A DNA stretch of 64,000 bases from Spirochaetia bacterium (GTDB taxonomy: Bacteria; Spirochaetota; Spirochaetia; CADAEX01). This document shows, piece by piece, positions 1 through 64,000 of this stretch. Under the pieces are notes generated by a model. It did no database searches, was not told the origin of the DNA, and saw only the letters and a list, made by a program, of their open reading frames with translations. Numbering within the stretch: the stretch's first letter is position 1; each line of letters begins with the position of its first letter. The position numbers and the translations under genes were made by a program. The stretch is taken from assembly GCA_963662265.2 (NCBI GenBank), contig CAXXHA010000014.1:1-64000 (forward strand), read 5' to 3'.

Positions 1-1
1 A

Positions 2-1201
2 TTCAAGAAGCTGAGCTTCAGGCATATCAATGGTTATCCAAAGGGATTCCTAAAACAAGAAAAAGAAAAGCCACTGAAAGTAAATAAAATACTTGATTTT
101 GATACATTTCTTTTTAAGCTCAAAAATATAGATTTTTCGTCGTATGAAATTAATCTTGTTTTAAAAACTCTTCAAGATCGGAATTTTATTTCAAGTTTTA
201 AATTAAAGGATAATTCAACTCATTTAGTATCATATCTTCTCGAATCCTGGGATTATGATAATTCTGAGATCATAAGGGAAAAGAAAGCCTTTAAGCACCG
301 AACCAGCCGTGCAAGATGTATTAAAATGACAAGTGATATTGAAAATCACTGGACAGAGTACTTCATTGATAAGAATCTTGAAGATCTAACAAAAAAGGAA
401 TTAAAAGCTTTTATTATTTTCTTATCTGAAAAGAAACTTGCAGCGAAAACAATTAATTCTATTTTTTCAGCTGGCAGTATTCCAATAAAGGCAGCTGTGG
501 AAAATGGTCTTATAAAAGAGGATATTACAAAAGGAATTATTAAAATCTCCGGAAAGTCCAAAAAACGGGGAATTCTTGAAGATAATGAGGTTCAGAGGCT
601 CTTTCATCTTGGAAAGTGGATTGATGAAAGGTATAGGACAGCTAACCTTTTATCGGCAACAACAGGTCTCAGAATGGGAGAAATAAGGGCGCTCAGGATT
701 CAAGATATTGAGGGTGACAAGCTAAATATTCAACACTCCTGGTGTCATATAGAAGATAAAATAAAATGCACTAAAACAGATGAAACAAGGTATGTCCCAA
801 TAATACCAGAGGTAAAAGAGGAACTTATGAACCTTATTATAATCAATCCATTTGGCCAGAATCCAGAAAACTTTATCTTCTTTTCATGGACTGATAAAGA
901 TAAACCCCTATATGATAACTTGATATTAAAAGCGTTAAAATCTGCGTTGAAATCTATAGGGATTAAAGAAGAAGAGAGGAAAAAGAGAAATATCGTATTC
1001 CATTCCTGGAGGCATTATCATGCTAAAAAAATGGCAGATGTTATAGATCAAAGGGCTATGTTGATTTCTGGTCACAAAAGTAAAGAGGTCTTTGAAACAT
1101 ATGCAAACCATCAGCAGGAGCAGGATTTTAAGGCTGCAGCTGATGCATCAGTTGAAGTATTCAGTAACATTCTTCAGTTTGATGATAAAATTATTTTATA
1201 A
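2..1201 (+). CDS. Tyrosine recombinase/integrase (5' part outside window; possible frameshift near 55-87)
   Basis: Catalytic motifs GLRMGE, HSWRH, SGH, TYANH; frame of ORF 326..1201 is open back to position 2 (includes WDYDNSEIIREK). Confidence 0.9.
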   Translation, partial: FKKLSFRHINGYPKGFLKQEKEKPLKVNKILDFDTFLFKLKNIDFSSYEINLVLKTLQDRNFISSFKLKDNSTHLVSYLLESWDYDNSEIIREKKAFKHRTSRARCIKMTSDIENHWTEYFIDKNLEDLTKKELKAFIIFLSEKKLAAKTINSIFSAGSIPIKAAVENGLIKEDITKGIIKISGKSKKRGILEDNEVQRLFHLGKWIDERYRTANLLSATTGLRMGEIRALRIQDIEGDKLNIQHSWCHIEDKIKCTKTDETRYVPIIPEVKEELMNLIIINPFGQNPENFIFFSWTDKDKPLYDNLILKALKSALKSIGIKEEERKKRNIVFHSWRHYHAKKMADVIDQRAMLISGHKSKEVFETYANHQQEQDFKAAADASVEVFSNILQFDDKIIL

Positions 1202-1340
1202 AAACCAGAGTAAAAACGGAGTCTGTAAATAATTCTGTGTAAAGCTCCAAATCTTTGATATAAAAGATAGGAGCTTATATTTATTGTAACCTCACCCCAC
1301 CATTCGAGCACTAAAGGAATTATTCTTCTGTGTATACTAT

Positions 1341-1922
1341 TTAGATTGTTAATATTGTGGGTAAATAATTCTGAAGTAAGTATAAAATAAAATCATCAAT
1401 TATTTTACTCTCAAATATAGTAGCCCCAGTTTTTCCTCTGTGTTTATCTACATTCTTCAATGATATTAAAAAATCATTTTCTGTCAAATTGTCAACATAA
1501 GTTTTAAATTTTGTATTAAGTTCTTTCTTTAATGATATCATTTTAATAATTGCTTCTTCTTTATTTTCAGCTTTATATGATATTGTTGAATCAAAAAGGT
1601 TTGCCGAATAAACATTCATATATAAGTGTTCATCATTCTCTTCATTTCTAATTATTATATTTGAAGGATTACCTACAAATCTTATAAGGACATGATAATT
1701 TTGGTAAGAATATAATTTATCAGATCCCTTTTTTTGATAATTAAATCCTATATCTAAAAGTACATCATTGATTCTCGAGATCAACTTTTCTTCTTTTCCA
1801 AACATCAGAGATCCATATTTATCTCTAAATTCATTATTTATTTCTAAGTAATCATTATTAATTTTCTTTAGCTCATAATCATATTCTTTTTTTTTATCAA
1901 GTAATTTAACTAATTCACTCAA
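1341..1922 (-). CDS. Hypothetical protein
   Basis: 193-aa ORF, AAGGA upstream of TTG; no recognised motif. Confidence 0.6.
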   Translation of the reverse strand: MSELVKLLDKKKEYDYELKKINNDYLEINNEFRDKYGSLMFGKEEKLISRINDVLLDIGFNYQKKGSDKLYSYQNYHVLIRFVGNPSNIIIRNEENDEHLYMNVYSANLFDSTISYKAENKEEAIIKMISLKKELNTKFKTYVDNLTENDFLISLKNVDKHRGKTGATIFESKIIDDFILYLLQNYLPTILTI

Positions 1923-1955
1923 TTTTATTTCCTTATATTATTTCGTACATGAATT

Positions 1956-2402
1956 TTATTTAAAATATTCAACTTCCATTTTTATATAGTGATCTACAAT
2001 TTCTTCTTTTGTTGATATTTTATAATAGCCGTTTTCATATGTGTATTCTTTAAACAGAATGAGAGCAGCTTTATACCCTTCCAGATGAAGCTTTTTCTGT
2101 AGATTTGTTTTTGCCTCATAATACGCTTTTTCAGGATAACTTCTACCGTAAATTCCAGCTATTCTTGCTCTGTATTTGTATACATCTGTTTTTTCATAGT
2201 TTAATCCTTCAATTTCATTTTTCTCTTCTGTTACAAGATATTCTCTTAGTGCAACATCTTCAGATACTTCATATACCGGATATTCCTTTTTCATTTCATC
2301 TTCTTTCATTCTTGCTTCTTCTTCCAGCTGTGCTGTAGAAACGCAACTTATTGCTGTAAACACAGCAATAAGTATTAGTCCATTTTTTAAGATTTTTCTC
2401 AT
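1956..2402 (-). CDS. Hypothetical lipoprotein
   Basis: Basic N-terminus, hydrophobic stretch and lipobox-like AISC. Confidence 0.7.
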   Translation of the reverse strand: MRKILKNGLILIAVFTAISCVSTAQLEEEARMKEDEMKKEYPVYEVSEDVALREYLVTEEKNEIEGLNYEKTDVYKYRARIAGIYGRSYPEKAYYEAKTNLQKKLHLEGYKAALILFKEYTYENGYYKISTKEEIVDHYIKMEVEYFK

Positions 2403-2439
2403 AATTATTTCCTTTTTGTATTTAACTTATAACCCATTT

Positions 2440-2511
2440 TATGAGGCCTTGAAAAATTATACTGCACTTTATTTAAAAATCAATTACTTTTTGACCAATA
2501 TATGAGGCCTT
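2440..2511. promoter_or_regulatory. Two 11-bp direct repeats TATGAGGCCTT (candidate operator pair)
   Basis: Exact copies at 2440-2450 and 2501-2511 between divergent lipoprotein and XRE genes. Confidence 0.5.
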
Positions 2512-2541
2512 ATATATAGATCATTATATCGAATATATAAC

Positions 2542-2760
2542 ATGGTCGATAAAAAAAAACTTTTATCAAGATTCTCTACGAATTTAAGAAGAATCAGAAA
2601 TGAAAAAGAATATACACAAATGCATGTATGCTTTTACACTGGTATAGATAGAAGCTTGTACCAGAAATATGAGAGTAATACCCCCCCTGATATTCGATTA
2701 TCTAATCTTGTAAAGATACTAAAAGTTCTTGAAGTCAGTTTAGATGATTTAATAAAATAA
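2542..2760 (+). CDS. XRE/Cro-C1 HTH transcriptional regulator
   Basis: LRRIRNEKEYTQ...GIDRSLYQKYESN...LVKILKVLEVSLDDL pattern. Confidence 0.85.
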   Translation: MVDKKKLLSRFSTNLRRIRNEKEYTQMHVCFYTGIDRSLYQKYESNTPPDIRLSNLVKILKVLEVSLDDLIK

Positions 2761-3075
2761 TTCATAGTTGTCAAAAACAAGGATTATTATTTGACTATGT
2801 CATTTCCTCTGGTTTTCTAGACACTTAATCTAATTAAAACTAATATCCAAAATAAAAAGCGATTTGCTTAGAATAAATATCTATTTTTTTGTGTATTAAT
2901 TGTGTATATATAATAAAAAAAAGTGTGTATATATAACATATATTTAAAAAAATTGATGTACACCGTTAAATGCTTATATGATAAGTAATTAACTACCTTG
3001 ATATACCTAATCTTTATCTTGCCGTAATGTAAAGATAAATTGCATTAAAATTGAAAAAAATGAAGATAATAATTA

Positions 3076-3150
3076 GTCAAAAATGACACTAAAATGACAC
3101 CAAAATGACACTAAAAAGGTCATTTTTGACAAAAAGTTGTCATATTTGAC
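3076..3150. repeat. Iteron-like array: 3 tandem AAAATGACAC(T/C) plus 3 GTCA-N4-TGAC palindromes; candidate origin
   Basis: 11-mers at 3080-3090, 3091-3101, 3102-3112; palindromes at 3076-3087, 3119-3130, 3139-3150; AT-rich non-coding context. Confidence 0.65.
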
Positions 3151-3246
3151 ATTTTTATCAGAAATGAAATAGTAATTTATGAGTGTTTAATGGGGTGACT
3201 ACTTATGAGTAATAAATTCCACTGTCATATTGGATATATTAGTTAT

Positions 3247-3546
3247 TCATTCAGTTGGATATTGGTCTCTTTTATAACAGTTAAAGCTGTTAGGCATCTC
3301 TATTTTACACCCTTCGGGTTTAGGATATATTCCTTTATCTAAGTAATTATGATTATTTCTGGGACATTTTATTTTACATAATTCAGGATCAGGATAACAG
3401 ATTTTTTTAGAAGAAGTACTAGTATTGTTTTTCACATTAATCAAATCTGAAAATAAAGATTTGATAATTTTATGTGAAAAATGAATACAAATATCATTAT
3501 TTTTTATATTCTTTATAATCTCTTGTTTAAGTTCTTTATTTTTCAC
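3247..3546 (-). CDS. Hypothetical Cys-rich small protein
   Basis: 99-aa ORF, AAGGA RBS, several Cys residues. Confidence 0.5.
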   Translation of the reverse strand: MKNKELKQEIIKNIKNNDICIHFSHKIIKSLFSDLINVKNNTSTSSKKICYPDPELCKIKCPRNNHNYLDKGIYPKPEGCKIEMPNSFNCYKRDQYPTE

Positions 3547-3691
3547 TGATATTTATATCCTTTAAAACTATTATTTTTTCCTGTGATTGCATTCATAATA
3601 GCGTTTTAAGAAACTTTTATGATTAAATAATATAGTTTTTAGTAATTTTAAGTTTTTTGTTAATTTATAGTCCTATTCAAAAATATTATTT

Positions 3692-4609
3692 TTATCCAGC
3701 TTTGCCAATTTTCCCTATTTTCTTTTTTAGATTATCAAATTTACTTTTTACTAATTTTATATCTGCCTTACATGACTTATCAGGATACTGTGGTAGTAAA
3801 ACAGGTTTTTTATCAAACTTGCCACTTCTTATATAAGAGATCATATCATTTATTACAGTACAAAAAGTTTTAAAACGATATACTCTTATATCTGGTTCAT
3901 TCTTACTTTTCCTCGTATAAATCCAATTTATTGAATCATCGAAAAAAACATCTAAACAACGAATAATAAGATCTAAATCTTTACAATCTCTATAGATTTT
4001 AAGTGCTAATAATTTTTCTTTTGTTGTCGGGCTGCTCGTTATATTAAGGCGCTTATTCAACCTTTTATAATATTCCTCTGTTATAATTTTTACATATTTT
4101 TCTACTTTTACATTTTTTAATGGAGAAAAATATTTTTCCAGAGCTTTTTCTCTCTCTCTATTAATATCATTATCAAATTCAGAATCAATATAGTTAGTAT
4201 CATATTTATAGGGTATAGATATGGTATCAATAGGATATCTATATCCTACTTCTGCTGCAAAATTTAAAACGTTTTTTGGCAATTCTTTTAAAACAGCTTC
4301 AATACCAGTTTTTATTTTAATTCTCTTTTCAAATTGCTGATGCTTCGGCCATGTGGGAAGAATCACAAATTCATTATTATAGTGAAATGCTTTTCTATCT
4401 TTTTCAAATCTCATGATAATCTCTTCGACGGTTGATATTTCAAATCCAGAATCAAATGAAATCCTATTTTTCGTAATTTTATAAATACCTGCAATATTTG
4501 TTAAAGGATTGGTTAACAAATACATATATAAAAACTTTTCAGAGGGATTCAGTTCCATTATCCATTTATCATCCCAGAATGATGTTGAGATATATCGTTG
4601 TGTTGCCAT
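3692..4609 (-). CDS. Phage-type replication initiator/replisome organiser
   Basis: N-terminus MATQRYISTSFWDD...EKFLYMYLLTNP.TN.AGIY typical of phage replication-protein wHTH domains; AGGAG RBS. Confidence 0.75.
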   Translation of the reverse strand: MATQRYISTSFWDDKWIMELNPSEKFLYMYLLTNPLTNIAGIYKITKNRISFDSGFEISTVEEIIMRFEKDRKAFHYNNEFVILPTWPKHQQFEKRIKIKTGIEAVLKELPKNVLNFAAEVGYRYPIDTISIPYKYDTNYIDSEFDNDINREREKALEKYFSPLKNVKVEKYVKIITEEYYKRLNKRLNITSSPTTKEKLLALKIYRDCKDLDLIIRCLDVFFDDSINWIYTRKSKNEPDIRVYRFKTFCTVINDMISYIRSGKFDKKPVLLPQYPDKSCKADIKLVKSKFDNLKKKIGKIGKAG

Positions 4610-4679
4610 TATTAAAAATCTCCTAAATGATTACATTATTTTTTATTTATTAAATAATCAGAATTTAAGAAGAAATTAA

Positions 4680-4859
4680 TTATTCCTTTACTACTTTATT
4701 ACCATCAAGATCAATAAACTGTTCACTAATTGTTTTTCTTATTAGTGGAGGCCTATTCCCAGAAAATTTAATTTCTATAGAGAGAGAGCCATAATCAAGC
4801 GTTTTTGATTTATCTCGTAGCCAGTCTTTAATTATATTAATTTCACTACTTTTTAGCAT
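4680..4859 (-). CDS. Small DUF2292/YezD-like protein (59 aa, absent from ORF track)
   Basis: MLKSSEINIIKDWLRDKSKTLDYGSLSIEIKFSGNRPPLIRKTISEQFIDLDGNKVVKE; GGAG RBS; overlaps end of xis-like gene. Confidence 0.6.
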   Translation of the reverse strand: MLKSSEINIIKDWLRDKSKTLDYGSLSIEIKFSGNRPPLIRKTISEQFIDLDGNKVVKE

Positions 4860-5028
4860 TAATTTCTCCTGTTAGCATTTCAATATAAGTAATTGGAATC
4901 AATACCCTTTTACCAATTCTAATTGAAGGGACATCACCATTTTTTGTATGCCTATAAAGAGTTATTTCAGCTACAGAAAGAATCTTTGATGCTTCTTTTA
5001 CAGTAAATAATTTTTTTTCTGTTATCAT
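4846..5028 (-). CDS. Excisionase/AlpA-like HTH_17 DNA-binding protein
   Basis: LFTVKEASKILSVAEITLYR...GDVPSIRIGKRVLIP; GGAGG RBS. Confidence 0.85.
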   Translation of the reverse strand: MITEKKLFTVKEASKILSVAEITLYRHTKNGDVPSIRIGKRVLIPITYIEMLTGEINAKK

Positions 5029-5110
5029 TTGGTTTCCTCCTAATTATTACCGCTTAAATATTTCTTAAATAACTACAGTTTTTATGATTAAGGAAATATA
5101 TACACGACTT

Positions 5111-5215
5111 ATAGTACCTATATGAGTACTATAAACACTATTGTAGTACTCAAATGAAGACTTTGTCAACATATATCTTTACTATTTGTAAATATTAGTT
5201 CACATATAAGTACTA
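5111..5215. promoter_or_regulatory. Three AGT(A/T)C-N8-GTACT-type operators in divergent repressor/xis region
   Basis: Perfect ATAGTAC-N8-GTACTAT 5111-5132; imperfect copies 5144-5163 and 5196-5215. Confidence 0.6.
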
Positions 5216-5677
5216 ATGTTCTATAATGAGGATATGTCAAGATTTTGGGATAATACTCTAAAAATTATGCAAAATAAAAATATCTCACAAGTTAATTTAG
5301 CTAATGCAATAGGGAAACAAAAAACAACAATAAATACTTGGATAAAAAATGATAGAATTCCTTCAGCTGATTATGCGATTAAAATTGCTGATTTTCTTAA
5401 TACTGACTTAAACTATCTGGTAACTGATAAGCACCAAGAAGATGAAATTCAAGAAATCAATATTTTAAAAAAAAATTGGAATACAAACAAAGATCTTTCT
5501 TTAGCAGTAAAGAATCTTTTAAAGCTTGATTACAATAGCCTTTTAATGGTTAATGGATATATTCAAGGTAAATTAAAAGATGCAGATGATCATTTGAAAA
5601 CATATATTTCAGATAATTCTTATAATTCTAATCTATTAGCTGCTGAAAATAATAAAGATTTATATGGTAAAAAATAA
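5216..5677 (+). CDS. XRE-family repressor (CI-like; start may be ATG 5234)
   Basis: ISQVNLANAIGKQKTTINTWIKNDRIPS...KIADFLNTDLNYLV HTH; divergent from xis/rep operon. Confidence 0.85.
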   Translation: MFYNEDMSRFWDNTLKIMQNKNISQVNLANAIGKQKTTINTWIKNDRIPSADYAIKIADFLNTDLNYLVTDKHQEDEIQEINILKKNWNTNKDLSLAVKNLLKLDYNSLLMVNGYIQGKLKDADDHLKTYISDNSYNSNLLAAENNKDLYGKK

Positions 5678-5970
5678 GAATACTATTTTATGGTTTTTAT
5701 TTTCAAAATATATAAACCAAAGTAATTTTATAAAATATTCTATTTTATGTTAAATGATAGAGGACAATTGCAATTACAATTTTTGTTTTCTTTAATTATA
5801 ACCTATGGTTATGATATGGGACTATATATATGGAAACAAAGTTATTACCCAATAATGTTTAGTTTTTTTGAAACAATTTTAGATTATAAATCTGATTATT
5901 ATTAATAATTAATTAGCTGTATGGAATACCTTCAGTTTTGTAGACACTTTATAATCAACAAATCTTCTTT

Positions 5971-6585
5971 TCAGCCAAAGACTAGTTTTTCTGATTTATA
6001 AAATGTATAGCCTTCGTAGTGGTAGCTTGCATCGATACCTTTCATAAAAATATCTATGTCATTGATCCGTTCTGTGAGAGCTGTTTGTAATAAATATTTG
6101 ATTTCAATATCTTTCACAGGGCTTCTTTCCATGGCTTGTAGATAATCATTTTTATCAACATTGCTCCAATCGACAACCTGTTTCAATTCAGTTTTCAGAA
6201 TAAGATCAAGCCATATTCTCATGGAACGACCGTTGCCCTCTCTGAAAGGGTGAGCAACATTCATTTCGACATACTTTTCAACAATCTCGTCAAATGTCGT
6301 TTGTGGCATAGCATCAATATTTTTTAGTGATGCATTGATGTACATAATCGGGATAAAGCGGAATGAACCCTTTGAAATATTCACAGATCTGATCTGTCCA
6401 GCGAAGGGATATATTTCATCAAAAAGGTATTTGTGAATTTCAGAAATAGTCGTAAAACCTCCAGCTTCAAAACTATTTATAAAACCGCTTTTAAAAAGCT
6501 CTATAGCCTTTGTTTTGCTAATTTTTTCCTCTGCCTTTGCGAGCTGGACAGGATCAGCTATACCAAGAATATTTTCAAGAATCAT
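5971..6585 (-). CDS. fic: Fic-domain adenylyltransferase, class III (C-terminal inhibitory helix)
   Basis: Canonical HPFREGNGR motif and C-terminal SYHYEG matching (S/T)xxxE(G/N). Confidence 0.9.
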   Translation of the reverse strand: MILENILGIADPVQLAKAEEKISKTKAIELFKSGFINSFEAGGFTTISEIHKYLFDEIYPFAGQIRSVNISKGSFRFIPIMYINASLKNIDAMPQTTFDEIVEKYVEMNVAHPFREGNGRSMRIWLDLILKTELKQVVDWSNVDKNDYLQAMERSPVKDIEIKYLLQTALTERINDIDIFMKGIDASYHYEGYTFYKSEKLVFG

Positions 6586-6834
6586 TAACTTTCACACCTT
6601 TAAAAGTTATTAAGTCTATAAAATTTCAGCAACTGTTCATCAATTTCAGTTTTGTATTTTCTCACAAATATTTTGTAATCTTCCGCTAAATCAATTTGAG
6701 CTAACAAAATCATTTAACCTTTCTTTTTAACAGAGAATCGTATCATCCTGCATTCCTCATGGAAATGGTAACATTAAATCCCCATAGGGAGATGTGGAAA
6801 AGGACTTGCCATTTTCAACAGTTTTTAAACAGCT

Positions 6835-7197
6835 GGTCCAATCTCGAAACATCGGTAACAGTTACCCTTCAAGACATGGTTAACGGTTTCCTTAAATTGT
6901 CCTTATTAAATTTCACAATAGACTCAGGTTGTAATAATCCTGTGTCCATATCCAAAAATCCTAAAAAATAATCACAAAACCATACATTCTAATGTCCTTC
7001 TTTTTGCGGTCTTATACCTACATAATACCCCATGAAAGGATTACCGATAAAGAACATTCTTCTTTTAATGCTGATATATCCTCTGTTATTTACCAACCGT
7101 ATCCTGAATGTTCTGGGATATTCCAAGTCTTCAATGATACCGTCATATTGATTTTCTGATGCAGTATAACCATAGCTGGTGTCTTCATTCCTAAATC
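6835..7197 (-). pseudogene. IS481-family transposase 3' remnant with terminal repeat region
   Basis: Minus strand reads DLGMKTPAM, frameshift, YTASENQYDGIIEDLEYP...VNNRGYISIKRRMFFIG..., stop at 6989-6991, VWFCDYFLGFLD; followed by ACATCGGTAACA / ACATGGTTAACG end-like repeats. Confidence 0.6.
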
Positions 7198-7590
7198 TTA
7201 CAGAAAATCGCTATGATTATTTTACAATCTGTTGTTAAATTAAGAGGGGGTCAGTATTGCGGTTAGTGACACCTCCATAATTTAGGCAATTTAATGCCAC
7301 AGATTGATTTATCTTTGGTTATGGAGAACTAATAACCACCAATATCTAATTGATGAAATCATAACTATCGAAGTTATGTAGTTAATTAAGATTATCATCA
7401 TAATATAAATGTATCAATTAAAATATCAAAAGAATAAGTTCTTTTTTATTAGAAGAAAAGTTTCTTATTTTACTTTAAATCATAATAAAATGCTTCATGT
7501 TTATATTACATAAGATACTAAAAAATCAACTTCATAATATGAGTTATGAAGTATGTGAATTGAAGAAATTTTCTTTTTTACATTTTTAAA

Positions 7591-8175
7591 CTATTTTCCT
7601 TCTTTGATATAGATCCCATCATTTGGAATATCATTCATATATGGAGGCAGTTCATCTGAAATTTTTATATAAGTTATTTTATGGTACTCATCTAAATAAT
7701 GGATATGTCCAGTTAACGCTCCTTCTTTTGAATAGAAAAAATAAGGGCGGGTGATTGCTTCTTTATCTCTTTGACCAAGGAAGACAGCTTTTTTGTCATT
7801 CGTTAGAACAAATATAGAGAAATCTCCACGTGTCCACCAACCATCACAATATTCTATGAACTCTGATACATTATCATATGAGTAATCTTCATCTATTCGT
7901 CCATAATTTGATTCAGCTACGATAAGGTATGAAAGGATTTCTCCGAATCGATATTGATGATAATCTACAATTCTCTCCATCGGTAAATAATCATCTCGTA
8001 AATAGAAAACAGTATTTATTAATTTTTCAGAAAGTAATTTTATTTCTTCTGTATCTCCCAAACTCTTAAAGAGTTCTATACTCTCATTGCTAACGACATA
8101 AACACCATTTCGAGATTGTGCAGATAAGCTATATACACAAAAAAGAAGTATAAATATTATAAGTACACGTCTCAT
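7591..8175 (-). CDS. Secreted hypothetical protein
   Basis: Signal-peptide-like MRRVLIIFILLFCVYSLSA; AGGAG RBS. Confidence 0.7.
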   Translation of the reverse strand: MRRVLIIFILLFCVYSLSAQSRNGVYVVSNESIELFKSLGDTEEIKLLSEKLINTVFYLRDDYLPMERIVDYHQYRFGEILSYLIVAESNYGRIDEDYSYDNVSEFIEYCDGWWTRGDFSIFVLTNDKKAVFLGQRDKEAITRPYFFYSKEGALTGHIHYLDEYHKITYIKISDELPPYMNDIPNDGIYIKEGK

Positions 8176-8239
8176 ATTCGCTCCTAAAAAATATTATATA
8201 GGTATTTTAGTTTTTTGATAATCAGGAAATTTTTCCATA

Positions 8240-8827
8240 TTAACACCACCCATCAAGAAGATTGTACAATTCATTCACCAAAGCAGAACGTCTATCTCCA
8301 ACAGGTGTGCTCTCTAATTCCTTCTTAATCTCAATATGCCGCAATAATACCTTTTGGAAGGTAAAAGAATAATATTTTTCTCGCATCCAAACTAAATCAT
8401 CACCAGTTATAGCATCATGAATTCTCTCAGGTAGATAGTTGATATAATCAGGATATTCATCAGATGATGAATGCCACATATCAGCTTTTTCTATATCCTT
8501 TCCTAAGAGATGAGGAATGAGATAGATATTGGATAGCATAGTTCTGGCAAGTATATAATCCCCATCCTTCCCCATCCGGTGTAATATCAAGGCCCAACAA
8601 AGGAGAGCAAAAGGTTCACACATATCATCTGGTAATTCCTTTTCAAACCATTTCAGATATTCAGAAGACCTGCGATTATCTCCAAGGAGGAAGTAGAGAT
8701 AGAATAGATAGTACCTGGCACCGCCTCCATCATCTATGAAACCATGCTCTCTCTTAAAGGCTGAGAGTTTTGAGCGGATTCTTGTGATTCTGGATGATAT
8801 GCCTTTCGATGTTTTGGGGAAAGTTAT
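8240..8827 (-). CDS. Hypothetical protein downstream of hsdS; frame extends to an ATA codon with RBS (195 aa)
   Basis: ORF 8240..8623 is open for 68 further codons (ITFPKTSKGISSRI...DDGGGARYYL...); GAGGAA lies just upstream of ATA 8827-8825. Confidence 0.6.
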   Translation of the reverse strand: MTFPKTSKGISSRITRIRSKLSAFKREHGFIDDGGGARYYLFYLYFLLGDNRRSSEYLKWFEKELPDDMCEPFALLCWALILHRMGKDGDYILARTMLSNIYLIPHLLGKDIEKADMWHSSSDEYPDYINYLPERIHDAITGDDLVWMREKYYSFTFQKVLLRHIEIKKELESTPVGDRRSALVNELYNLLDGWC

Positions 8828-8830
8828 GAT

Positions 8831-10156
8831 TTATTCCTCAAATGCTTCTTTGAGAACTGTCTGCATTAGAAGAGCTGCTTCCTGCTGAGATTTAGTTGAT
8901 TGGACTTCCAGTTGATCAACAAGAATAAGAGCCTTTTTTATTCTCTCTACAGCTTTACAAGCTTCTTCATAGGGAGGTAAATAGAACTCTATGTCTCTGA
9001 TTGTACCCATTGATAGACTGGGTTGGGCTGTTGCTTTGATATGCTTAAAGAGTTCTTTCTGCCCCCTTGGTGACAAAAGAAAGTAGTTTAAGTACAAAAG
9101 GTTTATATAATCAAAGGCAAATGGATGACACTCAATCTTTGCGACATTAGGTGCAAGGTGCCATCTTTCGTTTTCATTGAAAAAGGCGACATCTCCAATA
9201 CCAGCTCCGATAAATGTAACAAGAAGAGCTTCTTTGGTTAAGGCACATCTTTCAAGCTGATATGATGTTTCACTATCTATATAAAGCAGATTTGTTTTAT
9301 CAATATCTATAGGTCGCACATTCTGTGCTCGAATTACAGGTATGTCACCAGTTTCAGAAAGATTAAAGTATTTAGTGTACTCAAATCCTGCTAATTTAGT
9401 TACGAATAAAACATCATCAATTTTAACCTTTTGCCAAGAAGGGGGAATTTCAAAATCATCAGGTAATGATTTTTGATTCTTGATTTTCTGAGCTTTTCTG
9501 ATCATCTTCTCTTTTACCAGACGCTCTTTTTCTGCTTTGATTCGGACCAGCAACTTTGATGCTGGTTCTATATCGTGATTCTCTTCACGCCACTTGGCAG
9601 TCAGTTTTCCAGAAATAGCATCCTGAAGGATTTGCTGCCGGAGTTTTTTCAGAACTATTTGCTGGAGTGAGATTTCGGAAGAGAGACTCCCTGTATATTT
9701 TTTCGTTTTCGTAAACAGACTAACCCATTCAAGTTGTTGCTCTGGTGACATTAGAGGAAACTCTACATTTTCAATTGCTTTTACTGACAGAGTTACATTT
9801 GCCATTCCTTTCATTTGAGAAACGAGTAGTTGTTCTTTGTAGATATCAAGGTAGTGATAAAGGAAGTTGGCATTTACTACTGATTGGTCTTCTGGTGTAA
9901 CTACTGCTAAGATAGAACCAACAGAAAATTTACCATCCTGATAATGAATTCTTTTTAGACTTGCGTGCCCGTGTCCTGTTGAAGAAACAACAGGTATAAT
10001 TACAGAAGGTTTATCAAAGTGATATTCATTATGCGAAAGTCTTTCTTCAGCAGTAGTCACAAGGGGGTAGTTCCCCTCTACTGCCTTTTTAATCCCAATT
10101 TTACCTTTGACCACTTTACAATAGTCACCGATTCTAACCATCATTATTGAGGACAT
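8831..10156 (-). CDS. hsdS: Type I RM specificity subunit
   Basis: Two TRDs with conserved helices LRQQILQDAISGKL and LLMQTVLKEAF; abuts hsdM. Confidence 0.92.
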   Translation of the reverse strand: MSSIMMVRIGDYCKVVKGKIGIKKAVEGNYPLVTTAEERLSHNEYHFDKPSVIIPVVSSTGHGHASLKRIHYQDGKFSVGSILAVVTPEDQSVVNANFLYHYLDIYKEQLLVSQMKGMANVTLSVKAIENVEFPLMSPEQQLEWVSLFTKTKKYTGSLSSEISLQQIVLKKLRQQILQDAISGKLTAKWREENHDIEPASKLLVRIKAEKERLVKEKMIRKAQKIKNQKSLPDDFEIPPSWQKVKIDDVLFVTKLAGFEYTKYFNLSETGDIPVIRAQNVRPIDIDKTNLLYIDSETSYQLERCALTKEALLVTFIGAGIGDVAFFNENERWHLAPNVAKIECHPFAFDYINLLYLNYFLLSPRGQKELFKHIKATAQPSLSMGTIRDIEFYLPPYEEACKAVERIKKALILVDQLEVQSTKSQQEAALLMQTVLKEAFEE

Positions 10157-11578
10157 TTACAATAGCTCCTCTTTCAATTTGGATAGAAGCTCATCGCTTT
10201 TCTGAAATGAGTTATGAAGCAAATTTAGTAATTCCGCAGAGCTATGTTCAAGCTCCTCTTCCTCTTTATTAGGATTCTTTATATCCAGATCCCAGCCACG
10301 TCCTACAATCGTATCAATTGATACCTTCCAAGCAAGTTCTGACTCTTCGCGGTTGTTCCACCATTCCTTTATAGGATTGAACTCGTCAATTCTGATTGGC
10401 TTTGTTTTACTATATGATTTCTGACCTTCAGGTAGTTTGTGTTCGTAGTACCAAATCTCTTTGGTCGGTTCTCCTTTGGTAAAGAAAAGCAGATTGGTTG
10501 CTACTGTTGCATAAGGAGAGAATACTGAATTGGGTAGTCGGATTATGGTGTGTAGATTACAATCGGTTAACCATTTCTCACGGATTCGCTGTTTTACACC
10601 TTCCCCAGTCAGTGAACCATCAGGAAGAACGATAGCAGCTCTTCCCCCTTGTTTTAGAAGATGAACCATTAAGATTAAGAAGAGATCAGCTGATTCTTTT
10701 GTTCTAAAGTTTTGAGGGAAATTCCCTTCATTCCCATTTGCGACAACACCACCAAATGGAGGATTCGCAAGGATAGCATCGACTCTATCCCGTTCTCTAT
10801 ATTCGTTATATGGTTTAGAAAGAGTATCATCAAATGTTAGATTAGGTATTTCTATATCATGGAGTATCAGATTTGTTGTTGCAAGGAGATATGGAAGAGG
10901 TTTATATTCCCATCCAACTACATTATTCTGAATTATTTCACGATCTTTAGGTGTTTTTACCTGTTTTTTTAAATGTTCGATAGCACATGTGAGAAATCCT
11001 CCAGTACCACAAGCAGGATCAAGTAACTTCTCTCCTAACTGAATATCCATAATATCACTCATAAACTGTGTTACAGCCCTGGGAGTATAAAACTCTCCGG
11101 ATTTCCCAGCACTTTGAAGCTCTTTAAGCATCCCTTCATAAATATCACCAAAATGATGTCTATCTTCTGATATGTTAAAATCAATTTCATTAAATTTGTT
11201 TAGAACTTTACGAAGACAAATTCCTGATTTCATATAGTTGTGGTTTCCTTCAAACACTTCTCTTAGAATAAGTGCTCTTTGGTTCCCTGTTACATCTATA
11301 TCACGAAGTCCTGGAAAAAGTTTATTATCTACAAAATTAAGAAGTTCTTCTCCTGTCATACCTTCATCATTTCCTGCCCAATTATTCCAGTGGTATTCAT
11401 CAGGAAGAGAAGATGTGTAATTTTCTTCCATCATCTCAAGTTCATCTTCTTTATCTGAGAATATTTTTAAGAAGATCATCCATCCAAGCTGTTCAATACG
11501 CTGGGCATCTCCATTTAGCCCTGTATCTTCCCACATAATTTGTCGGATAGATTTCATCCATCCTGAAAAGTTGACCAT
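10157..11578 (-). CDS. hsdM: Type I RM N6-adenine methyltransferase
   Basis: GEFYTPR, DPACGTGGFL, NPPF motifs. Confidence 0.95.
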   Translation of the reverse strand: MVNFSGWMKSIRQIMWEDTGLNGDAQRIEQLGWMIFLKIFSDKEDELEMMEENYTSSLPDEYHWNNWAGNDEGMTGEELLNFVDNKLFPGLRDIDVTGNQRALILREVFEGNHNYMKSGICLRKVLNKFNEIDFNISEDRHHFGDIYEGMLKELQSAGKSGEFYTPRAVTQFMSDIMDIQLGEKLLDPACGTGGFLTCAIEHLKKQVKTPKDREIIQNNVVGWEYKPLPYLLATTNLILHDIEIPNLTFDDTLSKPYNEYRERDRVDAILANPPFGGVVANGNEGNFPQNFRTKESADLFLILMVHLLKQGGRAAIVLPDGSLTGEGVKQRIREKWLTDCNLHTIIRLPNSVFSPYATVATNLLFFTKGEPTKEIWYYEHKLPEGQKSYSKTKPIRIDEFNPIKEWWNNREESELAWKVSIDTIVGRGWDLDIKNPNKEEEELEHSSAELLNLLHNSFQKSDELLSKLKEELL

Positions 11579-14032
11579 TTAATTTGCTTCCTTATATAAT
11601 TCCTGTTCAAGTTCTCGAACTGCTTCCAGGTAATTGTATTTATTTTTAAAACTTTTGTTAATTATTTCCATTGGAGATCCAAACTCATTGAAAGGGTGAA
11701 TTTTTAACACTTTCATATCTTCAATTGCTCGTATATCCTCATCAGCATACTTATCAAGTAGAGCTTCTAATACTGAACGAGCAGAATCTCCATATTTAGT
11801 GAAGTAGTTTCTCTTTTTTACGTTTTCAGCTCTTTCTCTTCTCGTTAGAGGAGGCATATCATAGGCTGTATGACAGATTATATCAAATAAGTCACATTCT
11901 CTTCCAACAGCATTTAATAATTCCTCAACAAGAACACCTTTATCCTCTAATTCCAGAATTATAGCTTCTTTTTTTTCTGCTTCATTCCACTTATTAAGAA
12001 AATCATTCAAATCTCTATAATTTCTGGTTATTTGTTCTTTTGTATAATCCTTCAAACTTACTGTAATTGGCTTTCCATCACTATCAAAATACATATTTCT
12101 TTCATTTAGAATTGAAACTTCAACACCGTTTACATAGATTTTTTCACGAGGTTCTCCTGTGGTATCGTCATCATCTGGAGTACCATCAGGTTCCGGGAAT
12201 TCTATTTCTTCTCCTGTCACTTCATCAATAATTGGCTCATCATTTTCTGTTTCTTCATCTTCAATATCTCCAAGATCATCATCTTCTCCAGGGTGATAGA
12301 TTGAAACAGGATCTCCATCAAAGTCAGGATCTGCAAAAAGGTCTGTTACATTTCTAAAATCAAGTATTGTAAAATGGGTTTTTCCATATTCTTCATCAAT
12401 ACGAGTTCCTCTTCCTATAATTTGCTTAAACTCTGTCATTGACTTAATATTGCTATCAAGAACTATAAGTTTACAGGTTTTTGCATCTACTCCAGTTGTC
12501 ATAAGTTTACTTGTAGTTGCAATAACTGGATAAGGTTCTTCTGGATTTATAAAGTTATCAAGTTCTCTTTTACCTTCTTCATCATCACCAGTAATTTTCA
12601 TTATATATTTATAATTATCTTTGACCAAATCTGCATTTTGATTAGAGAGTTTTGTTCGCATTCCATTTGCATGTTCAATATCGACACAGAAGACAATTGT
12701 TTTAGAAAATCTGTCAGTACCCTTGAGAAACTCAGTAATCTTTTGAGATACCAATTCTCTTCTTTCATCAAAGACAATATTCGTATCAAAATCTTTACGA
12801 TTATAAATTCTATCTTCAACAGGATTACCATTTTTATCAAGTGTTCCTTTTGGAGGTCGCCATCCTTCAAGATCCACATTAAGACCAACACGGACTACTC
12901 GGTAAGGTGCAAGAAATCCATCACTTATACCCTGTTTGAGAGAGTATGTATAAACTGGATCTCCAAAATAATCGATATTTGAAACATCTTTTGTTTCTTT
13001 TGGTGTTGCGGTAAGACCAATATGAGTTGCAGATGAGAAATATCTTAGTATTTCTCTCCATGCACTATCTTCTGCTGCACTTCCTCGATGACACTCATCT
13101 ATGACAATAAGATCAAAGAAGTCTGGTGAAAAATCTTTATATGCATCTTCTACTTCACCACTATTAGTTAATCCTTGATATAAACCTAAGAAGACTTCAT
13201 ATGCTTTATCTGAGCTGTCAATTCCTCTTTTATTATTTGATACAAGCTCATCAGAACCATCTGCATTATTTACAATTTTCTTTTTAATAATTGTCATGCT
13301 CTCTTTGAAGTGTTTGAAATCGCCTCTTCGTGTTTGATCTATGAGAGCTGTTCTATCTGCAAGGAAAAGTATTCTTTTCTTAGTTCCACTTTTCCATAAT
13401 CTGTGGATTATTTGAAAAGCGGTATAAGTTTTTCCAGTCCCAGTAGCCATAACAAGTAAAATACGGTTTTGTCCTTTTGCGATTGCTTCAATTGCTCTGT
13501 TTATTGCATTTTGCTGATAGTATCGTGGTGTCCTACCAGATCCATCCAAGAAATAATCCTGTTCAACTACTTTCCTTTGTTCAGGAGTTGTAATTCCCTT
13601 GTAATGGCAGTATTTTTCCCATAATTCGTCAGGATTAGGAAAATTTTCTAGATTAAGTTCTTCTTCAATTTTCTCATTAGAAGTTTTGTCATGAAAAAGA
13701 AATCCATCACCATTTGATGAAAATACAAATGGTATATCAAGGATTTCAGAGTATTCAAGAGCTTGCTGCATTCCAGCTCCGAGAGCATGTTTATTATCTT
13801 TTGCTTCAATAATTGCTATAGGAAGATTTGTTTTATAATATAGAATGTAATCAGCTCTTTTTCTTTTTCCTCTCATTGACATGTTGCCACGAACATATAT
13901 ACGTCCATCAGTAAAAGAGACTTCTTCTCTTACCTGTTTTTGGATGTTCCACCCGGATTTTTGAAGGGCAGGTGTAATAAACTTTGTACAGATATCTCGT
14001 TCAGATAATTCTTTTTTACTTATTGTTGTCAT
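11579..14032 (-). CDS. hsdR: Type I RM restriction subunit (EcoAI/EcoEI-like)
   Basis: ADY..IEAK nuclease motif, MATGTGKT, DECHRG, TATP, QIIGRGTR helicase motifs. Confidence 0.95.
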   Translation of the reverse strand: MTTISKKELSERDICTKFITPALQKSGWNIQKQVREEVSFTDGRIYVRGNMSMRGKRKRADYILYYKTNLPIAIIEAKDNKHALGAGMQQALEYSEILDIPFVFSSNGDGFLFHDKTSNEKIEEELNLENFPNPDELWEKYCHYKGITTPEQRKVVEQDYFLDGSGRTPRYYQQNAINRAIEAIAKGQNRILLVMATGTGKTYTAFQIIHRLWKSGTKKRILFLADRTALIDQTRRGDFKHFKESMTIIKKKIVNNADGSDELVSNNKRGIDSSDKAYEVFLGLYQGLTNSGEVEDAYKDFSPDFFDLIVIDECHRGSAAEDSAWREILRYFSSATHIGLTATPKETKDVSNIDYFGDPVYTYSLKQGISDGFLAPYRVVRVGLNVDLEGWRPPKGTLDKNGNPVEDRIYNRKDFDTNIVFDERRELVSQKITEFLKGTDRFSKTIVFCVDIEHANGMRTKLSNQNADLVKDNYKYIMKITGDDEEGKRELDNFINPEEPYPVIATTSKLMTTGVDAKTCKLIVLDSNIKSMTEFKQIIGRGTRIDEEYGKTHFTILDFRNVTDLFADPDFDGDPVSIYHPGEDDDLGDIEDEETENDEPIIDEVTGEEIEFPEPDGTPDDDDTTGEPREKIYVNGVEVSILNERNMYFDSDGKPITVSLKDYTKEQITRNYRDLNDFLNKWNEAEKKEAIILELEDKGVLVEELLNAVGRECDLFDIICHTAYDMPPLTRRERAENVKKRNYFTKYGDSARSVLEALLDKYADEDIRAIEDMKVLKIHPFNEFGSPMEIINKSFKNKYNYLEAVRELEQELYKEAN

Positions 14033-14341
14033 AATGAGTCTCCATTTTCACTGAAATGTACTTTTGTTCATTAAGAGTATATCAGGTAACTGATATTAAT
14101 TCATTTAATTTTGTGGTATATAATTATGAGATTTGAATGTGGAAGAATTTCGTAATTCAAGGAGTTATTTCTTTCTTGAATAGAATAGCGAAAAATTACC
14201 ATCTTACAAGATTTCATAGTGTGTGCCAGGACTCAAAAAGATTAAATACATGACTTTTTGCTTAATTTAGGCGATAATCAGTAAAGGATTATGTGAGATT
14301 TCATGCATAATATCATTATTTTTACCCTTTGGAGTATCATT

Positions 14342-14650
14342 TTGGATAAATTTTGGAAATCTGCATTAGCAGTCGGTGGAGTTAGTGCAATTGGAGCATT
14401 TATATTTTTAGGTTTATATAAAGAATGGCTCAAACTTGCGATTTTCAACGAACTGAGCGGTGATCAGACTTATGTATTAATGATCATTTTCCTTGTGCTT
14501 ACATTTTGCAGTTTGATAGCTTTTATATTCGCTTTCATAAAATCGAAGCAAGATCCAAAGCCTTCGATTGAACAAAACATTTCGGGCAAAGGTATCGGAG
14601 TTATTAGTACTGGTGACTCAGCGAAGATTAAAATCAACAAGAAGAAATAA
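14342..14650 (+). CDS. Small 2-TM membrane protein with C-terminal motif shared with downstream LmuA-like protein (putative effector)
   Basis: Two hydrophobic segments (SALAVGGVSAIGAFIFLGLY; YVLMIIFLVLTFCSLIAFIFAFI); GGAG at 14331-14334 favours TTG 14342 over ATG 14303; tail SIEQNISGKGIGVISTGDSAKIKIN. Confidence 0.8.
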   Translation: MDKFWKSALAVGGVSAIGAFIFLGLYKEWLKLAIFNELSGDQTYVLMIIFLVLTFCSLIAFIFAFIKSKQDPKPSIEQNISGKGIGVISTGDSAKIKINKKK

Positions 14651-14655
14651 AGAAT

Positions 14656-15246
14656 ATGGCAGATGGAATAAAACAGGATTTAAGTGATGAAAGTATTGGT
14701 GCTATCAGCACTGGTGATTATAGTCCAATAACAATTAATGTAACCAATAATAAATCTGAAATTGATAGCTTGCTTAAACCCCTTTTAATAGAAATGGTAG
14801 ATAGTGTAAAAACTTCATATCGTAACCGAGCAACAGAACTTCCTCCAGATATTGAAGAAAAAATCGACTATAACAGAGTAAAAGTATTTAAGGATGATCT
14901 TCGTGATGCGATAAATTATGTTATTATCATCGATGAAATGATTGAGAATCTGAACCATGAGGATGAAGATGCCGCCGATTCAATTCTTTGGAGTATTAAT
15001 CAACGTTATAGAGACATTAAAAAAGAGTTATTTCTTGAACATAAAATAGACCCCTCAGATCATAAACAAGTTATTAAATGTATAAATTCTCATGCTGATA
15101 TAATTATCAACGCTGTAAAAGATTCAATTGAAAGTGACATTCCTTCAGTTGAAGGAAAGAAGATTGAAATCGTGCGTTTCTGTATTTTACTAATTGTTTG
15201 TTATGGCTTCATTACATGCAATATTCTGGAGCGACCAATTTCATGA
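14656..15246 (+). CDS. ABC-3C/Lamassu LmuA-like protein: short N-terminal motif plus CTD, no catalytic effector domain
   Basis: PPDIEEKIDYNRV and LIVCYGFITCNILERP resemble ABC-3C CTDs; first gene of a CTD-MC-ABC triad. Confidence 0.8.
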   Translation: MADGIKQDLSDESIGAISTGDYSPITINVTNNKSEIDSLLKPLLIEMVDSVKTSYRNRATELPPDIEEKIDYNRVKVFKDDLRDAINYVIIIDEMIENLNHEDEDAADSILWSINQRYRDIKKELFLEHKIDPSDHKQVIKCINSHADIIINAVKDSIESDIPSVEGKKIEIVRFCILLIVCYGFITCNILERPIS

Positions 15247-15470
15247 TAAAACCAACATTAAACAATATATCAGGTTCTCTTTACTGTGTAGGTGCATTTG
15301 TTCTTTCTGTGTTGAATGAAAAAGACAATATTTCTTTGGAAGAGCTATATGAGCTGTATAAGGAAAGGCATGGGTACATCTCATTGAATGTATTGCAGTT
15401 GGCAATTACATGGTTATATGTAATTGATTCCTGTTATTTGGCTGAGGATGGGTTAATAAAATGCTCTTAG
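15243..15470 (+). CDS. ABC-3C middle component (LmuC-like)
   Basis: 75 aa MIKPT...SLYCVGAFVL...LEELY...LAITWLYVID; ATGA overlap with upstream gene and overlap with ATPase. Confidence 0.8.
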   Translation: MIKPTLNNISGSLYCVGAFVLSVLNEKDNISLEELYELYKERHGYISLNVLQLAITWLYVIDSCYLAEDGLIKCS

Positions 15471-17158
15471 ATCGTTTAGTCGTACTCCATAACGGTGTAT
15501 CACTTAGGGAAATTACATTCCATGAAAATCTTACAATTATTACAAGTCGGGAGTTAGAAGGAAACAAGATTGGGAAAAGTACTGTCTTGAGGGTTATCAA
15601 TTTTTGTTTAGGATCAGATGGAAAGTCTATATGGTTAGATCCTATAAAAAAAGAGGAAAATGTTGAAGTAAAGTCGTTTGTTCTTACTGAAAATGTTGAT
15701 TTCATTCTATTTCTGAAAAGAGGCAAAGAAAGAATCGAATTAAAACGTTCTTTTGTTATTAGTGAAACGAAAAATGGACCACGTATTAAGCGTCAAGGGT
15801 GGATAAATGGGGAACCATTTCATGGCAATAAAAAATACACAACACATTTGAGTGAATTGATAGGCCATCTATCAGATAAGCCTTCTTATCGACAGTTAAA
15901 GAACCGAGTAATAAAAATAGATAATGGTGAAGAGTATAATTCCCTAAAATATTTAAATTTTGGAACGTCTGATGATGTTTATAGGCTTATTTATTCATCT
16001 CTTTTTGATTTTTCTGGTATTAGTAAAGTAAGATCAGAAATTGATATCAAAGCTGAGATTGAATCTTGCAAAGACCGTAGAAATGCAATACTGGACGGGC
16101 AAAAATATATAGATTACAAAAAAAAGCTTGATGAAATTGATCTAGCTCTTGCAGAATTATACGATGCTGAAAGTAAATTTGACATAAAGAACCCTCATTT
16201 ACGAGAGATGGAAGCACTAAAGATAATTAGAGGTGAGATTGTTCAGGAAAGTAATAAGATTTCGGCGATTGATATAAAACTTGACTATAATCATAGGTCA
16301 ATAGAACGATATAAAAATCAAAAAAGTGATCTTGATGTCTCTTTAGTTGAAAATATGTACCAAGAAGCGAAAAGCATTATACCTGGTCTACAAAAAAGTC
16401 TTGAAGATGTCATTAGCTTTTACAATAGCTTTCAAGATAATAAAATCAATTATCTACTAAAATTGCAGAAGGACATTGAATCTGAGAGGACTGTAATACA
16501 AGCCTCTTTAGAATCAAAGTTAGACACCGAAAAGGGATTATTTAAAACTCTTAGTGATCAAGGATATCTTACTGATTTTATTGTCTTGGAAAAAGAGATT
16601 CAGAGTAAAAAGGAAGAACGAGGTAAGATCCTATATGTAATAAATGAAGTCCAATATATCAATGGTGAAGTGAAAAGATTAGAAGGCGAATTAGAAAGTG
16701 TTCTATCCTCAATAAGTGAAAATAAAGATGATTTTTCAGATAATGTTGCATTATTCAATACATATTTTGAAGAGTTTTCTAAATCAATTTTTAAGGATTA
16801 TACAAATAGTCTTGGGTATGATGTGGATGAAAGTAATGACATAACATTCTATATTAAGAATGGAGAGAAAAATACTGGTGAAGGAAATCCGAGAGCAGAA
16901 TCTATGATATTTGATATTGCATTTGTCAAATATCTTATGGAGAAAGGGAAAAAGTTCTTCTACTTTTCCATTCAAGATAGTCTTGAAGCCATTGATGAAG
17001 AAAAACTGAAAACCATTTTTAATAAAGTGATTAAACACAATATTCAAGTCGTAATCAGTATACTCAGAGATAAAATATCAGATGCTCTTGACGATGAATT
17101 AAAGGACCATATCAAATTAGAGTTGAGTCCAGATAGTAAATTCTTCAAGTTACCTTAA
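15461..17158 (+). CDS. SMC/Rad50-like ABC ATPase (DUF2326-type, short LmuB-like)
   Basis: Walker A-like GNKIGKST, long coiled coil, signature-like TGEG and Walker B-like FSIQDS; 565 aa. Confidence 0.85.
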   Translation: MLLDRLVVLHNGVSLREITFHENLTIITSRELEGNKIGKSTVLRVINFCLGSDGKSIWLDPIKKEENVEVKSFVLTENVDFILFLKRGKERIELKRSFVISETKNGPRIKRQGWINGEPFHGNKKYTTHLSELIGHLSDKPSYRQLKNRVIKIDNGEEYNSLKYLNFGTSDDVYRLIYSSLFDFSGISKVRSEIDIKAEIESCKDRRNAILDGQKYIDYKKKLDEIDLALAELYDAESKFDIKNPHLREMEALKIIRGEIVQESNKISAIDIKLDYNHRSIERYKNQKSDLDVSLVENMYQEAKSIIPGLQKSLEDVISFYNSFQDNKINYLLKLQKDIESERTVIQASLESKLDTEKGLFKTLSDQGYLTDFIVLEKEIQSKKEERGKILYVINEVQYINGEVKRLEGELESVLSSISENKDDFSDNVALFNTYFEEFSKSIFKDYTNSLGYDVDESNDITFYIKNGEKNTGEGNPRAESMIFDIAFVKYLMEKGKKFFYFSIQDSLEAIDEEKLKTIFNKVIKHNIQVVISILRDKISDALDDELKDHIKLELSPDSKFFKLP

Positions 17159-17961
17159 TTCTGGTTCTACCGAGAGTGTAGAATAGCGAAAGATTTCCGC
17201 ATTCAATTTATACGGGGATTTCTGCTGTGCCTACCATTATAGACAACAATATCTTATTTTAATGGATACATAACAGGAAAAAACTACATAATCCTATTTA
17301 TGTAGTATAACGGTTCGAGTCCATATTTTTTACTGTGGAAAACTATCGGAACCTCTAAATGTAAGTGGGTGAATCTGGGAGTAAGGTTATGCTTCAGTTA
17401 TTTGTAATATTTATTGAAAAATTCTTAGTAAAATAAGAAAAAGGGAGTGATTTTCTTTTATTATTTTTTATCAGTAATATCATTACTATGAAGATACATA
17501 TCCCTTAATTCAAAGAAATCATTACTTCTGTCATAGTCATTTCGATCAAACAATCCAATTCATCTTAATTCTTTTGAATACCCCATTATACTTTTGTATT
17601 AATAATTCTAGATTATTTTCAACTATTATTCGTAATAATTTTTCATATCTGCTGCACATTATCATTACTTTTTTGTTTCAGTTGTCAACACCGCTCTAAA
17701 ACTGCAGTTTAGCACCGTCGCTCACACAGTTTAATAAATGTATGATTCATAATAAGGTTTCAATAAGCCCTTCCGAAAGATCATATTAATTTTTTTCTTA
17801 CGTTATGCAAAGGATGGTCAGCAAGTATGGTCAAAAATTAGATATTTTAGATAAAAACTGCTAAAATCAGCTATAATGACTTTGACACGAAAATTGTTAA
17901 AGTCTTATAATACAATAAAATAGATCATTAAAGATCATATTGGATAAAGTGTCGGGGCGTT

Positions 17962-17981
17962 TTCAAGTCCCTTCGCCACTA
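17962..17981 (+). repeat. tRNA 3'-end fragment (att site of the integrated element)
   Basis: TTCAAGT T-loop + CCCTT T-stem half + CGCCACT acceptor half + A, with no tRNA 5' half upstream. Confidence 0.7.
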
Positions 17982-17984
17982 TAG

Positions 17985-18010
17985 ACCCGGTCAATAGGCC
18001 GGGTTTTTTT
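17985..18010 (+). terminator. Intrinsic terminator after att/tRNA fragment
   Basis: ACCCGGTC-AATA-GGCCGGGT followed by T-run. Confidence 0.85.
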
Positions 18011-18019
18011 GTGTCTGAA

Positions 18020-18426
18020 TTATTTGTTCCTTCTTATTACTTCTCTGAATAAAAATGGTTGTATTTCAGGATAAGTTAAATTATCAGGAAGTTGATTAAA
18101 AGAACTTACTTCAGATATTTTAAAATCCAGCTTACCTGAATAGCTTTTGATTTCGGCGAAGAAAAGTCTTCCATAACTTGTTTTATTATCTACAGAGACT
18201 GAATAGTCACATATTTCCACCAGTTTAAAATCCTTTGCTCCTGTTTCTTCAACCAGCTCTCTTTTCGCAGCTTCAAATGAGGATTCACCTTCATATGACC
18301 GCCCGGTATTTTTCTTATATCTCTGTTTTTATGTTTAAAAAAAACATATCCATTTTTATCTTCAGATATAATAACAGAATATTTTAAAGAAGCTTGATGT
18401 TCTAATTCGTGAAATTTTATGACCAC
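18020..18426 (-). pseudogene. NUDIX hydrolase, frameshifted
   Basis: IPGGH in one frame and EGESSFEAAKRELVEETG (Nudix box) in another; shift near 18295. Confidence 0.75.
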
Positions 18427-18532
18427 TGAAACCTTCCATAGTAAAAAAAGTCTTTATTAGTTAATCCCATATTACTCAGGTGTAGGGTAAAGTTAATGGG
18501 AAGATATATTTGTAGCAAACAGATCTTTATTT

Positions 18533-18958
18533 TCAGTTTGCAAATCTTTTATGAATTAGATGGTCCTTTTTTAATTCAAGCAGATCCCATAGATTCCCGT
18601 AAAGGTCTTTAAAAACTGCGACTGTCCCATAATCAGCTTCTTTGGGTTGTCTTACAAATTCTATACCTTTTGAAATCATGTCATTGTAATCTCGCCAGAA
18701 ATCATCTGTATTGAGAAAAAGGAAAACTCTTCCTCCTGATTGTGAGCCAATATAATCTTCCTGCTCAGGTTTTGATGCTTTTGCAAGCAGTATAGTTGTT
18801 CCCCTGGAATTGGGCGGAGAAATTACAACCCATCTCTTGTTTTGTTCAGGTTGATAGGTGTCGTCTATAAGAGTGAAATGCAGCTTATTTGTGTAAAAAT
18901 CAATTGCTTCATCGTAATCCCACACAACTAATGCAATATGAACTATATCTTGTTTCAA
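18533..18958 (-). CDS. VOC/glyoxalase-family protein
   Basis: HIALVV.DYDEAIDFYT.KL.F and YGTVAVFKDLYGNLWDL. Confidence 0.9.
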   Translation of the reverse strand: MKQDIVHIALVVWDYDEAIDFYTNKLHFTLIDDTYQPEQNKRWVVISPPNSRGTTILLAKASKPEQEDYIGSQSGGRVFLFLNTDDFWRDYNDMISKGIEFVRQPKEADYGTVAVFKDLYGNLWDLLELKKDHLIHKRFAN

Positions 18959-19389
18959 ATTTTGTTTCCTTTGTTTTCACATATAGAATGATTTATTATA
19001 CACGATTCAATGTCAAAACAATGATAAAAAAGATTGTTTGTTAGAGTGATCTTTCTCTTTAAAATAGTCTATCAGTAAATTATCATGCCGAAATGAAAAG
19101 AGAGGTCAGTATAAAAAATAATTAGAAAAAGTTATAAAAATTTATACGAAATACATATAGGAGCAGAGGATATTTACATATGAAGGAAGTATTGAATAGC
19201 TGAAAAATCTGGTAGCAGATGAGGTTCTTGATATCTTGGCTTTAAACGATCTTGAAAAAATGCTTGAAGTAAAAGATTAGTTATTGAAAGGATTATTGAT
19301 CACTATGAACTCTCAGAAAAACAGGTTTGTAAATTATTAAGGTTCAAATATTTTGTGTATTGTATTGAGAATAAGACTATTATTTTTTC

Positions 19390-19418
19390 TTGACAGATTA
19401 TTTGATAGGGCCTATCAT
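19390..19418 (+). promoter_or_regulatory. Sigma70-type promoter of the glycerophosphodiester operon
   Basis: TTGACA-17 bp-TATCAT. Confidence 0.7.
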
Positions 19419-19430
19419 TAATTATATTTT

Positions 19431-19492
19431 TAGGCATGTGTATAAGTGAGCCAGGAAAATAGATTGTTATCTAGTTTCCTGGCTTTTTTTTT
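19431..19492 (+). promoter_or_regulatory. 5' leader terminator (candidate GlpP antitermination target)
   Basis: AGCCAGGAAA/TTTCCTGGCT stem plus T-run between promoter and first gene; glpP homologue at end of cluster. Confidence 0.7.
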
Positions 19493-19552
19493 GCACTGGT
19501 AAAATTACAAATAATTAGTCATATGATTGATTAAAAATTAAAGGGGGATTCT

Positions 19553-20650
19553 ATGAAAAAACATTTCATAGTGCTTATGTGTTTAGTGTTAATCTCATCA
19601 ACATTTGTATTTGCTGGAGGGAAAAAAGAATCAAGCAAAGCCACTCAAGATAATGGCGTGCTTCGTCTGTTAACCTGGTCAGGTTATGCATTACCAGAGC
19701 AGATTGAAAAGTTTGAGGAAGAGACTGGAATCAAAGTTGAAGTTATTAAAAGTAATAATGAGGAAATGATAGCTAAACTCAGGGCTACAAGAGGTGGTGG
19801 TTTTGATCTGGCACAACCAAGCCAGGATAGGATAATCGGTGTTCAAAAACAATATGATGTTTATCAGCCAATAGATTTCTCGAAAGTTAATGTGGATCAA
19901 ATTGATTCTGTGTTACTCGAAGCAGTAAAGAAAAATACGAAAATAGAAGATGAATATTATGGACTTCCACATATATGGGGAACTTCAGGTCTTATTGTAA
20001 ATAAAAAATATTGTAATGATGTTGAAGATTATTCCGATTTATTTAATCCGAAATATAAAGGAAGAATTTCATATCGGCTGGTCCGTGCTACAGTTTGTGG
20101 GGTCAGCTTTTCACTTGGCAATGAACATTTTAAAGCCTATAACGATTTAGATAAGTATCAGACAATTCTTGATCAGGTCCAAGATAAGCTAGTTGATGGA
20201 AAAGATCTTGTCCAAAATTATTGGGCCAATGGAGATTCTTTATTACAGTCAATGAAAACTGAAGAAGTATGGCTTGCAATGGCATGGGATCAGGCTGGCT
20301 GGAAACTACATGCGTTAAATCCAGATATTGATTTTATTCCTCCTAAAAGTGGTGCAATGGCTTGGATAGATACATTTGCGATACCTTCAAAATCAAAAAA
20401 TGTTGAAGCGGCTTATAGATGGATTAATTTTGCATTGGAACCAGAAAATGCAGCTTATTTTACAAATCACGAAACATATGCAACAGCATCAAAAGGTGCA
20501 GAAAAGTTTTATACAGAAGATATAAAAGCAAATTTTGCCCGAGGTTATAATGATGAAGCAAAGAAAAATTTTAACTGGTATCCCGCAGCACCTCCGGGAA
20601 TAGAAGAAATGGAAGGGAAAATGCTTGATAAAGTAAGGGCTTCTAAATAA
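19553..20650 (+). CDS. ABC substrate-binding protein, PotD/PotF-like
   Basis: LLTWSGY, FEEETGIKV, SNNEEMIAKL, P.SGAMAWIDTFAIP, AAYRWINF; spirochaete-type FAGGKKE signal. Confidence 0.85.
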   Translation: MKKHFIVLMCLVLISSTFVFAGGKKESSKATQDNGVLRLLTWSGYALPEQIEKFEEETGIKVEVIKSNNEEMIAKLRATRGGGFDLAQPSQDRIIGVQKQYDVYQPIDFSKVNVDQIDSVLLEAVKKNTKIEDEYYGLPHIWGTSGLIVNKKYCNDVEDYSDLFNPKYKGRISYRLVRATVCGVSFSLGNEHFKAYNDLDKYQTILDQVQDKLVDGKDLVQNYWANGDSLLQSMKTEEVWLAMAWDQAGWKLHALNPDIDFIPPKSGAMAWIDTFAIPSKSKNVEAAYRWINFALEPENAAYFTNHETYATASKGAEKFYTEDIKANFARGYNDEAKKNFNWYPAAPPGIEEMEGKMLDKVRASK

Positions 20651-20663
20651 AAATGGTTATTTA

Positions 20664-20689
20664 ACTCACCTGCTATGATGCAGGTGAGT
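20664..20689 (+). terminator. Stem-loop after SBP gene (terminator or stabiliser)
   Basis: ACTCACCTGC-TATGAT-GCAGGTGAGT perfect 10-bp stem. Confidence 0.6.
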
Positions 20690-20746
20690 ATTTATTTTCC
20701 TATTGAATTTATGTTGCATAACGGTAAATAACGGTTATGATATATT

Positions 20747-21511
20747 ATGGTTAAAAACACTTTATTACATAACGGTGTTACTGCTCACAGGGGTAATTGT
20801 TCAGCATATCCAGAAAATACAATTGCATCATTTACTAGTGCAATAAATATTGGTGCAGACTGGGTTGAACTTGATATAAGAAAAACCAGAGATGGGGAAA
20901 TAGTAGTAATACATGATGAGACTACAGGTAGAATTGGCGATATATGTCTGAATATATCAGAATCTACCTATGATGAATTGAAAAGAGTGGATGTGGCTTT
21001 TCAGTTCAGGAAGAAAATGGAACTTAACAAATTGGAATGTCCTAAAATGTCTATTCCGCTTCTTAAGGATGTTATTCATCTTGTTAAAAAGCAGAATAAA
21101 ACAAGGATTTCGATACAGCCAAAAATAAATATTGTTGGTGAAACTATATTTTTGTTGCAAAACATAGATGCTGTTGATTGGATTGGTTTTAATGACGGCA
21201 ATGTTGAATATATGTCAGAAGTTAAGAGTATAAATTCTTCAATTCCTGTATTCTGGGATACTGCTGAGGATGCTCCATGCATTGATGAAATTGTTAAAAT
21301 ATCACATAACAATGGATTTGAAACAGTAGTAATGCATGAGTCATACATAAGTGAAGAAAAGATTGACGACTTAAATCTAATGGGAATACAACCTGGTGCC
21401 TGGACAATTAATGATTTTCATAAAATTAAGCAGTTAATCAAGATGGGAGTAAGAAGAATATATACTGATTATCCTGCAGAATGTCTTAGGATATATAACC
21501 AGCAGAAATGA
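20747..21511 (+). CDS. Glycerophosphodiester phosphodiesterase (GDPD)
   Basis: AHRG...PENT...GAD.VELDI..T.DG..VVIHD; AWTIN; IYTDYP. Confidence 0.92.
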   Translation: MVKNTLLHNGVTAHRGNCSAYPENTIASFTSAINIGADWVELDIRKTRDGEIVVIHDETTGRIGDICLNISESTYDELKRVDVAFQFRKKMELNKLECPKMSIPLLKDVIHLVKKQNKTRISIQPKINIVGETIFLLQNIDAVDWIGFNDGNVEYMSEVKSINSSIPVFWDTAEDAPCIDEIVKISHNNGFETVVMHESYISEEKIDDLNLMGIQPGAWTINDFHKIKQLIKMGVRRIYTDYPAECLRIYNQQK

Positions 21512-21602
21512 CCGGATTATGATATGTTTCAATAATTAATTTTAGTTCGACTTCCTTTATTAATTCACATTTAAAGTTATTGATTAGGAGAATGATGAAA
21601 CA

Positions 21603-22424
21603 ATGGACATCGATGAGATAAAAACAAATTCGTTCCTTTATAATAAACTGAAGAATTTAAAACATATAGTACTGGATATGGATGGAACAATTTATTGTGG
21701 CAATCAGCTAATTGAAACTACAATACCGTTTTTTGAAATACTTATGTCATTGAACATAAGTTTTTCTTTCCTTACAAATAATTCATCACGAAGTGTAAGG
21801 GATTATATTGATAAATTATCACAAATGGGAATCTTTATAAAAAAAGAATACTTATATACATCAATTCTTTTTGCTGCTGATTATTTAAAGGAAAATTATC
21901 CTACAGTTAAAAATCTTTATGTACTAGGAACCGAAAGCATGAAATTAGAACTTGCAAGCTTTGGATTTGAAATTGTTAAGACAAATCCTGATGCTGTATT
22001 GATCGGTAATGATACAGAATTGACTTATGATAAATTATGCAAAGCTGCTTACTGGATTTCTGAAGCTGATTTAGTTATTTCCACACATCCAGATAGATTC
22101 TGTCCAACCAATGCAGAAGAATTTATTGCTATAGATTGCGGATGGATTACAGATTTTCTTGAACAGATTACTGACAAAAAAGTTATTGTTCTGGGGAAAC
22201 CTCATAAAGGAATGCTGAGTTATGCGCTTAAAAGATATGGTTATGAGCCTGGAGAAGCTGCAATGGCAGGTGACAGATATAATACTGATATTAAAATGGC
22301 TATAGATGCTGGTTCTCTGTCTGTCTATATAAACAACGAAAGTATTGAAACTGTTTCTGAACCAGATATAACTGTTCCCAATTTATTACAGTTTGGAATG
22401 ATTCTCAACGGTATTAAGAATTGA
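21603..22424 (+). CDS. HAD-IIA (NagD-like) phosphatase
   Basis: DMDGT, LTNNS, GKP, GDRYNTDI motifs. Confidence 0.9.
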   Translation: MDIDEIKTNSFLYNKLKNLKHIVLDMDGTIYCGNQLIETTIPFFEILMSLNISFSFLTNNSSRSVRDYIDKLSQMGIFIKKEYLYTSILFAADYLKENYPTVKNLYVLGTESMKLELASFGFEIVKTNPDAVLIGNDTELTYDKLCKAAYWISEADLVISTHPDRFCPTNAEEFIAIDCGWITDFLEQITDKKVIVLGKPHKGMLSYALKRYGYEPGEAAMAGDRYNTDIKMAIDAGSLSVYINNESIETVSEPDITVPNLLQFGMILNGIKN

Positions 22425-22453
22425 TAACAAATCAGAATCTGTAAAATAAATAT

Positions 22454-22482
22454 TTGACATGTTAAAGGTATATAAGGATAAT
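22454..22482 (+). promoter_or_regulatory. Promoter directly upstream of glpP
   Basis: TTGACA-17 bp-GATAAT, 5 nt before ATG 22488. Confidence 0.55.
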
Positions 22483-22487
22483 AAATA

Positions 22488-23054
22488 ATGAATAAAAGAA
22501 TAATTGAAGCGTTCAGAAATAATCCAATAATTCCTTCAGTAAAAAATGAAAATGATCTTGATGAAGCTCTTAAAACTGATAATGAAATAATATTTATAAT
22601 TACATCGAATTTAATTAATATTTCAGATCTTGTTGCAAGAATTAAAGATTCTGAAAAGCTTGCATTTGTTCACATAGATCTTGTTGACGGTCTTGGAACT
22701 TCGACTTATGCCTTGGATTATTTATTAAACTTAACTCAGGCCGATGGTATTATTACTACAAAAACAGGTCTTATCAGAGCAGCAAAAGCAAGGGACGTAT
22801 TTGTGATTAAAAGGTTTTTTATTTTTGACTCTATTTCTATTAATTCTGGCATTAAAGCTATAAAGGAACATGCTCCTGATGCTGTAGAAATACTACCTGG
22901 ACTGATGCCGAGGGTTATAGAAAAATTTTCAAATATTACTTCTATTCCTGTTATTGTGGGAGGGCTTATAGAATCAAGGGAAGATATCATGACAGCACTT
23001 AAATCAGGAGCCTGTAGTGTTTCATCTACTAGACACAACACTTGGATTATGTAA
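22488..23054 (+). CDS. glpP: Glycerol-3-phosphate-responsive antiterminator
   Basis: NPIIPSV, FVHIDLVDGL, ADGIITTK, RFFIFDS, PDAVEILPG, IVGGLI. Confidence 0.9.
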   Translation: MNKRIIEAFRNNPIIPSVKNENDLDEALKTDNEIIFIITSNLINISDLVARIKDSEKLAFVHIDLVDGLGTSTYALDYLLNLTQADGIITTKTGLIRAAKARDVFVIKRFFIFDSISINSGIKAIKEHAPDAVEILPGLMPRVIEKFSNITSIPVIVGGLIESREDIMTALKSGACSVSSTRHNTWIM

Positions 23055-23088
23055 CTTGCTGAATGGGGAGGTCAATATTTCTATCGAT

Positions 23089-24000
23089 CTAATTATTAAT
23101 TCTCTGTTTTCTATGTAATAAAGTTTTCGGGGAAAGCTGTGAAGACACTACGGCTGTCAGTATGCATAACATCCCAATCAAATGTATCCATGTGAATTTT
23201 TCTTTTAATATGATTATTGATAAGGTTATTGTAATAAACGGAACCAGGTAAATAAACTGGCTTGTTCTTACAGGGCCTAATGATCTTACTGCGTGTGACC
23301 AAGTTATAAAACATATTCCTGATGCGAGTAATCCCAAAAACAGGAAGTGGAAAAGGTTGTCCGGTTTTATTATTCCCGAAATATCCGGAATCTGATTCAG
23401 TATAATTGCAGTAAAAGTTATTGCAATCCATCCGTAAAAAACCGATTTCCGGGTAACGAGAATTGATGAGTATTTTACATTTACCTTCCTCAATAACAGG
23501 GTGTAGATTGAAAATACAAAAGCAGCTGACAGCGCCAGGATATCCCCGGTTACTGATACTCCTGTTTTTGCTCCGGATTGGGATAATATCAAAAGAAAAC
23601 CGATTATTGTCAGAGCAAAGGCAAACAAGTATTTCAATTTAAATGTCTCATCTTTATAAAACAATGGACCTATAAGGCTTGTTAATAAAGGAATACTGGT
23701 GACAATGACAGAAACATTGGATGCATAAGTGTATTTTGTGGCAAGATTTTCAAGTGAGAAATATAAAAATATTCCCAGAAAACCTATCAGGCTGAATAAT
23801 ATTTCATCTTTCCATACTGTTTTTTTGAAACGCGGAGGTGAAAGTATTGATAAAATCAAAAGGCCTATTGAAAACCTTACAAATGATATTTGAATTGCTG
23901 AATAATCAGCAATCAATAATTTTGTTGATATATAAGTGGAGCTCCAGATTGTAATACTGAAGATTGCTGAAAGAAATCCCATGTTTTTTATTCTGTTCAT
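23089..24000 (-). CDS. DMT/EamA-family transporter
   Basis: About 10 hydrophobic segments, IWSSTY, GDILAL, LGLLASG. Confidence 0.9.
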   Translation of the reverse strand: MNRIKNMGFLSAIFSITIWSSTYISTKLLIADYSAIQISFVRFSIGLLILSILSPPRFKKTVWKDEILFSLIGFLGIFLYFSLENLATKYTYASNVSVIVTSIPLLTSLIGPLFYKDETFKLKYLFAFALTIIGFLLILSQSGAKTGVSVTGDILALSAAFVFSIYTLLLRKVNVKYSSILVTRKSVFYGWIAITFTAIILNQIPDISGIIKPDNLFHFLFLGLLASGICFITWSHAVRSLGPVRTSQFIYLVPFITITLSIIILKEKFTWIHLIGMLCILTAVVSSQLSPKTLLHRKQRINN

Positions 24001-24071
24001 ATATAACCTCTGATATGAATGGTACAGAATAAAAAAGAAAATGAATTGTAAAAAATTGCGTTTGTAGCTAA

Positions 24072-24845
24072 TTATTTTTTTGATAACAGGGCTTCACGGT
24101 ATTCCTGTGGCCGGAGACCTGAATAGAGCTTGAACTGTTTAATAAAGTGGCTCTGATCTGAAAATCCGCATTCAAATGCTATTGTAGTTAAATCCATATT
24201 AGATTCAAATAATAGGACAGCTCTCTGAACCCGCATATTTACAATATCTGCATGGGGAGTCAATCCATATCTTTGAGCATATTTCCGTATGAAGCTGAAT
24301 TTATTCAGTCCTGCCCGGGATGCAAGTTCATCAATACTTATTGAGATTTGCGGCAATTCACGGATCTGGTTATGAATATTTTCTATTTCCAGTTCTGCTG
24401 TCTGATTTAATATTTTATATTCACTTACGATTTCCAGTAAGTGCTGAATAAATACTTTTTCCAGATTCTCTTTTTCTATGGAATTATTTATGATCTGATT
24501 AAGAATGTTCTTAAAGTCAAATGGAGTAGGTCTAGCTACTGTATTAAATAAACAGGGGGAAATACTTAATTTGTCTTTCCACCATTTATTATCAATATAA
24601 AACATTTGAAATTTATAATTATCATCATTTTCAGGAGTGCATATGTGTGCTACTTCGGCAGGAATAATAACAATATCACCAGGCAACAGCAAATATTCCT
24701 GATTCTGAACATTAAACAATGTTTTTCCCTTTTCAATATATCCTAAAGATATATCCTCATGGGAATGAACACGTTTAGAGTACACTTCTTTTCTGCTGTT
24801 TGTTTTCAATGTGAGGAATGGGTATTTTCTGAAAGTTTGAATCAT
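24072..24845 (-). CDS. AraC-family regulator with cupin domain
   Basis: HSHED...PAEVAH cupin; C-terminal IAFECGFSDQSHFIKQFK; ATG 24845 overlaps upstream stop. Confidence 0.92.
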   Translation of the reverse strand: MIQTFRKYPFLTLKTNSRKEVYSKRVHSHEDISLGYIEKGKTLFNVQNQEYLLLPGDIVIIPAEVAHICTPENDDNYKFQMFYIDNKWWKDKLSISPCLFNTVARPTPFDFKNILNQIINNSIEKENLEKVFIQHLLEIVSEYKILNQTAELEIENIHNQIRELPQISISIDELASRAGLNKFSFIRKYAQRYGLTPHADIVNMRVQRAVLLFESNMDLTTIAFECGFSDQSHFIKQFKLYSGLRPQEYREALLSKK

Positions 24846-25540
24846 ACTATAACTTCTCTGATCCATTTTTTCAGATAAATCAACTGTTCTTCTGTATGAA
24901 AAAAATGATCTCCATTTTTCATGATATCAGTATTGCAGTTGTACTTTTCAGAAAAATATTCAAGAACACTTCTTTCTGTCAGATTGTCGTTTTCTCCATA
25001 CAAAATCCAGGTATCTGATTCCCATTTTATGATTGGATGATTTTTTACATACTCATAGTAATTCCAGGATAATGTTTCACCGAATGATGTACTGATTTCT
25101 TTTTTTTCCTGAAGCTGTTTTTCTGTTACATTCGACCATTCCATCATGTTCCTGATCAACTTCTCCATATCCAGTATCGGAGACAGAAACAGGCATTTTT
25201 CAAATACTGTATTCTGAAATGCAGTCTGGCAGAAATAGGCTCCTAAACTGCACGCAAATAACGAGATATGTTTGTATTTATCTTTTAGATATGAATAAAC
25301 AGTTTTCAGATCATATGTACCGTTCTGAACTGTGCATGGATAGCCTGTATTTATACGATCTCCATGTTCAGGTAAGTCAAAACTCAATACCTGGTATCCT
25401 GAACTGTTTGCAATTTCTGCAAAGGATTCAGCTTCTTCCTTGCTGGAGTGCTTGCCGTGTACATATAAATATATTTTTTCTGATTGATTCCCGTATAAAA
25501 TCGCAGGTATGGAGTCTATTTGTATTTTCTCTTTTTTCAC
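24842..25540 (-). CDS. Alpha/beta hydrolase
   Basis: YVHG, SFDLPEHG, ACSLGA nucleophile elbow, YGEND, GDHFFH. Confidence 0.85.
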   Translation of the reverse strand: MKKEKIQIDSIPAILYGNQSEKIYLYVHGKHSSKEEAESFAEIANSSGYQVLSFDLPEHGDRINTGYPCTVQNGTYDLKTVYSYLKDKYKHISLFACSLGAYFCQTAFQNTVFEKCLFLSPILDMEKLIRNMMEWSNVTEKQLQEKKEISTSFGETLSWNYYEYVKNHPIIKWESDTWILYGENDNLTERSVLEYFSEKYNCNTDIMKNGDHFFHTEEQLIYLKKWIREVIV

Positions 25541-25594
25541 TTCAATATCCTTAATTATTTAATATTAAAAATGAAACATATTTACTGTAATAAT

Positions 25595-25924
25595 TCAACA
25601 GGTCTTTACTAAAGCAAAAGCCACCTGGTAAATCACTTTCGAGCACTTTCTCTTCGAGAAAGTCTCTGTCATTGTTGCAAAACAAGTTTTGCAACCTTCT
25701 CTGGTGAGGGGGCATGAATCGGGCATACGATGTGATTTCTTTTTGTGTGGCTTTTGCCACACCGAAAGCCCCCTCTAATTCACTTTAGAGCACTTTCCCT
25801 TTGAGAAAGTCTCTGCCTTTGCGAGCACATTCGTAAACGAATGTCTCTGAGTTGTTGTAAAACAAGTTTTAAAACTTCTGGGGGCGTGGCTTTCAAACCA
25901 CCTGCTTTGCTGGTGGTTGTTGAT
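25595..25924. repeat. Structured non-coding composite repeat bounded by IS200/IS605-like TCAAC hairpin ends
   Basis: Three GAGCAC-hairpin-GTCTCTG units, two TTGTTG(C/T)AAAACAAGTTTT units, inward-facing TCAAC at both ends. Confidence 0.65.
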
Positions 25925-26061
25925 TTGAATGAGATAGACGGAAAATTACATACATTCATTTATCTCTTGACCTTATAATGAAAATAAATCAAAAATTAGG
26001 TAATAATATGGATTAAATATATATTCAATAAATCTGGAAAGCAAATTAAAAAGGAATTCAA

Positions 26062-26823
26062 ATGAACAGAATAGTATCATGGAATGTTAACGGAATAAGG
26101 GCTGCGGAAGGCAAGGGACTTTATGACTGGCTGCAGGATTTCAAGCCTGATATATTTTGTATTCAGGAAACAAAGGCGCAGCCTGAACAGCTAAATGATG
26201 TTTTTCACAAACAGGGCGGATACTACAGCTACTTCATGAGTGCTGAAAGAAAAGGGTATGCAGGGACTGCATTATACAGCAGAGTTAAACCTGAGTCAGT
26301 TGATAACATGGGCGTTGAAGAGTTTGACAGCGAAGGACGTACTATAGTTGCTCACTATGAGGATTTCACGCTGATTAACTGCTACTTTCCCAATTCACAG
26401 AATGAGGGGATAAGGCTTGATTTCAAGCTTAAGTATAACAGGGCTTTGCATAAACTTGCATCTTCCTTTGCTGATGAAGGAAGGAATGTGATTATATGCG
26501 GCGACTATAATGTTGCCCATAAGCCGATAGACCTTACCCATCCAAAAGCAAATGAGAAAAATGCAGGGTATCTTCCTGAAGAGCGGGAGTGGATGGACAG
26601 GTTTACAGAATCTGGATGGACTGACAGTTTCAGGCATTTCCATACGGAACCTGAGCAGTATACATGGTGGTCCTACAGGATGAAGGCCAGGGAGAAGAAT
26701 GTCGGATGGCGTCTTGATTATTTCTGTGTAAATGAAAGTTTCATGAATCAGGTTGAGGACAGCCGGATACATCAGGAAGTAATGGGGAGTGATCATTGCC
26801 CGATTGAACTGATATTGAAATAA
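26062..26823 (+). CDS. xth: Exodeoxyribonuclease III
   Basis: SWNVNGIRA, IQETK, GDYNVAH, YTWWSYR, GWRLDYF, GSDHCP. Confidence 0.95.
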   Translation: MNRIVSWNVNGIRAAEGKGLYDWLQDFKPDIFCIQETKAQPEQLNDVFHKQGGYYSYFMSAERKGYAGTALYSRVKPESVDNMGVEEFDSEGRTIVAHYEDFTLINCYFPNSQNEGIRLDFKLKYNRALHKLASSFADEGRNVIICGDYNVAHKPIDLTHPKANEKNAGYLPEEREWMDRFTESGWTDSFRHFHTEPEQYTWWSYRMKAREKNVGWRLDYFCVNESFMNQVEDSRIHQEVMGSDHCPIELILK

Positions 26824-27127
26824 TGAGGCATTTTTATGATTTTATTACTTTGAGAATTCGTACTGAAAGTTGAAAAATGCTTCAGAAAATAAAGCAGATA
26901 ATGATATGCTTAAAATTATCGAATTCTGCAGAATCATGAAAAATAATAAAATTACAAGTTTCTTCTTTATAATAAAAGAATTATATTATAAATAATTATA
27001 TATTTATAAATGAATTATTACTGTATAAAGCTGATCTGTTTATTGCAGGATCTGTTGGGCAGGTTGGTTTAATAATTATACTGATTTTTCCGTTTTGACG
27101 GTGAAAAAAATATCTAAGGAGACAATT

Positions 27128-28780
27128 ATGCTTCAGCCTCTTAAAGCTAAAGAGAAATTCAATAAAAGGAAAGGACCGGTTGTTCTTGTAATCATGGACG
27201 GTGTCGGTTACGGGAAATATAATGAAGGGGATGCAGTTAGCAATGCTCTTACACCCTATCTTGATGAACTTTCCGCATCCTGTCCTGTAACAAAGCTCAA
27301 GGCTCACGGAACTGCGGTAGGTCTTCCGTCAGATGATGATATGGGTAACAGCGAAGTAGGGCACAATGCTATAGGTTGCGGAAGAGTTTTTTCACAGGGC
27401 GCCAAGCTTGTTTCGCAGTCAATTAAAAGCGGAAAAATGTTTGAAGGTGATACATGGAAGAAGCTTGTTACAAATGCAAAGGATAAAAAATCAACTCTGC
27501 ATTTTCTCGGGCTTTTTTCTGACGGTAATGTACACAGCCACTATGATCATCTTACAGCTATGATTGAAAAAGCAAGGGAAGAGGGTGTTGCAAAGGTGAG
27601 AATCCACATTCTTCTTGACGGACGAGATGTCGGTGAGACATCTGCCCTTGACTATGTAAGACCTTTCGAGGAATTCCTTTCCGGATTGAGAAGTGATTCC
27701 TTTGACTGCAGAATTGCTTCCGGAGGCGGAAGAATGCAGATTACCATGGACAGATACGGTGCAAACTGGGGAATGGTTGAAAAGGGATGGCATACACATG
27801 TTCTTGGAGAAGGACGGTATTTTGAATCTGCGGAAGAAGCTATAGAAACTATCAGAAAGGAAACAGGAGCTATTGACCAGGACCTCCAGCCTTTTGTCAT
27901 TGCAGATAACGGGAAACCGGTTGGCACAGTGGAAGATGGTGATTCTTTTATTTTCTTCAACTTCAGGGGCGATAGATCTCTTGAAATCACAGAAACTTTT
28001 GAAAGCAGGGATTTTAACAAATTTGACAGGAAAAGATACCCATCTGTTGAATATGCAGGAATGATGGAATATGACGGAGATCTCCATGTGCCTGCCCAGT
28101 ACCTTGTAAATCCTCCTTCAATTGACAGAACAATGGGCGAGTACCTTGTATCTTCAGGAGTTAAACAGCTTGCAATAAGCGAGACACAGAAATATGGTCA
28201 TGTGACATACTTTTTCAACGGGAACAAAACCGGAAAGTTTGATGAAAAGCTTGAGGAGTATGTTGAAATTACTTCAGATATTGTTCCTTTCGAACAGAGA
28301 CCGTGGATGAAATGCGCTGATATTACAGACAGGGTTATGAAGGAAATTGAAGATGGAAAGTATGATTTCATAAGACTTAATTTCCCCAACGGCGACATGG
28401 TTGGACATACTGGTATATACGAAGCTGTTGTATGTTCAATGGAAGCTCTTGATCTCTGCATAGGGCGTCTTAAATCTTCAGTCGAGAAGGCCGGGGGTGT
28501 TATGCTTCTTACTGCTGACCACGGCAACGCGGATGATATGTTTGAACATGACAAGAAAACAGGTGATGTCAAAATAAAGGAAAACAGGAAACCGAAGGCA
28601 AAGACTTCACATTCTCTTAATCCTGTCCCATGCATCATTTATGATCCGGAGTATAACGGAGAGTATTCAACGGAACTTAACGAAGGGCTCGGCATAAGCA
28701 GTGTTGCCACAACATGCATTGAACTCCTGGGATATGAAGCTCCAGAGGATTATGACAAGTCAGTGCTTAACTGGAAATAA
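27128..28780 (+). CDS. gpmI: 2,3-BPG-independent phosphoglycerate mutase
   Basis: IMDGVG, MGNSEVGH, SDGNVHSH, NFRGDR, DMVGHTG, TADHGN; AAGGAG RBS before ATG 27128. Confidence 0.95.
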   Translation: MLQPLKAKEKFNKRKGPVVLVIMDGVGYGKYNEGDAVSNALTPYLDELSASCPVTKLKAHGTAVGLPSDDDMGNSEVGHNAIGCGRVFSQGAKLVSQSIKSGKMFEGDTWKKLVTNAKDKKSTLHFLGLFSDGNVHSHYDHLTAMIEKAREEGVAKVRIHILLDGRDVGETSALDYVRPFEEFLSGLRSDSFDCRIASGGGRMQITMDRYGANWGMVEKGWHTHVLGEGRYFESAEEAIETIRKETGAIDQDLQPFVIADNGKPVGTVEDGDSFIFFNFRGDRSLEITETFESRDFNKFDRKRYPSVEYAGMMEYDGDLHVPAQYLVNPPSIDRTMGEYLVSSGVKQLAISETQKYGHVTYFFNGNKTGKFDEKLEEYVEITSDIVPFEQRPWMKCADITDRVMKEIEDGKYDFIRLNFPNGDMVGHTGIYEAVVCSMEALDLCIGRLKSSVEKAGGVMLLTADHGNADDMFEHDKKTGDVKIKENRKPKAKTSHSLNPVPCIIYDPEYNGEYSTELNEGLGISSVATTCIELLGYEAPEDYDKSVLNWK

Positions 28781-28790
28781 TGAAATAATC

Positions 28791-28820
28791 AACCGGTTTT
28801 CTGTAGATGGAAAACCGGTT
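28791..28820. terminator. Stem-loop between convergent genes
   Basis: AACCGGTTTTC...GAAAACCGGTT inverted repeat. Confidence 0.7.
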
Positions 28821-28915
28821 AAATTAATATAATAGCTGCATTATAAAAATAGAATATCAACCTATATTCTGTTATGGTTCAATATTATTTAAAGATTGGA
28901 ACTGTCCATATCATA

Positions 28916-30367
28916 TTAAAGATCATCAATTATTGTATTAAAGATGCCATCTTCCTGTCTGAATGGATAAATATTATAATTTGGTGATCCTGACGGTATA
29001 TGAAGTGTACAGCCGCTTATTAGATCAAAAACTTTTGAACCCATAGATGGCGGATTTAAAGGCTTCATATTTACTGTATGAAGACTGGTGCATGTTGAAA
29101 AGGCTTCTGTCTCTATAGATGTTATGCCGGCTGGGATTGTTATAGTTGTTAAACTGCTGCAGCCTCCGAAAGTTAATTCGTTAATGACAGTAACCTTTTC
29201 TGGTATTGTAATACTGTTGAGATTTTCACAAAGCATAAATGCAAAGCTTCCGATATCGGTAATACTGTCAGGTAAGGATATGCTGGAAAAACTATTACCT
29301 GAAAAAGCTTCTGATCCTATATTTGTAACACTGTCCGGGATAATAATGTTTGTAAGACTGCTGCAGGAATCAAAACCACAATCTCCTATTGATGTTACTG
29401 GTTTTCCTTTCCAGTAATTGGGAATTCTTATATCCGTCTGATTTCCCGCAGTTCCTTTTTTTACTTCATATTCGGTATCATTTTCAATTAAATCGTATAA
29501 AAGCCCATCACTGGCATCATACCATTTTGCAAAAAGTTCAATATCCCTGTCTACTGTATCGTTATCAAAATCCCATAGATTTTGATAAGACACTTCTTTA
29601 TACCATCTTCCGAATCCGAATCCGTTCTTAACGGGTATTGAAGGATATGATAATTTTCCACCATTAGTAATTGTCTGTGACGGAATACTGCTGCCGCCGC
29701 AGGAATTAAAACTAACAACAGGACGTTCTTCGAATACATAAACTATATAGTGCTGAGATGAACTATCCTCTGCTGTTACAGTATAGGTAACAGGAACAGA
29801 AAAATTCTGGGATATACCTGATGCCGGATTCAGGCTGATGCCTGTATGATTAACAGTTGGAGTCAGAGATGATATGTCTGTTCCACCGGGGACATCAACT
29901 TCTATTGTATGATTGATTGTATCAATGTGTCCTGTAATGGATAAAAATGAAAACTCAAATAATGTTATTGATTTTTCGGAAGATGGAGTTGAATATTCTG
30001 TAACAGTAACAACATATCCCTGAGTTGATTTATCTTCTGCTGTTACTGTATATATTACAGGATTTGTAAAATTCTGAGAAGTTCCTGGGTTATAATTAAT
30101 ACTTAAACCTGTATAAACTATAGTAGGAATTAATGATGTTACATCAGTGCCTTCTGGTACAGTTACTGTAATTGTATGGGTTGATTCATTTACAGTACCG
30201 ATAGCGGCAGGACTGGTAAAATAAAATGCTGTAATTTCTTTTGAACAGCCAGATGGGGTAGAACTGTTTACAGACTCCGGTTGAACTGAACATGATATCA
30301 GATGAAATAAAGTGAAAAAACACAAAAAAACAGAAACAGACCTTAAAAAATAAAATATACTTTTCAT
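28916..30367 (-). CDS. Surface lipoprotein: two Ig-like (DUF5018-like) domains, InlB B-repeat and BspA-type LRRs
   Basis: LISC lipobox; repeated ITVTVP.GTD..SL.PT...YTVTAED; FGRWY...WDFD..TV; IPDSVT.IG..AF LRR_5 repeats. Confidence 0.85.
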   Translation of the reverse strand: MKSIFYFLRSVSVFLCFFTLFHLISCSVQPESVNSSTPSGCSKEITAFYFTSPAAIGTVNESTHTITVTVPEGTDVTSLIPTIVYTGLSINYNPGTSQNFTNPVIYTVTAEDKSTQGYVVTVTEYSTPSSEKSITLFEFSFLSITGHIDTINHTIEVDVPGGTDISSLTPTVNHTGISLNPASGISQNFSVPVTYTVTAEDSSSQHYIVYVFEERPVVSFNSCGGSSIPSQTITNGGKLSYPSIPVKNGFGFGRWYKEVSYQNLWDFDNDTVDRDIELFAKWYDASDGLLYDLIENDTEYEVKKGTAGNQTDIRIPNYWKGKPVTSIGDCGFDSCSSLTNIIIPDSVTNIGSEAFSGNSFSSISLPDSITDIGSFAFMLCENLNSITIPEKVTVINELTFGGCSSLTTITIPAGITSIETEAFSTCTSLHTVNMKPLNPPSMGSKVFDLISGCTLHIPSGSPNYNIYPFRQEDGIFNTIIDDL

Positions 30368-30456
30368 TATTAACCTCTTAAATATATTTTATTTATACTA
30401 CAATTATAAATATTGTCAATAAAAAAACAGATTGTGTAATAAACTATAAGGGAATG

Positions 30457-31308
30457 TCATTCGAAATCATAATATAACCACTGCTTTGAAAATCCTTTGA
30501 ATCCGTAGTGTTTGACAAGTTCCTGTTTGTCTTTGAAATTATCTCCGTAATGTGTAAGAAGAATCTTCTTTTTTATATAATCAGGCAATGTTTTTAACTC
30601 TTCAATTCCTGAATGTACTCCTCCTGTGAAAAACTGACAGTCATGTAATATGATTTCAAAATTATACTTGCTTTCTGCTTCGAGAAGGAAATCTGGATCA
30701 AACCTTGTATCACCTGAAAACAGAATCCTGTCATCTATAATAAGCCCACAGCTCCAGAATCCTGAGTCCCAGTTGTCCTCCTCCGGTATATGCATTGTTC
30801 TGAACATTTTTATATTTAAAGGACCTGAATTTGTTTCATATGCATCCCTTGAAAAGGTTTTTATTCTTTCAGGGTAAATAACTTCCCAGAAATCATCGAA
30901 AGTCAGTGAGTGTCCGAATTTATCCTGGTTGAATCCGCATCCTCCCCGCAGTGAAAGGTCCCATAAAAGATGTTTATAGGTTTTTGTTATTATTATAGAT
31001 GGCTTTGTATTTGTAATATAACGGCCTGAAAGCATTACCTCTTCAAGCCCCCCTATATGGTCAGCATGTGAATGGGTGATAAGGTAATTTTTAATATCAG
31101 ATACTGAAAGGCCCAGTTCATACAAAGCCTGTGGAAGTTTTGTCCCGCAGTCAATGAGAAGATGATGGTCTCCTTTTATAATGAGAAGATTTGTCTGGTA
31201 GAGTTTTTTTGTGAAAGCTGAACCTGTACCTATGAAAAACAGGGAAAGATTACCATTGTTAGTGAGATTGAGTTTTCCATCAGTTAGTGTTCTTGTAATA
31301 AAACCCAT
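30457..31308 (-). CDS. MBL-fold metallo-hydrolase
   Basis: GTGSAF, LIDCG, THSHADHIGG, FSGDT, HYGD. Confidence 0.9.
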   Translation of the reverse strand: MGFITRTLTDGKLNLTNNGNLSLFFIGTGSAFTKKLYQTNLLIIKGDHHLLIDCGTKLPQALYELGLSVSDIKNYLITHSHADHIGGLEEVMLSGRYITNTKPSIIITKTYKHLLWDLSLRGGCGFNQDKFGHSLTFDDFWEVIYPERIKTFSRDAYETNSGPLNIKMFRTMHIPEEDNWDSGFWSCGLIIDDRILFSGDTRFDPDFLLEAESKYNFEIILHDCQFFTGGVHSGIEELKTLPDYIKKKILLTHYGDNFKDKQELVKHYGFKGFSKQWLYYDFE

Positions 31309-31352
31309 TATAAAAATTATCGTATTATTTTGAGAAAATTGCCAGTTATACG

Positions 31353-31387
31353 AAAAACCCCTGTAAAGGACATGCCTTTACAGGGGT
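31353..31387 (-). terminator. Intrinsic terminator of giant lipoprotein gene
   Basis: ACCCCTGTAAAGG/CCTTTACAGGGGT stem with A-run on the + strand. Confidence 0.8.
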
Positions 31388-31404
31388 GAAATTATATTAA
31401 ATTA

Positions 31405-34400
31405 TTAATAATTATCCATTATTGCGACAGAATTGACAAACATCATTTGTCCGCTTGATAACTGGTTTGGTATTTTATTCCATCCCCAGAACATGAATCT
31501 GCCCTGTCTTACGACACTGTAGTATGTTTCTGTGTCATTAATCTGTGCATAATTATATCCGCCTGCCGGATTAGCACCTCCTGATCTGTGTACTGCCTTT
31601 CCATTTGAATCTGTAGTGAATATGGATTTTACAGTACCCTCAGAAGGATTTGTTCCAACATATGTTGAACTTACAGGCGTTCTCCATATTGTATTTGTTG
31701 AGCATACTTTAGCGTAATCCATCTTGCTGCTGTCAGGGAATGTCGCACTTTCTCCGTCTCCAATATCTGTCGGAGCCTGTCCTGAGAGTCCCCATGATGT
31801 GAAATTGTCTTCAATCCTGTCAAGAACCCAGCATCCGTTACCCATTGTGATTATACCTTGTTCAGCAGCAGCAATATTTCTTACCCATCCGTCTCTTCCG
31901 GAATTTGTATATGAATAAGTTAATCCGGGAGTTATGATTGCAGGTTTTCCGTAAACAATATTTGATGATGAATATGTCTCTGAGATTTCTGTATCCTTTA
32001 ATATTTTAACGCTCCAGTCTGGCTGAGTTCCGCTTGCCCAGGAGCTATAGTATGAGGGGAAATTTCTCTTAATTATATTATTTCTTAAATTAACTGCCAG
32101 ATTGTAATCTGTTGTATCTCCGTCATCATAAATAATTACTACATCTGCGGCAAATCCTGATTTATCAGAACCTCCGGGACCTGTGTAAAAAGTATTAAGA
32201 TTATGCCAGCTTCCATTATAAAAATGGCCTATTCTTACGAAATAATAGTAGTCAGTTTCTTCTTCGATTACCGGCACCTGATCACCGCTGTTATAGATAT
32301 AGTTTCTGTAACCTGCAGTTGGACTTGAATCATCAGGATTTGTACTTGCATAGATCCTGTAGCGTACATCCTCGCCAGCCGCTGTATCTTCTGAAACTGT
32401 ATTGAGAAATACTTTCACATATCCCTTGCTTCCCGGGCGTCCTCTTGTTACATAGGAAATTGACGGTCTGTCAAGGATTATTGTGTCCCTGTGGTCATAT
32501 ATTCCTGAAGTGTTTCCCGCATCATCCATGACCTGAACATAAACATATTTTGTCGCGTCAGAATCGCTTAATGTAATATTTTCTGTTGTGCTGTATGGTT
32601 CATAGTCTGTCCAGACATAGGTGCTTCCGACAATATATCTGAATCTCATCTGATAACCTGCTGTTGATGTATCATCAGTATCAATTGTCAGTGTAACATT
32701 TTGATCATAAGCATATTTTCTGCCGTTATTGATAAGTATACTCACATTGGAAGGCGCCTGTGTATCAAGTTCAACTTCATCATAGTATGATGAGGATGTG
32801 TTACCTGCTTTGTCTTTATACAGACAGTAAACCTTTTTAGTGCCGTCTGTTTCCGGAAGTCTCAATGTCCATCCTGTTCTGTCTGCATCATAACTTTCCC
32901 AGCCATTCCATGAGGTTTCACCGGAATTAAGAATATTCATCTGGTAAACACCGTTAGCATCGGTGACATTGCTGTAAAGAGTAACATTGGTGTAGTTTAT
33001 TGCTTCATCAGGCGTTTCACTTGTTCCTGCTATATGAAAGCTGTTGCATGTCGGGGCAACTGTATCTAGAATAATTGTATCTGTTACTGTGTTTGAAATA
33101 TTTCCCGCGGCATCTTTATACCTGAAATAAACAGTTTTTGTTCCATCGCTTGTTGTTACGTTTGTTGTTATGTCCCAGTCGGGATGAGTTGTATTGTATG
33201 AATACCAGCCTGACCAGTTTGTGTTGTCGTTACTGAAACTCATCTGAGTCGGGCTTCCTGAAACAGTATTGTAAAGATTGTTTTTTGTATTTCTTGTTGT
33301 TGTGTTGTCTGCTGCAGTACCATAGACATAACAGCTGCCTGCAACCGGCTTTGTTGTGTCAAGTATAATTGTATCTGATAATACAGGACCTGGAATTCCA
33401 AGAGACGATCTGAATTGTACATAAACAGTTTTTGTCCCGTCTCCTGCTGTCAGCGGCCAGTCAGGATAAGTTTTTTGATTAATTGTTCCGTATTCAATCC
33501 AGGAGGCTGATGAAAGTTCAGAACTTGAATTTGCAATTCTGTATTCAGATCCGTCTGCTGCCAGGTTCATATTGATATTAACATACCTGTTTGTATCATT
33601 TGTATATACAGATCCATTGTTAATTACAAAACTGCCATCAGGAGGTGTTGTATTGAGAGTTATGGTATCATTTACAGATGAACCTGAAATATTTCCTGCA
33701 TTATCCTTAAACCAAGCATACACATACATTGTATCTCCATTGACCCATTCTCCTGAAGGAGGAGCGTAGGATGCTGTTGCTGCATAAGGAATCCACTCGG
33801 CATCTGTATAGTCATTTTCAAACCAGAAAGCCATTTCTGAAAGGCCTGAACCTGTATCAGAAGCTGATATATTGGTAATATTTACAGTCGAGCTGCCTGT
33901 TTCACTATCACCATTATTGATTTCAATTAATGTTCCTGTCGGTAATGTTCTGTCAAGTGTTATTGAAGCGGAACACTTATTATCAATATCCATTTCATTT
34001 CCTAGTGAATCGCTGAATAAAACATAAACAGTCTGTTCTCCGTCTGAATCGGCTAAATTCCAGGATGGTTCTGAATTAAAAGCAATCCATGCAGGTGCAT
34101 CGGACAAATTGCTAAGGTTTGATATTTTCATTTTTGAGTTTTGAGGTTTTCCGAAATCAACTCCCGGATCATCACTTGAAAGGTTAAGGGTAACTGCCCT
34201 GTTATTTGTATAAAGGCTACCGGTGTTGATTTGAACGCTTCCAGTCGGTGGAGTTTCGTCAAATTTTATTGTATCAAAAGTTTTTGCTGATTCATTACCC
34301 AGAGAGTCTCTGAATTTTATTACTACCGGTCTTAATCCTTCTTTCGGTTCTATTTCCCAGGATTTTGTTACAGAATAACTTTCCCATAACGGGTCAAGAT

Positions 34401-35658
34401 ATGCTTCACTTACAGGATCCCATTGTCCTATTATGCCTGATACATCATTCGATATAAACATTTCCATCTGATCGTAATTTGCACCTGAATCAACAAGAGC
34501 ATCCTCAGCAGCTATTGAAAGATTAAGTGATGTTGTATTTGTGTAGGAATTATTAGGATTGTTTGGAGTATTATAAAATGCAATTCCTTTTTCCGCGGGA
34601 ACTTCCGCTGTTGCAGCAGCTAAAGGAGCAGTTGTATCCAGTGTTATAGTTTTTGTAATCAGATTAGTTTTATTCGCAGTATAATCAGCAGGTGTTCCTC
34701 CGCCTGATACACCTGCAAGACTGTTGTAGCATGCATCTTCAAAATCTATATAAACTGTTTTCTCCCCATCGCCGTCTGTAAGTTCCCAGTTCATATTGTT
34801 TGTAAACTCAAATTGATTGAAATTTACTGATTGCGAATCATCATTGCTTATATATAAAAAAGATAGACCTGAACCGTCATCATCCCCGTCTATATCTGTA
34901 AGTGAAATATTTCTTGAATTTGTATATAAAGGATTTGTTCCATTTATATTAAAAACACAGTTGAATGGCGGTTCAGAATCCTCTGCCTTTCCTGTTCTGA
35001 ATGTTGTAGGGGATATATAGTTTTCTCTGAGTGTAATACCAAGTTCATCCTCCACATTTTTATCAACCTGAATCGAGTATGTTGTATATTTTTCCCATAT
35101 ATTTTCCGGAATAAATGTCAGTACATGATTGAGGTATGTCATTGTTCCCTGGACCTGGGATTCATCGCTTTCTTTGATTATTTTAACAGTAGAGCTGTTT
35201 AAAAGCGATGCTTTCATGTCCTTACTGAATTTGATAAGAACTTTTGAGTTTCTGCTGATATCATTTCCTGAGGGTGTTGAATATTTAACATAGGGTCTTT
35301 CCTCGAAAACCGCCTTTATAACGGCATCTCCACCAAGTACTTTGAATGAAGTTTCCGCGCTTTCAGGCGAATCAAAAACAACCCGCCCTGAACCTGAAAC
35401 TTTTTCCCATCTCATGAATGCATGCGTTTGGTAAGGGCTTGCAAGAATCTGCTGCGGTATATCTTCTTTCATTGTGATGGAACCAGAAAGGTTTACAATA
35501 CCGTTTTCAGGTGTTTCAACTGTAAGATTGTATTGCTCTGCAGTAGCCTCTTTCACCTCTGTCTCAATAGTCTCTGTAAGCTTGTCTTCGAGAGGGGAAG
35601 GGCATGATACTAAAATTATAAACAGCCCGTAAAATGCTGTCCTGAGTACTGCTTTCAT
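31405..35658 (-). CDS. Giant surface lipoprotein with Big_5-like domain and about 8 Ig-like repeats
   Basis: ILVSC lipobox; repeated DGxKTVY...D.AGN / ITLDT.AP units about 100 aa apart. Confidence 0.85.
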   Translation of the reverse strand: MKAVLRTAFYGLFIILVSCPSPLEDKLTETIETEVKEATAEQYNLTVETPENGIVNLSGSITMKEDIPQQILASPYQTHAFMRWEKVSGSGRVVFDSPESAETSFKVLGGDAVIKAVFEERPYVKYSTPSGNDISRNSKVLIKFSKDMKASLLNSSTVKIIKESDESQVQGTMTYLNHVLTFIPENIWEKYTTYSIQVDKNVEDELGITLRENYISPTTFRTGKAEDSEPPFNCVFNINGTNPLYTNSRNISLTDIDGDDDGSGLSFLYISNDDSQSVNFNQFEFTNNMNWELTDGDGEKTVYIDFEDACYNSLAGVSGGGTPADYTANKTNLITKTITLDTTAPLAAATAEVPAEKGIAFYNTPNNPNNSYTNTTSLNLSIAAEDALVDSGANYDQMEMFISNDVSGIIGQWDPVSEAYLDPLWESYSVTKSWEIEPKEGLRPVVIKFRDSLGNESAKTFDTIKFDETPPTGSVQINTGSLYTNNRAVTLNLSSDDPGVDFGKPQNSKMKISNLSNLSDAPAWIAFNSEPSWNLADSDGEQTVYVLFSDSLGNEMDIDNKCSASITLDRTLPTGTLIEINNGDSETGSSTVNITNISASDTGSGLSEMAFWFENDYTDAEWIPYAATASYAPPSGEWVNGDTMYVYAWFKDNAGNISGSSVNDTITLNTTPPDGSFVINNGSVYTNDTNRYVNINMNLAADGSEYRIANSSSELSSASWIEYGTINQKTYPDWPLTAGDGTKTVYVQFRSSLGIPGPVLSDTIILDTTKPVAGSCYVYGTAADNTTTRNTKNNLYNTVSGSPTQMSFSNDNTNWSGWYSYNTTHPDWDITTNVTTSDGTKTVYFRYKDAAGNISNTVTDTIILDTVAPTCNSFHIAGTSETPDEAINYTNVTLYSNVTDANGVYQMNILNSGETSWNGWESYDADRTGWTLRLPETDGTKKVYCLYKDKAGNTSSSYYDEVELDTQAPSNVSILINNGRKYAYDQNVTLTIDTDDTSTAGYQMRFRYIVGSTYVWTDYEPYSTTENITLSDSDATKYVYVQVMDDAGNTSGIYDHRDTIILDRPSISYVTRGRPGSKGYVKVFLNTVSEDTAAGEDVRYRIYASTNPDDSSPTAGYRNYIYNSGDQVPVIEEETDYYYFVRIGHFYNGSWHNLNTFYTGPGGSDKSGFAADVVIIYDDGDTTDYNLAVNLRNNIIKRNFPSYYSSWASGTQPDWSVKILKDTEISETYSSSNIVYGKPAIITPGLTYSYTNSGRDGWVRNIAAAEQGIITMGNGCWVLDRIEDNFTSWGLSGQAPTDIGDGESATFPDSSKMDYAKVCSTNTIWRTPVSSTYVGTNPSEGTVKSIFTTDSNGKAVHRSGGANPAGGYNYAQINDTETYYSVVRQGRFMFWGWNKIPNQLSSGQMMFVNSVAIMDNY

Positions 35659-35675
35659 TATTCTGCCTGATTTTA

Positions 35676-37724
35676 CTAGTCTTCCCATTCTGTTACCTCG
35701 TGATTTTTAACCTGTGATGCCCTGCCTACCGCAATGTTATCTGATCCGAGATGGGGATAATCCATGGCAAGCTTCGGGTTAGCAGTTTCCAGTTTTCTGA
35801 AATTACTGTTTGCAGCTTTTATATCGCCAGTATCATAGCTGCTTCTTGCAAGTCCCAGGAGTACTTTTGAATTCTTTGGTGAAAGTCTTTCAGCCCTTGC
35901 AAAGTATTTAAATGCTTCTGCGCCATTGTCTTTTGTAAGATATATGTTGCCAAGGTTTATGAGTGATGGAAGATATTCATTTTTTGCCACGACTTTCTGA
36001 AACTCTGCTTCTGCCTTGTCAAACTGGCCGTATCTTGCGTAAAGAACTCCCAGCTTGTTTCCCCTGGCTGCGTTGAACCCTGATTTATTTATCTGCGCCC
36101 TTAGTCTCTGTTCAGTAATCCTGATTTCTCCCCTGATAAAGCTGTCGAGTGATTTCTCGTAAACAGCAACTATATCATTTGAAACAGGAAGGGGAACCCT
36201 TATTTCATTGCCCGGCATACCGACAGGTTCATATTTTTTCCATGAACTCTGGGTCGGGTAGAGTCTTGCAGTCTCAAGGTTTTTGTTGTCTCTCCATTCT
36301 CTTGCCCCTGTCTGCCATGCTTTTATAAATCCCTCGTTAAACATTGTGATTTCAACAGGTACCCAGGTTTTATCATCTATGAAAATGAAATTACTTGAAT
36401 CCTTGAAGTATTTTTTTGCCTTTTCAGGTTCCATGTCGAGTGAGAATGCTGCATATATGTGCCCGGGAATTGTTATGAAGGCTGTTTCAATACCGATAGA
36501 TTCGAGGGATGCGCAGAAAAGTACTGTAAGGTCGTCACAATCCCCCCCCTTGTAGGAAAGCGTCTGGGTCGGGAACTGAAGATAGTCGGGAGTTTCAGTT
36601 TTCCCTGCAAACTCGGCATAGGGTGTTGTCGGGTCTATAACATAATTCATGCCGTAGAGCTTCAGTGTTTCAAACATACCCATCCCGAGTCTGAAGTTAA
36701 GGTTGACAGCCTTGCTTCCGTTTTCCCGTAAAAGACCTGCAGTGTATTTTGAAAACCTTAAGAGACCGGGATCTTTTGCAGTAATAAATGCTGATATCTT
36801 CTCATCATCATCCCAGAGCATTGCGTTCCTGTGATGAAGCCTTAGTGTCTCGGTAAGAGTTTTTTCAAACTTGGCACTTACATAGTCATATTCAACTATG
36901 ATGTCTGCGCTCACCTTTGTCGCTTCTGTTATTTTAAGTATATCTTCGTTGAAAAGAGCTACAACAGGAATTTCCTTTTTTCCGTTTCTCGGAATTGTCT
37001 TGTATTCAGCGCAAAGCTTTGGCTGTGACATATACTGCTTGATGAAAAACTTGACTCTTACATTGTTTATGCTTCCGTTTTCAAGATTCTCTATAGTCAC
37101 TTTACCGAAATTATGATCATCGTAGTATTTATAGAATACAGGGTATATCTGGTTGAATTGAACATTGTTGACATCTATGTTGCCGCTGTTGCCTGTTCCG
37201 GGAGACATGCTTGCTCCGACTGATATTTTTATCCCTTCAAACCGGGGATCAGCAGCTGTAAGGAAGCGGTAATATCCCCCTTCTGCTATTATACTTAAAT
37301 TGGGTTTCAGATAATATGAAGTTCTCAGGTTTCCGCCGATATAGGGATTTTTCTCCTTGAGATTGTTATAGGTAGCAAAATAATACCCTGCATCTGCGAA
37401 CAGGGAAACATTGAACCTGGAAGTCAGAAAATGGTTTATCCCGGCGTTTGCTCCTGCAGTTGTCATTGTAAGGTCATTTTCAGCAGGTGTTGCCATTATA
37501 TTGTATCCTGCATTTGCCCCTATCTGAAAGTAGGTGAAAATAGGCAGTTCCGCATAGAATTTAATACCTGCGCCATTGTCATAAGTATCAGAGCTGTCAC
37601 TCAGCGGCAGATAATATGAAGGAAGTAAATTCCATTTCACGCTCTGGAAAAAATCGGCATATGTATTTACTGCAACTGCAGCGAATAAAACTGCTGCAAG
37701 CAGTAATCCCTGCTTTTTTAACAT
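35676..37724 (-). CDS. Exported protein: beta-barrel-like N-terminus, transglutaminase-like Cys domain, TPR C-terminus
   Basis: Signal peptide; alternating beta-strands with aromatic residues; GGDCDD...PGHIY...PVE; NKLGVLY, NLGNIY TPR motifs. Confidence 0.75.
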   Translation of the reverse strand: MLKKQGLLLAAVLFAAVAVNTYADFFQSVKWNLLPSYYLPLSDSSDTYDNGAGIKFYAELPIFTYFQIGANAGYNIMATPAENDLTMTTAGANAGINHFLTSRFNVSLFADAGYYFATYNNLKEKNPYIGGNLRTSYYLKPNLSIIAEGGYYRFLTAADPRFEGIKISVGASMSPGTGNSGNIDVNNVQFNQIYPVFYKYYDDHNFGKVTIENLENGSINNVRVKFFIKQYMSQPKLCAEYKTIPRNGKKEIPVVALFNEDILKITEATKVSADIIVEYDYVSAKFEKTLTETLRLHHRNAMLWDDDEKISAFITAKDPGLLRFSKYTAGLLRENGSKAVNLNFRLGMGMFETLKLYGMNYVIDPTTPYAEFAGKTETPDYLQFPTQTLSYKGGDCDDLTVLFCASLESIGIETAFITIPGHIYAAFSLDMEPEKAKKYFKDSSNFIFIDDKTWVPVEITMFNEGFIKAWQTGAREWRDNKNLETARLYPTQSSWKKYEPVGMPGNEIRVPLPVSNDIVAVYEKSLDSFIRGEIRITEQRLRAQINKSGFNAARGNKLGVLYARYGQFDKAEAEFQKVVAKNEYLPSLINLGNIYLTKDNGAEAFKYFARAERLSPKNSKVLLGLARSSYDTGDIKAANSNFRKLETANPKLAMDYPHLGSDNIAVGRASQVKNHEVTEWED

Positions 37725-38117
37725 TTCGTACTCCTGGCTAAATAATTTAAAAATATTCTTGATTACAGATAACTTTTTAATTAATAATCAGTAACTATTA
37801 CTGTTTCTTCACACAAGTATATAGCAGAATAATAGCAGTAACAAGAATTTACACAGTATATAGAGGTAAAAATGCAAATTAAACTTCGGAAACATGTTAT
37901 TTTTTTATTTCTGTATGCTTTGAGTATGATGATTCAGGGAAATTAAAATATTTATTCTTCTAAAAACATGATTAGATATTCATTATTTTGAAAAAATATA
38001 CTATAAACGTCTTTAATATACTGAATACAGGTAAGATTTTAATATATTCAGTCAGATGCAGCTTTATATATTTTATTTAATTTGATTTTCAGTAAAGATA
38101 AAAATCAGGAGATTTTC

Positions 38118-39233
38118 ATGTTAAAGATTGGATTTGTCGGCTACAGGGGGATGGTTGGATCTGTCCTGATGCAGCGGATGGTTGAGGAAAATGATTTTGC
38201 TGGAATTGAAAAGCAGTTCTTTTCAACTTCACAGGCAGGGAAAAGCGATACATATGCAGGCGGAGATACCGGTATTCTCGAAGATGCATTTAATATAGAT
38301 AAACTCAAAACGATGGATGTTATAGTTACCTGCCAGGGAGGAAGCTATACGGAAAAAGTATATCCTGAACTAATGACAGCTGGCTGGAAGGGTTACTGGA
38401 TTGATGCTGCATCAACCTTAAGAATGGAAAAAGATAGTATTATTGTTCTTGATCCTGTTAACAGGCCGGTAATTGACAAGGCTCTTAAAGATGGAGTTAA
38501 GACATATGTGGGGGGGAACTGCACAGTAAGCCTCATGCTTATGGGTATTGGATCACTCTTTACAAACAATCTTGTCGAGTGGGTTACATCAATGACTTAC
38601 CAGGCTTCATCCGGTGCAGGCGCTAAAAATATGAAAGAGCTCCTTGCCCAGATGGTTTCGCTTGGCAAAGTTTCAGGCGAAACAATATATGATCCTGCTT
38701 CTGCAATTCTTGAAATTGACAGGGCAGTTACTGAAGAAATGAGAAGTACAGCTTTTCCTGTCGACAATTTCAGAGTGCCTCTTGCAGGGAGCGTTATCCC
38801 GTGGATTGACAAGAAACTTGATAACGGACAGTCAAAAGAGGAATGGAAAGGTGTTTCTGAAACTAATAAAATACTTCAGACAAAAAAACAGATTCCTATT
38901 GACGGTATCTGTGTAAGAATCGGTGCAATGAGATGCCACAGCCAGGGTATTACTGTTAAAATGAATAAAGATGTACCTCTTGATGAGATTTACAGCATGA
39001 TTGCAGAGGCTAACGAGTGGGTTAAGGTTATACCTAATGAAGTTGAGGATACGATCAGAGCTCTTACTCCTGCTGCTGTTACAGGCACACTAGATATTCC
39101 TGTCGGAAGAATGAGGAAGATGAATCTCGGACCTGAGTACCTAACACTTTTCACAGTAGGAGACCAGCTTCTCTGGGGTGCTGCTGAACCGGTAAGGAGA
39201 ATGCTTAACATAGTCAGAGAATATCTCGAATAG
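38118..39233 (+). CDS. asd: Aspartate-semialdehyde dehydrogenase
   Basis: [37 protein letters not shown]. Confidence 0.96.
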
Positions 39234-39252
39234 TCCCTATTCTTATGAAAAT

Positions 39253-39283
39253 AAACGCTGCAGATAAAAATGCAGCGTTTTTT
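39253..39283 (+). terminator. Intrinsic terminator after asd
   Basis: AAACGCTGCA/TGCAGCGTTT stem plus T-run. Confidence 0.8.
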
Positions 39284-39404
39284 ATTTCTATAACTCCCAG
39301 TGGGAAAGATTTGTTTTTGTATGGTTAAAACAATATAATTATTAAAGATGAAATATTGTTTTGATCCTGAAAAATATATTTTATGAAATGAAAGAAGAGG
39401 TTTT

Positions 39405-39872
39405 ATGTCAGGTGATATAGTTGTTTGTGAAAAACAGGAAAAATATGCTTTGACTTTGAGAAAAATAATTTCCTATGATGAGATACCTGAGGAGTATGAT
39501 AATGGCTACAGGATGATTAACAATTATCTTAAAAGCATAAATATAACTCCGTCAGGAGATGCTTTTGCCATATATCACAATACACATATGGATAAGGTGG
39601 ATGTAGAAATAGGTTTCCCTGTTGCAGATGAGACTGAAGGGAAGGGTGATATTCTTAAATCAAAAACTGTTGCAGGCAAGGCAGCAGAATCTGTTTTCAA
39701 AGGTCCCTATACAAGGATGGAACCTGTTTACAATAAAATAACAAACTGGATAATTGAAAACAATTATCATCCTACAGGTGTTGTGTATGAAGAATATCTG
39801 AATGATCCCGGAACAACCCCTCCCGAAGAATTACTGACAAGAATCGGTTTTATTCTGGAAAAAACTGAATAG
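39405..39872 (+). CDS. GyrI-like small-molecule-binding protein
   Basis: DVEIGFPV, FKGPY, YEEYLNDPGTTPPEELLT. Confidence 0.85.
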   Translation: MSGDIVVCEKQEKYALTLRKIISYDEIPEEYDNGYRMINNYLKSINITPSGDAFAIYHNTHMDKVDVEIGFPVADETEGKGDILKSKTVAGKAAESVFKGPYTRMEPVYNKITNWIIENNYHPTGVVYEEYLNDPGTTPPEELLTRIGFILEKTE

Positions 39873-39878
39873 ATGTTT

Positions 39879-40655
39879 TCAGAGTTTATTTAAAATATTT
39901 TTCATATTATTCTGAAGATTACTGTAAATGAAGTTGTGTATTTTCTTTGTAGAAAGTTCCTCAATATCAGAAAACATTAAAACACAGCTGCCGTTTGAGT
40001 TGTTTCTGTGTGCTGCTACTATGCCGTTTACCCTGCATATAATTCCCTTGAGTTGCAGCTGAATATTTTCAATATATGTGTGAAGAGGTATAATAATATC
40101 TTCATTAAGAACAATAGCCATTCCTACAACACTGATATCAGTAATATTGCCACTGTATAAAAGGTCATTATATTTAAAATTAAGTTTTGTATTATCAGAA
40201 TCAAAATTTGAAGCTCTTAGAAACTTCCTTCTGCCTTTTGCTTCATTGACTTTTAAAGTTTTAAGAATGGTTATGGCGCTTTGTTCAAGAGAAAGACTTA
40301 ACAGTATAAAACCGCATGGAAGCATCATTTCCATAAGAAATTTTTGTGCCAGTTGCTGATCCTTATTGTAAGTCAGTATACCGATTCTACTTATATTTTC
40401 CTGACTTTCCAGCATTGATTTTATATATTTTTCCCACTCTTCATGATCAAGTTTTTCATCAATATTTATAAAGAGAATGGATTCAGGAAATATTTTGGAA
40501 ATTTCAAGCATTCTGTTATGATCACTGATCGAATAAACTTCATATTCATTATTTATGAGAATGTTTATCATGTCGTTCTGTATGACACTGTGAGGGTAGA
40601 GGAAAAAGACTTTTCTGCCCATTACTTCAGGATTTTCATTACTGGCTTTGCTCAT
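39879..40655 (-). CDS. PilZ-like domain protein (spirochaete type)
   Basis: RRKFLR and DISVVG motifs in C-terminal half. Confidence 0.7.
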   Translation of the reverse strand: MSKASNENPEVMGRKVFFLYPHSVIQNDMINILINNEYEVYSISDHNRMLEISKIFPESILFINIDEKLDHEEWEKYIKSMLESQENISRIGILTYNKDQQLAQKFLMEMMLPCGFILLSLSLEQSAITILKTLKVNEAKGRRKFLRASNFDSDNTKLNFKYNDLLYSGNITDISVVGMAIVLNEDIIIPLHTYIENIQLQLKGIICRVNGIVAAHRNNSNGSCVLMFSDIEELSTKKIHNFIYSNLQNNMKNILNKL

Positions 40656-40830
40656 GATAAAATTATAAATGCATTTTTTACTGTTGTCCAACCTAAAAAT
40701 AATGTATAATGATTGGCAGGTAAACCAAATGATTTCCTGTAAATATATAGTTTGCAGGTAAAGTATATCATTTTGGTCATCTTGAAAGTTGGCAGGTAAA
40801 CTTATTAAGGTTGTTTTGAGGGAGGTTTTT

Positions 40831-41238
40831 ATGGTTTTTAGGCAGATAATGGCTCTTTCACGTTCTCTTCACAGGTGTTTTAATGAAATAATAAAAAATA
40901 CAGGTCTTGGATCGGGACAGGTCTTTATTTTATTGAAAATTGTTGAAAATCCCGGGCTTAATCAGGATTTACTGTGCAGAATTCTTGAACTTGATAAATC
41001 AACTGTTACAAAAGGGATGAAAACACTTTTACAGAATAAGTATATAATCAGGCTGCGCGACAAGAATGATATGAGAAACTGGATAGTTTATCCATCAAAG
41101 AAAGGTGAAGCAGTGTATGAAGAAATTAAAAAATATGCTGATGAATTTGAAATGAAAATTACCGGGGAAATGGAAAAGGACGAAATAAATCTGCTTGTGG
41201 AAATGCTGGAACGAATAAGTGAAAAAACGTTAATGTAA
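40831..41238 (+). CDS. MarR-family regulator
   Basis: NPGLNQ..L...LDKSTVT...L....YI.R..D..D.R; GGAGG RBS before ATG 40831. Confidence 0.9.
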   Translation: MVFRQIMALSRSLHRCFNEIIKNTGLGSGQVFILLKIVENPGLNQDLLCRILELDKSTVTKGMKTLLQNKYIIRLRDKNDMRNWIVYPSKKGEAVYEEIKKYADEFEMKITGEMEKDEINLLVEMLERISEKTLM

Positions 41239-41322
41239 ATAATAAATAATTATGGAAAATAAATATTGATAAAAATATAAATAAATGTTTTAGTTTAACA
41301 ATTATTTAAAATGAGGCTTGCT

Positions 41323-43182
41323 ATGAAAATACGAACTAAACTGATTTTATCATTTCTTCTTACAGCTTTTATTCCGCTTTTATTTATAATATTTGTTTCT
41401 ACAAAAAACTCATATAACGAAGCATATAAGCTATCAGTAGATAATATTAACTCTTCAATTCTTCTTGCTGAGGATAAGATAAATACATATTTCGAAGCTG
41501 CCAGAGAAAATACTCTGATGATAGCAGAGAATATGCTTCTAAGAAACGCAGGAAACGATATAACTGTATATAAGAATAACACAGTTAAAACACCCATGAC
41601 TCCTGATGAAAACGGGGGTACAGAAGCAGAACTTTTCAGTTATTTTAAAAATGTTGTTGATTCCCATCCCGATTATGATTCGGCCTATATAGGATTATCT
41701 TACGGAGGGTTTGTTATGTACCCCCCTTCTGACAGAAAACCAGGTTATAATCCGCCTGAACGAGGCTGGTATAAAGCTGCTATGAAAAATACTGAAAAAG
41801 TAATAATCGCAGATGTATATATGGCTTCAGACGGGAAATCTGTAGTAATCAGCCCTGTTAAAGCTGTCAAAGACAGCAGCAACAATGTAATAGGAGTTGC
41901 CGCGTTTGACATGACGCTTGATACAATAACAGATACTCTTGAAAATATAAAATTCGGCGAAACAGGGTATGTTATTCTGATTGATGACAACGGCAGTGTG
42001 ATTTCTGATCCTGAAAATACAAATCTTAATTTCACAACCCTTGATCAGTGTCAGAATGGTTATGAAGAGCTTGCCGGTAAAGGGGATGGTGTTTACAGAA
42101 TTACGATTAACAGCAAAAAATACCTTGTTGTGAAAAAAACAAATCCCCTTGATAACAACGCAAATCTGATCGGTTTTATCGAAGAGAAAGAGGTTTTCAG
42201 TACTGCAAAAAAACAGACAGCAATTCTTATTGTGATAACTGTTGTCATGATGATAATACTGACTGTTACAGGAATTCTGATCTCCGGAAGTATTACAAAG
42301 CCGCTTATGATAGGGGTCCAGTTTGCTGACAGGCTTTCAAACGGTGATCTCACTGAACAGCTTGATATTAAAAGAAGTGATGAGATTGGAATGCTTGTGG
42401 GATCTCTTAACAGCATGCTGCTCAAGATAAGAGAGGCAATTGAACAGATTGTGAATATCTCAGAAAGCGTATCAAAAGGAAGCAGTGAAATATCTGACAA
42501 CAGCCAGGTACTGTCATCAGGTGCATCAGAACAAGCTGCAACACTTGAAGAGGTGACATCAAGCATGGAAGAACTTGTAAGTGTAATAGAGCAGAACACT
42601 GAAAGTTCAATTCACAGCAATGAGATGGCTCTTGAATCTGCCGATAAGGCGGAAAAAGGGAGTAAACGGGTTTTTGAGACAATTGATGCAATGAAGAATA
42701 TTTCTGAAAGAATAACTGTAATTGAGGAGATAGCGCGTAATACAAACCTCCTTGCCCTCAATGCTGCAATTGAGGCTGCAAGGGCTGGTGAAGCAGGCAA
42801 AGGATTTACAGTTGTTGCAAGCGAGGTAAGGAAACTTGCGGAAAACAGCCAGAAGGCTGCCGGTGAAATTGTTACTATTTCAACTGAAAGCCTCAAGACA
42901 TCTGAAGCTGCGGGGCTGATGATCAATGAGATGCTGCCTGTAATAAAATCAACTTCAGAGCTTATAGAAAATATATCTTCAGGTTCCAGGGAGCAGTCAA
43001 AAGGAGCAGAAGAGGTTAACAGGGCGCTTGAATCGCTTGATTCTGTTGTTCAGCAGAATGCTTCCGCTGCAGAAGAACTTGCCTCAATGTCTGAAGAACT
43101 GAATGCCCAGGCAGGTGTAATGATTGATGCTGTATCATTCTTTAAGATAAATACTGATAACGAAATATACAGCGCTGAATAA
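41323..43182 (+). CDS. Methyl-accepting chemotaxis protein (dCache, HAMP)
   Basis: TM-Cache (Y.PPERGWY)-TM-HAMP (DEIG.L)[22 protein letters not shown]. Confidence 0.95.
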
Positions 43183-43422
43183 AAATTATGCTGATATCCG
43201 GTCTTTCCCTGCAGAGGTTATGCGGCAGGGGAGGATCTGAATGCAAATAACTCAACAGCAGCACGTGAAGACAGGTATTTCTGCAGAAAATATTTTTAAT
43301 TTATTATCCGGTAAATTAATATACGGATAATATAAAGCAAAATAATAACGTGGCATCAAAGAAGTGATTGATTTATCCATTAACTCATAGAATAATAAAA
43401 AAAAGTTCTGGAGTTAAAAACA

Positions 43423-44535
43423 ATGACAAAAAATGTTTTAATTGGAATAATAATACTTTCTGCCGGTTGCAGTATCGGCCGCTATAATGATATCAGCCGC
43501 TTCGGAGATGACAGCGGTGATATCGGCAGCGGCGCGTTAACATATTGCGGCCGTTATGCTGATCCGAATATAGATGGTCCGTATTATATAGAAATATCAC
43601 CTGACGGAAAGCATGCTTATGCCGCAGGTTCTGTGGCAGATTCAGTTGCCTGGTTTTCCAGGAACACTACAACCGGAGCATTAAGTTATGCTGGCAGATA
43701 CAGCAATATTTTAATAGATAATACCTATTCAGTAGAAATATCACCTGATGGAAATCACGCATATGTGGCTGCGTCTACTGCAGACACTGTCGCGTGGTTT
43801 ACCAGGAATACGGCAACCGGCGAATTAACTTATATAAACAATTATGCGGGCCCGAATATTGATGGCATTAGAAACGTCATAATATCACCCGATGGAAAAC
43901 ATGCTTATGCCGCGGCATACAGTGCAAACGCGGTTGCCTGGTTTTCGAGAAATACAACGACAGGCGAGTTGACTTATACAGACAGATACAGCAACGCAGT
44001 CATTCTGGGAGCGGATAGTGTTGTAATATCACCTGACGGGAAGCATGTATATGTTTCAGCTTTTGCCAGTGATGCGGTTGCCTGGTTTACAAGAGATGCA
44101 ACAACCGGCGCTTTAATTTATGGCGGAGTATACAGTGACGCAAATATTACTGCAACACAATCAGTAGAAATATCACCTGACGGAAAGCATGTCTATGCGA
44201 CATCGTCGGGTCAGGATGCGGTTGCCTGGTTTACGAGAGATGCAGCAACCGGCGCTTTAACTTACGGCGGGCGATATGCTGATATAAATATTGACGGCGC
44301 AAGATCTGTAAAAATCGCGCCTGACGGGAATCATGCTTATGTCGCAGCTCAAACTGCAGATGCGGTTGCCTGGTTTAGAAGAAATACAGAAACAGGTGAG
44401 TTGAACTATGGCGGCAGATTCATTAACACTGATATAGACAGTACATTTTCAATTGATGTATCTCCTGACGGTAATCATGTGTACGCGGCTGCCGCCATGG
44501 CTGATGCGGCTGCATGGTTTGTAAGGGACAAATAA
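43423..44535 (+). CDS. 7-bladed beta-propeller lipoprotein (lactonase-like fold)
   Basis: Seven ~46-aa repeats ISPDG(K/N)H.Y...D.VAWF.R...TG.L.Y; LSAGC lipobox. Confidence 0.85.
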   Translation: MTKNVLIGIIILSAGCSIGRYNDISRFGDDSGDIGSGALTYCGRYADPNIDGPYYIEISPDGKHAYAAGSVADSVAWFSRNTTTGALSYAGRYSNILIDNTYSVEISPDGNHAYVAASTADTVAWFTRNTATGELTYINNYAGPNIDGIRNVIISPDGKHAYAAAYSANAVAWFSRNTTTGELTYTDRYSNAVILGADSVVISPDGKHVYVSAFASDAVAWFTRDATTGALIYGGVYSDANITATQSVEISPDGKHVYATSSGQDAVAWFTRDAATGALTYGGRYADINIDGARSVKIAPDGNHAYVAAQTADAVAWFRRNTETGELNYGGRFINTDIDSTFSIDVSPDGNHVYAAAAMADAAAWFVRDK

Positions 44536-44537
44536 CA

Positions 44538-44574
44538 GGCTTTCAAACAACCTGCTTTGCTGGTGGTTGTTGAT
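44538..44574 (-). repeat. Isolated copy of IS200/IS605-like end hairpin
   Basis: 36/37 nt identical to 25888-25924. Confidence 0.8.
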
Positions 44575-44605
44575 AATATATATCTGGATCTTTGTCAGCT
44601 AAAAA

Positions 44606-46360
44606 TCAGTCTATTTCCCCTATAAGCATCTTGAGTTCCCTGATCTGGGTTACAATTTTACTCCTGTCATAGTTCTGGAACTTTTTCGGCACCATTTCCC
44701 TGCTTGTACATTCAAGAACCGCAACAAGGTTCTGAAGTTCAATTTCATGGGGATACGCTGGCGGAACAAAGTCCCTGATAGTCTCTTCAAGATCTTCCTT
44801 TGTTATTATCACGTGATTATTCATTGTGGCATTGAATTTTGCCCTTATCAGTATTGCTTCTATATCAGCTCCTGAAGATTCCATCTTATATTTTCTGAAA
44901 AGGTCTGAAATACCAAGGTTCTGCTGAACTTTCAGCTTGAGCTTTTTGATAAGTGTCAGGAAAAGCTGTTCCCTCTCATCTACAGTATCAGGATAAAAAA
45001 GGGCAAGATGTTCTTCAGCTCTTCCCTGCCTCTTGAGGTCAATCGGAAGAAGATCGGGGCGGCATGTGATGAGAAACCAGAGTATTTTACCCCGGTAATC
45101 AGTATTTCCCATGAAAGATGCAAGCTGTGCAAAAATCCTGTTGCTTGTTCCTGAGTCCCCCTCCTGATTCCTGCTTCCGAGAAATGCATCTGCCTCATCA
45201 ATAAGAACACCTACAGGCGCCATCGCTTTGAGTATGTTAAGAACTTTTTCGAAATTCGCCTCAGACACACCCTGCCATTTTGATCTGAAATTCTTCAGTT
45301 TTACAACAGGAATTCCGATTTCGCCTGCAAAAGCGGTTACCATGAAAGATTTCCCTGTTCCTACAGGGCCTGCAATAAGGTATCCCATCGGGAGAACATC
45401 GAGGCGGCCCTGTTTAATGGCCCTTGTCGCGCTTTTAAACCTCTTTTTCACGAAGTCATGGCCTGAGACCATGGAAAGGTCATGCTCTGTTTCGATAAAT
45501 TCAAGAAGACCTGCAGCCTCGTTTTCGATTATCTCTTTTTTTCTCTGCTTAAGGTATTCAAGCGAAATAGGCCTGTCCTCTTCAAAGGATTCAGCTGCAA
45601 GCTGGTTGAGGTTTAAAAGATTGAGCCCGCTTGTTATTCTTGCTACTTTCTCGCATGTCAGCCTGTCTTCAAGCATGAGTGCATTCTGGGAATCTATGAA
45701 ATTAAGAAAACTCGACCTGATTTTTTCATCCGGGATAGGGATATTCACTTTAACTGTCGAGGGAGACCTTACAAGACGGGGGCTCAGGTCTGAAAGGTTT
45801 TCTGTCAGAAGTATTGCTGAAACATCACCTTTAGTGAAAATAGGATCATGGCTCCATCTGTTCAAGGTTACAAGGCAGTATCTGTCTTCATCGCTCATCT
45901 TTGATATATCACTGTTTGAGACTACTGTTTCCGCATAGTCGATAATTAGAATAATCCTGAGTTTCTTTGGAATATTTATGAGGAAATATTTTTCCAGGTA
46001 CTTGAAAGCCTTTGTGGGATCTGATGAGAGAAGTTCCTCCGATTCTATCCCTGGGTAATGTGTTTTCATTACCTTGAGGTAGGTCTTCATCATATCCTGT
46101 GTGCAGAAATTTATCCCTGATGACCTGTCATAGAATATAATTATGTCTTTATTCCCGAAAAGAACTTCAGATATGAATTCCTGTATCCTTACAAAGATAA
46201 ATTCCCCCTCATACATCTTGTTGGGAAGAAAATCCCGTATATTTCCGTTTATAATGTAAAGATTTGCTGTTTTCGAACAGTACTTGTATGAAAGTTCCTG
46301 TGCCCATGTAGGCAGTACTTTAATAAAAGGCAGATTTTTAACTATTAATTGTTCCTGCAT
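44606..46360 (-). CDS. AAA+ ATPase (degenerate N-terminal and active C-terminal module)
   Basis: GPVGTGKS, LIDEAD, RPDLLPIDLKRQGR. Confidence 0.85.
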   Translation of the reverse strand: MQEQLIVKNLPFIKVLPTWAQELSYKYCSKTANLYIINGNIRDFLPNKMYEGEFIFVRIQEFISEVLFGNKDIIIFYDRSSGINFCTQDMMKTYLKVMKTHYPGIESEELLSSDPTKAFKYLEKYFLINIPKKLRIILIIDYAETVVSNSDISKMSDEDRYCLVTLNRWSHDPIFTKGDVSAILLTENLSDLSPRLVRSPSTVKVNIPIPDEKIRSSFLNFIDSQNALMLEDRLTCEKVARITSGLNLLNLNQLAAESFEEDRPISLEYLKQRKKEIIENEAAGLLEFIETEHDLSMVSGHDFVKKRFKSATRAIKQGRLDVLPMGYLIAGPVGTGKSFMVTAFAGEIGIPVVKLKNFRSKWQGVSEANFEKVLNILKAMAPVGVLIDEADAFLGSRNQEGDSGTSNRIFAQLASFMGNTDYRGKILWFLITCRPDLLPIDLKRQGRAEEHLALFYPDTVDEREQLFLTLIKKLKLKVQQNLGISDLFRKYKMESSGADIEAILIRAKFNATMNNHVIITKEDLEETIRDFVPPAYPHEIELQNLVAVLECTSREMVPKKFQNYDRSKIVTQIRELKMLIGEID

Positions 46361-46558
46361 ATCCCCTCTCCGTTTAACAGGTTAATGTGTATGATAATGA
46401 TAAGTCAATATAAAACAGAAATATACCGGCTTGTTAATGATTTTAAGTAACTGGCCTGATTTTATAATTAATCTGTTTAATTGATTCTAATATCTATTAT
46501 TATAACAGTTTATATTAAAAATGTTGCAATATTATCATATTTATGCGATTTTCAGCTT

Positions 46559-47389
46559 ATGGAAAAAATTAATATTTATACAGACGGCGGATGTTCAGGT
46601 AACCCGGGTCCCGGCGGCTGGGCATATGTTATTATTGACAGTTCAGGCCTTATAAAAGCATCAGGCGGTGATAAAAATACAACAAACAATAAAATGGAGC
46701 TTACTGCGGTTATAAAAGCTCTGGAATATATCTCATCTTCAGAAAAATATAAAAATATGAAGCCGGTTATTCATACAGATTCGACATATGTGAAAAACGG
46801 GATTACTGCATGGATTAAGACATGGGTGATGAACGGCTGGAAAACAGCAGCAAAACAGCCTGTTAAAAACAAGGAGCTGTGGCAGGAACTGAAAAATATT
46901 GATGACAGTCTTTCCTCTGAATGGAAATGGGTAAAAGGCCATGCAGGAAATGAATACAATGAGATGTGTGATTCCCTTGTCGGCGGGGAAATGGATAAAA
47001 TTACCGGAAGAAACAGCAGCACAAAGAAATCTGTAAAGAAATCAGATTCTGCTTTCAGCCTGAATAACAGGAAATTCAGATCTGTGGAAAATACTGATAA
47101 CGGAGAAGTAACAGGAGATACTGTTTTTAACTATTACCAGGATGGTAAAATGATATGGGCTGATTATTCTGGAGGTTCTGTTGTAAAGGGACATTTGATT
47201 GGATTGATAGACAAGAATAATAATCTTGATTTCAGGTATCATCATATAAATACTTCGAATGAGATAATGACAGGAAAGTGCAAATCAAAACCGGAAATAC
47301 TTGAAAACGGTAAAATACGGTTTCATGAGAAATGGCAGTGGACTTGCAGGGACAGATCATCAGGTACTTCCGTAGTTGAAGAAATATAG
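46559..47389 (+). CDS. rnhA: Ribonuclease HI with extra C-terminal beta-rich domain
   Basis: IYTDGGCSGNPGPGGW, TTNNKMEL, TDSTYV, WVKGHAG.EYNEMCD; then ~100-aa LNNRKFRSVENTDNGEV domain. Confidence 0.88.
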   Translation: MEKINIYTDGGCSGNPGPGGWAYVIIDSSGLIKASGGDKNTTNNKMELTAVIKALEYISSSEKYKNMKPVIHTDSTYVKNGITAWIKTWVMNGWKTAAKQPVKNKELWQELKNIDDSLSSEWKWVKGHAGNEYNEMCDSLVGGEMDKITGRNSSTKKSVKKSDSAFSLNNRKFRSVENTDNGEVTGDTVFNYYQDGKMIWADYSGGSVVKGHLIGLIDKNNNLDFRYHHINTSNEIMTGKCKSKPEILENGKIRFHEKWQWTCRDRSSGTSVVEEI

Positions 47390-47500
47390 ACTTCTTTCGC
47401 AGTTTAAATAAAGTGTATATTTGTGCAGTTTTTCATTGCAGGTCCCTGTTTTTGGATTATTTAACTTGAAACTAAAAAGAAAAAATATCATTATTATATT

Positions 47501-48712
47501 ATGAAATTATATTCAAGAGGGCAGTTGCTTTTCTACTGCCTTGCAAGTTCAGTTATAGTTGTATTATTTCTCATCGGGTTCGGTGTTTTCAGGATAAATT
47601 CTAAAGTTGATTCTGATGTTTCATCAATTGCATCACAGCAGAAGGAAGAGGAATTTATTTATCAGACTAATTATTCCGATTCAAATATTGTAAGTGTAAA
47701 CGATTCTTCACGCTATACAGAAGATGAACTTGAAAATATAAAAGTCTACCAGACTCTCAATGAGGCTGTAGTAAATATATCAATCGAAGTAGTGACACTT
47801 AACTGGTTTCTCGAACCTGTTCCCCGTGAAGGGGGAAGCGGTTCAGGCTCTATAATAGACAAAAGAGGATATATTCTTACAAACCGCCATGTTGTTGAGA
47901 ATGCATACAAGGTATATGTGACGCTGTCTGACGGTTCACAGTTTGAAGGCAAGGTTGTAGGAATTGATCCTGAAAATGATCTTTCTGTCGTTAAAATAGA
48001 ACCAGGTGACAGGGAACTTGTTACAATACCGTTCGGCAATTCAGATGATCTTCTGGTCGGTCAGAAAGTTCTTGCTATCGGAAACCCTTTCGGTTATGAG
48101 AGAACTCTTACAACCGGTGTTATATCCGGTCTTGGCCGTCCTGTAAAACCTACATCTGCAAGTAAATATATAATCAAGGATATGATACAGACAGATGCTT
48201 CAATCAATCCGGGTAATTCCGGCGGCCCTATGATAAGTTCACGGGGCGAGATGATTGGTATAAATACAATGATTTACTCTCCAACCGGAGGATCTATCGG
48301 TATAGGATTTGCTGTTCCTGTTAATACTGCAAGAAGAGTGGTTCCCGAGCTTATAAAGTATGGCGAGGTAAACAGGGGCTGGATTGATATCGAGCCGATT
48401 CAGCTGTTTCCTGAACTTGTAAGGTATGCATCTCTTCCTGTTTCACAGGGGCTCCTTGTTTCCAGGGTTGCAGATAACAGCACAGCGGAAAAAGCCGGTA
48501 TCAGGGGAGGGCGCGAAGCTGTAAGATACGGAAGATCTACTTTTTATATCGGCGGAGACATCATAATCAGGGCTGATGGTATTGATATCAAGAATTTTAC
48601 TGATTTTTACAGCGCTCTTGAAGACAACCATCCGGGAGATAGAATAAAAGTTACTGTTCTCAGGGGCAAGAAGGAAGTTGAACTTACTGTTGAACTTTCC
48701 AGGCGGCATTGA
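47501..48712 (+). CDS. HtrA/DegP-like serine protease with PDZ
   Basis: GSGSII, LTNRHVV, DLSV, IQTDASINPGNSGGP. Confidence 0.93.
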   Translation: MKLYSRGQLLFYCLASSVIVVLFLIGFGVFRINSKVDSDVSSIASQQKEEEFIYQTNYSDSNIVSVNDSSRYTEDELENIKVYQTLNEAVVNISIEVVTLNWFLEPVPREGGSGSGSIIDKRGYILTNRHVVENAYKVYVTLSDGSQFEGKVVGIDPENDLSVVKIEPGDRELVTIPFGNSDDLLVGQKVLAIGNPFGYERTLTTGVISGLGRPVKPTSASKYIIKDMIQTDASINPGNSGGPMISSRGEMIGINTMIYSPTGGSIGIGFAVPVNTARRVVPELIKYGEVNRGWIDIEPIQLFPELVRYASLPVSQGLLVSRVADNSTAEKAGIRGGREAVRYGRSTFYIGGDIIIRADGIDIKNFTDFYSALEDNHPGDRIKVTVLRGKKEVELTVELSRRH

Positions 48713-48886
48713 TTGAAGTTATTAGTGCAGAATAAATAATTTCTTTTTGATGGAAAATTAACAAACAATAAAGCTTTTTAAGCGTTATCAGGTAAGTATT
48801 ATAATTTACCCTGATATATCCTTTATTTCTGACAGTAAATCGAATTGACTGAAAAATAATCTAATAAATTAACAGGGGCATAAAAC

Positions 48887-50875
48887 TTGTCATTATTCAG
48901 AGTAAAATCGGAATTTGATCCTGCAGGCGATCAGGTAAAAGCAATAAATGAACTTTCTGAAGGTCTGAAAAACGGTCTCAGCTGCCAGACACTAAAGGGT
49001 GTAACTGGTTCAGGCAAGACCTTTACCATGGCCAAGATAATTGAAAAGACAGGACTCCCTACACTTGTACTTTCCCATAACAAGACTCTTGCTGCACAGC
49101 TATACAGGGAATTTCAGGAATTCTTTCCCGACAATGCTGTTGAATATTTTGTATCATATTATGACTATTACCAGCCGGAGGCTTATGTCCCTTCAAAAGA
49201 TCTCTATATTGAAAAAGATGCTTCAATCAACGAGGAAATAGAAAGACTCAGGCTCTCAGCAACATCATCGCTTCTGGAAAGGGATGATGTAATAATTGTA
49301 TCAACTGTTTCATGTATCTACGGTCTCGGAGACCCGAACTCATATAAGAATATGAGGGTAAAGCTTTCAGAAGGTATGACTGTTGATACAGGAGCGCTGT
49401 CACGGGATCTTATAAAGATGCAGTATGACAGGAATGATATGACACCCGGAAGGGGGAGTTTCAGGCTCAGGGGAGAGGTAATTGAAATCTACCCTGCATA
49501 TACAAAGGGGGCTATAAGGGTTGAGCTTGACTGGGATGTGATCAAATCAATTGTAAAGTATGATCCTGTTTCCGGACAGCTCCTTGACAGCTATGAATTC
49601 ATAACTCTCTATCCTGCAAAGCATTTTGTTGTTCCCGAGGATCAGCTCAGGAAGGCACTTTTCGGTATCAGGGAGGAACTTGAATACCAGTATGAGAGGC
49701 TTACAAATGAAAACAAGCTTGTTGAGGCCCAGAGGCTTAAATCAAGAACAATGTATGATATTGAAATGCTTGAGGAGATGGGATACTGCAACGGAATTGA
49801 AAATTATTCAAGGCACATAACTTTCCGCAGTGAGGGGGAAAGACCTGCAGTTCTTCTTGATTATTTCCCTGACAAATTTCTTACCTTTGTTGATGAATCA
49901 CATGTAACACTGTCCCAGGTCAGGGCGATGTATGAGGGTGACAGGTCAAGAAAGACTAATCTTGTTAATCACGGTTTCCGTCTACCCTCGGCTCTTGACA
50001 ACAGGCCTCTTGTCTATACCGAATTCAACAATATTATTGACAGTATTATTTTTGTTTCTGCAACTCCCGGCAAAGAGGAGAATGAAAGATCTGAAAATAC
50101 TGTAGAGCAGGTAATCAGGCCGACAGGACTTCTGGATCCCGAAGTGGAGATAAGAAAAACCGAAGGGCAGGTTGAAGATCTTTTTACAGAGATAAACAAA
50201 CGAATTGAAAATGATGAAAGAACACTTATAACCACCCTCACAAAGAGGATGGCCGAAGATCTTACAGCTTATCTGAAAGGGGCAGGTCTCAAGGTACAGT
50301 ACCTCCATTCAGAAGTTGAGACAATTGAAAGGGTTGAAATACTAAGAGACCTGCGGACCGGTGTTTTCGATGTTGTTGTCGGTATTAACCTATTAAGGGA
50401 GGGGCTTGACCTTCCTGAGGTTTCATTTATTGCGATAATGGATGCAGATAAAATAGGATTCCTGAGATCTGCGACTTCCCTTATACAGACAATAGGAAGG
50501 GCTGCACGTAATGTGAACGGTAAGGTTATTATGTATGCCGATAAAATTACAGATGCCATGAAAGAGGCGATAACTGAAACTGAGCGGAGAAGAAAAATAC
50601 AGAATGAATACAATGAGCAGCACGGGATTACTCCGGTTACAATAAGGAAATCGGTTAAAGATATTCTCGAGAGAAAAATTGAAGAAAAGAAAAAGAATGA
50701 AGAGTTCAACGTTGAGCTTGTGAAAGGTAAATACAACATATTAAATAAATCCGACAAGAGTAAACTTGTAAAAGAACTGGAAGCTATGATGCTTGAGCAT
50801 GCAAAAAACCTTGAATTCGAAGAAGCTGCTTTTGTGAGGGATGAGATAAATAAAATTAAAGGCGTTGACAGCTAG
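48887..50875 (+). CDS. uvrB: Excinuclease ABC subunit B
   Basis: GVTGSGKT, YYDYYQPEAY, DESH, GINLLREGLD, QTIGRAARN. Confidence 0.97.
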   Translation: MSLFRVKSEFDPAGDQVKAINELSEGLKNGLSCQTLKGVTGSGKTFTMAKIIEKTGLPTLVLSHNKTLAAQLYREFQEFFPDNAVEYFVSYYDYYQPEAYVPSKDLYIEKDASINEEIERLRLSATSSLLERDDVIIVSTVSCIYGLGDPNSYKNMRVKLSEGMTVDTGALSRDLIKMQYDRNDMTPGRGSFRLRGEVIEIYPAYTKGAIRVELDWDVIKSIVKYDPVSGQLLDSYEFITLYPAKHFVVPEDQLRKALFGIREELEYQYERLTNENKLVEAQRLKSRTMYDIEMLEEMGYCNGIENYSRHITFRSEGERPAVLLDYFPDKFLTFVDESHVTLSQVRAMYEGDRSRKTNLVNHGFRLPSALDNRPLVYTEFNNIIDSIIFVSATPGKEENERSENTVEQVIRPTGLLDPEVEIRKTEGQVEDLFTEINKRIENDERTLITTLTKRMAEDLTAYLKGAGLKVQYLHSEVETIERVEILRDLRTGVFDVVVGINLLREGLDLPEVSFIAIMDADKIGFLRSATSLIQTIGRAARNVNGKVIMYADKITDAMKEAITETERRRKIQNEYNEQHGITPVTIRKSVKDILERKIEEKKKNEEFNVELVKGKYNILNKSDKSKLVKELEAMMLEHAKNLEFEEAAFVRDEINKIKGVDS

Positions 50876-50986
50876 ATCCCACTAACGTGATATTGTGCTG
50901 GTTCATGAGGCAGTCCTGAAAAATGAATAAATTCTGCAAAAAACACCTGCTTGAAAAATTCCTCAAATCAGCATAATATAATGAAC

Positions 50987-51373
50987 ATGAAAAAAACTCT
51001 TATAATATCTTTGATTTTTTTTACAGCTTTATGCTTTTCTTCATGTAGAAAAGATATTGAAATTAAAAATGTAAAACTACCTGTCACAAGAGCAATTACA
51101 AAAAAAACAAATTTCGCTGTTATTACATCTTCACACCTGAGGCTGAGAACAGAACCTACAATTAGTTCCAGGGCAGTAACAATTCTCTGGAAGGGTTATA
51201 TTATGGAGATCCTGAGAAAATCAGATTCCAGGGACTTTGTCGAGGGGAAAGAGGATTACTGGTACCTGATTAACTATGACGGGCTCAAGGGCTGGGTCTT
51301 CGGATCATATATCGATATATTTTCTTCCCGGGAAAAAGCTGTTACTGCAAGCAGCGAGGCGAACAGCAAGTAA
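50987..51373 (+). CDS. SH3b-domain lipoprotein
   Basis: FSSC lipobox; LRLRTEP...W.....GLKGWVFGSYI. Confidence 0.8.
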   Translation: MKKTLIISLIFFTALCFSSCRKDIEIKNVKLPVTRAITKKTNFAVITSSHLRLRTEPTISSRAVTILWKGYIMEILRKSDSRDFVEGKEDYWYLINYDGLKGWVFGSYIDIFSSREKAVTASSEANSK

Positions 51374-51578
51374 TTTATAATTATCCGGATATTTCATATA
51401 GAAAAAAATACTGAAAGTAAATGCTTTTGTTTCTTCCTGAGGAGTATAAATAAAAGCATTTAAGAATCTGAAAGCTTTTTATAGTTTATCAGGATTGAAC
51501 ATTTTGTGTTTTAAAAAATCCTTTCAATCCTGATTGGAAGTCCAGTTAACTCAGAAGTAATTATTTATTGCCTTATGA

Positions 51579-52592
51579 TCAGCTGTAGCAGATTATATTC
51601 TCAGGACCTACATAAAAGCTGATTTCCTTTTTATCTGCAGTACAGAAGGGATAGTAGTCATAGAGTGTCAGAATGCTCTCGTTGTATTTAATATCTATTT
51701 TATAGAAGCTGCCGTAGAATGACCTTTTTACTATCCTTCCACTGAACATGTTTAAGCTGTTTTCTTCAGAATTATTTTCTTTAATAATTCTGCAGTGTTC
51801 AGGACGGAAGAACATCCATTTATAATTTTCAGTTTTTGCATTGTCTGTTTTTACGAAATCAATTTTCCTGTCAAAAGGAATGATATTTGAATCGCCGAGA
51901 AATCCTGCTGTAAACAGGGTAGACGGTTTGTAATAAAGATTCTCCGGTGTTCCTGTCTGCTCGGCCCTGCCGTTATTCATGACGCATATCCTGTCAGACA
52001 GTGTCATTGCCTCTTCCTGGTCATGTGTCACGTAAATTGTTGTGAGTCCTGTTGTATCATGTATATCACGTATTTCCTTTCTCAGTGTATTTCGCAGTGC
52101 AACATCAAGCGCGCTTAACGGTTCATCAAGCAGTATGATATCAGGTTCCACTGCAATTGCTCTTGCGAGTGAAACCCTCTGCTTTTCTCCGCCTGAAAGG
52201 GAATCTGTTTTTCTTGAAGAAAAGTTTTCCATGTTTATTACAGAAAGAAGATTTTCAACCTTTTTCCGGATCCTTTCAGATTTCCATTTTTTCGATTCCG
52301 GGCCGAATGATATGTTTTTATAAACATTCCTGTTGGGAAAAAGGGCAAAGTTCTGGAATACAATTGAAATATTCCTGTCCTTCGGCTCAAAAGATGTAAT
52401 ATTTTCACTGTTCAGAATCAGATTTCCTGTATCAGGCTTTATAAAACCTGCAATAATTCTAAGAAGTGTTGTTTTTCCGCAACCTGATGGCCCGAGAAGT
52501 GTAAAAAACTCACCCTTTTTGATTTTGAAATCAACAGAAATATCAAAGTTATCATATTTTTTCCTGATTTTATTAAGTTCCAGATATTCCAT
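51579..52592 (-). CDS. thiQ: ABC transporter ATP-binding subunit (thiamine)
   Basis: GPSGCGKT, LSGGEKQR, LLDEP, VTHDQ; in TPP-riboswitch operon. Confidence 0.85.
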   Translation of the reverse strand: MEYLELNKIRKKYDNFDISVDFKIKKGEFFTLLGPSGCGKTTLLRIIAGFIKPDTGNLILNSENITSFEPKDRNISIVFQNFALFPNRNVYKNISFGPESKKWKSERIRKKVENLLSVINMENFSSRKTDSLSGGEKQRVSLARAIAVEPDIILLDEPLSALDVALRNTLRKEIRDIHDTTGLTTIYVTHDQEEAMTLSDRICVMNNGRAEQTGTPENLYYKPSTLFTAGFLGDSNIIPFDRKIDFVKTDNAKTENYKWMFFRPEHCRIIKENNSEENSLNMFSGRIVKRSFYGSFYKIDIKYNESILTLYDYYPFCTADKKEISFYVGPENIICYS

Positions 52593-52599
52593 TATTTCC

Positions 52600-54222
52600 T
52601 CACAGTTCAAAAGTACCGGCCCGGTCAAGGACCATGAATGATACAGCAGATGTTACAATAAGTATTGTTCCCATGGCGCAGGCCTGGAAAAAATTATATG
52701 AACCTATAAGCCTGTAAATTGCAAGCGGTATTGTAATAAAATTATCAGGTGCCACCATCAGGGTAGCGTTTATTTCCCCCATGGAAAGGGCAAAAGCAAG
52801 TACTGCGCCTGTGAAAAGGCCGTTTTTAACCATTGGAACCTCAATTTTGCAGAAGATCCTCTTCCAGGAAGCTCCCAGGCTCATTGCGGATTCCATTATT
52901 GAACTGTCAATCCTGTCATAAAAAATTGTGATGCTCTTGAATACAAACGGCAGAAATGAGAGAGTCTGTGCCGCCACGAGCGGTATCCATCCTGACTGCC
53001 TTATATGAAAGTCATTCATGAATTTAATATATGATAGAGTCAGGATAATCGAAGATACGCCCAGGCTGAGGGTAAAGAAGAATTCTATGAAAATCTGTAT
53101 CCCTTTCCTGCTTCCTGACGAATAGGAGGCAGCTGCAAGAGCCATCAGCACAGAAACAACAGTATTTACAGATGCAAGCATGAGGCTGTTTCTAACAGGT
53201 ATGAAACCAACTTCAGAAAAGCTCTTTTTATACCAGTGAAGCGAGAATACTGTATCAGCGCCCCTTGATGTCTTGTATTTAAATGATTCGATAATTACAA
53301 CTCCCATCGGAAGGATAATAACGATAAACAGTACTGCCAGGAATATGATCAGGAATACAAGTGACATCTTTGAAACTTTTTTTTCTGTAAGAATCTCTGC
53401 ATTGTTGACTGATACAGCGTGTGTGTTTTTTTTCTGGAAAAAAGTATATACAAGCAGGAAGAAAAGCGATACTGCTGACTGAACAACTGCAAGTGAACAC
53501 GCGCCCGGTATGTTGAAATTTATACGCGCAAGCCTGTAAATTTCAACCTCGACAGTGCTGTTTTTAGGCCCGCCTCCGAGAACAAGAATAATCGAAAAAC
53601 TCATGAAGCATAGGATAAATATCAGGGAAAATGATGCAAGGATGGAAGGCATAAGCTGGGGAAGGACTGCCTGTGTAAATACACGGACCTTACCCGCTCC
53701 CAGGCTTTTCGCCGCATCAATCAGGGATACAGATATTTTTTCCCAGGATGCTGAAATAAGACGTACTGCCAGAGGAAAGTTGAAAAAGATATGGGCAAGT
53801 ATGATTGCCTTGAAGCTGTATAGTATCCTCAAGGGAGGTTTATCCAGGTTGAAAAGGTCCATCAGTGTCCTGTTTATCAGTCCGTTGTTTCCGAAGAGAA
53901 GAACAAACCCCAGAACAACAAGAATCGGGGGGAGCACAAAGGGGACTGCTGTAACTGCTTTTATCAGTTTTTTGAATCTGAAGCTGTAGTGAGAAAGAAA
54001 ATATGCACCTGCGAGTGCAGGAAGTACAGAGTAGAGCGAGCTGAAAAAAGCCTGTTTAAAGGTGAAAATGAATAAATTGAAGTAGTAGGGCTTTGAAAGA
54101 AAATCCTTAAGATAATGGAGTGATATCCCCCCCCTGAACAGGTTTATCAGGGGGAGATAGAATGCCGGCAGAATAAAAAGAAACGGGATTATTTTGATGA
54201 TTTCTGCCGGCTGTTTTTTCAA
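52600..54222 (-). CDS. thiP: ABC transporter permease (thiamine)
   Basis: Duplicated EAA-like loops (DAAKSLGA, ESAMSLGA), AHIFFNFP. Confidence 0.85.
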   Translation of the reverse strand: MKKQPAEIIKIIPFLFILPAFYLPLINLFRGGISLHYLKDFLSKPYYFNLFIFTFKQAFFSSLYSVLPALAGAYFLSHYSFRFKKLIKAVTAVPFVLPPILVVLGFVLLFGNNGLINRTLMDLFNLDKPPLRILYSFKAIILAHIFFNFPLAVRLISASWEKISVSLIDAAKSLGAGKVRVFTQAVLPQLMPSILASFSLIFILCFMSFSIILVLGGGPKNSTVEVEIYRLARINFNIPGACSLAVVQSAVSLFFLLVYTFFQKKNTHAVSVNNAEILTEKKVSKMSLVFLIIFLAVLFIVIILPMGVVIIESFKYKTSRGADTVFSLHWYKKSFSEVGFIPVRNSLMLASVNTVVSVLMALAAASYSSGSRKGIQIFIEFFFTLSLGVSSIILTLSYIKFMNDFHIRQSGWIPLVAAQTLSFLPFVFKSITIFYDRIDSSIMESAMSLGASWKRIFCKIEVPMVKNGLFTGAVLAFALSMGEINATLMVAPDNFITIPLAIYRLIGSYNFFQACAMGTILIVTSAVSFMVLDRAGTFEL

Positions 54223-54228
54223 TACAGG

Positions 54229-55248
54229 TTACCTGTTGACTGTTCCCAGCCATTCTTCAGTCCATCTGTCAAGATTTTTACTGATTGTCTCAGATGGAAG
54301 GAGGAGATATTGTCCCGGTTTTTTGGCTGTACTGTATGATGATGGAAGTTCAACATCTGTTACAGGAAACATCCAGTTTGTAAGGGGAAGTTCTTTCTGA
54401 AATTCTTCAGAAAGCATGAAATCCATGAAAAGCTGAGCCGATTTAAGGTTGCTGCAGTTCTTTACAATACCGGCACCTTCAATCTGCATGTAATTGCCTT
54501 TTTCAAATACTGTAGCCTTATACTGTTCTGTTTCCTCATATTCCTTGTGATATGCAGGACTTGTTGTATAGCTCAGTACCATGGGAGCCTCACCGTTTAC
54601 AAACAGTCCGTAACCGGAATCCCATCCCTCAGTCACAGTAAGGATATTTTTATTCAGTTTTGCCCAGTAATCTGTGAAGTCATCGCCGAAAACCTTGACA
54701 GTCCAGAGTAGAAAACCGAGACCTGGACTTGAAGTACGCGGGTCCATGAGTATGAGAGATTTTTCATATTCAGGAGCAAGGAGATCTTCGAAAGTTTTAG
54801 GCGGATTTTTTATTTTTTCACTGTCGTATATTATTGAGAAGAAACCGTAATCATATGGAGTCAGATGATTTGTCCTGTCAAAAAGCAGTGATGAATCAAC
54901 TTTGCCCAGGTTTTCAGATTTGTAGGGCTGAAGAATATCTTCATCAATCGCTTTTGAAAGCATGTTGTTGTCAATACCGATCAGGATATCTGCAACAGGT
55001 GAATCTTTTTCAAGTATTGCTTTTGTCAGTACCTGTCCGGCATCTCCCGGTGATCTGAGGTCCACTTTAATTCCGTATTTTTCCTCGAATTTCGGAATTA
55101 CAACAGGGCCCGGACCCCAGTCTGATACAAACGAATCATAGGCATAAATAACCAGTTTCTTTGTTTCTTCTGCTTCTGTTTCTTTTTTCTGGCATGATAC
55201 AGAGAGTATCATCACAGCTGCTGCAAGCAGCAGTAAACATTTTTTCAT
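54229..55248 (-). CDS. thiB: Thiamine ABC substrate-binding lipoprotein
   Basis: YAYDSF.SDWGPGP, GIDN, DPRTSSPGLGFL, SYTTSPAYH, TNWMFP. Confidence 0.92.
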   Translation of the reverse strand: MKKCLLLLAAAVMILSVSCQKKETEAEETKKLVIYAYDSFVSDWGPGPVVIPKFEEKYGIKVDLRSPGDAGQVLTKAILEKDSPVADILIGIDNNMLSKAIDEDILQPYKSENLGKVDSSLLFDRTNHLTPYDYGFFSIIYDSEKIKNPPKTFEDLLAPEYEKSLILMDPRTSSPGLGFLLWTVKVFGDDFTDYWAKLNKNILTVTEGWDSGYGLFVNGEAPMVLSYTTSPAYHKEYEETEQYKATVFEKGNYMQIEGAGIVKNCSNLKSAQLFMDFMLSEEFQKELPLTNWMFPVTDVELPSSYSTAKKPGQYLLLPSETISKNLDRWTEEWLGTVNR

Positions 55249-55437
55249 TTTTTCTCCCTTGTGTTTCAGATATTCCTGTAAAAAGCTGATTTCAGAAAAC
55301 AGGTTAAGAGCTAATTACCGGTATAATTCGGTAAATTTATCAGCTTAAACTGTTTGTCCTTTGTTCATGGTATGTTTTTCATGAACATTCTGCAGAAACA
55401 TCTGTGAGTTTTGTTGTGTATGTTTGCGGGATAAAGA

Positions 55438-55516
55438 GTGTAGAATCCCTCCGCTGGCATTATCCAGTTCAGGTACATCGGGTATGATCTCAGGCATATA
55501 TAGCCACCCCACACAC
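55438..55516 (-). ncRNA. TPP riboswitch aptamer
   Basis: Minus strand GGGGTG...CTGAGA...ACCC...ACCTGA.CTGGATAATGCCAGCGGAGGGA consensus upstream of thiB. Confidence 0.93.
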
Positions 55517-55583
55517 ATAAAAATTGTCTTTATTGTATTCTGATAATTAAAATAGTCAACAGCAACAGAGGCTGTTTTTTCAA

Positions 55584-56759
55584 TTATGAAGCTGTTTTTG
55601 CTTCCATTTTTCTTTTAAGCATTATAACAAAAGGAAATCCTGCAAAAGATACAATTCCTGATACAATGAATGCTGTCTGGAGGCCGAAACTGTCGGCTAT
55701 GAAACCAGCCGCAGTAATTGCCAGAGTTATTGTAAGAAAGTCTGCTGTCATGAATATACTGCTGCATACAACAGGGTTGTCGCCGCTCTGCTCCTGGACA
55801 TATGCAAGAAGTACCGGTGATGAAGCAAAAGCAGCAAAACCTGTTAATATGAGAAGAATAAATGATAAATATCCGCCTGAGAATGTAAATAAAAGCATGA
55901 GAAGCGGGGAAACTGCTGTTGAAATAAACAGTGTCCTGTTTCTTCCAATCCTGTCGGAAATATATCCTGAAAACATGACACCGGCAGCAGCTGAAAGCTG
56001 GAGCACTGAAAGGGATATGCCGGAAAACCACAGTCCAAGTCCCTTTGATGTAAGATATGATGGAAGGTATGTATTTAAAACAGAAGCAATACTTGTCCTT
56101 GAAACAAGTATCATTGTAACGGCGGAAAAAAAGAATTTCATTTCCTTCAGTACTGTAAAAAATCCTTTTTCATTTGTTTTTTCGTTTGCCCTGTTATTTT
56201 TATCATTTTCCCTGTAAAACATGAAAATAATAAGAACTGAGTATATGACTGCACCGGGAATAAGGTAATAAACCCTTTCCTTTCCCCACAGTGAGATTGC
56301 GGCAAGAATTACAACAGGACCTGCGCTTCTGGCAAGTTCTCCTCCAAGCATATAGAAACTCATGCCTGTGCCTGTCATGGAACCTGAATGTTTTCTTATC
56401 ATTACAGGGGAGGGAATATGGAAAAAGCAGGAACTTATTCCCATTGTCAGTATAAGAAGTGCCAGTACAGCGTATGACGGTGCTGATGTAATAAAGCACA
56501 TGACAGTTGCACTTACAGTTATTGAAAGAGATATAATTAATGCAGGGTTTTTCCTTGAAGCTATATTACCTATAAAAGGATTTAAAAGAGATGGAAACCT
56601 GTGAAAAACAGACAGCAGTCCTGCCTGCGCATATGATATTCCCAGGCTGGAAATTATCAGCGGAAGAACAGGCGCAAGAAAATTGCTGTAAAGATCATGA
56701 AAAAAATGTGCTCCTGAAAGAACTAAAACCGAACCTGGCAGGAATTTCTTTTTTGACAT
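55584..56759 (-). CDS. MFS transporter (Fsr-like)
   Basis: AHFFHDLY...P.LP, FFHIP, GELARSAGP, GYISDRIGR; about 12 TMs. Confidence 0.85.
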   Translation of the reverse strand: MSKKKFLPGSVLVLSGAHFFHDLYSNFLAPVLPLIISSLGISYAQAGLLSVFHRFPSLLNPFIGNIASRKNPALIISLSITVSATVMCFITSAPSYAVLALLILTMGISSCFFHIPSPVMIRKHSGSMTGTGMSFYMLGGELARSAGPVVILAAISLWGKERVYYLIPGAVIYSVLIIFMFYRENDKNNRANEKTNEKGFFTVLKEMKFFFSAVTMILVSRTSIASVLNTYLPSYLTSKGLGLWFSGISLSVLQLSAAAGVMFSGYISDRIGRNRTLFISTAVSPLLMLLFTFSGGYLSFILLILTGFAAFASSPVLLAYVQEQSGDNPVVCSSIFMTADFLTITLAITAAGFIADSFGLQTAFIVSGIVSFAGFPFVIMLKRKMEAKTAS

Positions 56760-56908
56760 AGTTGACGCTCCGCTGTTGTTTAAATATAAACCATTACTAT
56801 TGTATAAACAAATAAACATTTATAATATTGTAACAGCTTGCGTCCTGTTGTGCAATGTGTATTTTACACTTAAGTTCAAATTAAAGCGTGTTGAGGAGTT
56901 TATGGAAA

Positions 56909-57745
56909 TTAATTTCCTTCAGATGCATTATCCTTGAACCATTCATAAAGAGCTTCAACCCTGCTGTGAATTGAATTTCTTATTTTCTTTCTGAGAAACC
57001 CCGCATTTACATGGCTGCACATGCCTGAACAGTATACTGCAAGTTCATCTCCGTCTGCCATTATTATGAGATAGAATGTCAGATCTTCTCTGTCAATGAC
57101 TGGTATTATGCCGTATCTCATATCATCGATGTTTGTCATTTTCATGATAAGGTAATTATCAGAAACAGTATAATCCATTTTGTAGTAGTTCCTGCCGAAA
57201 GAAAGATCCTTTATATAGCTGTTGAAGCTGTAGTGTCTTATATTTTCATTGAATAAAGGTGTTTCAGCCGGTTTTTTCCTGCTTGTTCCAACCACGGGGT
57301 AGGCTTCCTCGAAAAGCAGACGGTATCTTTCCCTTGAATGTGAATAATACTGTATTCCTTCGAGCGATTTTATATTGGTAAGTATTTTGAAATATTCTTC
57401 AATGCTTTTTAAATATTTCTTTTCTCTGTGTAGGAAAATTGTCTCAATTCCTGTGTTGAAGCTGTTTTCATTGATCTCTTCATTTAATTCAGATCTTTCC
57501 CTGACATCGGGTAGATATATGGGGGGCTGCCCTTTTTCAAGAAAAAGGGTGAGTTTGCCCTCTTTTTCAAGTTTTAAAAGATCAGATTCTGATACAGAAG
57601 AAAAATAATCATCTGTGATTTTATTATCATCAATATTACGGCCTTTTATTTCCTGAACCGAGATATTTTCTGTCTCCCCGTAAATACAGAACAGCGGGGA
57701 TAAAAATAATAAAAGTGTTAAGATTGAAATTAAATGTTTTCTCAT
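56909..57745 (-). CDS. Exported hypothetical protein (spirochaete-type)
   Basis: Signal peptide; IKSLEGIQYYS.SR and SRVEALYEWF segments. Confidence 0.7.
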   Translation of the reverse strand: MRKHLISILTLLLFLSPLFCIYGETENISVQEIKGRNIDDNKITDDYFSSVSESDLLKLEKEGKLTLFLEKGQPPIYLPDVRERSELNEEINENSFNTGIETIFLHREKKYLKSIEEYFKILTNIKSLEGIQYYSHSRERYRLLFEEAYPVVGTSRKKPAETPLFNENIRHYSFNSYIKDLSFGRNYYKMDYTVSDNYLIMKMTNIDDMRYGIIPVIDREDLTFYLIIMADGDELAVYCSGMCSHVNAGFLRKKIRNSIHSRVEALYEWFKDNASEGN

Positions 57746-57791
57746 GGTATTCTGAATTTATTTAAAACTGAAATAATGATCAAGAGGTTAT

Positions 57792-58901
57792 ATGAAAATA
57801 AAAATATGCTTTACCGGGGGGGGGACTGCAGGTCACGTGTTTCCCGGAATTTCCGTACTTGAAAAAATAGAAGAAAAAAGTAAAAAAGGTGATTTTGAAA
57901 CTGATTATTTATGGATAGGTTCATCATCCGGAATGGAAAAAAGACTTCTGGCAGATTCCGGCATAAAATATTATGGTATTCAGACAGGAAAACTGAGAAG
58001 ATATTTTTCACTGCAGAATTTTACAGATCTTTTTAAAATAGCTGCAGGGCTTTTTCAGTCCTTTTTTATACTCCTGAAGGAAAAACCTGATATTGTCTTT
58101 TCAAAGGGGGGATATGTAAGTGTTCCCCCCGTGATTTCAGGCTGGATGCTGAGAATCCCTGTTATTACACATGAATCAGATTATTCCCCGGGGCTTGCGA
58201 CCAGAATAAACAGCAGATTCTCTGAAAAAATACTTATTTCGATTGATGATACTGAAAAATATTTTAAACCGGAGTATAAAAAGAAATTATCAGTTACCGG
58301 AAACCCTGTTAGAAAGAAGTTTTTCTCAGGTAATGCTGAAAAAGGAAAAGAGTATTTCGGAATAAGTAATAATCTTCCGGTAATTCTTGTTCTTGGAGGA
58401 AGCCAGGGGGCATCAGAAATTAATACTCTTATACGTTCTATTCTTGATGAACTGACTGAAAACTTCAATGTGATTCATCAATGCGGCGAAAAGGATTATA
58501 TGTCTGATTTTGGTAAGGAAAATAAAAACTATTACCAGGTACCTTTTGTGAGGGATGAGTTCCCCGATATTCTTGCCTCTGCAGACCTTGTTGTATCAAG
58601 GGGCGGGGCAGGTACTATCTGGGAACTTTCAGCTGCAGGCAAGGCTGCAGTGATAATACCTCTGAGGGGAAGCGGGACCAGAGGGGACCAGGTTCTTAAC
58701 TGCAGGTTTCTTAAAGAGATTGATGCAGCCTCTGTACTTGATGATAAAGTGATTTCAGAAGATATGCTTTATAACCAGATAAAATCGATCTTTGAAAACA
58801 GGGAAAAGATTGTAAAATACAGAGAAAATATAAAAGCAATAACAAAAAAAGACCCTGCAGAAAAAATATCTGATATTATTATAAAAAAATGCAGGCGGTA
58901 A
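57792..58901 (+). CDS. murG: MurG glycosyltransferase
   Basis: TGGGTAGHVFP, SKGGYVS.P, HESD, GNPVR, GGSQGA. Confidence 0.95.
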   Translation: MKIKICFTGGGTAGHVFPGISVLEKIEEKSKKGDFETDYLWIGSSSGMEKRLLADSGIKYYGIQTGKLRRYFSLQNFTDLFKIAAGLFQSFFILLKEKPDIVFSKGGYVSVPPVISGWMLRIPVITHESDYSPGLATRINSRFSEKILISIDDTEKYFKPEYKKKLSVTGNPVRKKFFSGNAEKGKEYFGISNNLPVILVLGGSQGASEINTLIRSILDELTENFNVIHQCGEKDYMSDFGKENKNYYQVPFVRDEFPDILASADLVVSRGGAGTIWELSAAGKAAVIIPLRGSGTRGDQVLNCRFLKEIDAASVLDDKVISEDMLYNQIKSIFENREKIVKYRENIKAITKKDPAEKISDIIIKKCRR

Positions 58902-58907
58902 ACTGAA

Positions 58908-59381
58908 TTGAACAGTATTAACATTGTTCCTATAGATATTATTTTTATTGTAATAATAATCTTTTTCACAATCAGATGCATAATCAAGGGATTTGTAACT
59001 GAATTCCTTTCAATGGCAGCTGTTATAGGGGGAATAGGGGCAGGAATATTTTTTTCCGGAACTTTAAGCAGATATATTGATCTGTATATCGGAAAGTCGG
59101 GATGGAATTATCTGATTTCATTTCTGATTCTGTTTATTTTTGTGTATCTTATAATCAAAATGATTGAAAAAATGCTGAGCCGTTTTATTGAAAGGGTTGA
59201 GCTTGAACAGCTGGATAGGGCGCTTGGACTGTTTCTCGGTATTGTTGAAGGGGCAGTTGTTGTGCTGGTCCTGATTCTGCTTATAAAGCTTCAGCCTGTT
59301 TTCCCATATGAGAAAATAGCGGAAAACAGCATTGCATTCAGTATTGCAGAAAAGATATTTACATATTTACCCGATTTTTAA
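58908..59381 (+). CDS. cvpA: CvpA family membrane protein
   Basis: DIIF...KGFVTEF, LDRALG..LG.VEG. Confidence 0.85.
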   Translation: MNSINIVPIDIIFIVIIIFFTIRCIIKGFVTEFLSMAAVIGGIGAGIFFSGTLSRYIDLYIGKSGWNYLISFLILFIFVYLIIKMIEKMLSRFIERVELEQLDRALGLFLGIVEGAVVVLVLILLIKLQPVFPYEKIAENSIAFSIAEKIFTYLPDF

Positions 59382-59393
59382 GAAGGATAACTG

Positions 59394-60596
59394 ATGTTTG
59401 AAAATATTATTGGACATGAAAGTACAGTAGAACAGATAAAAGATGAAATAATCAATGACAGATTTCCCGGATCATCAGTAATCACTGGTCCTGTTTTTAC
59501 CGGTAAACAGACTCTTGCTCTTGAAATTGCCCGTTCCCTTACATGCCTCAAAAACGGGGACTGGGGATGCATGTGCGAATCATGCAGGCTTCAGAGGACA
59601 CTCATTCATCCGGCAACACTACTGACAGGTTTTGACAGTTTTCTCCCTGAAATCAGAATGACTTCAGAGATCATGATCAAGAAAAAAGGGGAAACATTCA
59701 GCCGCTATCTTTTCATAAGAAGTGTGAGGAAACTTATAAAAAGATTTGACCCTGTTTTTACTGAAAGCAGCGATCAGAAAATAAAAAAAATAATTCCACT
59801 GATAAGGGAACTTGAAGATCTCTTATATATGATTTCACCTGAACAGGAAATACCTTTTGAAGAGTTATCAGCCAGGGCTGAAGAAATCAATGAAAAATGT
59901 TTGAAAATAACCAAAGAGATAAATATATCAGGCGTCTCAGTTGACCAGATAAGGAAGATTACTTTCTGGGTCCATACTACAGGGTATAAAGAGAAAAAGA
60001 TAATAATAATAGAAAACTGTGAAAAAATGAATGAAAGCGCACGGAATGCAATTTTGAAGGTGCTTGAAGAACCTCCTGAAGGTGTCTATTTCATATTTCT
60101 GACATCCAGGTACGGCGAAATTATTCCAACTATAAGGTCCCGACTGAGGAGATATGATCTTAAGGAAAGGTCATTTCAGGAAAGCCGTGATGTTATTGAG
60201 AAAATATTCAGGGAAAAACCAGGTATAGAGTTTTCACTGAATGATTTTTTTAATTCATGGTCTGCGGAACATGAGTTCATAAGGAAGTCGGCAAAGGAAT
60301 TCATTATTGATATAATTGACAGTGATAAAAAAAGCCTGAATATAAATTCCGATTTAAAGAAAATACTTAAAACAGCAGGCTCTGATAACCTCAAGGTATT
60401 TTTTGAATCAGTTCTTGAACAGCTGAGGCTTCTTATCAGCAACAACGATTTTATGTCTTCATCTCCCGAAATGTATCTGAAGGTGAAAAAAATGTCAGAG
60501 CTTGTAAATTCCGGTTTCAGGAATAATGAAATACTGAATATGAATCCGGAATTAATAATTGAAAACATTTTCATTAGGATGAGAAACAGGATATGA
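59394..60596 (+). CDS. DNA polymerase III delta-prime-like protein
   Basis: FENIIGH, GPVFTGK, C..C.CESC zinc motif, NAILKVLEEPP, TIRSR. Confidence 0.75.
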   Translation: MFENIIGHESTVEQIKDEIINDRFPGSSVITGPVFTGKQTLALEIARSLTCLKNGDWGCMCESCRLQRTLIHPATLLTGFDSFLPEIRMTSEIMIKKKGETFSRYLFIRSVRKLIKRFDPVFTESSDQKIKKIIPLIRELEDLLYMISPEQEIPFEELSARAEEINEKCLKITKEINISGVSVDQIRKITFWVHTTGYKEKKIIIIENCEKMNESARNAILKVLEEPPEGVYFIFLTSRYGEIIPTIRSRLRRYDLKERSFQESRDVIEKIFREKPGIEFSLNDFFNSWSAEHEFIRKSAKEFIIDIIDSDKKSLNINSDLKKILKTAGSDNLKVFFESVLEQLRLLISNNDFMSSSPEMYLKVKKMSELVNSGFRNNEILNMNPELIIENIFIRMRNRI

Positions 60597-61792
60597 GAAA
60601 TTTTATAAAACGGGCTGTTGAAAGAATCTCCAAGCTTGATCAGAACCAGATATTAAATCTGATTACTATACTGACTGATGAAAATGAACTCCTGGAAATT
60701 GTTCTGGATTCAATGACAGACGGTGTTATTGTTTCTGACAAGGAGGAAAACCTACTTTTTATCAACAAGGCTGCAAAAAGGCTTCTTCGAACACATTATC
60801 TCAATGAAAATGTTGAAAACAGCCTGTGGGATGCAGTCCCTGACAGGAAAATCAGGGAAATCCTTTCCGATTCCCTTAACAGCAATGATGATAAAACAGT
60901 GACAAACTATATAGACAACAATACCCAGGACTCAAAAATCCTTGAAATTACAACAGCTCCCCTTGTCAGGGAAAAATGCATTTACGGTAATATAATCATG
61001 ATCAAGGATATTACTGAGAAGAAAATAAGGGAAACAAAGCTGAGAAGGGCTGAAAGCCTTGCTTCCCTTACAACACTTGCCGCAGGTGTTGCACATGAAA
61101 TAAAGAACCCGCTGGGATCAATCAGTATTTATCTTCAGCTTATTGAAAAGCTTGTTTTAAAAAAAGAGGAAGATCCTGATACTGAGAAAATAATCGGGAA
61201 TATTTCAGTTATCAATGAAGAGGTTGAACGGCTCAACAAGATAGTAGTTGATTTCCTGTTTGCTGTTAGGCCGATTAATCTTGATCTTGAATATAATAAT
61301 CTTAATAAAATAGTGGATGAAACACTCGAGTTTATGAATGTGGAATTCGAGGAAGCGGGAATACAGGTTCATAAAAAACTGTCAGATGATGTTCCCGATA
61401 TTCTACTTGACAGCAGGTTTGTCAAGCAGGCTATTATAAATCTCCTCAAAAACGCGGAAGCTGCAATGAAGGACAGAAAAGGGGTTCTGAAAATAACTAC
61501 ATCGGTTAAAGACAGCAATGTTATGCTGGAAATCAGGGATAACGGATGCGGTATTCCTGACAGAATCATAGGCAGAATTTTTGAACCTTATTTCACTACA
61601 AAGGAATTCGGATCAGGTATAGGACTTACTCTTGTCTACAAGATTATCAAAGAGCATAAGGGTGATATCTCGATTGATTCTAAAGAGGGCAAGGGGACTT
61701 CATTTACATTGAGTTTTCCTGCACACAAGAAAGAGCAGAAATTATTAAGCTGGGAAGGGGGTAACAGTGGAATTTTCGATACTTGTTGCTGA
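60593..61792 (+). CDS. PAS sensor histidine kinase (Hk2-like)
   Basis: AHEIKNPL, NLLKNA, DNGCGI, FTTK, GSGIGL. Confidence 0.92.
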   Translation: MRNFIKRAVERISKLDQNQILNLITILTDENELLEIVLDSMTDGVIVSDKEENLLFINKAAKRLLRTHYLNENVENSLWDAVPDRKIREILSDSLNSNDDKTVTNYIDNNTQDSKILEITTAPLVREKCIYGNIIMIKDITEKKIRETKLRRAESLASLTTLAAGVAHEIKNPLGSISIYLQLIEKLVLKKEEDPDTEKIIGNISVINEEVERLNKIVVDFLFAVRPINLDLEYNNLNKIVDETLEFMNVEFEEAGIQVHKKLSDDVPDILLDSRFVKQAIINLLKNAEAAMKDRKGVLKITTSVKDSNVMLEIRDNGCGIPDRIIGRIFEPYFTTKEFGSGIGLTLVYKIIKEHKGDISIDSKEGKGTSFTLSFPAHKKEQKLLSWEGGNSGIFDTCC

Positions 61793-63116
61793 TGATGAGA
61801 AAAATATTCGGCTCGGCCTGGGACAGGCTCTTGAGGGGGAAGGTTATAATACTTTTCTTGCTGAAAACGGGTTGAAGGCTCTTGAGATAATAGAAAAGGA
61901 AAACATTGATATTGTCATAACAGACCTGAGAATGCCAGAAATGGCAGGAGAAGAGCTTCTAAAGCGGATATCCAGGGATTATAAAAATATACCGGTAATA
62001 ATACTCACAGGGCACGGGACTATTGAAAATGCTGTCCAGACAATGAGAGATGGTGCATATGATTTCATGACAAAGCCTCTGAACCTTGATCATCTCTTCC
62101 TGATTATTAAAAGAGCTCTGAAAAATAGGGAACTTGTGCTCAGCAATAAGGCGCTGCAGGAGGAAGTTGAGAAAATCAGAAACGACAAGCTGAAAATTGT
62201 CGGAAAGAGCAGCGCAATCAAGAAAGTCCTCGATACAGTGAAGCAGGTTGCATCAACAAGGGCATCTGTACTCATAACCGGTGAGAGCGGGGTTGGAAAA
62301 GAGGTTGTTGCGGATGTTATTCACAGTATATCAGACAGGAAGGATAAGCCTTTCATAAAAGTCCACTGTGCAGCCCTATCAGATACTCTGCTTGAAAGTG
62401 AGCTTTTCGGGCATGAAAAAGGAGCTTTCACAGGTGCGGTTGCAAGGAAGAGGGGCCGTTTCGAACTTGCTCATAAAGGTACTATATTTCTCGATGAAAT
62501 AGGGGAAATAAACCAGTCCACACAGATAAAACTGCTCAGGGTGCTTCAGGAAAGGACTTTTGAACGGGTTGGTGGAGAGGAGACAGTAAGTGTCGATGTA
62601 AGGATAATCTCAGCGACAAACAAGGATCTTGAAAAAGAGGTTGAAAAAGGAAATTTCAGGGAAGATCTTTATTACCGTCTCAATGTTGTGAAGCTTGATA
62701 TTCCCCCCTTGAGGGAAAGAAAAGATGATATCCCGCTTCTTGTTGCAACATTTCTGAAAGATTTTTCAAAGGAAAATAATAAAGTTATTGATGGAATCGA
62801 CCAGAAGGCTCAGTCTGCACTATATAATCACAACTGGAAGGGGAATATCAGGGAGCTGAGGAATTGTATTGAAAGCGCAGTAGTCATGACCCGGGAGAAT
62901 ATTATAACTTTTGATGATCTTCCGCTTTCTGTTAAAAATGACAGCTCATCAGGTTTTATTAATATCAAGACAGGCGCTACCATGGAAGAGGTTGAAAAAA
63001 TTGTTATACAGAGCACTTTAAGCAGTCTGAACGGAAACAAGAGCAGGACAGCCGAAGTGCTTGGTATTGGGAGAAAAACTCTTCACAGAAAGCTTAACGA
63101 GTATAATATCCAATAA
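61767..63116 (+). CDS. Sigma54-dependent response regulator (NtrC/Rrp2-like)
   Basis: Receiver domain, GESGVGKE, GAFTGA, GNIREL, Fis HTH. Confidence 0.95.
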   Translation: MEFSILVADDEKNIRLGLGQALEGEGYNTFLAENGLKALEIIEKENIDIVITDLRMPEMAGEELLKRISRDYKNIPVIILTGHGTIENAVQTMRDGAYDFMTKPLNLDHLFLIIKRALKNRELVLSNKALQEEVEKIRNDKLKIVGKSSAIKKVLDTVKQVASTRASVLITGESGVGKEVVADVIHSISDRKDKPFIKVHCAALSDTLLESELFGHEKGAFTGAVARKRGRFELAHKGTIFLDEIGEINQSTQIKLLRVLQERTFERVGGEETVSVDVRIISATNKDLEKEVEKGNFREDLYYRLNVVKLDIPPLRERKDDIPLLVATFLKDFSKENNKVIDGIDQKAQSALYNHNWKGNIRELRNCIESAVVMTRENIITFDDLPLSVKNDSSSGFINIKTGATMEEVEKIVIQSTLSSLNGNKSRTAEVLGIGRKTLHRKLNEYNIQ

Positions 63117-63156
63117 CATAACTAGAGCCTGAATAGTTTCCGGATAAGAATTATTT

Positions 63157-64000
63157 TTACATATTGCTTGCATTAACAAGATCAAAAAGATTATCTCTTC
63201 TCAGTTGTTTTTTCACCCAGTCTGATAAAGAGACACTGTCAAGGCTGCATTTTTTTAATAACTCATACCTTGTTCCGTGTGGTATGAACATATCTGGTAT
63301 TCCTCTGGTAAAACATTTTACATCTGTTATGTTTTCTGAAACAATCCTGTAAAGATATTCAGAAATTCCACCGAGGGATGCACAATCTTCAATTATGAAA
63401 ATATGGGAATATGAACTCCATTCTTCAGAAATATGCTTTTCATCCAGCGGTTTAATTGTTCTGATATTGTAAGTATCTGTATAAATTTTGGATTCTGATA
63501 ATAGTATTGATGCATTATATATCTCACTGTAAAGAGAGCCTGTTGAAACAAGCAGAATATCCGAGTCTTTGTTTTCTCCAAGACTTCCTGTTCCCGGGGT
63601 AAAATCGCTTTCAAGCCCGGGATATGACAGTGGACATTCTGCTTTTGGATACCTTATTACAACAGGTATATTTGTATTTAAGGAATATTCAAGCATTTTT
63701 TTAAGTTCAGTTTCACATGCAGGTGATAAAATCATTAATCCAGGGATTGATCTCAAAAGGGGAATGTCATAAATGCCCTGATGTGTCTCTCCGTCGCCCC
63801 CCACAAGGCCGGCTCTGTCAAGGATTATTGTGACAGGCAGACTGGAGAGGGCTGCATCATGAATTATCTGGTCTACCGCTCTCTGCATAAATGTTGAGTA
63901 TAATGCCACAACTGGTTTCATCCCTGATATTCCAAGGGTTGCGGCGAAAGTAACAGCATGCTGCTCTGCTATTCCCACATCAAAAAAACGGTCCGGGTAT
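63157..64000 (-). CDS. dxs: 1-deoxy-D-xylulose-5-phosphate synthase, C-terminal part (5' end outside window)
   Basis: DVGIAEQHAVT, YSTFMQRAVDQ, DRAGLVG.DG.THQG, IRYPK. Confidence 0.92.
   Translation of the reverse strand, partial: YPDRFFDVGIAEQHAVTFAATLGISGMKPVVALYSTFMQRAVDQIIHDAALSSLPVTIILDRAGLVGGDGETHQGIYDIPLLRSIPGLMILSPACETELKKMLEYSLNTNIPVVIRYPKAECPLSYPGLESDFTPGTGSLGENKDSDILLVSTGSLYSEIYNASILLSESKIYTDTYNIRTIKPLDEKHISEEWSSYSHIFIIEDCASLGGISEYLYRIVSENITDVKCFTRGIPDMFIPHGTRYELLKKCSLDSVSLSDWVKKQLRRDNLFDLVNASNM

Follow-up and report, generated by a model that had tools for sequence, protein, structure and literature searches.

Paired terminal motifs in a small membrane protein and the CTD10 adaptor of a putative split-effector ABC-3C/short-Lamassu-type operon

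A four-gene operon with a motif shared by two of its proteins

The window, that is, the whole 64,000-nucleotide stretch of DNA analysed here, carries four tightly packed genes on the forward strand, which encode a small membrane (TM) protein, a CTD10 protein, the middle component MC6 and a DUF2326 ATPase (Table 1). The TM and CTD10 genes are separated by a 5-nt gap, the stop codon of the CTD10 gene overlaps the ATG of the MC6 gene (ATGA), and the MC6 and ATPase genes overlap by 10 nt. The promoter/terminator scan was uninformative (13 promoter-like sites versus 22.3 expected). According to the ORF list of the window, no further effector candidate is encoded in the operon besides the TM protein. 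Directly upstream, on the opposite strand, lie three ORFs that read as the hsdS, hsdM and hsdR genes of a type I restriction-modification system.

Table 1. Features of the operon and its upstream neighbourhood in the window
Feature	Coordinates	Strand	Basis or remark
Type I restriction-modification hsdS, hsdM, hsdR (context ORFs)	8831..14032	-	assigned by reading translations
Small membrane protein, proposed trans effector	14303..14650	+	ORF; 115 aa from ATG 14303, 102 aa from TTG 14342
Hydrophobic segment 1, residues 20-39	14360..14419	+	Kyte-Doolittle 19-residue windows >1.6
Hydrophobic segment 2, residues 57-79	14471..14539	+	Kyte-Doolittle windows up to 3.03
C-terminal motif of membrane protein, SIEQNISGKGIGVISTGDSAKIKIN	14564..14638	+	gapless match to CTD10 N-terminal motif
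Effector-less CTD10 adaptor, 196 aa, in the position of the ABC-3C effector component/LmuA	14656..15246	+	Pfam CTD10 E=3e-4
N-terminal motif of CTD10 protein, GIKQDLSDESIGAISTGDYSPITIN	14665..14739	+	gapless match to TM-protein C-terminal motif
CTD10 helical domain, residues 58-192	14827..15231	+	best Pfam stretch 58-192
ABC-3C middle component 6 (MC6)	15243..15470	+	Pfam MC6 E=1.5e-12, 47.7 bits vs 27.2 cut-off
ABC/SMC-like ATPase, 565 aa, DUF2326, proposed sensor	15461..17158	+	Pfam DUF2326 1.7e-11; PADLOC PDC-M68B 2.6e-17

MC6 passes its Pfam cut-off, which marks it as an ABC-3C middle component, and DUF2326, likewise above the cut-off, provides the ABC ATPase of such systems. The CTD10 protein of the window reached 21.8 bits in Pfam, under the 28.1 cut-off; a 93% identical relative carries PF20275, and homologues found by phmmer pass the CTD10 cut-off (L034, 92.1 bits; L037, 112.3 bits; L032, 44.7 bits). 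Since MC6 and DUF2326 pass the cut-offs and CTD10 is backed through its homologues, the operon is assigned to the ABC-3C/short-Lamassu type; reviews place the ABC-3C type in the Lamassu superfamily. ABC-3C was reportedly defined by Krishnan et al. 2020 (NAR 48:10045), and that paper or its supplements may already note the architecture described here; in the literature available for searching, no paper was found that ties Lamassu, ABC-3C or DUF2326 to amyloid signalling or to a TM effector.

A word-based homologue search with the CTD10 protein yielded 3 proteins, thus exhaustive phmmer was used instead, which found 93 homologues in a library of 1.84 billion representatives. Two repeat proteins of 3655 and 1212 aa among the phmmer matches were dropped as compositional. 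The family shares the C-terminal pattern YGFIxCxILExP. No N-terminal effector domain was detected on the CTD10 protein of the window; the stretch ahead of its CTD region is only about 30 residues long and gave no match in the domain scan. The protein had been called LmuA-like in the sequence-only reading; this holds for the architecture, while by sequence it is an ABC-3C CTD10 protein to which none of the PADLOC LmuA models matched (0 PADLOC families at E<=1).

In the ATPase, the Walker A (GNxxGKST), the signature-like sGxG and the Walker B (hhhhD) motifs are kept in all nine aligned proteins, and the CxxC hook is absent from all nine. Its best PADLOC match is PDC-M68B, and the LmuB model (PDLC00254, E=4.3e-7) matched only over residues 17-55, which is the Walker A region. 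Sequence searches of the PDB gave no related solved structure, the CTD10 profile yielding only a chance-level match (E=0.1) and the ATPase none.

The TM protein matched none of the Pfam, NCBIfam and PADLOC families, and its own family comprises 52 clusters, every one unnamed or "hypothetical". No HeLo, Hell or Bell family of Pfam matched it at E<=1. Because the net charge of its tail is +6 (-2 in the loop), the motif-bearing tail should be cytoplasmic. The close relatives of the protein (P0138-P0140) are 102 aa long, so the gene may start at TTG 14342, which has a GGAG 8 nt upstream, rather than at ATG 14303.

The C-terminus of the TM protein and the N-terminus of the CTD10 protein share a motif, as the sequence-only reading had noticed. 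A gapless alignment of the two 25-residue stretches shows 13 identities in 25 positions, and no other pair of 25-mers from these proteins matches better. When both sequences were shuffled 500 times, the top match had 6-10 identities, and none exceeded 10. Different codons encode 11 of the 13 identical residues (e.g. Ser by TCG vs AGT) and nucleotide identity is 40/75, which bears out the further claim that the match is conserved at the protein level and is no fresh DNA copy.

Pairing and co-variation of the motifs in homologous loci

Loci were sought on genome contigs with a profile of an 11-sequence alignment; there, a single CTD10 protein used as query gave no match. In each of the 28 complete loci with upstream sequence, which represent 15 clusters, the CTD10 gene is preceded by a gene for a small protein with one or two TM segments, and the C-terminal end of this protein matches the N-terminal end of the CTD10 protein, thus the upstream TM gene and the paired motif proposed earlier recur throughout the family. 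The pairing was seen in all seven genome loci, where the upstream protein is 65-147 aa long with one or two hydrophobic segments, in all 17 metagenome loci with upstream sequence, in the only viral-contig locus (n=1) and in two plasmid loci, in Clostridium and Collinsella. Of 20 metagenome loci in total, two had no DNA upstream, and in one more (L024) the contig ends within the TM gene; the tail encoded in L024 still matches, and this locus comes in addition to the 28. Besides L024, the counts leave out L022 and L028, which are the two without DNA upstream, the decayed loci L036 and L038, and L031, which is the same place as L004. Orthologues of the window's operon occur in Moritella and Pseudomonas. 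Of the 11 plasmid records with a match, H1, H4, H6, H7, H8 and H9 were examined and H2, H3, H5, H10 and H11 left out; the six comprised two split (L033, L035), two SMEK-fused (L034, L037), one decayed (L036) and one IS-disrupted (L038) match. Among 400 genomes drawn from the class to which the L004 genome belongs, the CTD10 profile matched two, the L004 genome itself and an HNH-fused form. The ATPase was found neither in 60 relatives of the window's genome nor in any phage record.

Pairwise co-variation of the motifs in homologous operons, which the sequence-only reading had put forward as a test, was supported by all-against-all comparison of the 15 clusters (at 60% identity), where the mean score was 53.9 for cognate and 28.2 for non-cognate combinations and none of 50,000 permutations reached the observed cognate sum. 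The cognate partner ranked first in 9 of the 15 rows and 10 of the 15 columns. Three clusters (L003, L027 and L029) count against this, as their cognate matches were weak (score 23-32, third to sixth in the row). In the motif class of the window (10 dereplicated pairs), cognate identity was 11.7 versus 7.1 non-cognate over 24 columns, a value reached in 0 of 100,000 permutations, and the excess identity sits at variable columns. Independent drift predicts equal distances if the copies diverged before the lineages split; on this condition, the cognate excess implies selection that keeps both motif copies alike. The likeness does not come from recent DNA copying, because, across the 15 pairs, 97 of the 166 aligned positions with the same residue have different codons (nucleotide identity 0.49-0.67). 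Profile-profile comparison of the TM tails with the CTD10 N-termini gave an hhalign probability of 97.0% (E=1.2e-10, 27 columns). The motifs have a conserved GIAV/SG core.

Likeness to amyloid-signalling pairs and to Lamassu

Residues 2-33 of 80 short family members are 2.2-3 fold enriched in G (8.8 vs 2.9% in the rest), N (15.6 vs 7.0%) and Q (6.1 vs 2.8%), and depleted in L (4.8 vs 8.5%) and K (5.3 vs 9.0%). BASS motifs, according to Dyrka et al. (bioRxiv 10.1101/2020.01.06.895854), are about 25 aa long, rich in Q, N, G, V and I and poor in K, P and L, and their gene pairs are collinear and <=10 bp apart or overlapping. Unlike in that report, the proline content of the N-terminal regions equals that of the rest (3.1 vs 3.1%), which counts against amyloid likeness. 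In their G/N/Q richness the motifs resemble published amyloid-signalling motifs, and we infer for them a cross-beta fold and templating.

As in FASS/BASS gene pairs, the genes are adjacent and collinear, with a motif of ~20-25 aa at the C-terminus of the putative effector and at the N-terminus of the receptor-side protein. The NLR/Bell (BASS1-10) and NWD2/HET-S pairs (bioRxiv 10.1101/2020.01.06.895854) are alike in this arrangement, in the ~25 aa G/N/Q-rich motif, in very short intergenic gaps and in fused "all-in-one" variants, which are represented here by Trypsin-, Mrr_cat-, HNH- and SMEK_N-CTD10 fusions. The receptors of these pairs are STAND NTPases (NB-ARC or NACHT), whereas no STAND NLR carries the motif here; it sits on the CTD10 adaptor of an ABC/SMC-like ATPase system. 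The same study reports BASS pairs from multicellular Actinobacteria and Cyanobacteria, while the paired loci found here are hosted by Gammaproteobacteria, Clostridium and Collinsella, among others, in addition to the low-GC genome of the window.

Bab/Agp (BASS11) of E. coli ECOR25 is a two-gene amyloid-signalling Abi system shown experimentally (Ibarlosa et al., bioRxiv 10.1101/2024.11.07.622273). It is similar in its adjacent collinear genes, in its defence-island location and in an effector of ~100 aa whose N-terminal part is a hydrophobic helix and whose C-terminus bears a motif of ~23 aa, this motif recurring at the N-terminus of the protein on the sensor side. The system described here differs in that its motif is carried by a 196-aa adaptor predicted to dock to a separate core of MC6 and ABC/SMC-like ATPase, and that the TM protein has true TM segments and no detected relationship to Bell. 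Amyloid formation, defence and membrane effects were demonstrated for Bab/Agp, whereas the present system is known from its sequence.

With Lamassu/ABC-3C, the operon shares the three-component core, that is, an SMC-like ABC ATPase of ~565 aa, whose Walker B in the window reads hhhhDS, a small middle component and a third protein predicted to bind the core by its C-terminal domain. Its relatives carry HNH, SMEK, Mrr and protease effectors, like those listed for short Lamassu. In contrast to Lamassu, the protein in the LmuA position has no effector domain, the fourth gene encodes a membrane protein, and the PADLOC matches are limited as given above. In the structural reports on Lamassu, the C-terminal domain of LmuA is sequestered and tetramerises once activated (bioRxiv 10.1101/2025.03.14.643221; bioRxiv 10.1101/2025.04.02.646746), and its N-terminal domain touches the core of resting Lamassu only minimally (bioRxiv 10.1101/2025.04.02.646746).

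A possible mode of action and its implications

Relatives in the same CTD10 family have a fused Trypsin, Mrr_cat, HNH or SMEK_N domain where the motif sits in the window's protein, and because these are effector domains at the motif position, the membrane protein is most likely the effector, supplied in trans. A fused TM-CTD10 protein was not found among the longer proteins, a weak piece of evidence that counts against our explanation. Considering these results, we slightly favour, at somewhat better than an even chance, a split-effector variant of the ABC-3C/short-Lamassu type, whose TM effector would be recruited or templated by amyloid-like motif stacking after sensing, causing membrane damage and abortive infection. 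The DUF2326 ATPase and MC6 would form the sensor core, and the 196-aa protein would retain only the CTD10 domain, by which effectors dock to this core, its N-terminal effector domain being replaced by a motif of ~23 residues in which G, N, S and I abound. The effector would be the small membrane protein of the upstream gene, bearing the same motif on its cytoplasmic C-terminal tail. At rest, the ATPase-MC6 complex would hold the CTD10 domain; once the sensor is triggered, the CTD10 proteins would be released and oligomerise as LmuA does, bringing several N-terminal motifs together. The gathered motifs could then adopt a stacked, in-register beta-arch (amyloid-like) fold, bind the motifs on the TM-protein tails and recruit or template them, and the clustered TM helices would damage the membrane, so that the presumed anti-phage function would be exerted by abortive infection. 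The clustering of motifs by an oligomerising LmuA-like protein was part of the sequence-only reading, and the LmuA tetramerisation described in the Lamassu structure reports would achieve it; but its transfer to this operon is an analogy, because CTD10 is under the cut-off, LmuA has no match and LmuB matches at the Walker A region only.

The motifs could also form a stable, finite, non-amyloid beta-sheet heterocomplex that links the TM protein to CTD10 permanently, in which case CTD10 oligomerisation would cluster pre-bound TM proteins. We hold this static tether to be rather unlikely, yet the strongest of the alternatives. It agrees equally well with the paired motifs, their co-variation and the existence of all-in-one relatives, and the LmuA N-terminal domain barely contacts the resting core, so a free motif could have bound one tail beforehand. 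The TM proteins, with their true hydrophobic segments, look like constitutive membrane proteins and may need no refolding switch, which favours the tether and counts against amyloid templating. On the other hand, the motifs are kept alike rather than complementary even at variable columns, as expected for in-register parallel stacking, and their G/N/Q-rich composition and length of ~23-25 residues match published amyloid-signalling motifs; neither point is decisive.

It is improbable, and clearly more so than the tether, that the membrane protein serves as an anchor, sensor or regulator, positioning the ABC-3C complex at the membrane (e.g. near the site of phage DNA entry) or restraining it, with killing or interference exerted elsewhere. 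The TM proteins lack a recognisable toxic domain, as this would require, but the motif occupies the exact site of the nuclease and protease effector domains of the relatives, the four-gene operon holds no other candidate effector, and the same slot is taken by no fewer than two unrelated kinds of TM protein (1-TM and 2-TM), which fits an interchangeable effector. In HET-S and Bab, moreover, the effector is a small TM protein with an amyloid tail (bioRxiv 10.1101/2024.11.07.622273). That the resemblance is due to chance, low complexity or a recent local DNA duplication, and that no functional link exists, is hardly credible: the motifs are compositionally biased and the 3655-aa repeat protein did match the N-terminal region of the query by composition, but no shuffle reached the match in the window, the pairing is cognate-specific and present in every complete assessable locus, and the codons of the identical residues mostly differ.

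The broader reading of the favoured split-effector model appears to us evenly balanced between right and wrong. It holds that amyloid (prion-like) signalling extends beyond NLR-type/TGP receptors and links membrane-disrupting effectors to SMC-like DNA sensors of the Lamassu/ABC-3C kind, that the "effector-less" short-Lamassu clade would be a split system with a tiny membrane protein as effector, and that the motif classes would act as a pair-specific, swappable addressing code insulating co-resident systems. If true, SMC-like ABC ATPases, acting via a small adaptor, would be a third, unrelated receptor class that uses amyloid-type motif pairs, which would suggest that the principle is general across prokaryotic immunity. 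The "liberation and oligomerisation" switch of LmuA would give a physical reason why the N-terminal motifs meet only after sensing. The model would also offer a testable answer to a loose end of the Lamassu literature, namely the role of the clade without an effector domain; and since the system is small (four genes, ~23-residue motifs) and has many natural pair variants, its specificity would be directly testable by motif swaps.

Organization of the operon and its genomic setting

The paired motifs belong to the first two of four same-strand genes. The first and second genes are 5 nt apart, the second and third overlap at an ATGA, and the third and fourth share 10 nt. The fourth gene encodes a 565-aa ABC ATPase (Pfam DUF2326, 1.7e-11) with a Walker A motif (GNxxGKST), a signature-like motif and a Walker B of the form hhhhD; inspection of its motifs revealed no CxxC hook. 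The third product was assigned to ABC-3C middle component 6 (1.5e-12) and the second to ABC-3C C-terminal domain 10 (CTD10). The latter score (21.8 bits) is under the Pfam cut-off; CTD10 is annotated on a 93% identical relative, and remoter homologues exceed the cut-off clearly. PADLOC identified the ATPase as PDC-M68B, with a LmuB match confined to residues 17–55, and gave no match for the other three proteins. ABC-3C is placed within the Lamassu superfamily by a review.

The operon is preceded by three opposite-strand ORFs, whose translated sequences were interpreted, by reading, as those of a type I restriction-modification system. The operon ATPase was not found among 60 relatives of this genome, which fits the expectation for a mobile defence island. 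No whole tRNA was detected in the window, and the integrase and the tRNA T-arm-like fragment (listed below) may be the two ends of an integrated island of approximately 17 kb carrying the defence genes.

Features of the operon and its surroundings in the window
Feature	Position	Strand	Remark
Tyrosine integrase	326-1201	+	Pfam Phage_integrase, 6.9e-17; at the start of the window, opening the stretch of the operon
Neighbouring ORFs	1341-1922, 1956-2402, 3692-4609, 7591-8175, 8240-8623		no Pfam family
CI-like HTH repressor	5216-5677	+	between the integrase and the restriction-modification-like ORFs
Fic/DOC protein	5971-6585	-	same location
Small membrane protein ORF	14303-14650	+	first gene, 115 aa
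Alternative start of the first gene (possible)	14342	+	TTG; GGAG 8 nt upstream
Motif at the end of the membrane protein	14564-14638	+
CTD10 protein ORF	14656-15246	+	second gene
Motif at the start of the CTD10 protein	14665-14739	+
tRNA T-arm-like fragment	17310-17322	+	ACGGTTCGAGTCC; ~150 nt past the ATPase stop
Two adjoining small ORFs	18020-18426	-	78 and 66 aa, overlapping end to end; no Pfam match; may be one frameshifted gene

The membrane protein and the matching motifs

Translation of the two motif segments gave both peptides quoted in the sequence-only reading, and its counts held: 13 of 25 residues are identical without gaps, and 11 of these 13 use different codons (40 of 75 bases agree). 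No other pair of 25-mers from the two proteins matches better, and in shuffled controls (n=500) the best match was 6–10 and never higher.

The membrane protein has hydrophobic segments at residues 20–39 and 57–79. The net charge is −2 in the loop and +6 in the tail, thus the motif is predicted to be cytoplasmic by the positive-inside rule. Its close relatives are 102 aa long, which suggests that the gene may start at the internal TTG. The 2-TM family comprises 52 clusters, none of them named and all without Pfam domains, and in remoter systems unrelated 1-TM proteins stand in its place. Consequently, the constant feature is a small membrane protein plus a matching tail, not one protein family. 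The 185-aa homologue P0145 contains the same 2-TM module (61% identity across 58% of the query length), and an unrelated domain of ~100 aa replaces the motif at its C-terminal end, so the module serves in another context too.

Occurrence and co-variation of the motif pair in homologous loci

When 1.84 billion representatives were searched exhaustively with phmmer (E<=0.001), 93 proteins were obtained. Eighty of the stored CTD10 homologues are 170–225 aa long with an initial Met; in each, a brief, variable N-terminus rich in G, N and Q precedes the CTD10 body. Since Trypsin, Mrr_cat, HNH or SMEK_N precedes CTD10 in four longer relatives and in three proteins of the fetched loci, the short proteins are the effector-docking domain without an effector. 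Several recurring N-terminal motif types (GIAIxNxG...PVTI, GxNNQQAxxDIxN, NSGxIAxxINGxV, GDxNxVAGxDIxI) were distinguished in the short family (P0019–P0094) by eye; partners are known for few of them (loci L026, L029 and L033).

Loci were fetched with their flanks from species genomes (7 loci), metagenomes (20), viral contigs (1) and plasmids; among the named hosts are Moritella, Marinomonas, Pseudomonas, Oceanobacter, a Clostridium plasmid and a Collinsella plasmid. Wherever a short-CTD10 locus includes upstream DNA (L022 and L028 have none), the gene directly before it in the same orientation encodes a small protein that has one or two hydrophobic segments and whose last ~25 residues resemble the first ~25 of the CTD10 protein. 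The complete pairs number 28 (window included), and no short-CTD10 locus with upstream DNA lacked the TM gene or the paired motif, an outcome that would have spoken against the original proposal. In a further locus, L024, the contig ends inside the TM gene and the tail still matches. The motif-pair observation is real and family-wide.

In the Collinsella plasmid record (L035, 1611–1790), the annotated CTD10-type start leaves out the motif, which lies before it. The reading frame is already open at 1611, and initiation at ATG 1635 gives an N-terminus matching the tail of the 65-aa TM protein encoded upstream. Start calls in public annotations may therefore lose short-motif N-termini. Two plasmid loci are decayed: that of Acinetobacter (L036) retains a TM protein of 77 aa and a CTD remnant of 91 aa, with its ATPase broken into two ORFs, and in that of Caballeronia (L038) transposase genes lie on both sides of a truncated ATPase.

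The co-variation for which the sequence-only reading suggested a test was also found. After clustering the pairs at 60% identity (15 clusters), the mean tail/N-terminus score was 53.9 for cognate versus 28.2 for non-cognate combinations, and the cognate partner was the top scorer in 9 of 15 rows and in 10 of 15 columns. The observed cognate sum was never reached in 50,000 permutations; clusters L003, L027 and L029 matched weakly. Within the motif class of the window (10 dereplicated pairs, aligned jointly), cognate partners agreed in 11.7 of 24 columns compared with 7.1 (0/100,000 permutations), and the excess was located at variable columns (column 12, 0.62 vs 0.16; column 26, 0.38 vs 0.07). 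If the motif duplication is older than the split of the lineages, any path from a tail to an N-terminus crosses the duplication, hence drift predicts equal distances; the cognate excess over drift indicates that both sides are kept alike. Recent gene conversion was ruled out, as different codons encode 97 of the 166 residues that are identical within the 15 pairs, and the nucleotide identity lies at 0.49–0.67. The tail profile matched the N-terminus profile with 97.0% probability (E=1.2e-10), and their shared consensus is roughly h-x-h-x-A-x-x-x-G-I-A-V-x-N/S-S/T-G-x-x-N-x-h-x-h.

Likeness to amyloid-signalling pairs and a putative mechanism

Compared with the rest of the protein, residues 2–33 in the 80 short proteins contain more G (8.8 vs 2.9%), more N (15.6 vs 7.0%) and more Q (6.1 vs 2.8%), and less L, K, E, F, W and C; P is unchanged. 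BASS motifs are described as ~25 residues long, enriched in Q/N/G/V/I and depleted in K/P/L, and encoded by collinear neighbours mostly <=10 bp apart or overlapping, with "all-in-one" fused variants (bioRxiv 10.1101/2020.01.06.895854). In the E. coli Bab/Agp system, a motif pair was shown experimentally to mediate abortive infection, and its 109-aa effector combines a hydrophobic helix at the N-terminus with a motif at the C-terminus (bioRxiv 10.1101/2024.11.07.622273).

In Lamassu, the oligomerisation domain of LmuA is reported to be sequestered by two LmuB and LmuC, and freed LmuA forms a tetramer held mainly via the C-terminal domains (bioRxiv 10.1101/2025.03.14.643221; 10.1101/2025.04.02.646746). 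By analogy, released CTD10 proteins would gather four N-terminal motifs, a condition that NLR oligomerisation creates in NWD2/HET-S. The gathered motifs would nucleate a beta-arch stack capturing the tails of the membrane proteins, and the TM helices clustered in this way would damage the membrane.

It is very probable that the motifs couple the two proteins functionally and directly. The full amyloid-templating model we consider somewhat likelier to be right than wrong. In-register parallel stacking would be expected to select for interacting sequences that stay identical rather than become complementary; this step is inferred. The main rival, in which the motifs would form a finite, non-amyloid tether, seems unlikely. 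In the literature search, which did not cover the ABC-3C-defining paper (this might mention the architecture), no paper was found that connects amyloid signalling to Lamassu, ABC-3C, ABC ATPase or DUF2326, nor one that connects LmuA to a membrane effector.

Considering these results, the core of the original interpretation, that a membrane effector is coupled through a homotypic motif to a Lamassu-type adaptor lacking an effector of its own, is well supported, and its amyloid step is plausible and unproven. A Lamassu clade without an effector domain has been described, for which the available part of the text offers no partner or explanation (bioRxiv 10.1101/2025.04.02.646746), and the short-CTD10 family may be this clade.

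Follow-up and report, generated by a model that had tools for sequence, protein, structure and literature searches.

A Lamassu-type operon in which a CTD-only LmuA protein and an upstream membrane protein share a co-evolving terminal motif

Lamassu systems are among the commonest bacterial defence families, and to our knowledge their known effectors are enzymes fused to an adaptor domain. In those parts of the literature that were accessible to us, the effector domains listed are of the nuclease, SIR2, hydrolase, protease, phosphoesterase and monooxygenase kinds, with a membrane protein in none of the lists. In type II Lamassu (LmuA-LmuC-LmuB, as in V. cholerae DdmABC and B. subtilis YydB-C-D), an effector-side protein, a small middle component and an SMC-like ABC ATPase are encoded in this order by overlapping genes. 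LmuA is held as a monomer, freed upon DNA-end sensing, and tetramerises via its CTD, according to the accessible part of the report (10.1101/2025.06.23.660979). The operon described here has the same gene order and overlapping genes, but its LmuA-position protein has no enzyme domain, just a motif of ~24 residues before the CTD, and loci of this type always include a fourth gene, for a membrane protein.

Small TM effectors are known from CBASS, Pycsar and type III CRISPR systems, where they are believed to kill by oligomerising in the inner membrane once activated, and where they are switched on by nucleotide second messengers binding the effector's sensor domain. Unlike these, the membrane protein of our operon has no ligand-binding domain, its tail motif being the only cytoplasmic feature. 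Another precedent is amyloid signalling, whose effectors, as far as we know, are Bell/HeLo-type domains that start out soluble and go to the membrane, and whose sensors are NLR/STAND or TGP proteins; we know of no bacterial case with experimental proof other than Bab/Agp. In Bab/Agp of E. coli (BASS11), adjacent genes encode an effector and a sensor that have a motif of ~20 residues in common, at the C-terminus of the former and the N-terminus of the latter; the motif is required and the response is abortive infection, and the words ABC, Lamassu and SMC are absent from the paper (10.1101/2024.11.07.622273). For Bell/NLR pairs (BASS1-10) and fungal HET-S/NWD2, the accessible part of the source describes neighbouring genes whose products carry paired motifs, the effector at its C-terminus and the receptor at its N-terminus, found by local alignment of adjacent termini; the receptors of the Bell/NLR pairs are there NB-ARC/NACHT NLRs, and their hosts mostly multicellular Actinobacteria and Cyanobacteria (10.1101/2020.01.06.895854).

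The window analysed is a stretch of 64,000 nucleotides from a Spirochaetia bacterium (contig CAXXHA010000014.1). As the initial annotation had described, positions 14342-17158 of the + strand hold four tightly coupled ORFs, and the gap and overlaps between them were found as given. They encode a 2-TM protein, a CTD-only protein, an MC6 protein and a DUF2326 ABC ATPase. The gene for the small membrane protein, our proposed effector (14342..14650), is separated by 5 nt from the gene for the 196-aa CTD-only protein in the LmuA position (14656..15246). The latter shares an ATGA overlap with the gene for the 75-aa middle component, MC6, in the LmuC position (15243..15470), which overlaps by 10 nt the gene for the 565-aa SMC-like ABC ATPase in the LmuB position (15461..17158). 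The membrane protein may start at the TTG at 14342, 7 nt after a GGAG, giving 102 aa, or at the ATG at 14303, giving 115 aa (14303-14650). Since its closest three database homologues are each 102 aa long, the TTG start, which was also the one first annotated, is favoured.

A pair of 20-nt imperfect direct repeats (family D5), at 14181..14200 and 17179..17198 and identical at 18 of 20 positions, flanks the operon, and a degenerate version of it also flanks the cassette on two metagenome contigs (L026 and L027), whose homology to the window starts at 14183 and ends at 17237. A promoter-like site lies ahead of the membrane gene (14250..14278, + strand, 9 of 12 consensus positions), in a region where such sites are not above chance, and the promoter and terminator scan as a whole did not rise above chance; the segment 14222-14290, which includes this site, is almost invariant between the window and L027. 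Rfam found nothing over 13900-19600. The cassette adjoins a type I restriction-modification system, i.e. it sits in a defence-island setting.

The 75-aa and 565-aa proteins, previously annotated as a middle component and an SMC-like ATPase, matched MC6 (PF20293) with 48.5 bits (cut-off 27.2) and DUF2326 with 44.4 bits (cut-off 28.7), respectively, both above the Pfam cut-offs. CTD10 (PF20275) matched residues 58-192 of the 196-aa protein with 21.8 bits, under the 28.1 cut-off (E 3e-4), and figures in the precomputed annotation of a protein 93% identical to it. The nucleotide-binding motifs of the ATPase are intact: across 12 homologues, no variation was seen in Walker A (G38, K39, T41), a signature-like motif (G473, G475) and Walker B (D506), nor at D485 and Q529. 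In PADLOC, the best match of the ATPase was the candidate PDC-M68B (2.6e-17); the other three proteins of the operon matched nothing there. The LmuB model PDLC00254 was matched at E 4.3e-7 over residues 17-55 only, i.e. 39 residues around Walker A, a marginal fit that may set this ATPase apart from the Lamassu systems that PADLOC calls. The ATPase also matched phrog_5467 at full length (1.8e-30), and among control genomes MC6 matched in B. subtilis as well. The name Lamassu rests here on the Pfam ABC-3C families, and these matches support the initial assignment of the operon to an ABC-3C/Lamassu-type system.

In the AF2 model of the 196-aa protein (pLDDT 88), residues 1-28 have no secondary structure and residues 29-186 are all-helical, which leaves no room for a catalytic domain; searches of Pfam, NCBIfam, PADLOC and PHROGs revealed no second domain. 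The earlier statement that this protein is a CTD preceded by too few residues for an enzyme is borne out, with ~28 unstructured residues ahead of a linker helix and a CTD10-like all-helical domain. The sole fold match was 9a6c_B, a 481-aa YydB chain (probability 1.00, TM 0.54 on the query), so that the CTD fold resembles YydB in the YydD-YydB model 9a6c. Besides it, Foldseek gave no match with E <1, and the matches listed include no solved Lamassu LmuA chain; a profile search of PDB sequences gave nothing with E under 0.2. In the CTD family, 82 of the 93 cluster representatives are 160-230 aa long, and residues 4-30 of the short forms have a median of 48% G/N/S/T/Q, versus 22% in the remaining protein. 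The short CTD protein thus belongs to a family whose members mostly have this form, and is not a truncation. In four relatives the same CTD is preceded by an N-terminal region as large as an enzyme (337-387 aa), which makes the N-terminus the effector slot. Related MC6 operons had HNH-like or other N-terminal regions on the CTD protein at 12 of 15 loci.

Two hydrophobic windows were found in the upstream protein, in agreement with its first description as a 2-TM protein. Its AF2 model (pLDDT 69) has helices at residues 2-30 and 40-69 and then a coil tail, predicted to be cytoplasmic. No match was obtained in Pfam, NCBIfam, PADLOC or PHROG, nor with any holin or pore family in the libraries searched, and the nearest Atlas cluster is unnamed. 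Homologous 2-TM proteins hold the same operon position in other loci.

The same four-gene order was found at 7 of 7 genome loci and recurs in metagenome loci, which means that the arrangement is not due to chance; the MC6 and ATPase genes were present at all loci. Genome loci were found with a 12-sequence alignment, a 75-sequence alignment having proved too diverse. They lie in Pseudomonas, Moritella, Marinomonas, Oceanobacter, Parendozoicomonas and Njordibacter, in addition to the low-GC genome of the window. The short form is rare in the genomes sampled: it was present in 1 of 401 genomes in the phylum of the Moritella locus (the centre genome itself, which was accompanied by one HNH-fused relative) and in 3 of 401 in the phylum of the window. 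A scan of genome contigs using the ATPase alone gave no match, and two scans of viral contigs gave one contig in total. In an unbiased sample of MC6 loci, a membrane ORF was directly upstream of all 3 short CTD proteins and of none of the 12 with other N-terminal regions. Such a strict co-occurrence, together with the matched, co-varying motif described below, is in favour of the initial proposal that the upstream membrane protein is a separately made effector; the killing that this proposal ascribes to it is a part that we infer.

The most informative feature of the operon is a motif that is found both in the tail of the membrane protein and in the head of the CTD protein. In the window, 24 tail residues (14567..14638, + strand), ending 3 residues short of the C-terminus, align with residues 5-28 of the CTD protein (14668..14739, + strand), with 13 of 24 identical and an alignment score of 63. 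The same central Gly is invariant in both: in the tail (G91 of the 102-aa form) it is one of just two residues invariant among 18 homologues, and in the head (G20) it is invariant in 12 homologues. The tail motif is coil in the membrane-protein model (pLDDT 51-58), and the head motif is likewise unstructured in the AF2 monomer model. At the DNA level, 14698-14717 (head) is 80% identical to 14597-14616 (tail; repeat family D2), the differences including two synonymous codon differences, and because the DNA copies differ in this way, it is at the protein level that the similarity is kept. When the whole 3.77-Mb genome was read in six frames, the motif patterns matched these two genes only, and no third copy was detected. 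Separately, a 3655-aa protein gave 23 HMMER matches to the head region; it is an adhesin with 95-residue tandem repeats, and the matches were taken as compositional and beta-strand-like.

Motifs were scored at 34 loci, located via the CTD protein in genomes, in metagenomes and on one viral contig, with the window among them (loci L012, L014, L052 and L057, where the resemblance of tail and head was seen by eye, are left out of every count). At 33 of them, a small membrane protein encoded directly upstream has a tail that matches the head of its own CTD protein, with scores of 32-71 and 6-15 identities across 13-28 residues; the 34th is cut by a contig end. All 33 upstream ORFs lie -14 to +11 nt from the CTD gene and contain one or more hydrophobic windows with a KD of at least 1.6. 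Between the end of the tail motif and the C-terminus there are 0-12 residues, and the head motif begins at residue 4-15. The motifs are 48-49% G/N/S/T/Q and 25-30% aliphatic. Two types of membrane protein were found, 2-TM of ~100 aa and 1-TM of 57-83 aa, and both keep the rule of the paired motif.

Tails and heads were compared across 12 clusters. The mean score was 55.2 for cognate pairs versus 28.5 (sd 12.3) for non-cognate ones, and the observed cognate sum was reached in 0 of 100,000 permutations. The cognate head ranked first for 7 of the 12 tails, and first or second for 11; in one cluster (L018) the cognate match was weak, with a score of 32 and rank 5 among heads. Shuffled heads scored 21.0 on average and 45 at most. 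There are at least three motif types, and the type switches between lineages while the match is kept within each locus. We conclude that the tail and head motifs co-evolve.

Like Bab/Agp, these loci have adjacent collinear genes with the same motif at the extreme C-terminus of the putative effector and the extreme N-terminus of the sensor-side protein, a likeness to BASS11 in position and layout and not one based on sequence comparison. As with the Bell/NLR and HET-S/NWD2 pairs in the accessible part of their description, the pairs were found by local alignment of adjacent termini. Bab (109 aa) is also a small effector acting on the membrane, although such an action, and abortive infection, are for the window system a proposal. 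Bab, however, is soluble, with a Bell-like helical domain, and moves to the periphery of the cell, whereas the membrane protein of the window is an integral 2-TM (elsewhere 1-TM) protein. Compared to known amyloid signalling in general, the place of the receptor is taken by the CTD adaptor of an ABC-3C (SMC-like) complex, and the effector is already in the membrane. Of the features by which BASS/FASS gene pairs are defined, a motif at the paired termini of adjacent collinear genes and a higher similarity of cognate than of non-cognate motifs were found; an NLR/STAND or TGP receptor with a Bell/HeLo or enzymatic effector was not. With a resident membrane effector and an SMC-like sensor, the analogy with amyloid signalling may fail in detail.

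By this analogy, we propose that the membrane protein is the effector, coupled via an amyloid-signalling-like paired motif and triggered by CTD oligomerisation of the released LmuA, a reading to which we give somewhat more credence than doubt. The effector slot of LmuA would have shrunk to a peptide of ~24 residues, and killing would have moved to a separate inner-membrane protein ending in the same peptide. At rest, as in the solved Lamassu complexes, one CTD-only protein would be kept monomeric on the ATPase dimer with MC6. Once foreign DNA is sensed, the CTD protein would be freed and would oligomerise via its CTD, as Lamassu structures suggest. The oligomer would gather the unstructured head motifs, which may then fold into an amyloid-like beta stack, as the analogy with NWD2/HET-S and Agp/Bab suggests. 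This nucleus would capture or template the same motif in the cytoplasmic tails of membrane-protein molecules, and the clustered 2-TM hairpins (1-TM in other lineages) would disrupt the membrane, such that the infected cell dies before phage release.

The alternative to be taken most seriously, rather unlikely in our opinion, is an ordinary stoichiometric pairing of beta strands without templating, by which the CTD protein would, at rest, be tethered to the membrane protein or restrain it, and activation would free a toxic protein or move the complex. Matched co-varying motifs, gene adjacency and a cytoplasmic tail fit this equally well, as one-to-one pairing gives the same sequence signals, and the computed data would be the same for a heterodimeric beta-zipper and a cross-beta stack. 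A complex prediction for the CTD protein and the membrane protein, run without controls, scored 0.00 and weighs neither way. What speaks for templating is that both motifs are predicted to be unstructured and have the layout of known amyloid motifs, with a position at the extreme termini, a length of ~20-25 residues, a G/N/S/T/Q content of nearly half and a central Gly that does not vary. Near-identical sequences also suit homotypic stacking better than a complementary interface, and activation of Lamassu by CTD oligomerisation, as reported in the part of the work accessible to us, fits a nucleation step.

It is improbable, in our estimate, that head and tail instead bind a common third site, such as one on MC6 or on the ATPase, with the tail as a competing molecular mimic. 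Similar sequences could reflect one shared receptor site whose co-evolution would yield co-variation, and the MC6 and ATPase genes are indeed always present, but no candidate pocket was identified. Moreover, the ATPase motifs and the MC6 family remain conserved between lineages whose motif types are completely different, which makes a conserved receptor site less likely. We give little credit, too, to a membrane protein that merely keeps the sensor complex anchored at the site of phage DNA entry, the inner membrane, with the effector elsewhere or absent. Small membrane proteins can act as anchors, and this one resembles no known toxin family; however, the system would be left without an effector, when related operons always carry one on the CTD protein (the 12 of 15 loci above), it is precisely the loci lacking an enzyme domain that have the membrane gene (3 of 3 versus 0 of 12), and the genome holds no third copy of the motif. 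Finally, a functionless similarity due to chance, composition or a duplication remnant at a gene split is very improbable, for even if both segments are of low complexity and rich in G/N/S/T, and the adhesin makes spurious matches conceivable, the cognate mean is well above the shuffled heads, no permutation came up to the observed sum, the DNA copies differ by synonymous codons, and the pairing survives complete changes of both motif type and membrane-protein type.

With the membrane protein as an effector addressed through the paired motif, the effector slot of a Lamassu adaptor could be reduced to a short address peptide, by which a membrane protein with a gene of its own is recruited. The system is very small, with a ~24-residue tail, a ~24-residue head and a membrane protein of ~100 aa. 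A broader claim, which we regard as possible and hold with some reserve, is that SMC-like Lamassu/ABC-3C sensors can signal by prion-like templating, the fold of the minimal-LmuA head spreading to the membrane-protein tails to give a pore. If true, these motifs would make up one or more new families of bacterial amyloid signalling motifs, the first outside NLR/TGP sensors, and the first case of amyloid signalling on a membrane protein already in place, with ordinary unicellular Gammaproteobacteria as hosts. Because the pairs co-vary, the motifs would then serve as private address labels that insulate co-resident systems; and as cognate pairs differ between lineages, motif swaps can test this specificity directly. 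Templating of the amyloid type would extend the Bab/Agp mode to an unrelated sensor class, and would suggest a general plug-and-socket wiring between sensors and killers.

Four genes lie almost unspaced on the + strand between 14303 and 17158: a small hydrophobic membrane protein (14303 or 14342 to 14650), a 196-aa CTD protein at the LmuA position (14656-15246), a 75-aa middle component at the LmuC position (15243-15470) and a 565-aa ATPase at the LmuB position (15461-17158). The tight coupling described in the initial annotation was found again, with a 5-nt gap, an ATGA overlap and a 10-nt overlap at the successive borders. The core of this cassette is an ABC-3C/Lamassu system. Pfam assigned the 75-aa protein to MC6 (48.5 bits, cut-off 27.2) and the C-terminal part of the ATPase to DUF2326 (44.4 bits, cut-off 28.7). 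The match of the CTD protein to CTD10 (residues 58-192) was weak, at 21.8 bits (E 3e-4) under a cut-off of 28.1; a database protein 93% identical to it carries PF20275 as precomputed annotation. In the PADLOC check proposed in that annotation the ATPase alone was recognised, with candidate PDC-M68B as best model (2.6e-17) and the LmuB model covering 39 residues at Walker A (4.3e-7); the other three proteins had no PADLOC match. NCBIfam and PHROGs contributed a single match, of the full-length ATPase to an unannotated phage family. As the nucleotide-binding residues of the ATPase (G38, K39, T41, G473, G475, D485, D506 and Q529) are invariant in an alignment of 12 homologues, the window's copy looks functional.

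The CTD protein was modelled with AF2 on 75 homologues (pLDDT 88). Residues 1-28 showed no secondary structure (pLDDT 54-61) and residues 29-186 formed an all-helical domain, so that the earlier reading of an LmuA without enzyme domain is upheld by the predicted structure. This sets the cassette apart from ABC-3C/Lamassu systems, where an effector domain fused to the CTD is a defining feature. In the PDB the sole meaningful fold match was to YydB of Bacillus subtilis, a 481-aa chain in an integrative model of YydD-YydB (9a6c_B; probability 1.00; query TM 0.54), and all other matches had E > 1; B. subtilis was also among the control genomes matched by MC6. Searching 1.84 billion cluster representatives with HMMER (E <= 0.001) returned 93 proteins; 82 were 160-230 aa long, 5 were shorter fragments and 4, of 337-387 aa, had a different N-terminal region in front of this CTD. 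One of three such regions inspected by eye looked like a trypsin-like protease. The last 2 matches were spurious, being repeat proteins. One protein from this search, P0020, is a giant adhesin-like polypeptide of 3655 aa with tandem repeats of ~95 residues, matched 23 times by the region of the head motif (described below); we read this match as compositional and beta-strand-like, and set homology aside. Absence of an enzyme domain is thus the rule in the family, which consists mostly of the short form. Across the 82 short proteins the median G/N/S/T/Q content was 48% at residues 4-30, versus 22% in the remainder. Since the CTD bears either a short low-complexity N-terminus or a region of another kind, the N-terminus is the effector slot, and in most members this slot holds a short peptide of low complexity.

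The survey of CTD-only homologues called for in the initial annotation pointed to a constant neighbour. The same four-gene order was found at all 7 reference-genome loci (Parendozoicomonas, Moritella, Marinomonas, Oceanobacter, two Pseudomonas, Njordibacter), where a gene for a 2-TM protein (86-106 aa) immediately precedes the CTD gene. Adding 33 metagenome loci and one viral contig gave 41 loci besides the window. Loci were scored when the CTD gene was complete and preceded by an ORF of 45 aa or more, which left 34, window included. The eight unscored loci had a contig beginning at the CTD gene (L042), a frameshifted CTD gene (L049), an upstream gene hidden by an over-extended ORF (L052), contigs too short (L056, L058), an upstream gene cut by the contig end (L057) or a CTD gene broken up under table 11 (L054, L055). 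At the last two, both metagenomic, a 51-aa single-TM ORF precedes a CTD-like gene in small ORFs (~2100-2900), either a decayed copy or a gene from an organism with another genetic code. The upstream product had at least one hydrophobic window (19 residues, Kyte-Doolittle >= 1.6) in 33 of the 34 scored loci; the 34th, L047, is cut by a contig end. The gap between the two genes was -14 to +11 nt in 33 loci, one artefactual value of -98 excepted. The 2-TM proteins are mutually homologous, with a conserved loop between both helices, and a second type of 57-83 aa has one TM helix (L050, L051, L053).

As an unbiased sample, 401 genomes from the phylum of the window were taken; MC6 matched in 17 of them, and 15 of these loci had an identifiable CTD protein. 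A strongly hydrophobic ORF (maximum hydropathy 2.4-3.0) lay upstream of all 3 short CTD proteins (162, 183 and 196 aa), versus none of the 12 others (maximum 1.55), which carry HNH-like and further N-terminal regions. The short CTD form thus has the membrane gene as its obligate partner. Other arrangements were seen as well. [quoted passage not shown] At L009, in the window's phylum, two ORFs (189 and 110 aa, 528-1498) occupy the LmuA position, which may reflect a CTD split from its N-terminal region or a broken gene.

The facing ends of the two partners are alike. A tail motif of 24 residues (14567-14638, +), ending three residues before the C-terminus of the membrane protein, aligned without gaps to a head motif in the CTD protein (residues 5-28; 14668-14739, +), with 13 of 24 positions identical and a score of 63. 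Other loci scored 32-71 and had 6-15 identical positions across 13-28 residues, tails ending 0-12 residues before the C-terminus and heads starting at residue 4-15. At least three sequence types exist, and the type was always matched on both sides of a locus, 1-TM loci included. Grouping the 33 pairs by the globular part of the CTD protein, at 60% identity, gave 12 clusters. Cognate pairs scored 55.2 on average, versus 28.5 (sd 12.3) for non-cognate pairs and 21.0 (sd 4.4, maximum 45) for composition-preserving shuffled heads. For 7 of 12 tails the best-ranked head was the cognate one, for four more the cognate head came second, and for the remaining tail, L018, fifth. That the likeness is due to chance is a lesser alternative: none of 100,000 permutations reached the observed pairing sum. 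Since cognate pairs are more alike than non-cognate ones, tail and head evolve together; independent drift after an old duplication, which would predict equal likeness, was rejected. A central Gly is invariant in 12 heads (G20) and in 18 tails (G91), where it is one of two invariant residues in the entire membrane protein. The motif copies of the window are 80% identical over 20 nt of DNA, with two synonymous codon differences, so the likeness is held at the protein level and fresh gene conversion is ruled out. No third copy was found in six frames of the 3.77-Mb genome, and the motif patterns matched these two genes alone.

Both motifs were coil in the monomer models, and the charge distribution around the helices in the alignment places the tail in the cytoplasm. 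In a structural preprint LmuA is described as an inactive monomer on the LmuB dimer, released upon sensing of DNA ends and then tetramerised by its CTD, a mechanism which the authors suggest may apply to all effector types (10.1101/2025.06.23.660979). In Bab/Agp, an E. coli abortive-infection system, adjacent genes are reported to encode a small membrane-acting protein and a sensor, with a ~20-residue motif present both at the C-terminus of the effector and at the N-terminus of the sensor; assembly of this motif upon infection requires the sensor, and beta-breaker mutations abolish it (10.1101/2024.11.07.622273). Bell/NLR pairs had been detected earlier by alignment of adjacent termini (10.1101/2020.01.06.895854). 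Lamassu release and amyloid signalling could, by analogy, fit together here. From the architecture, the association of short CTD and membrane gene, and the co-evolution of the motifs, all observed, we infer the further steps: the minimal LmuA, once released, would oligomerise via its CTD and gather the head motifs, which would nucleate a stacked beta fold; this would capture or template the membrane-protein tails, and the clustered helical hairpins would breach the membrane. We are confident that the two proteins are partners through the motif. The membrane protein is probably the killer, and templating in the strict sense is put forward tentatively. The main rival is ordinary one-to-one strand pairing, by which the motif would tether or restrain the membrane protein. 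A third binding site shared by tail and head, or a membrane protein acting as a pure anchor, are lesser alternatives.

The cassette is mobile and was found in different flanks. A 91.5%-identical copy lies on two metagenome contigs, its homology to the window being confined to 14183-17237, and the window's copy is bracketed by an imperfect direct repeat of 20 nt (14181-14200 and 17179-17198, 18/20 identical), with a degenerate version around that of the homologous locus L027 (~2020-2050 and ~5020-5050). Bounded homology and bracketing repeats show that the four genes move as one ~3-kb unit; no recombinase gene was seen adjoining it. Upstream, and divergently transcribed, lies a complete type I restriction-modification system (8831-14032, -) made of HsdS (8831-10156), HsdM (10157-11578) and HsdR with an EcoEI_R_C domain (11579-14032), and beyond it are genes for a protein with a Fic domain (5971-6585) and for a CI-like HTH repressor (5216-5677). 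The surroundings look like a defence or mobile island. On the other side, consecutive ORFs of 66 and 78 aa with a 31-nt overlap (18020-18426, -) may be halves of one frameshifted gene; the 78-aa ORF had no Pfam match at E <= 0.001.

By sequence-level criteria the motif pair belongs with amyloid signalling pairs. However, the receptor there is an NLR or TGP, and here neither, and the effector there is Bell/HeLo, a domain absent from the cassette's effector. In the literature covered, taken without supplements and without the original description of ABC-3C (Krishnan et al. 2020), no paper mentioned both ABC-3C and amyloid. Co-mentions of Lamassu and amyloid concerned unrelated subjects by title and abstract, the words ABC, Lamassu and SMC were absent from the Bab/Agp preprint (10.1101/2024.11.07.622273), and no membrane-linked form of DUF2326, PDC-M68, YydD or ABC-three component systems appeared among the literature entries listed. 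What we rate as new is a Lamassu subtype whose putative membrane effector is encoded by a gene of its own and would be wired to its system by a paired terminal motif.
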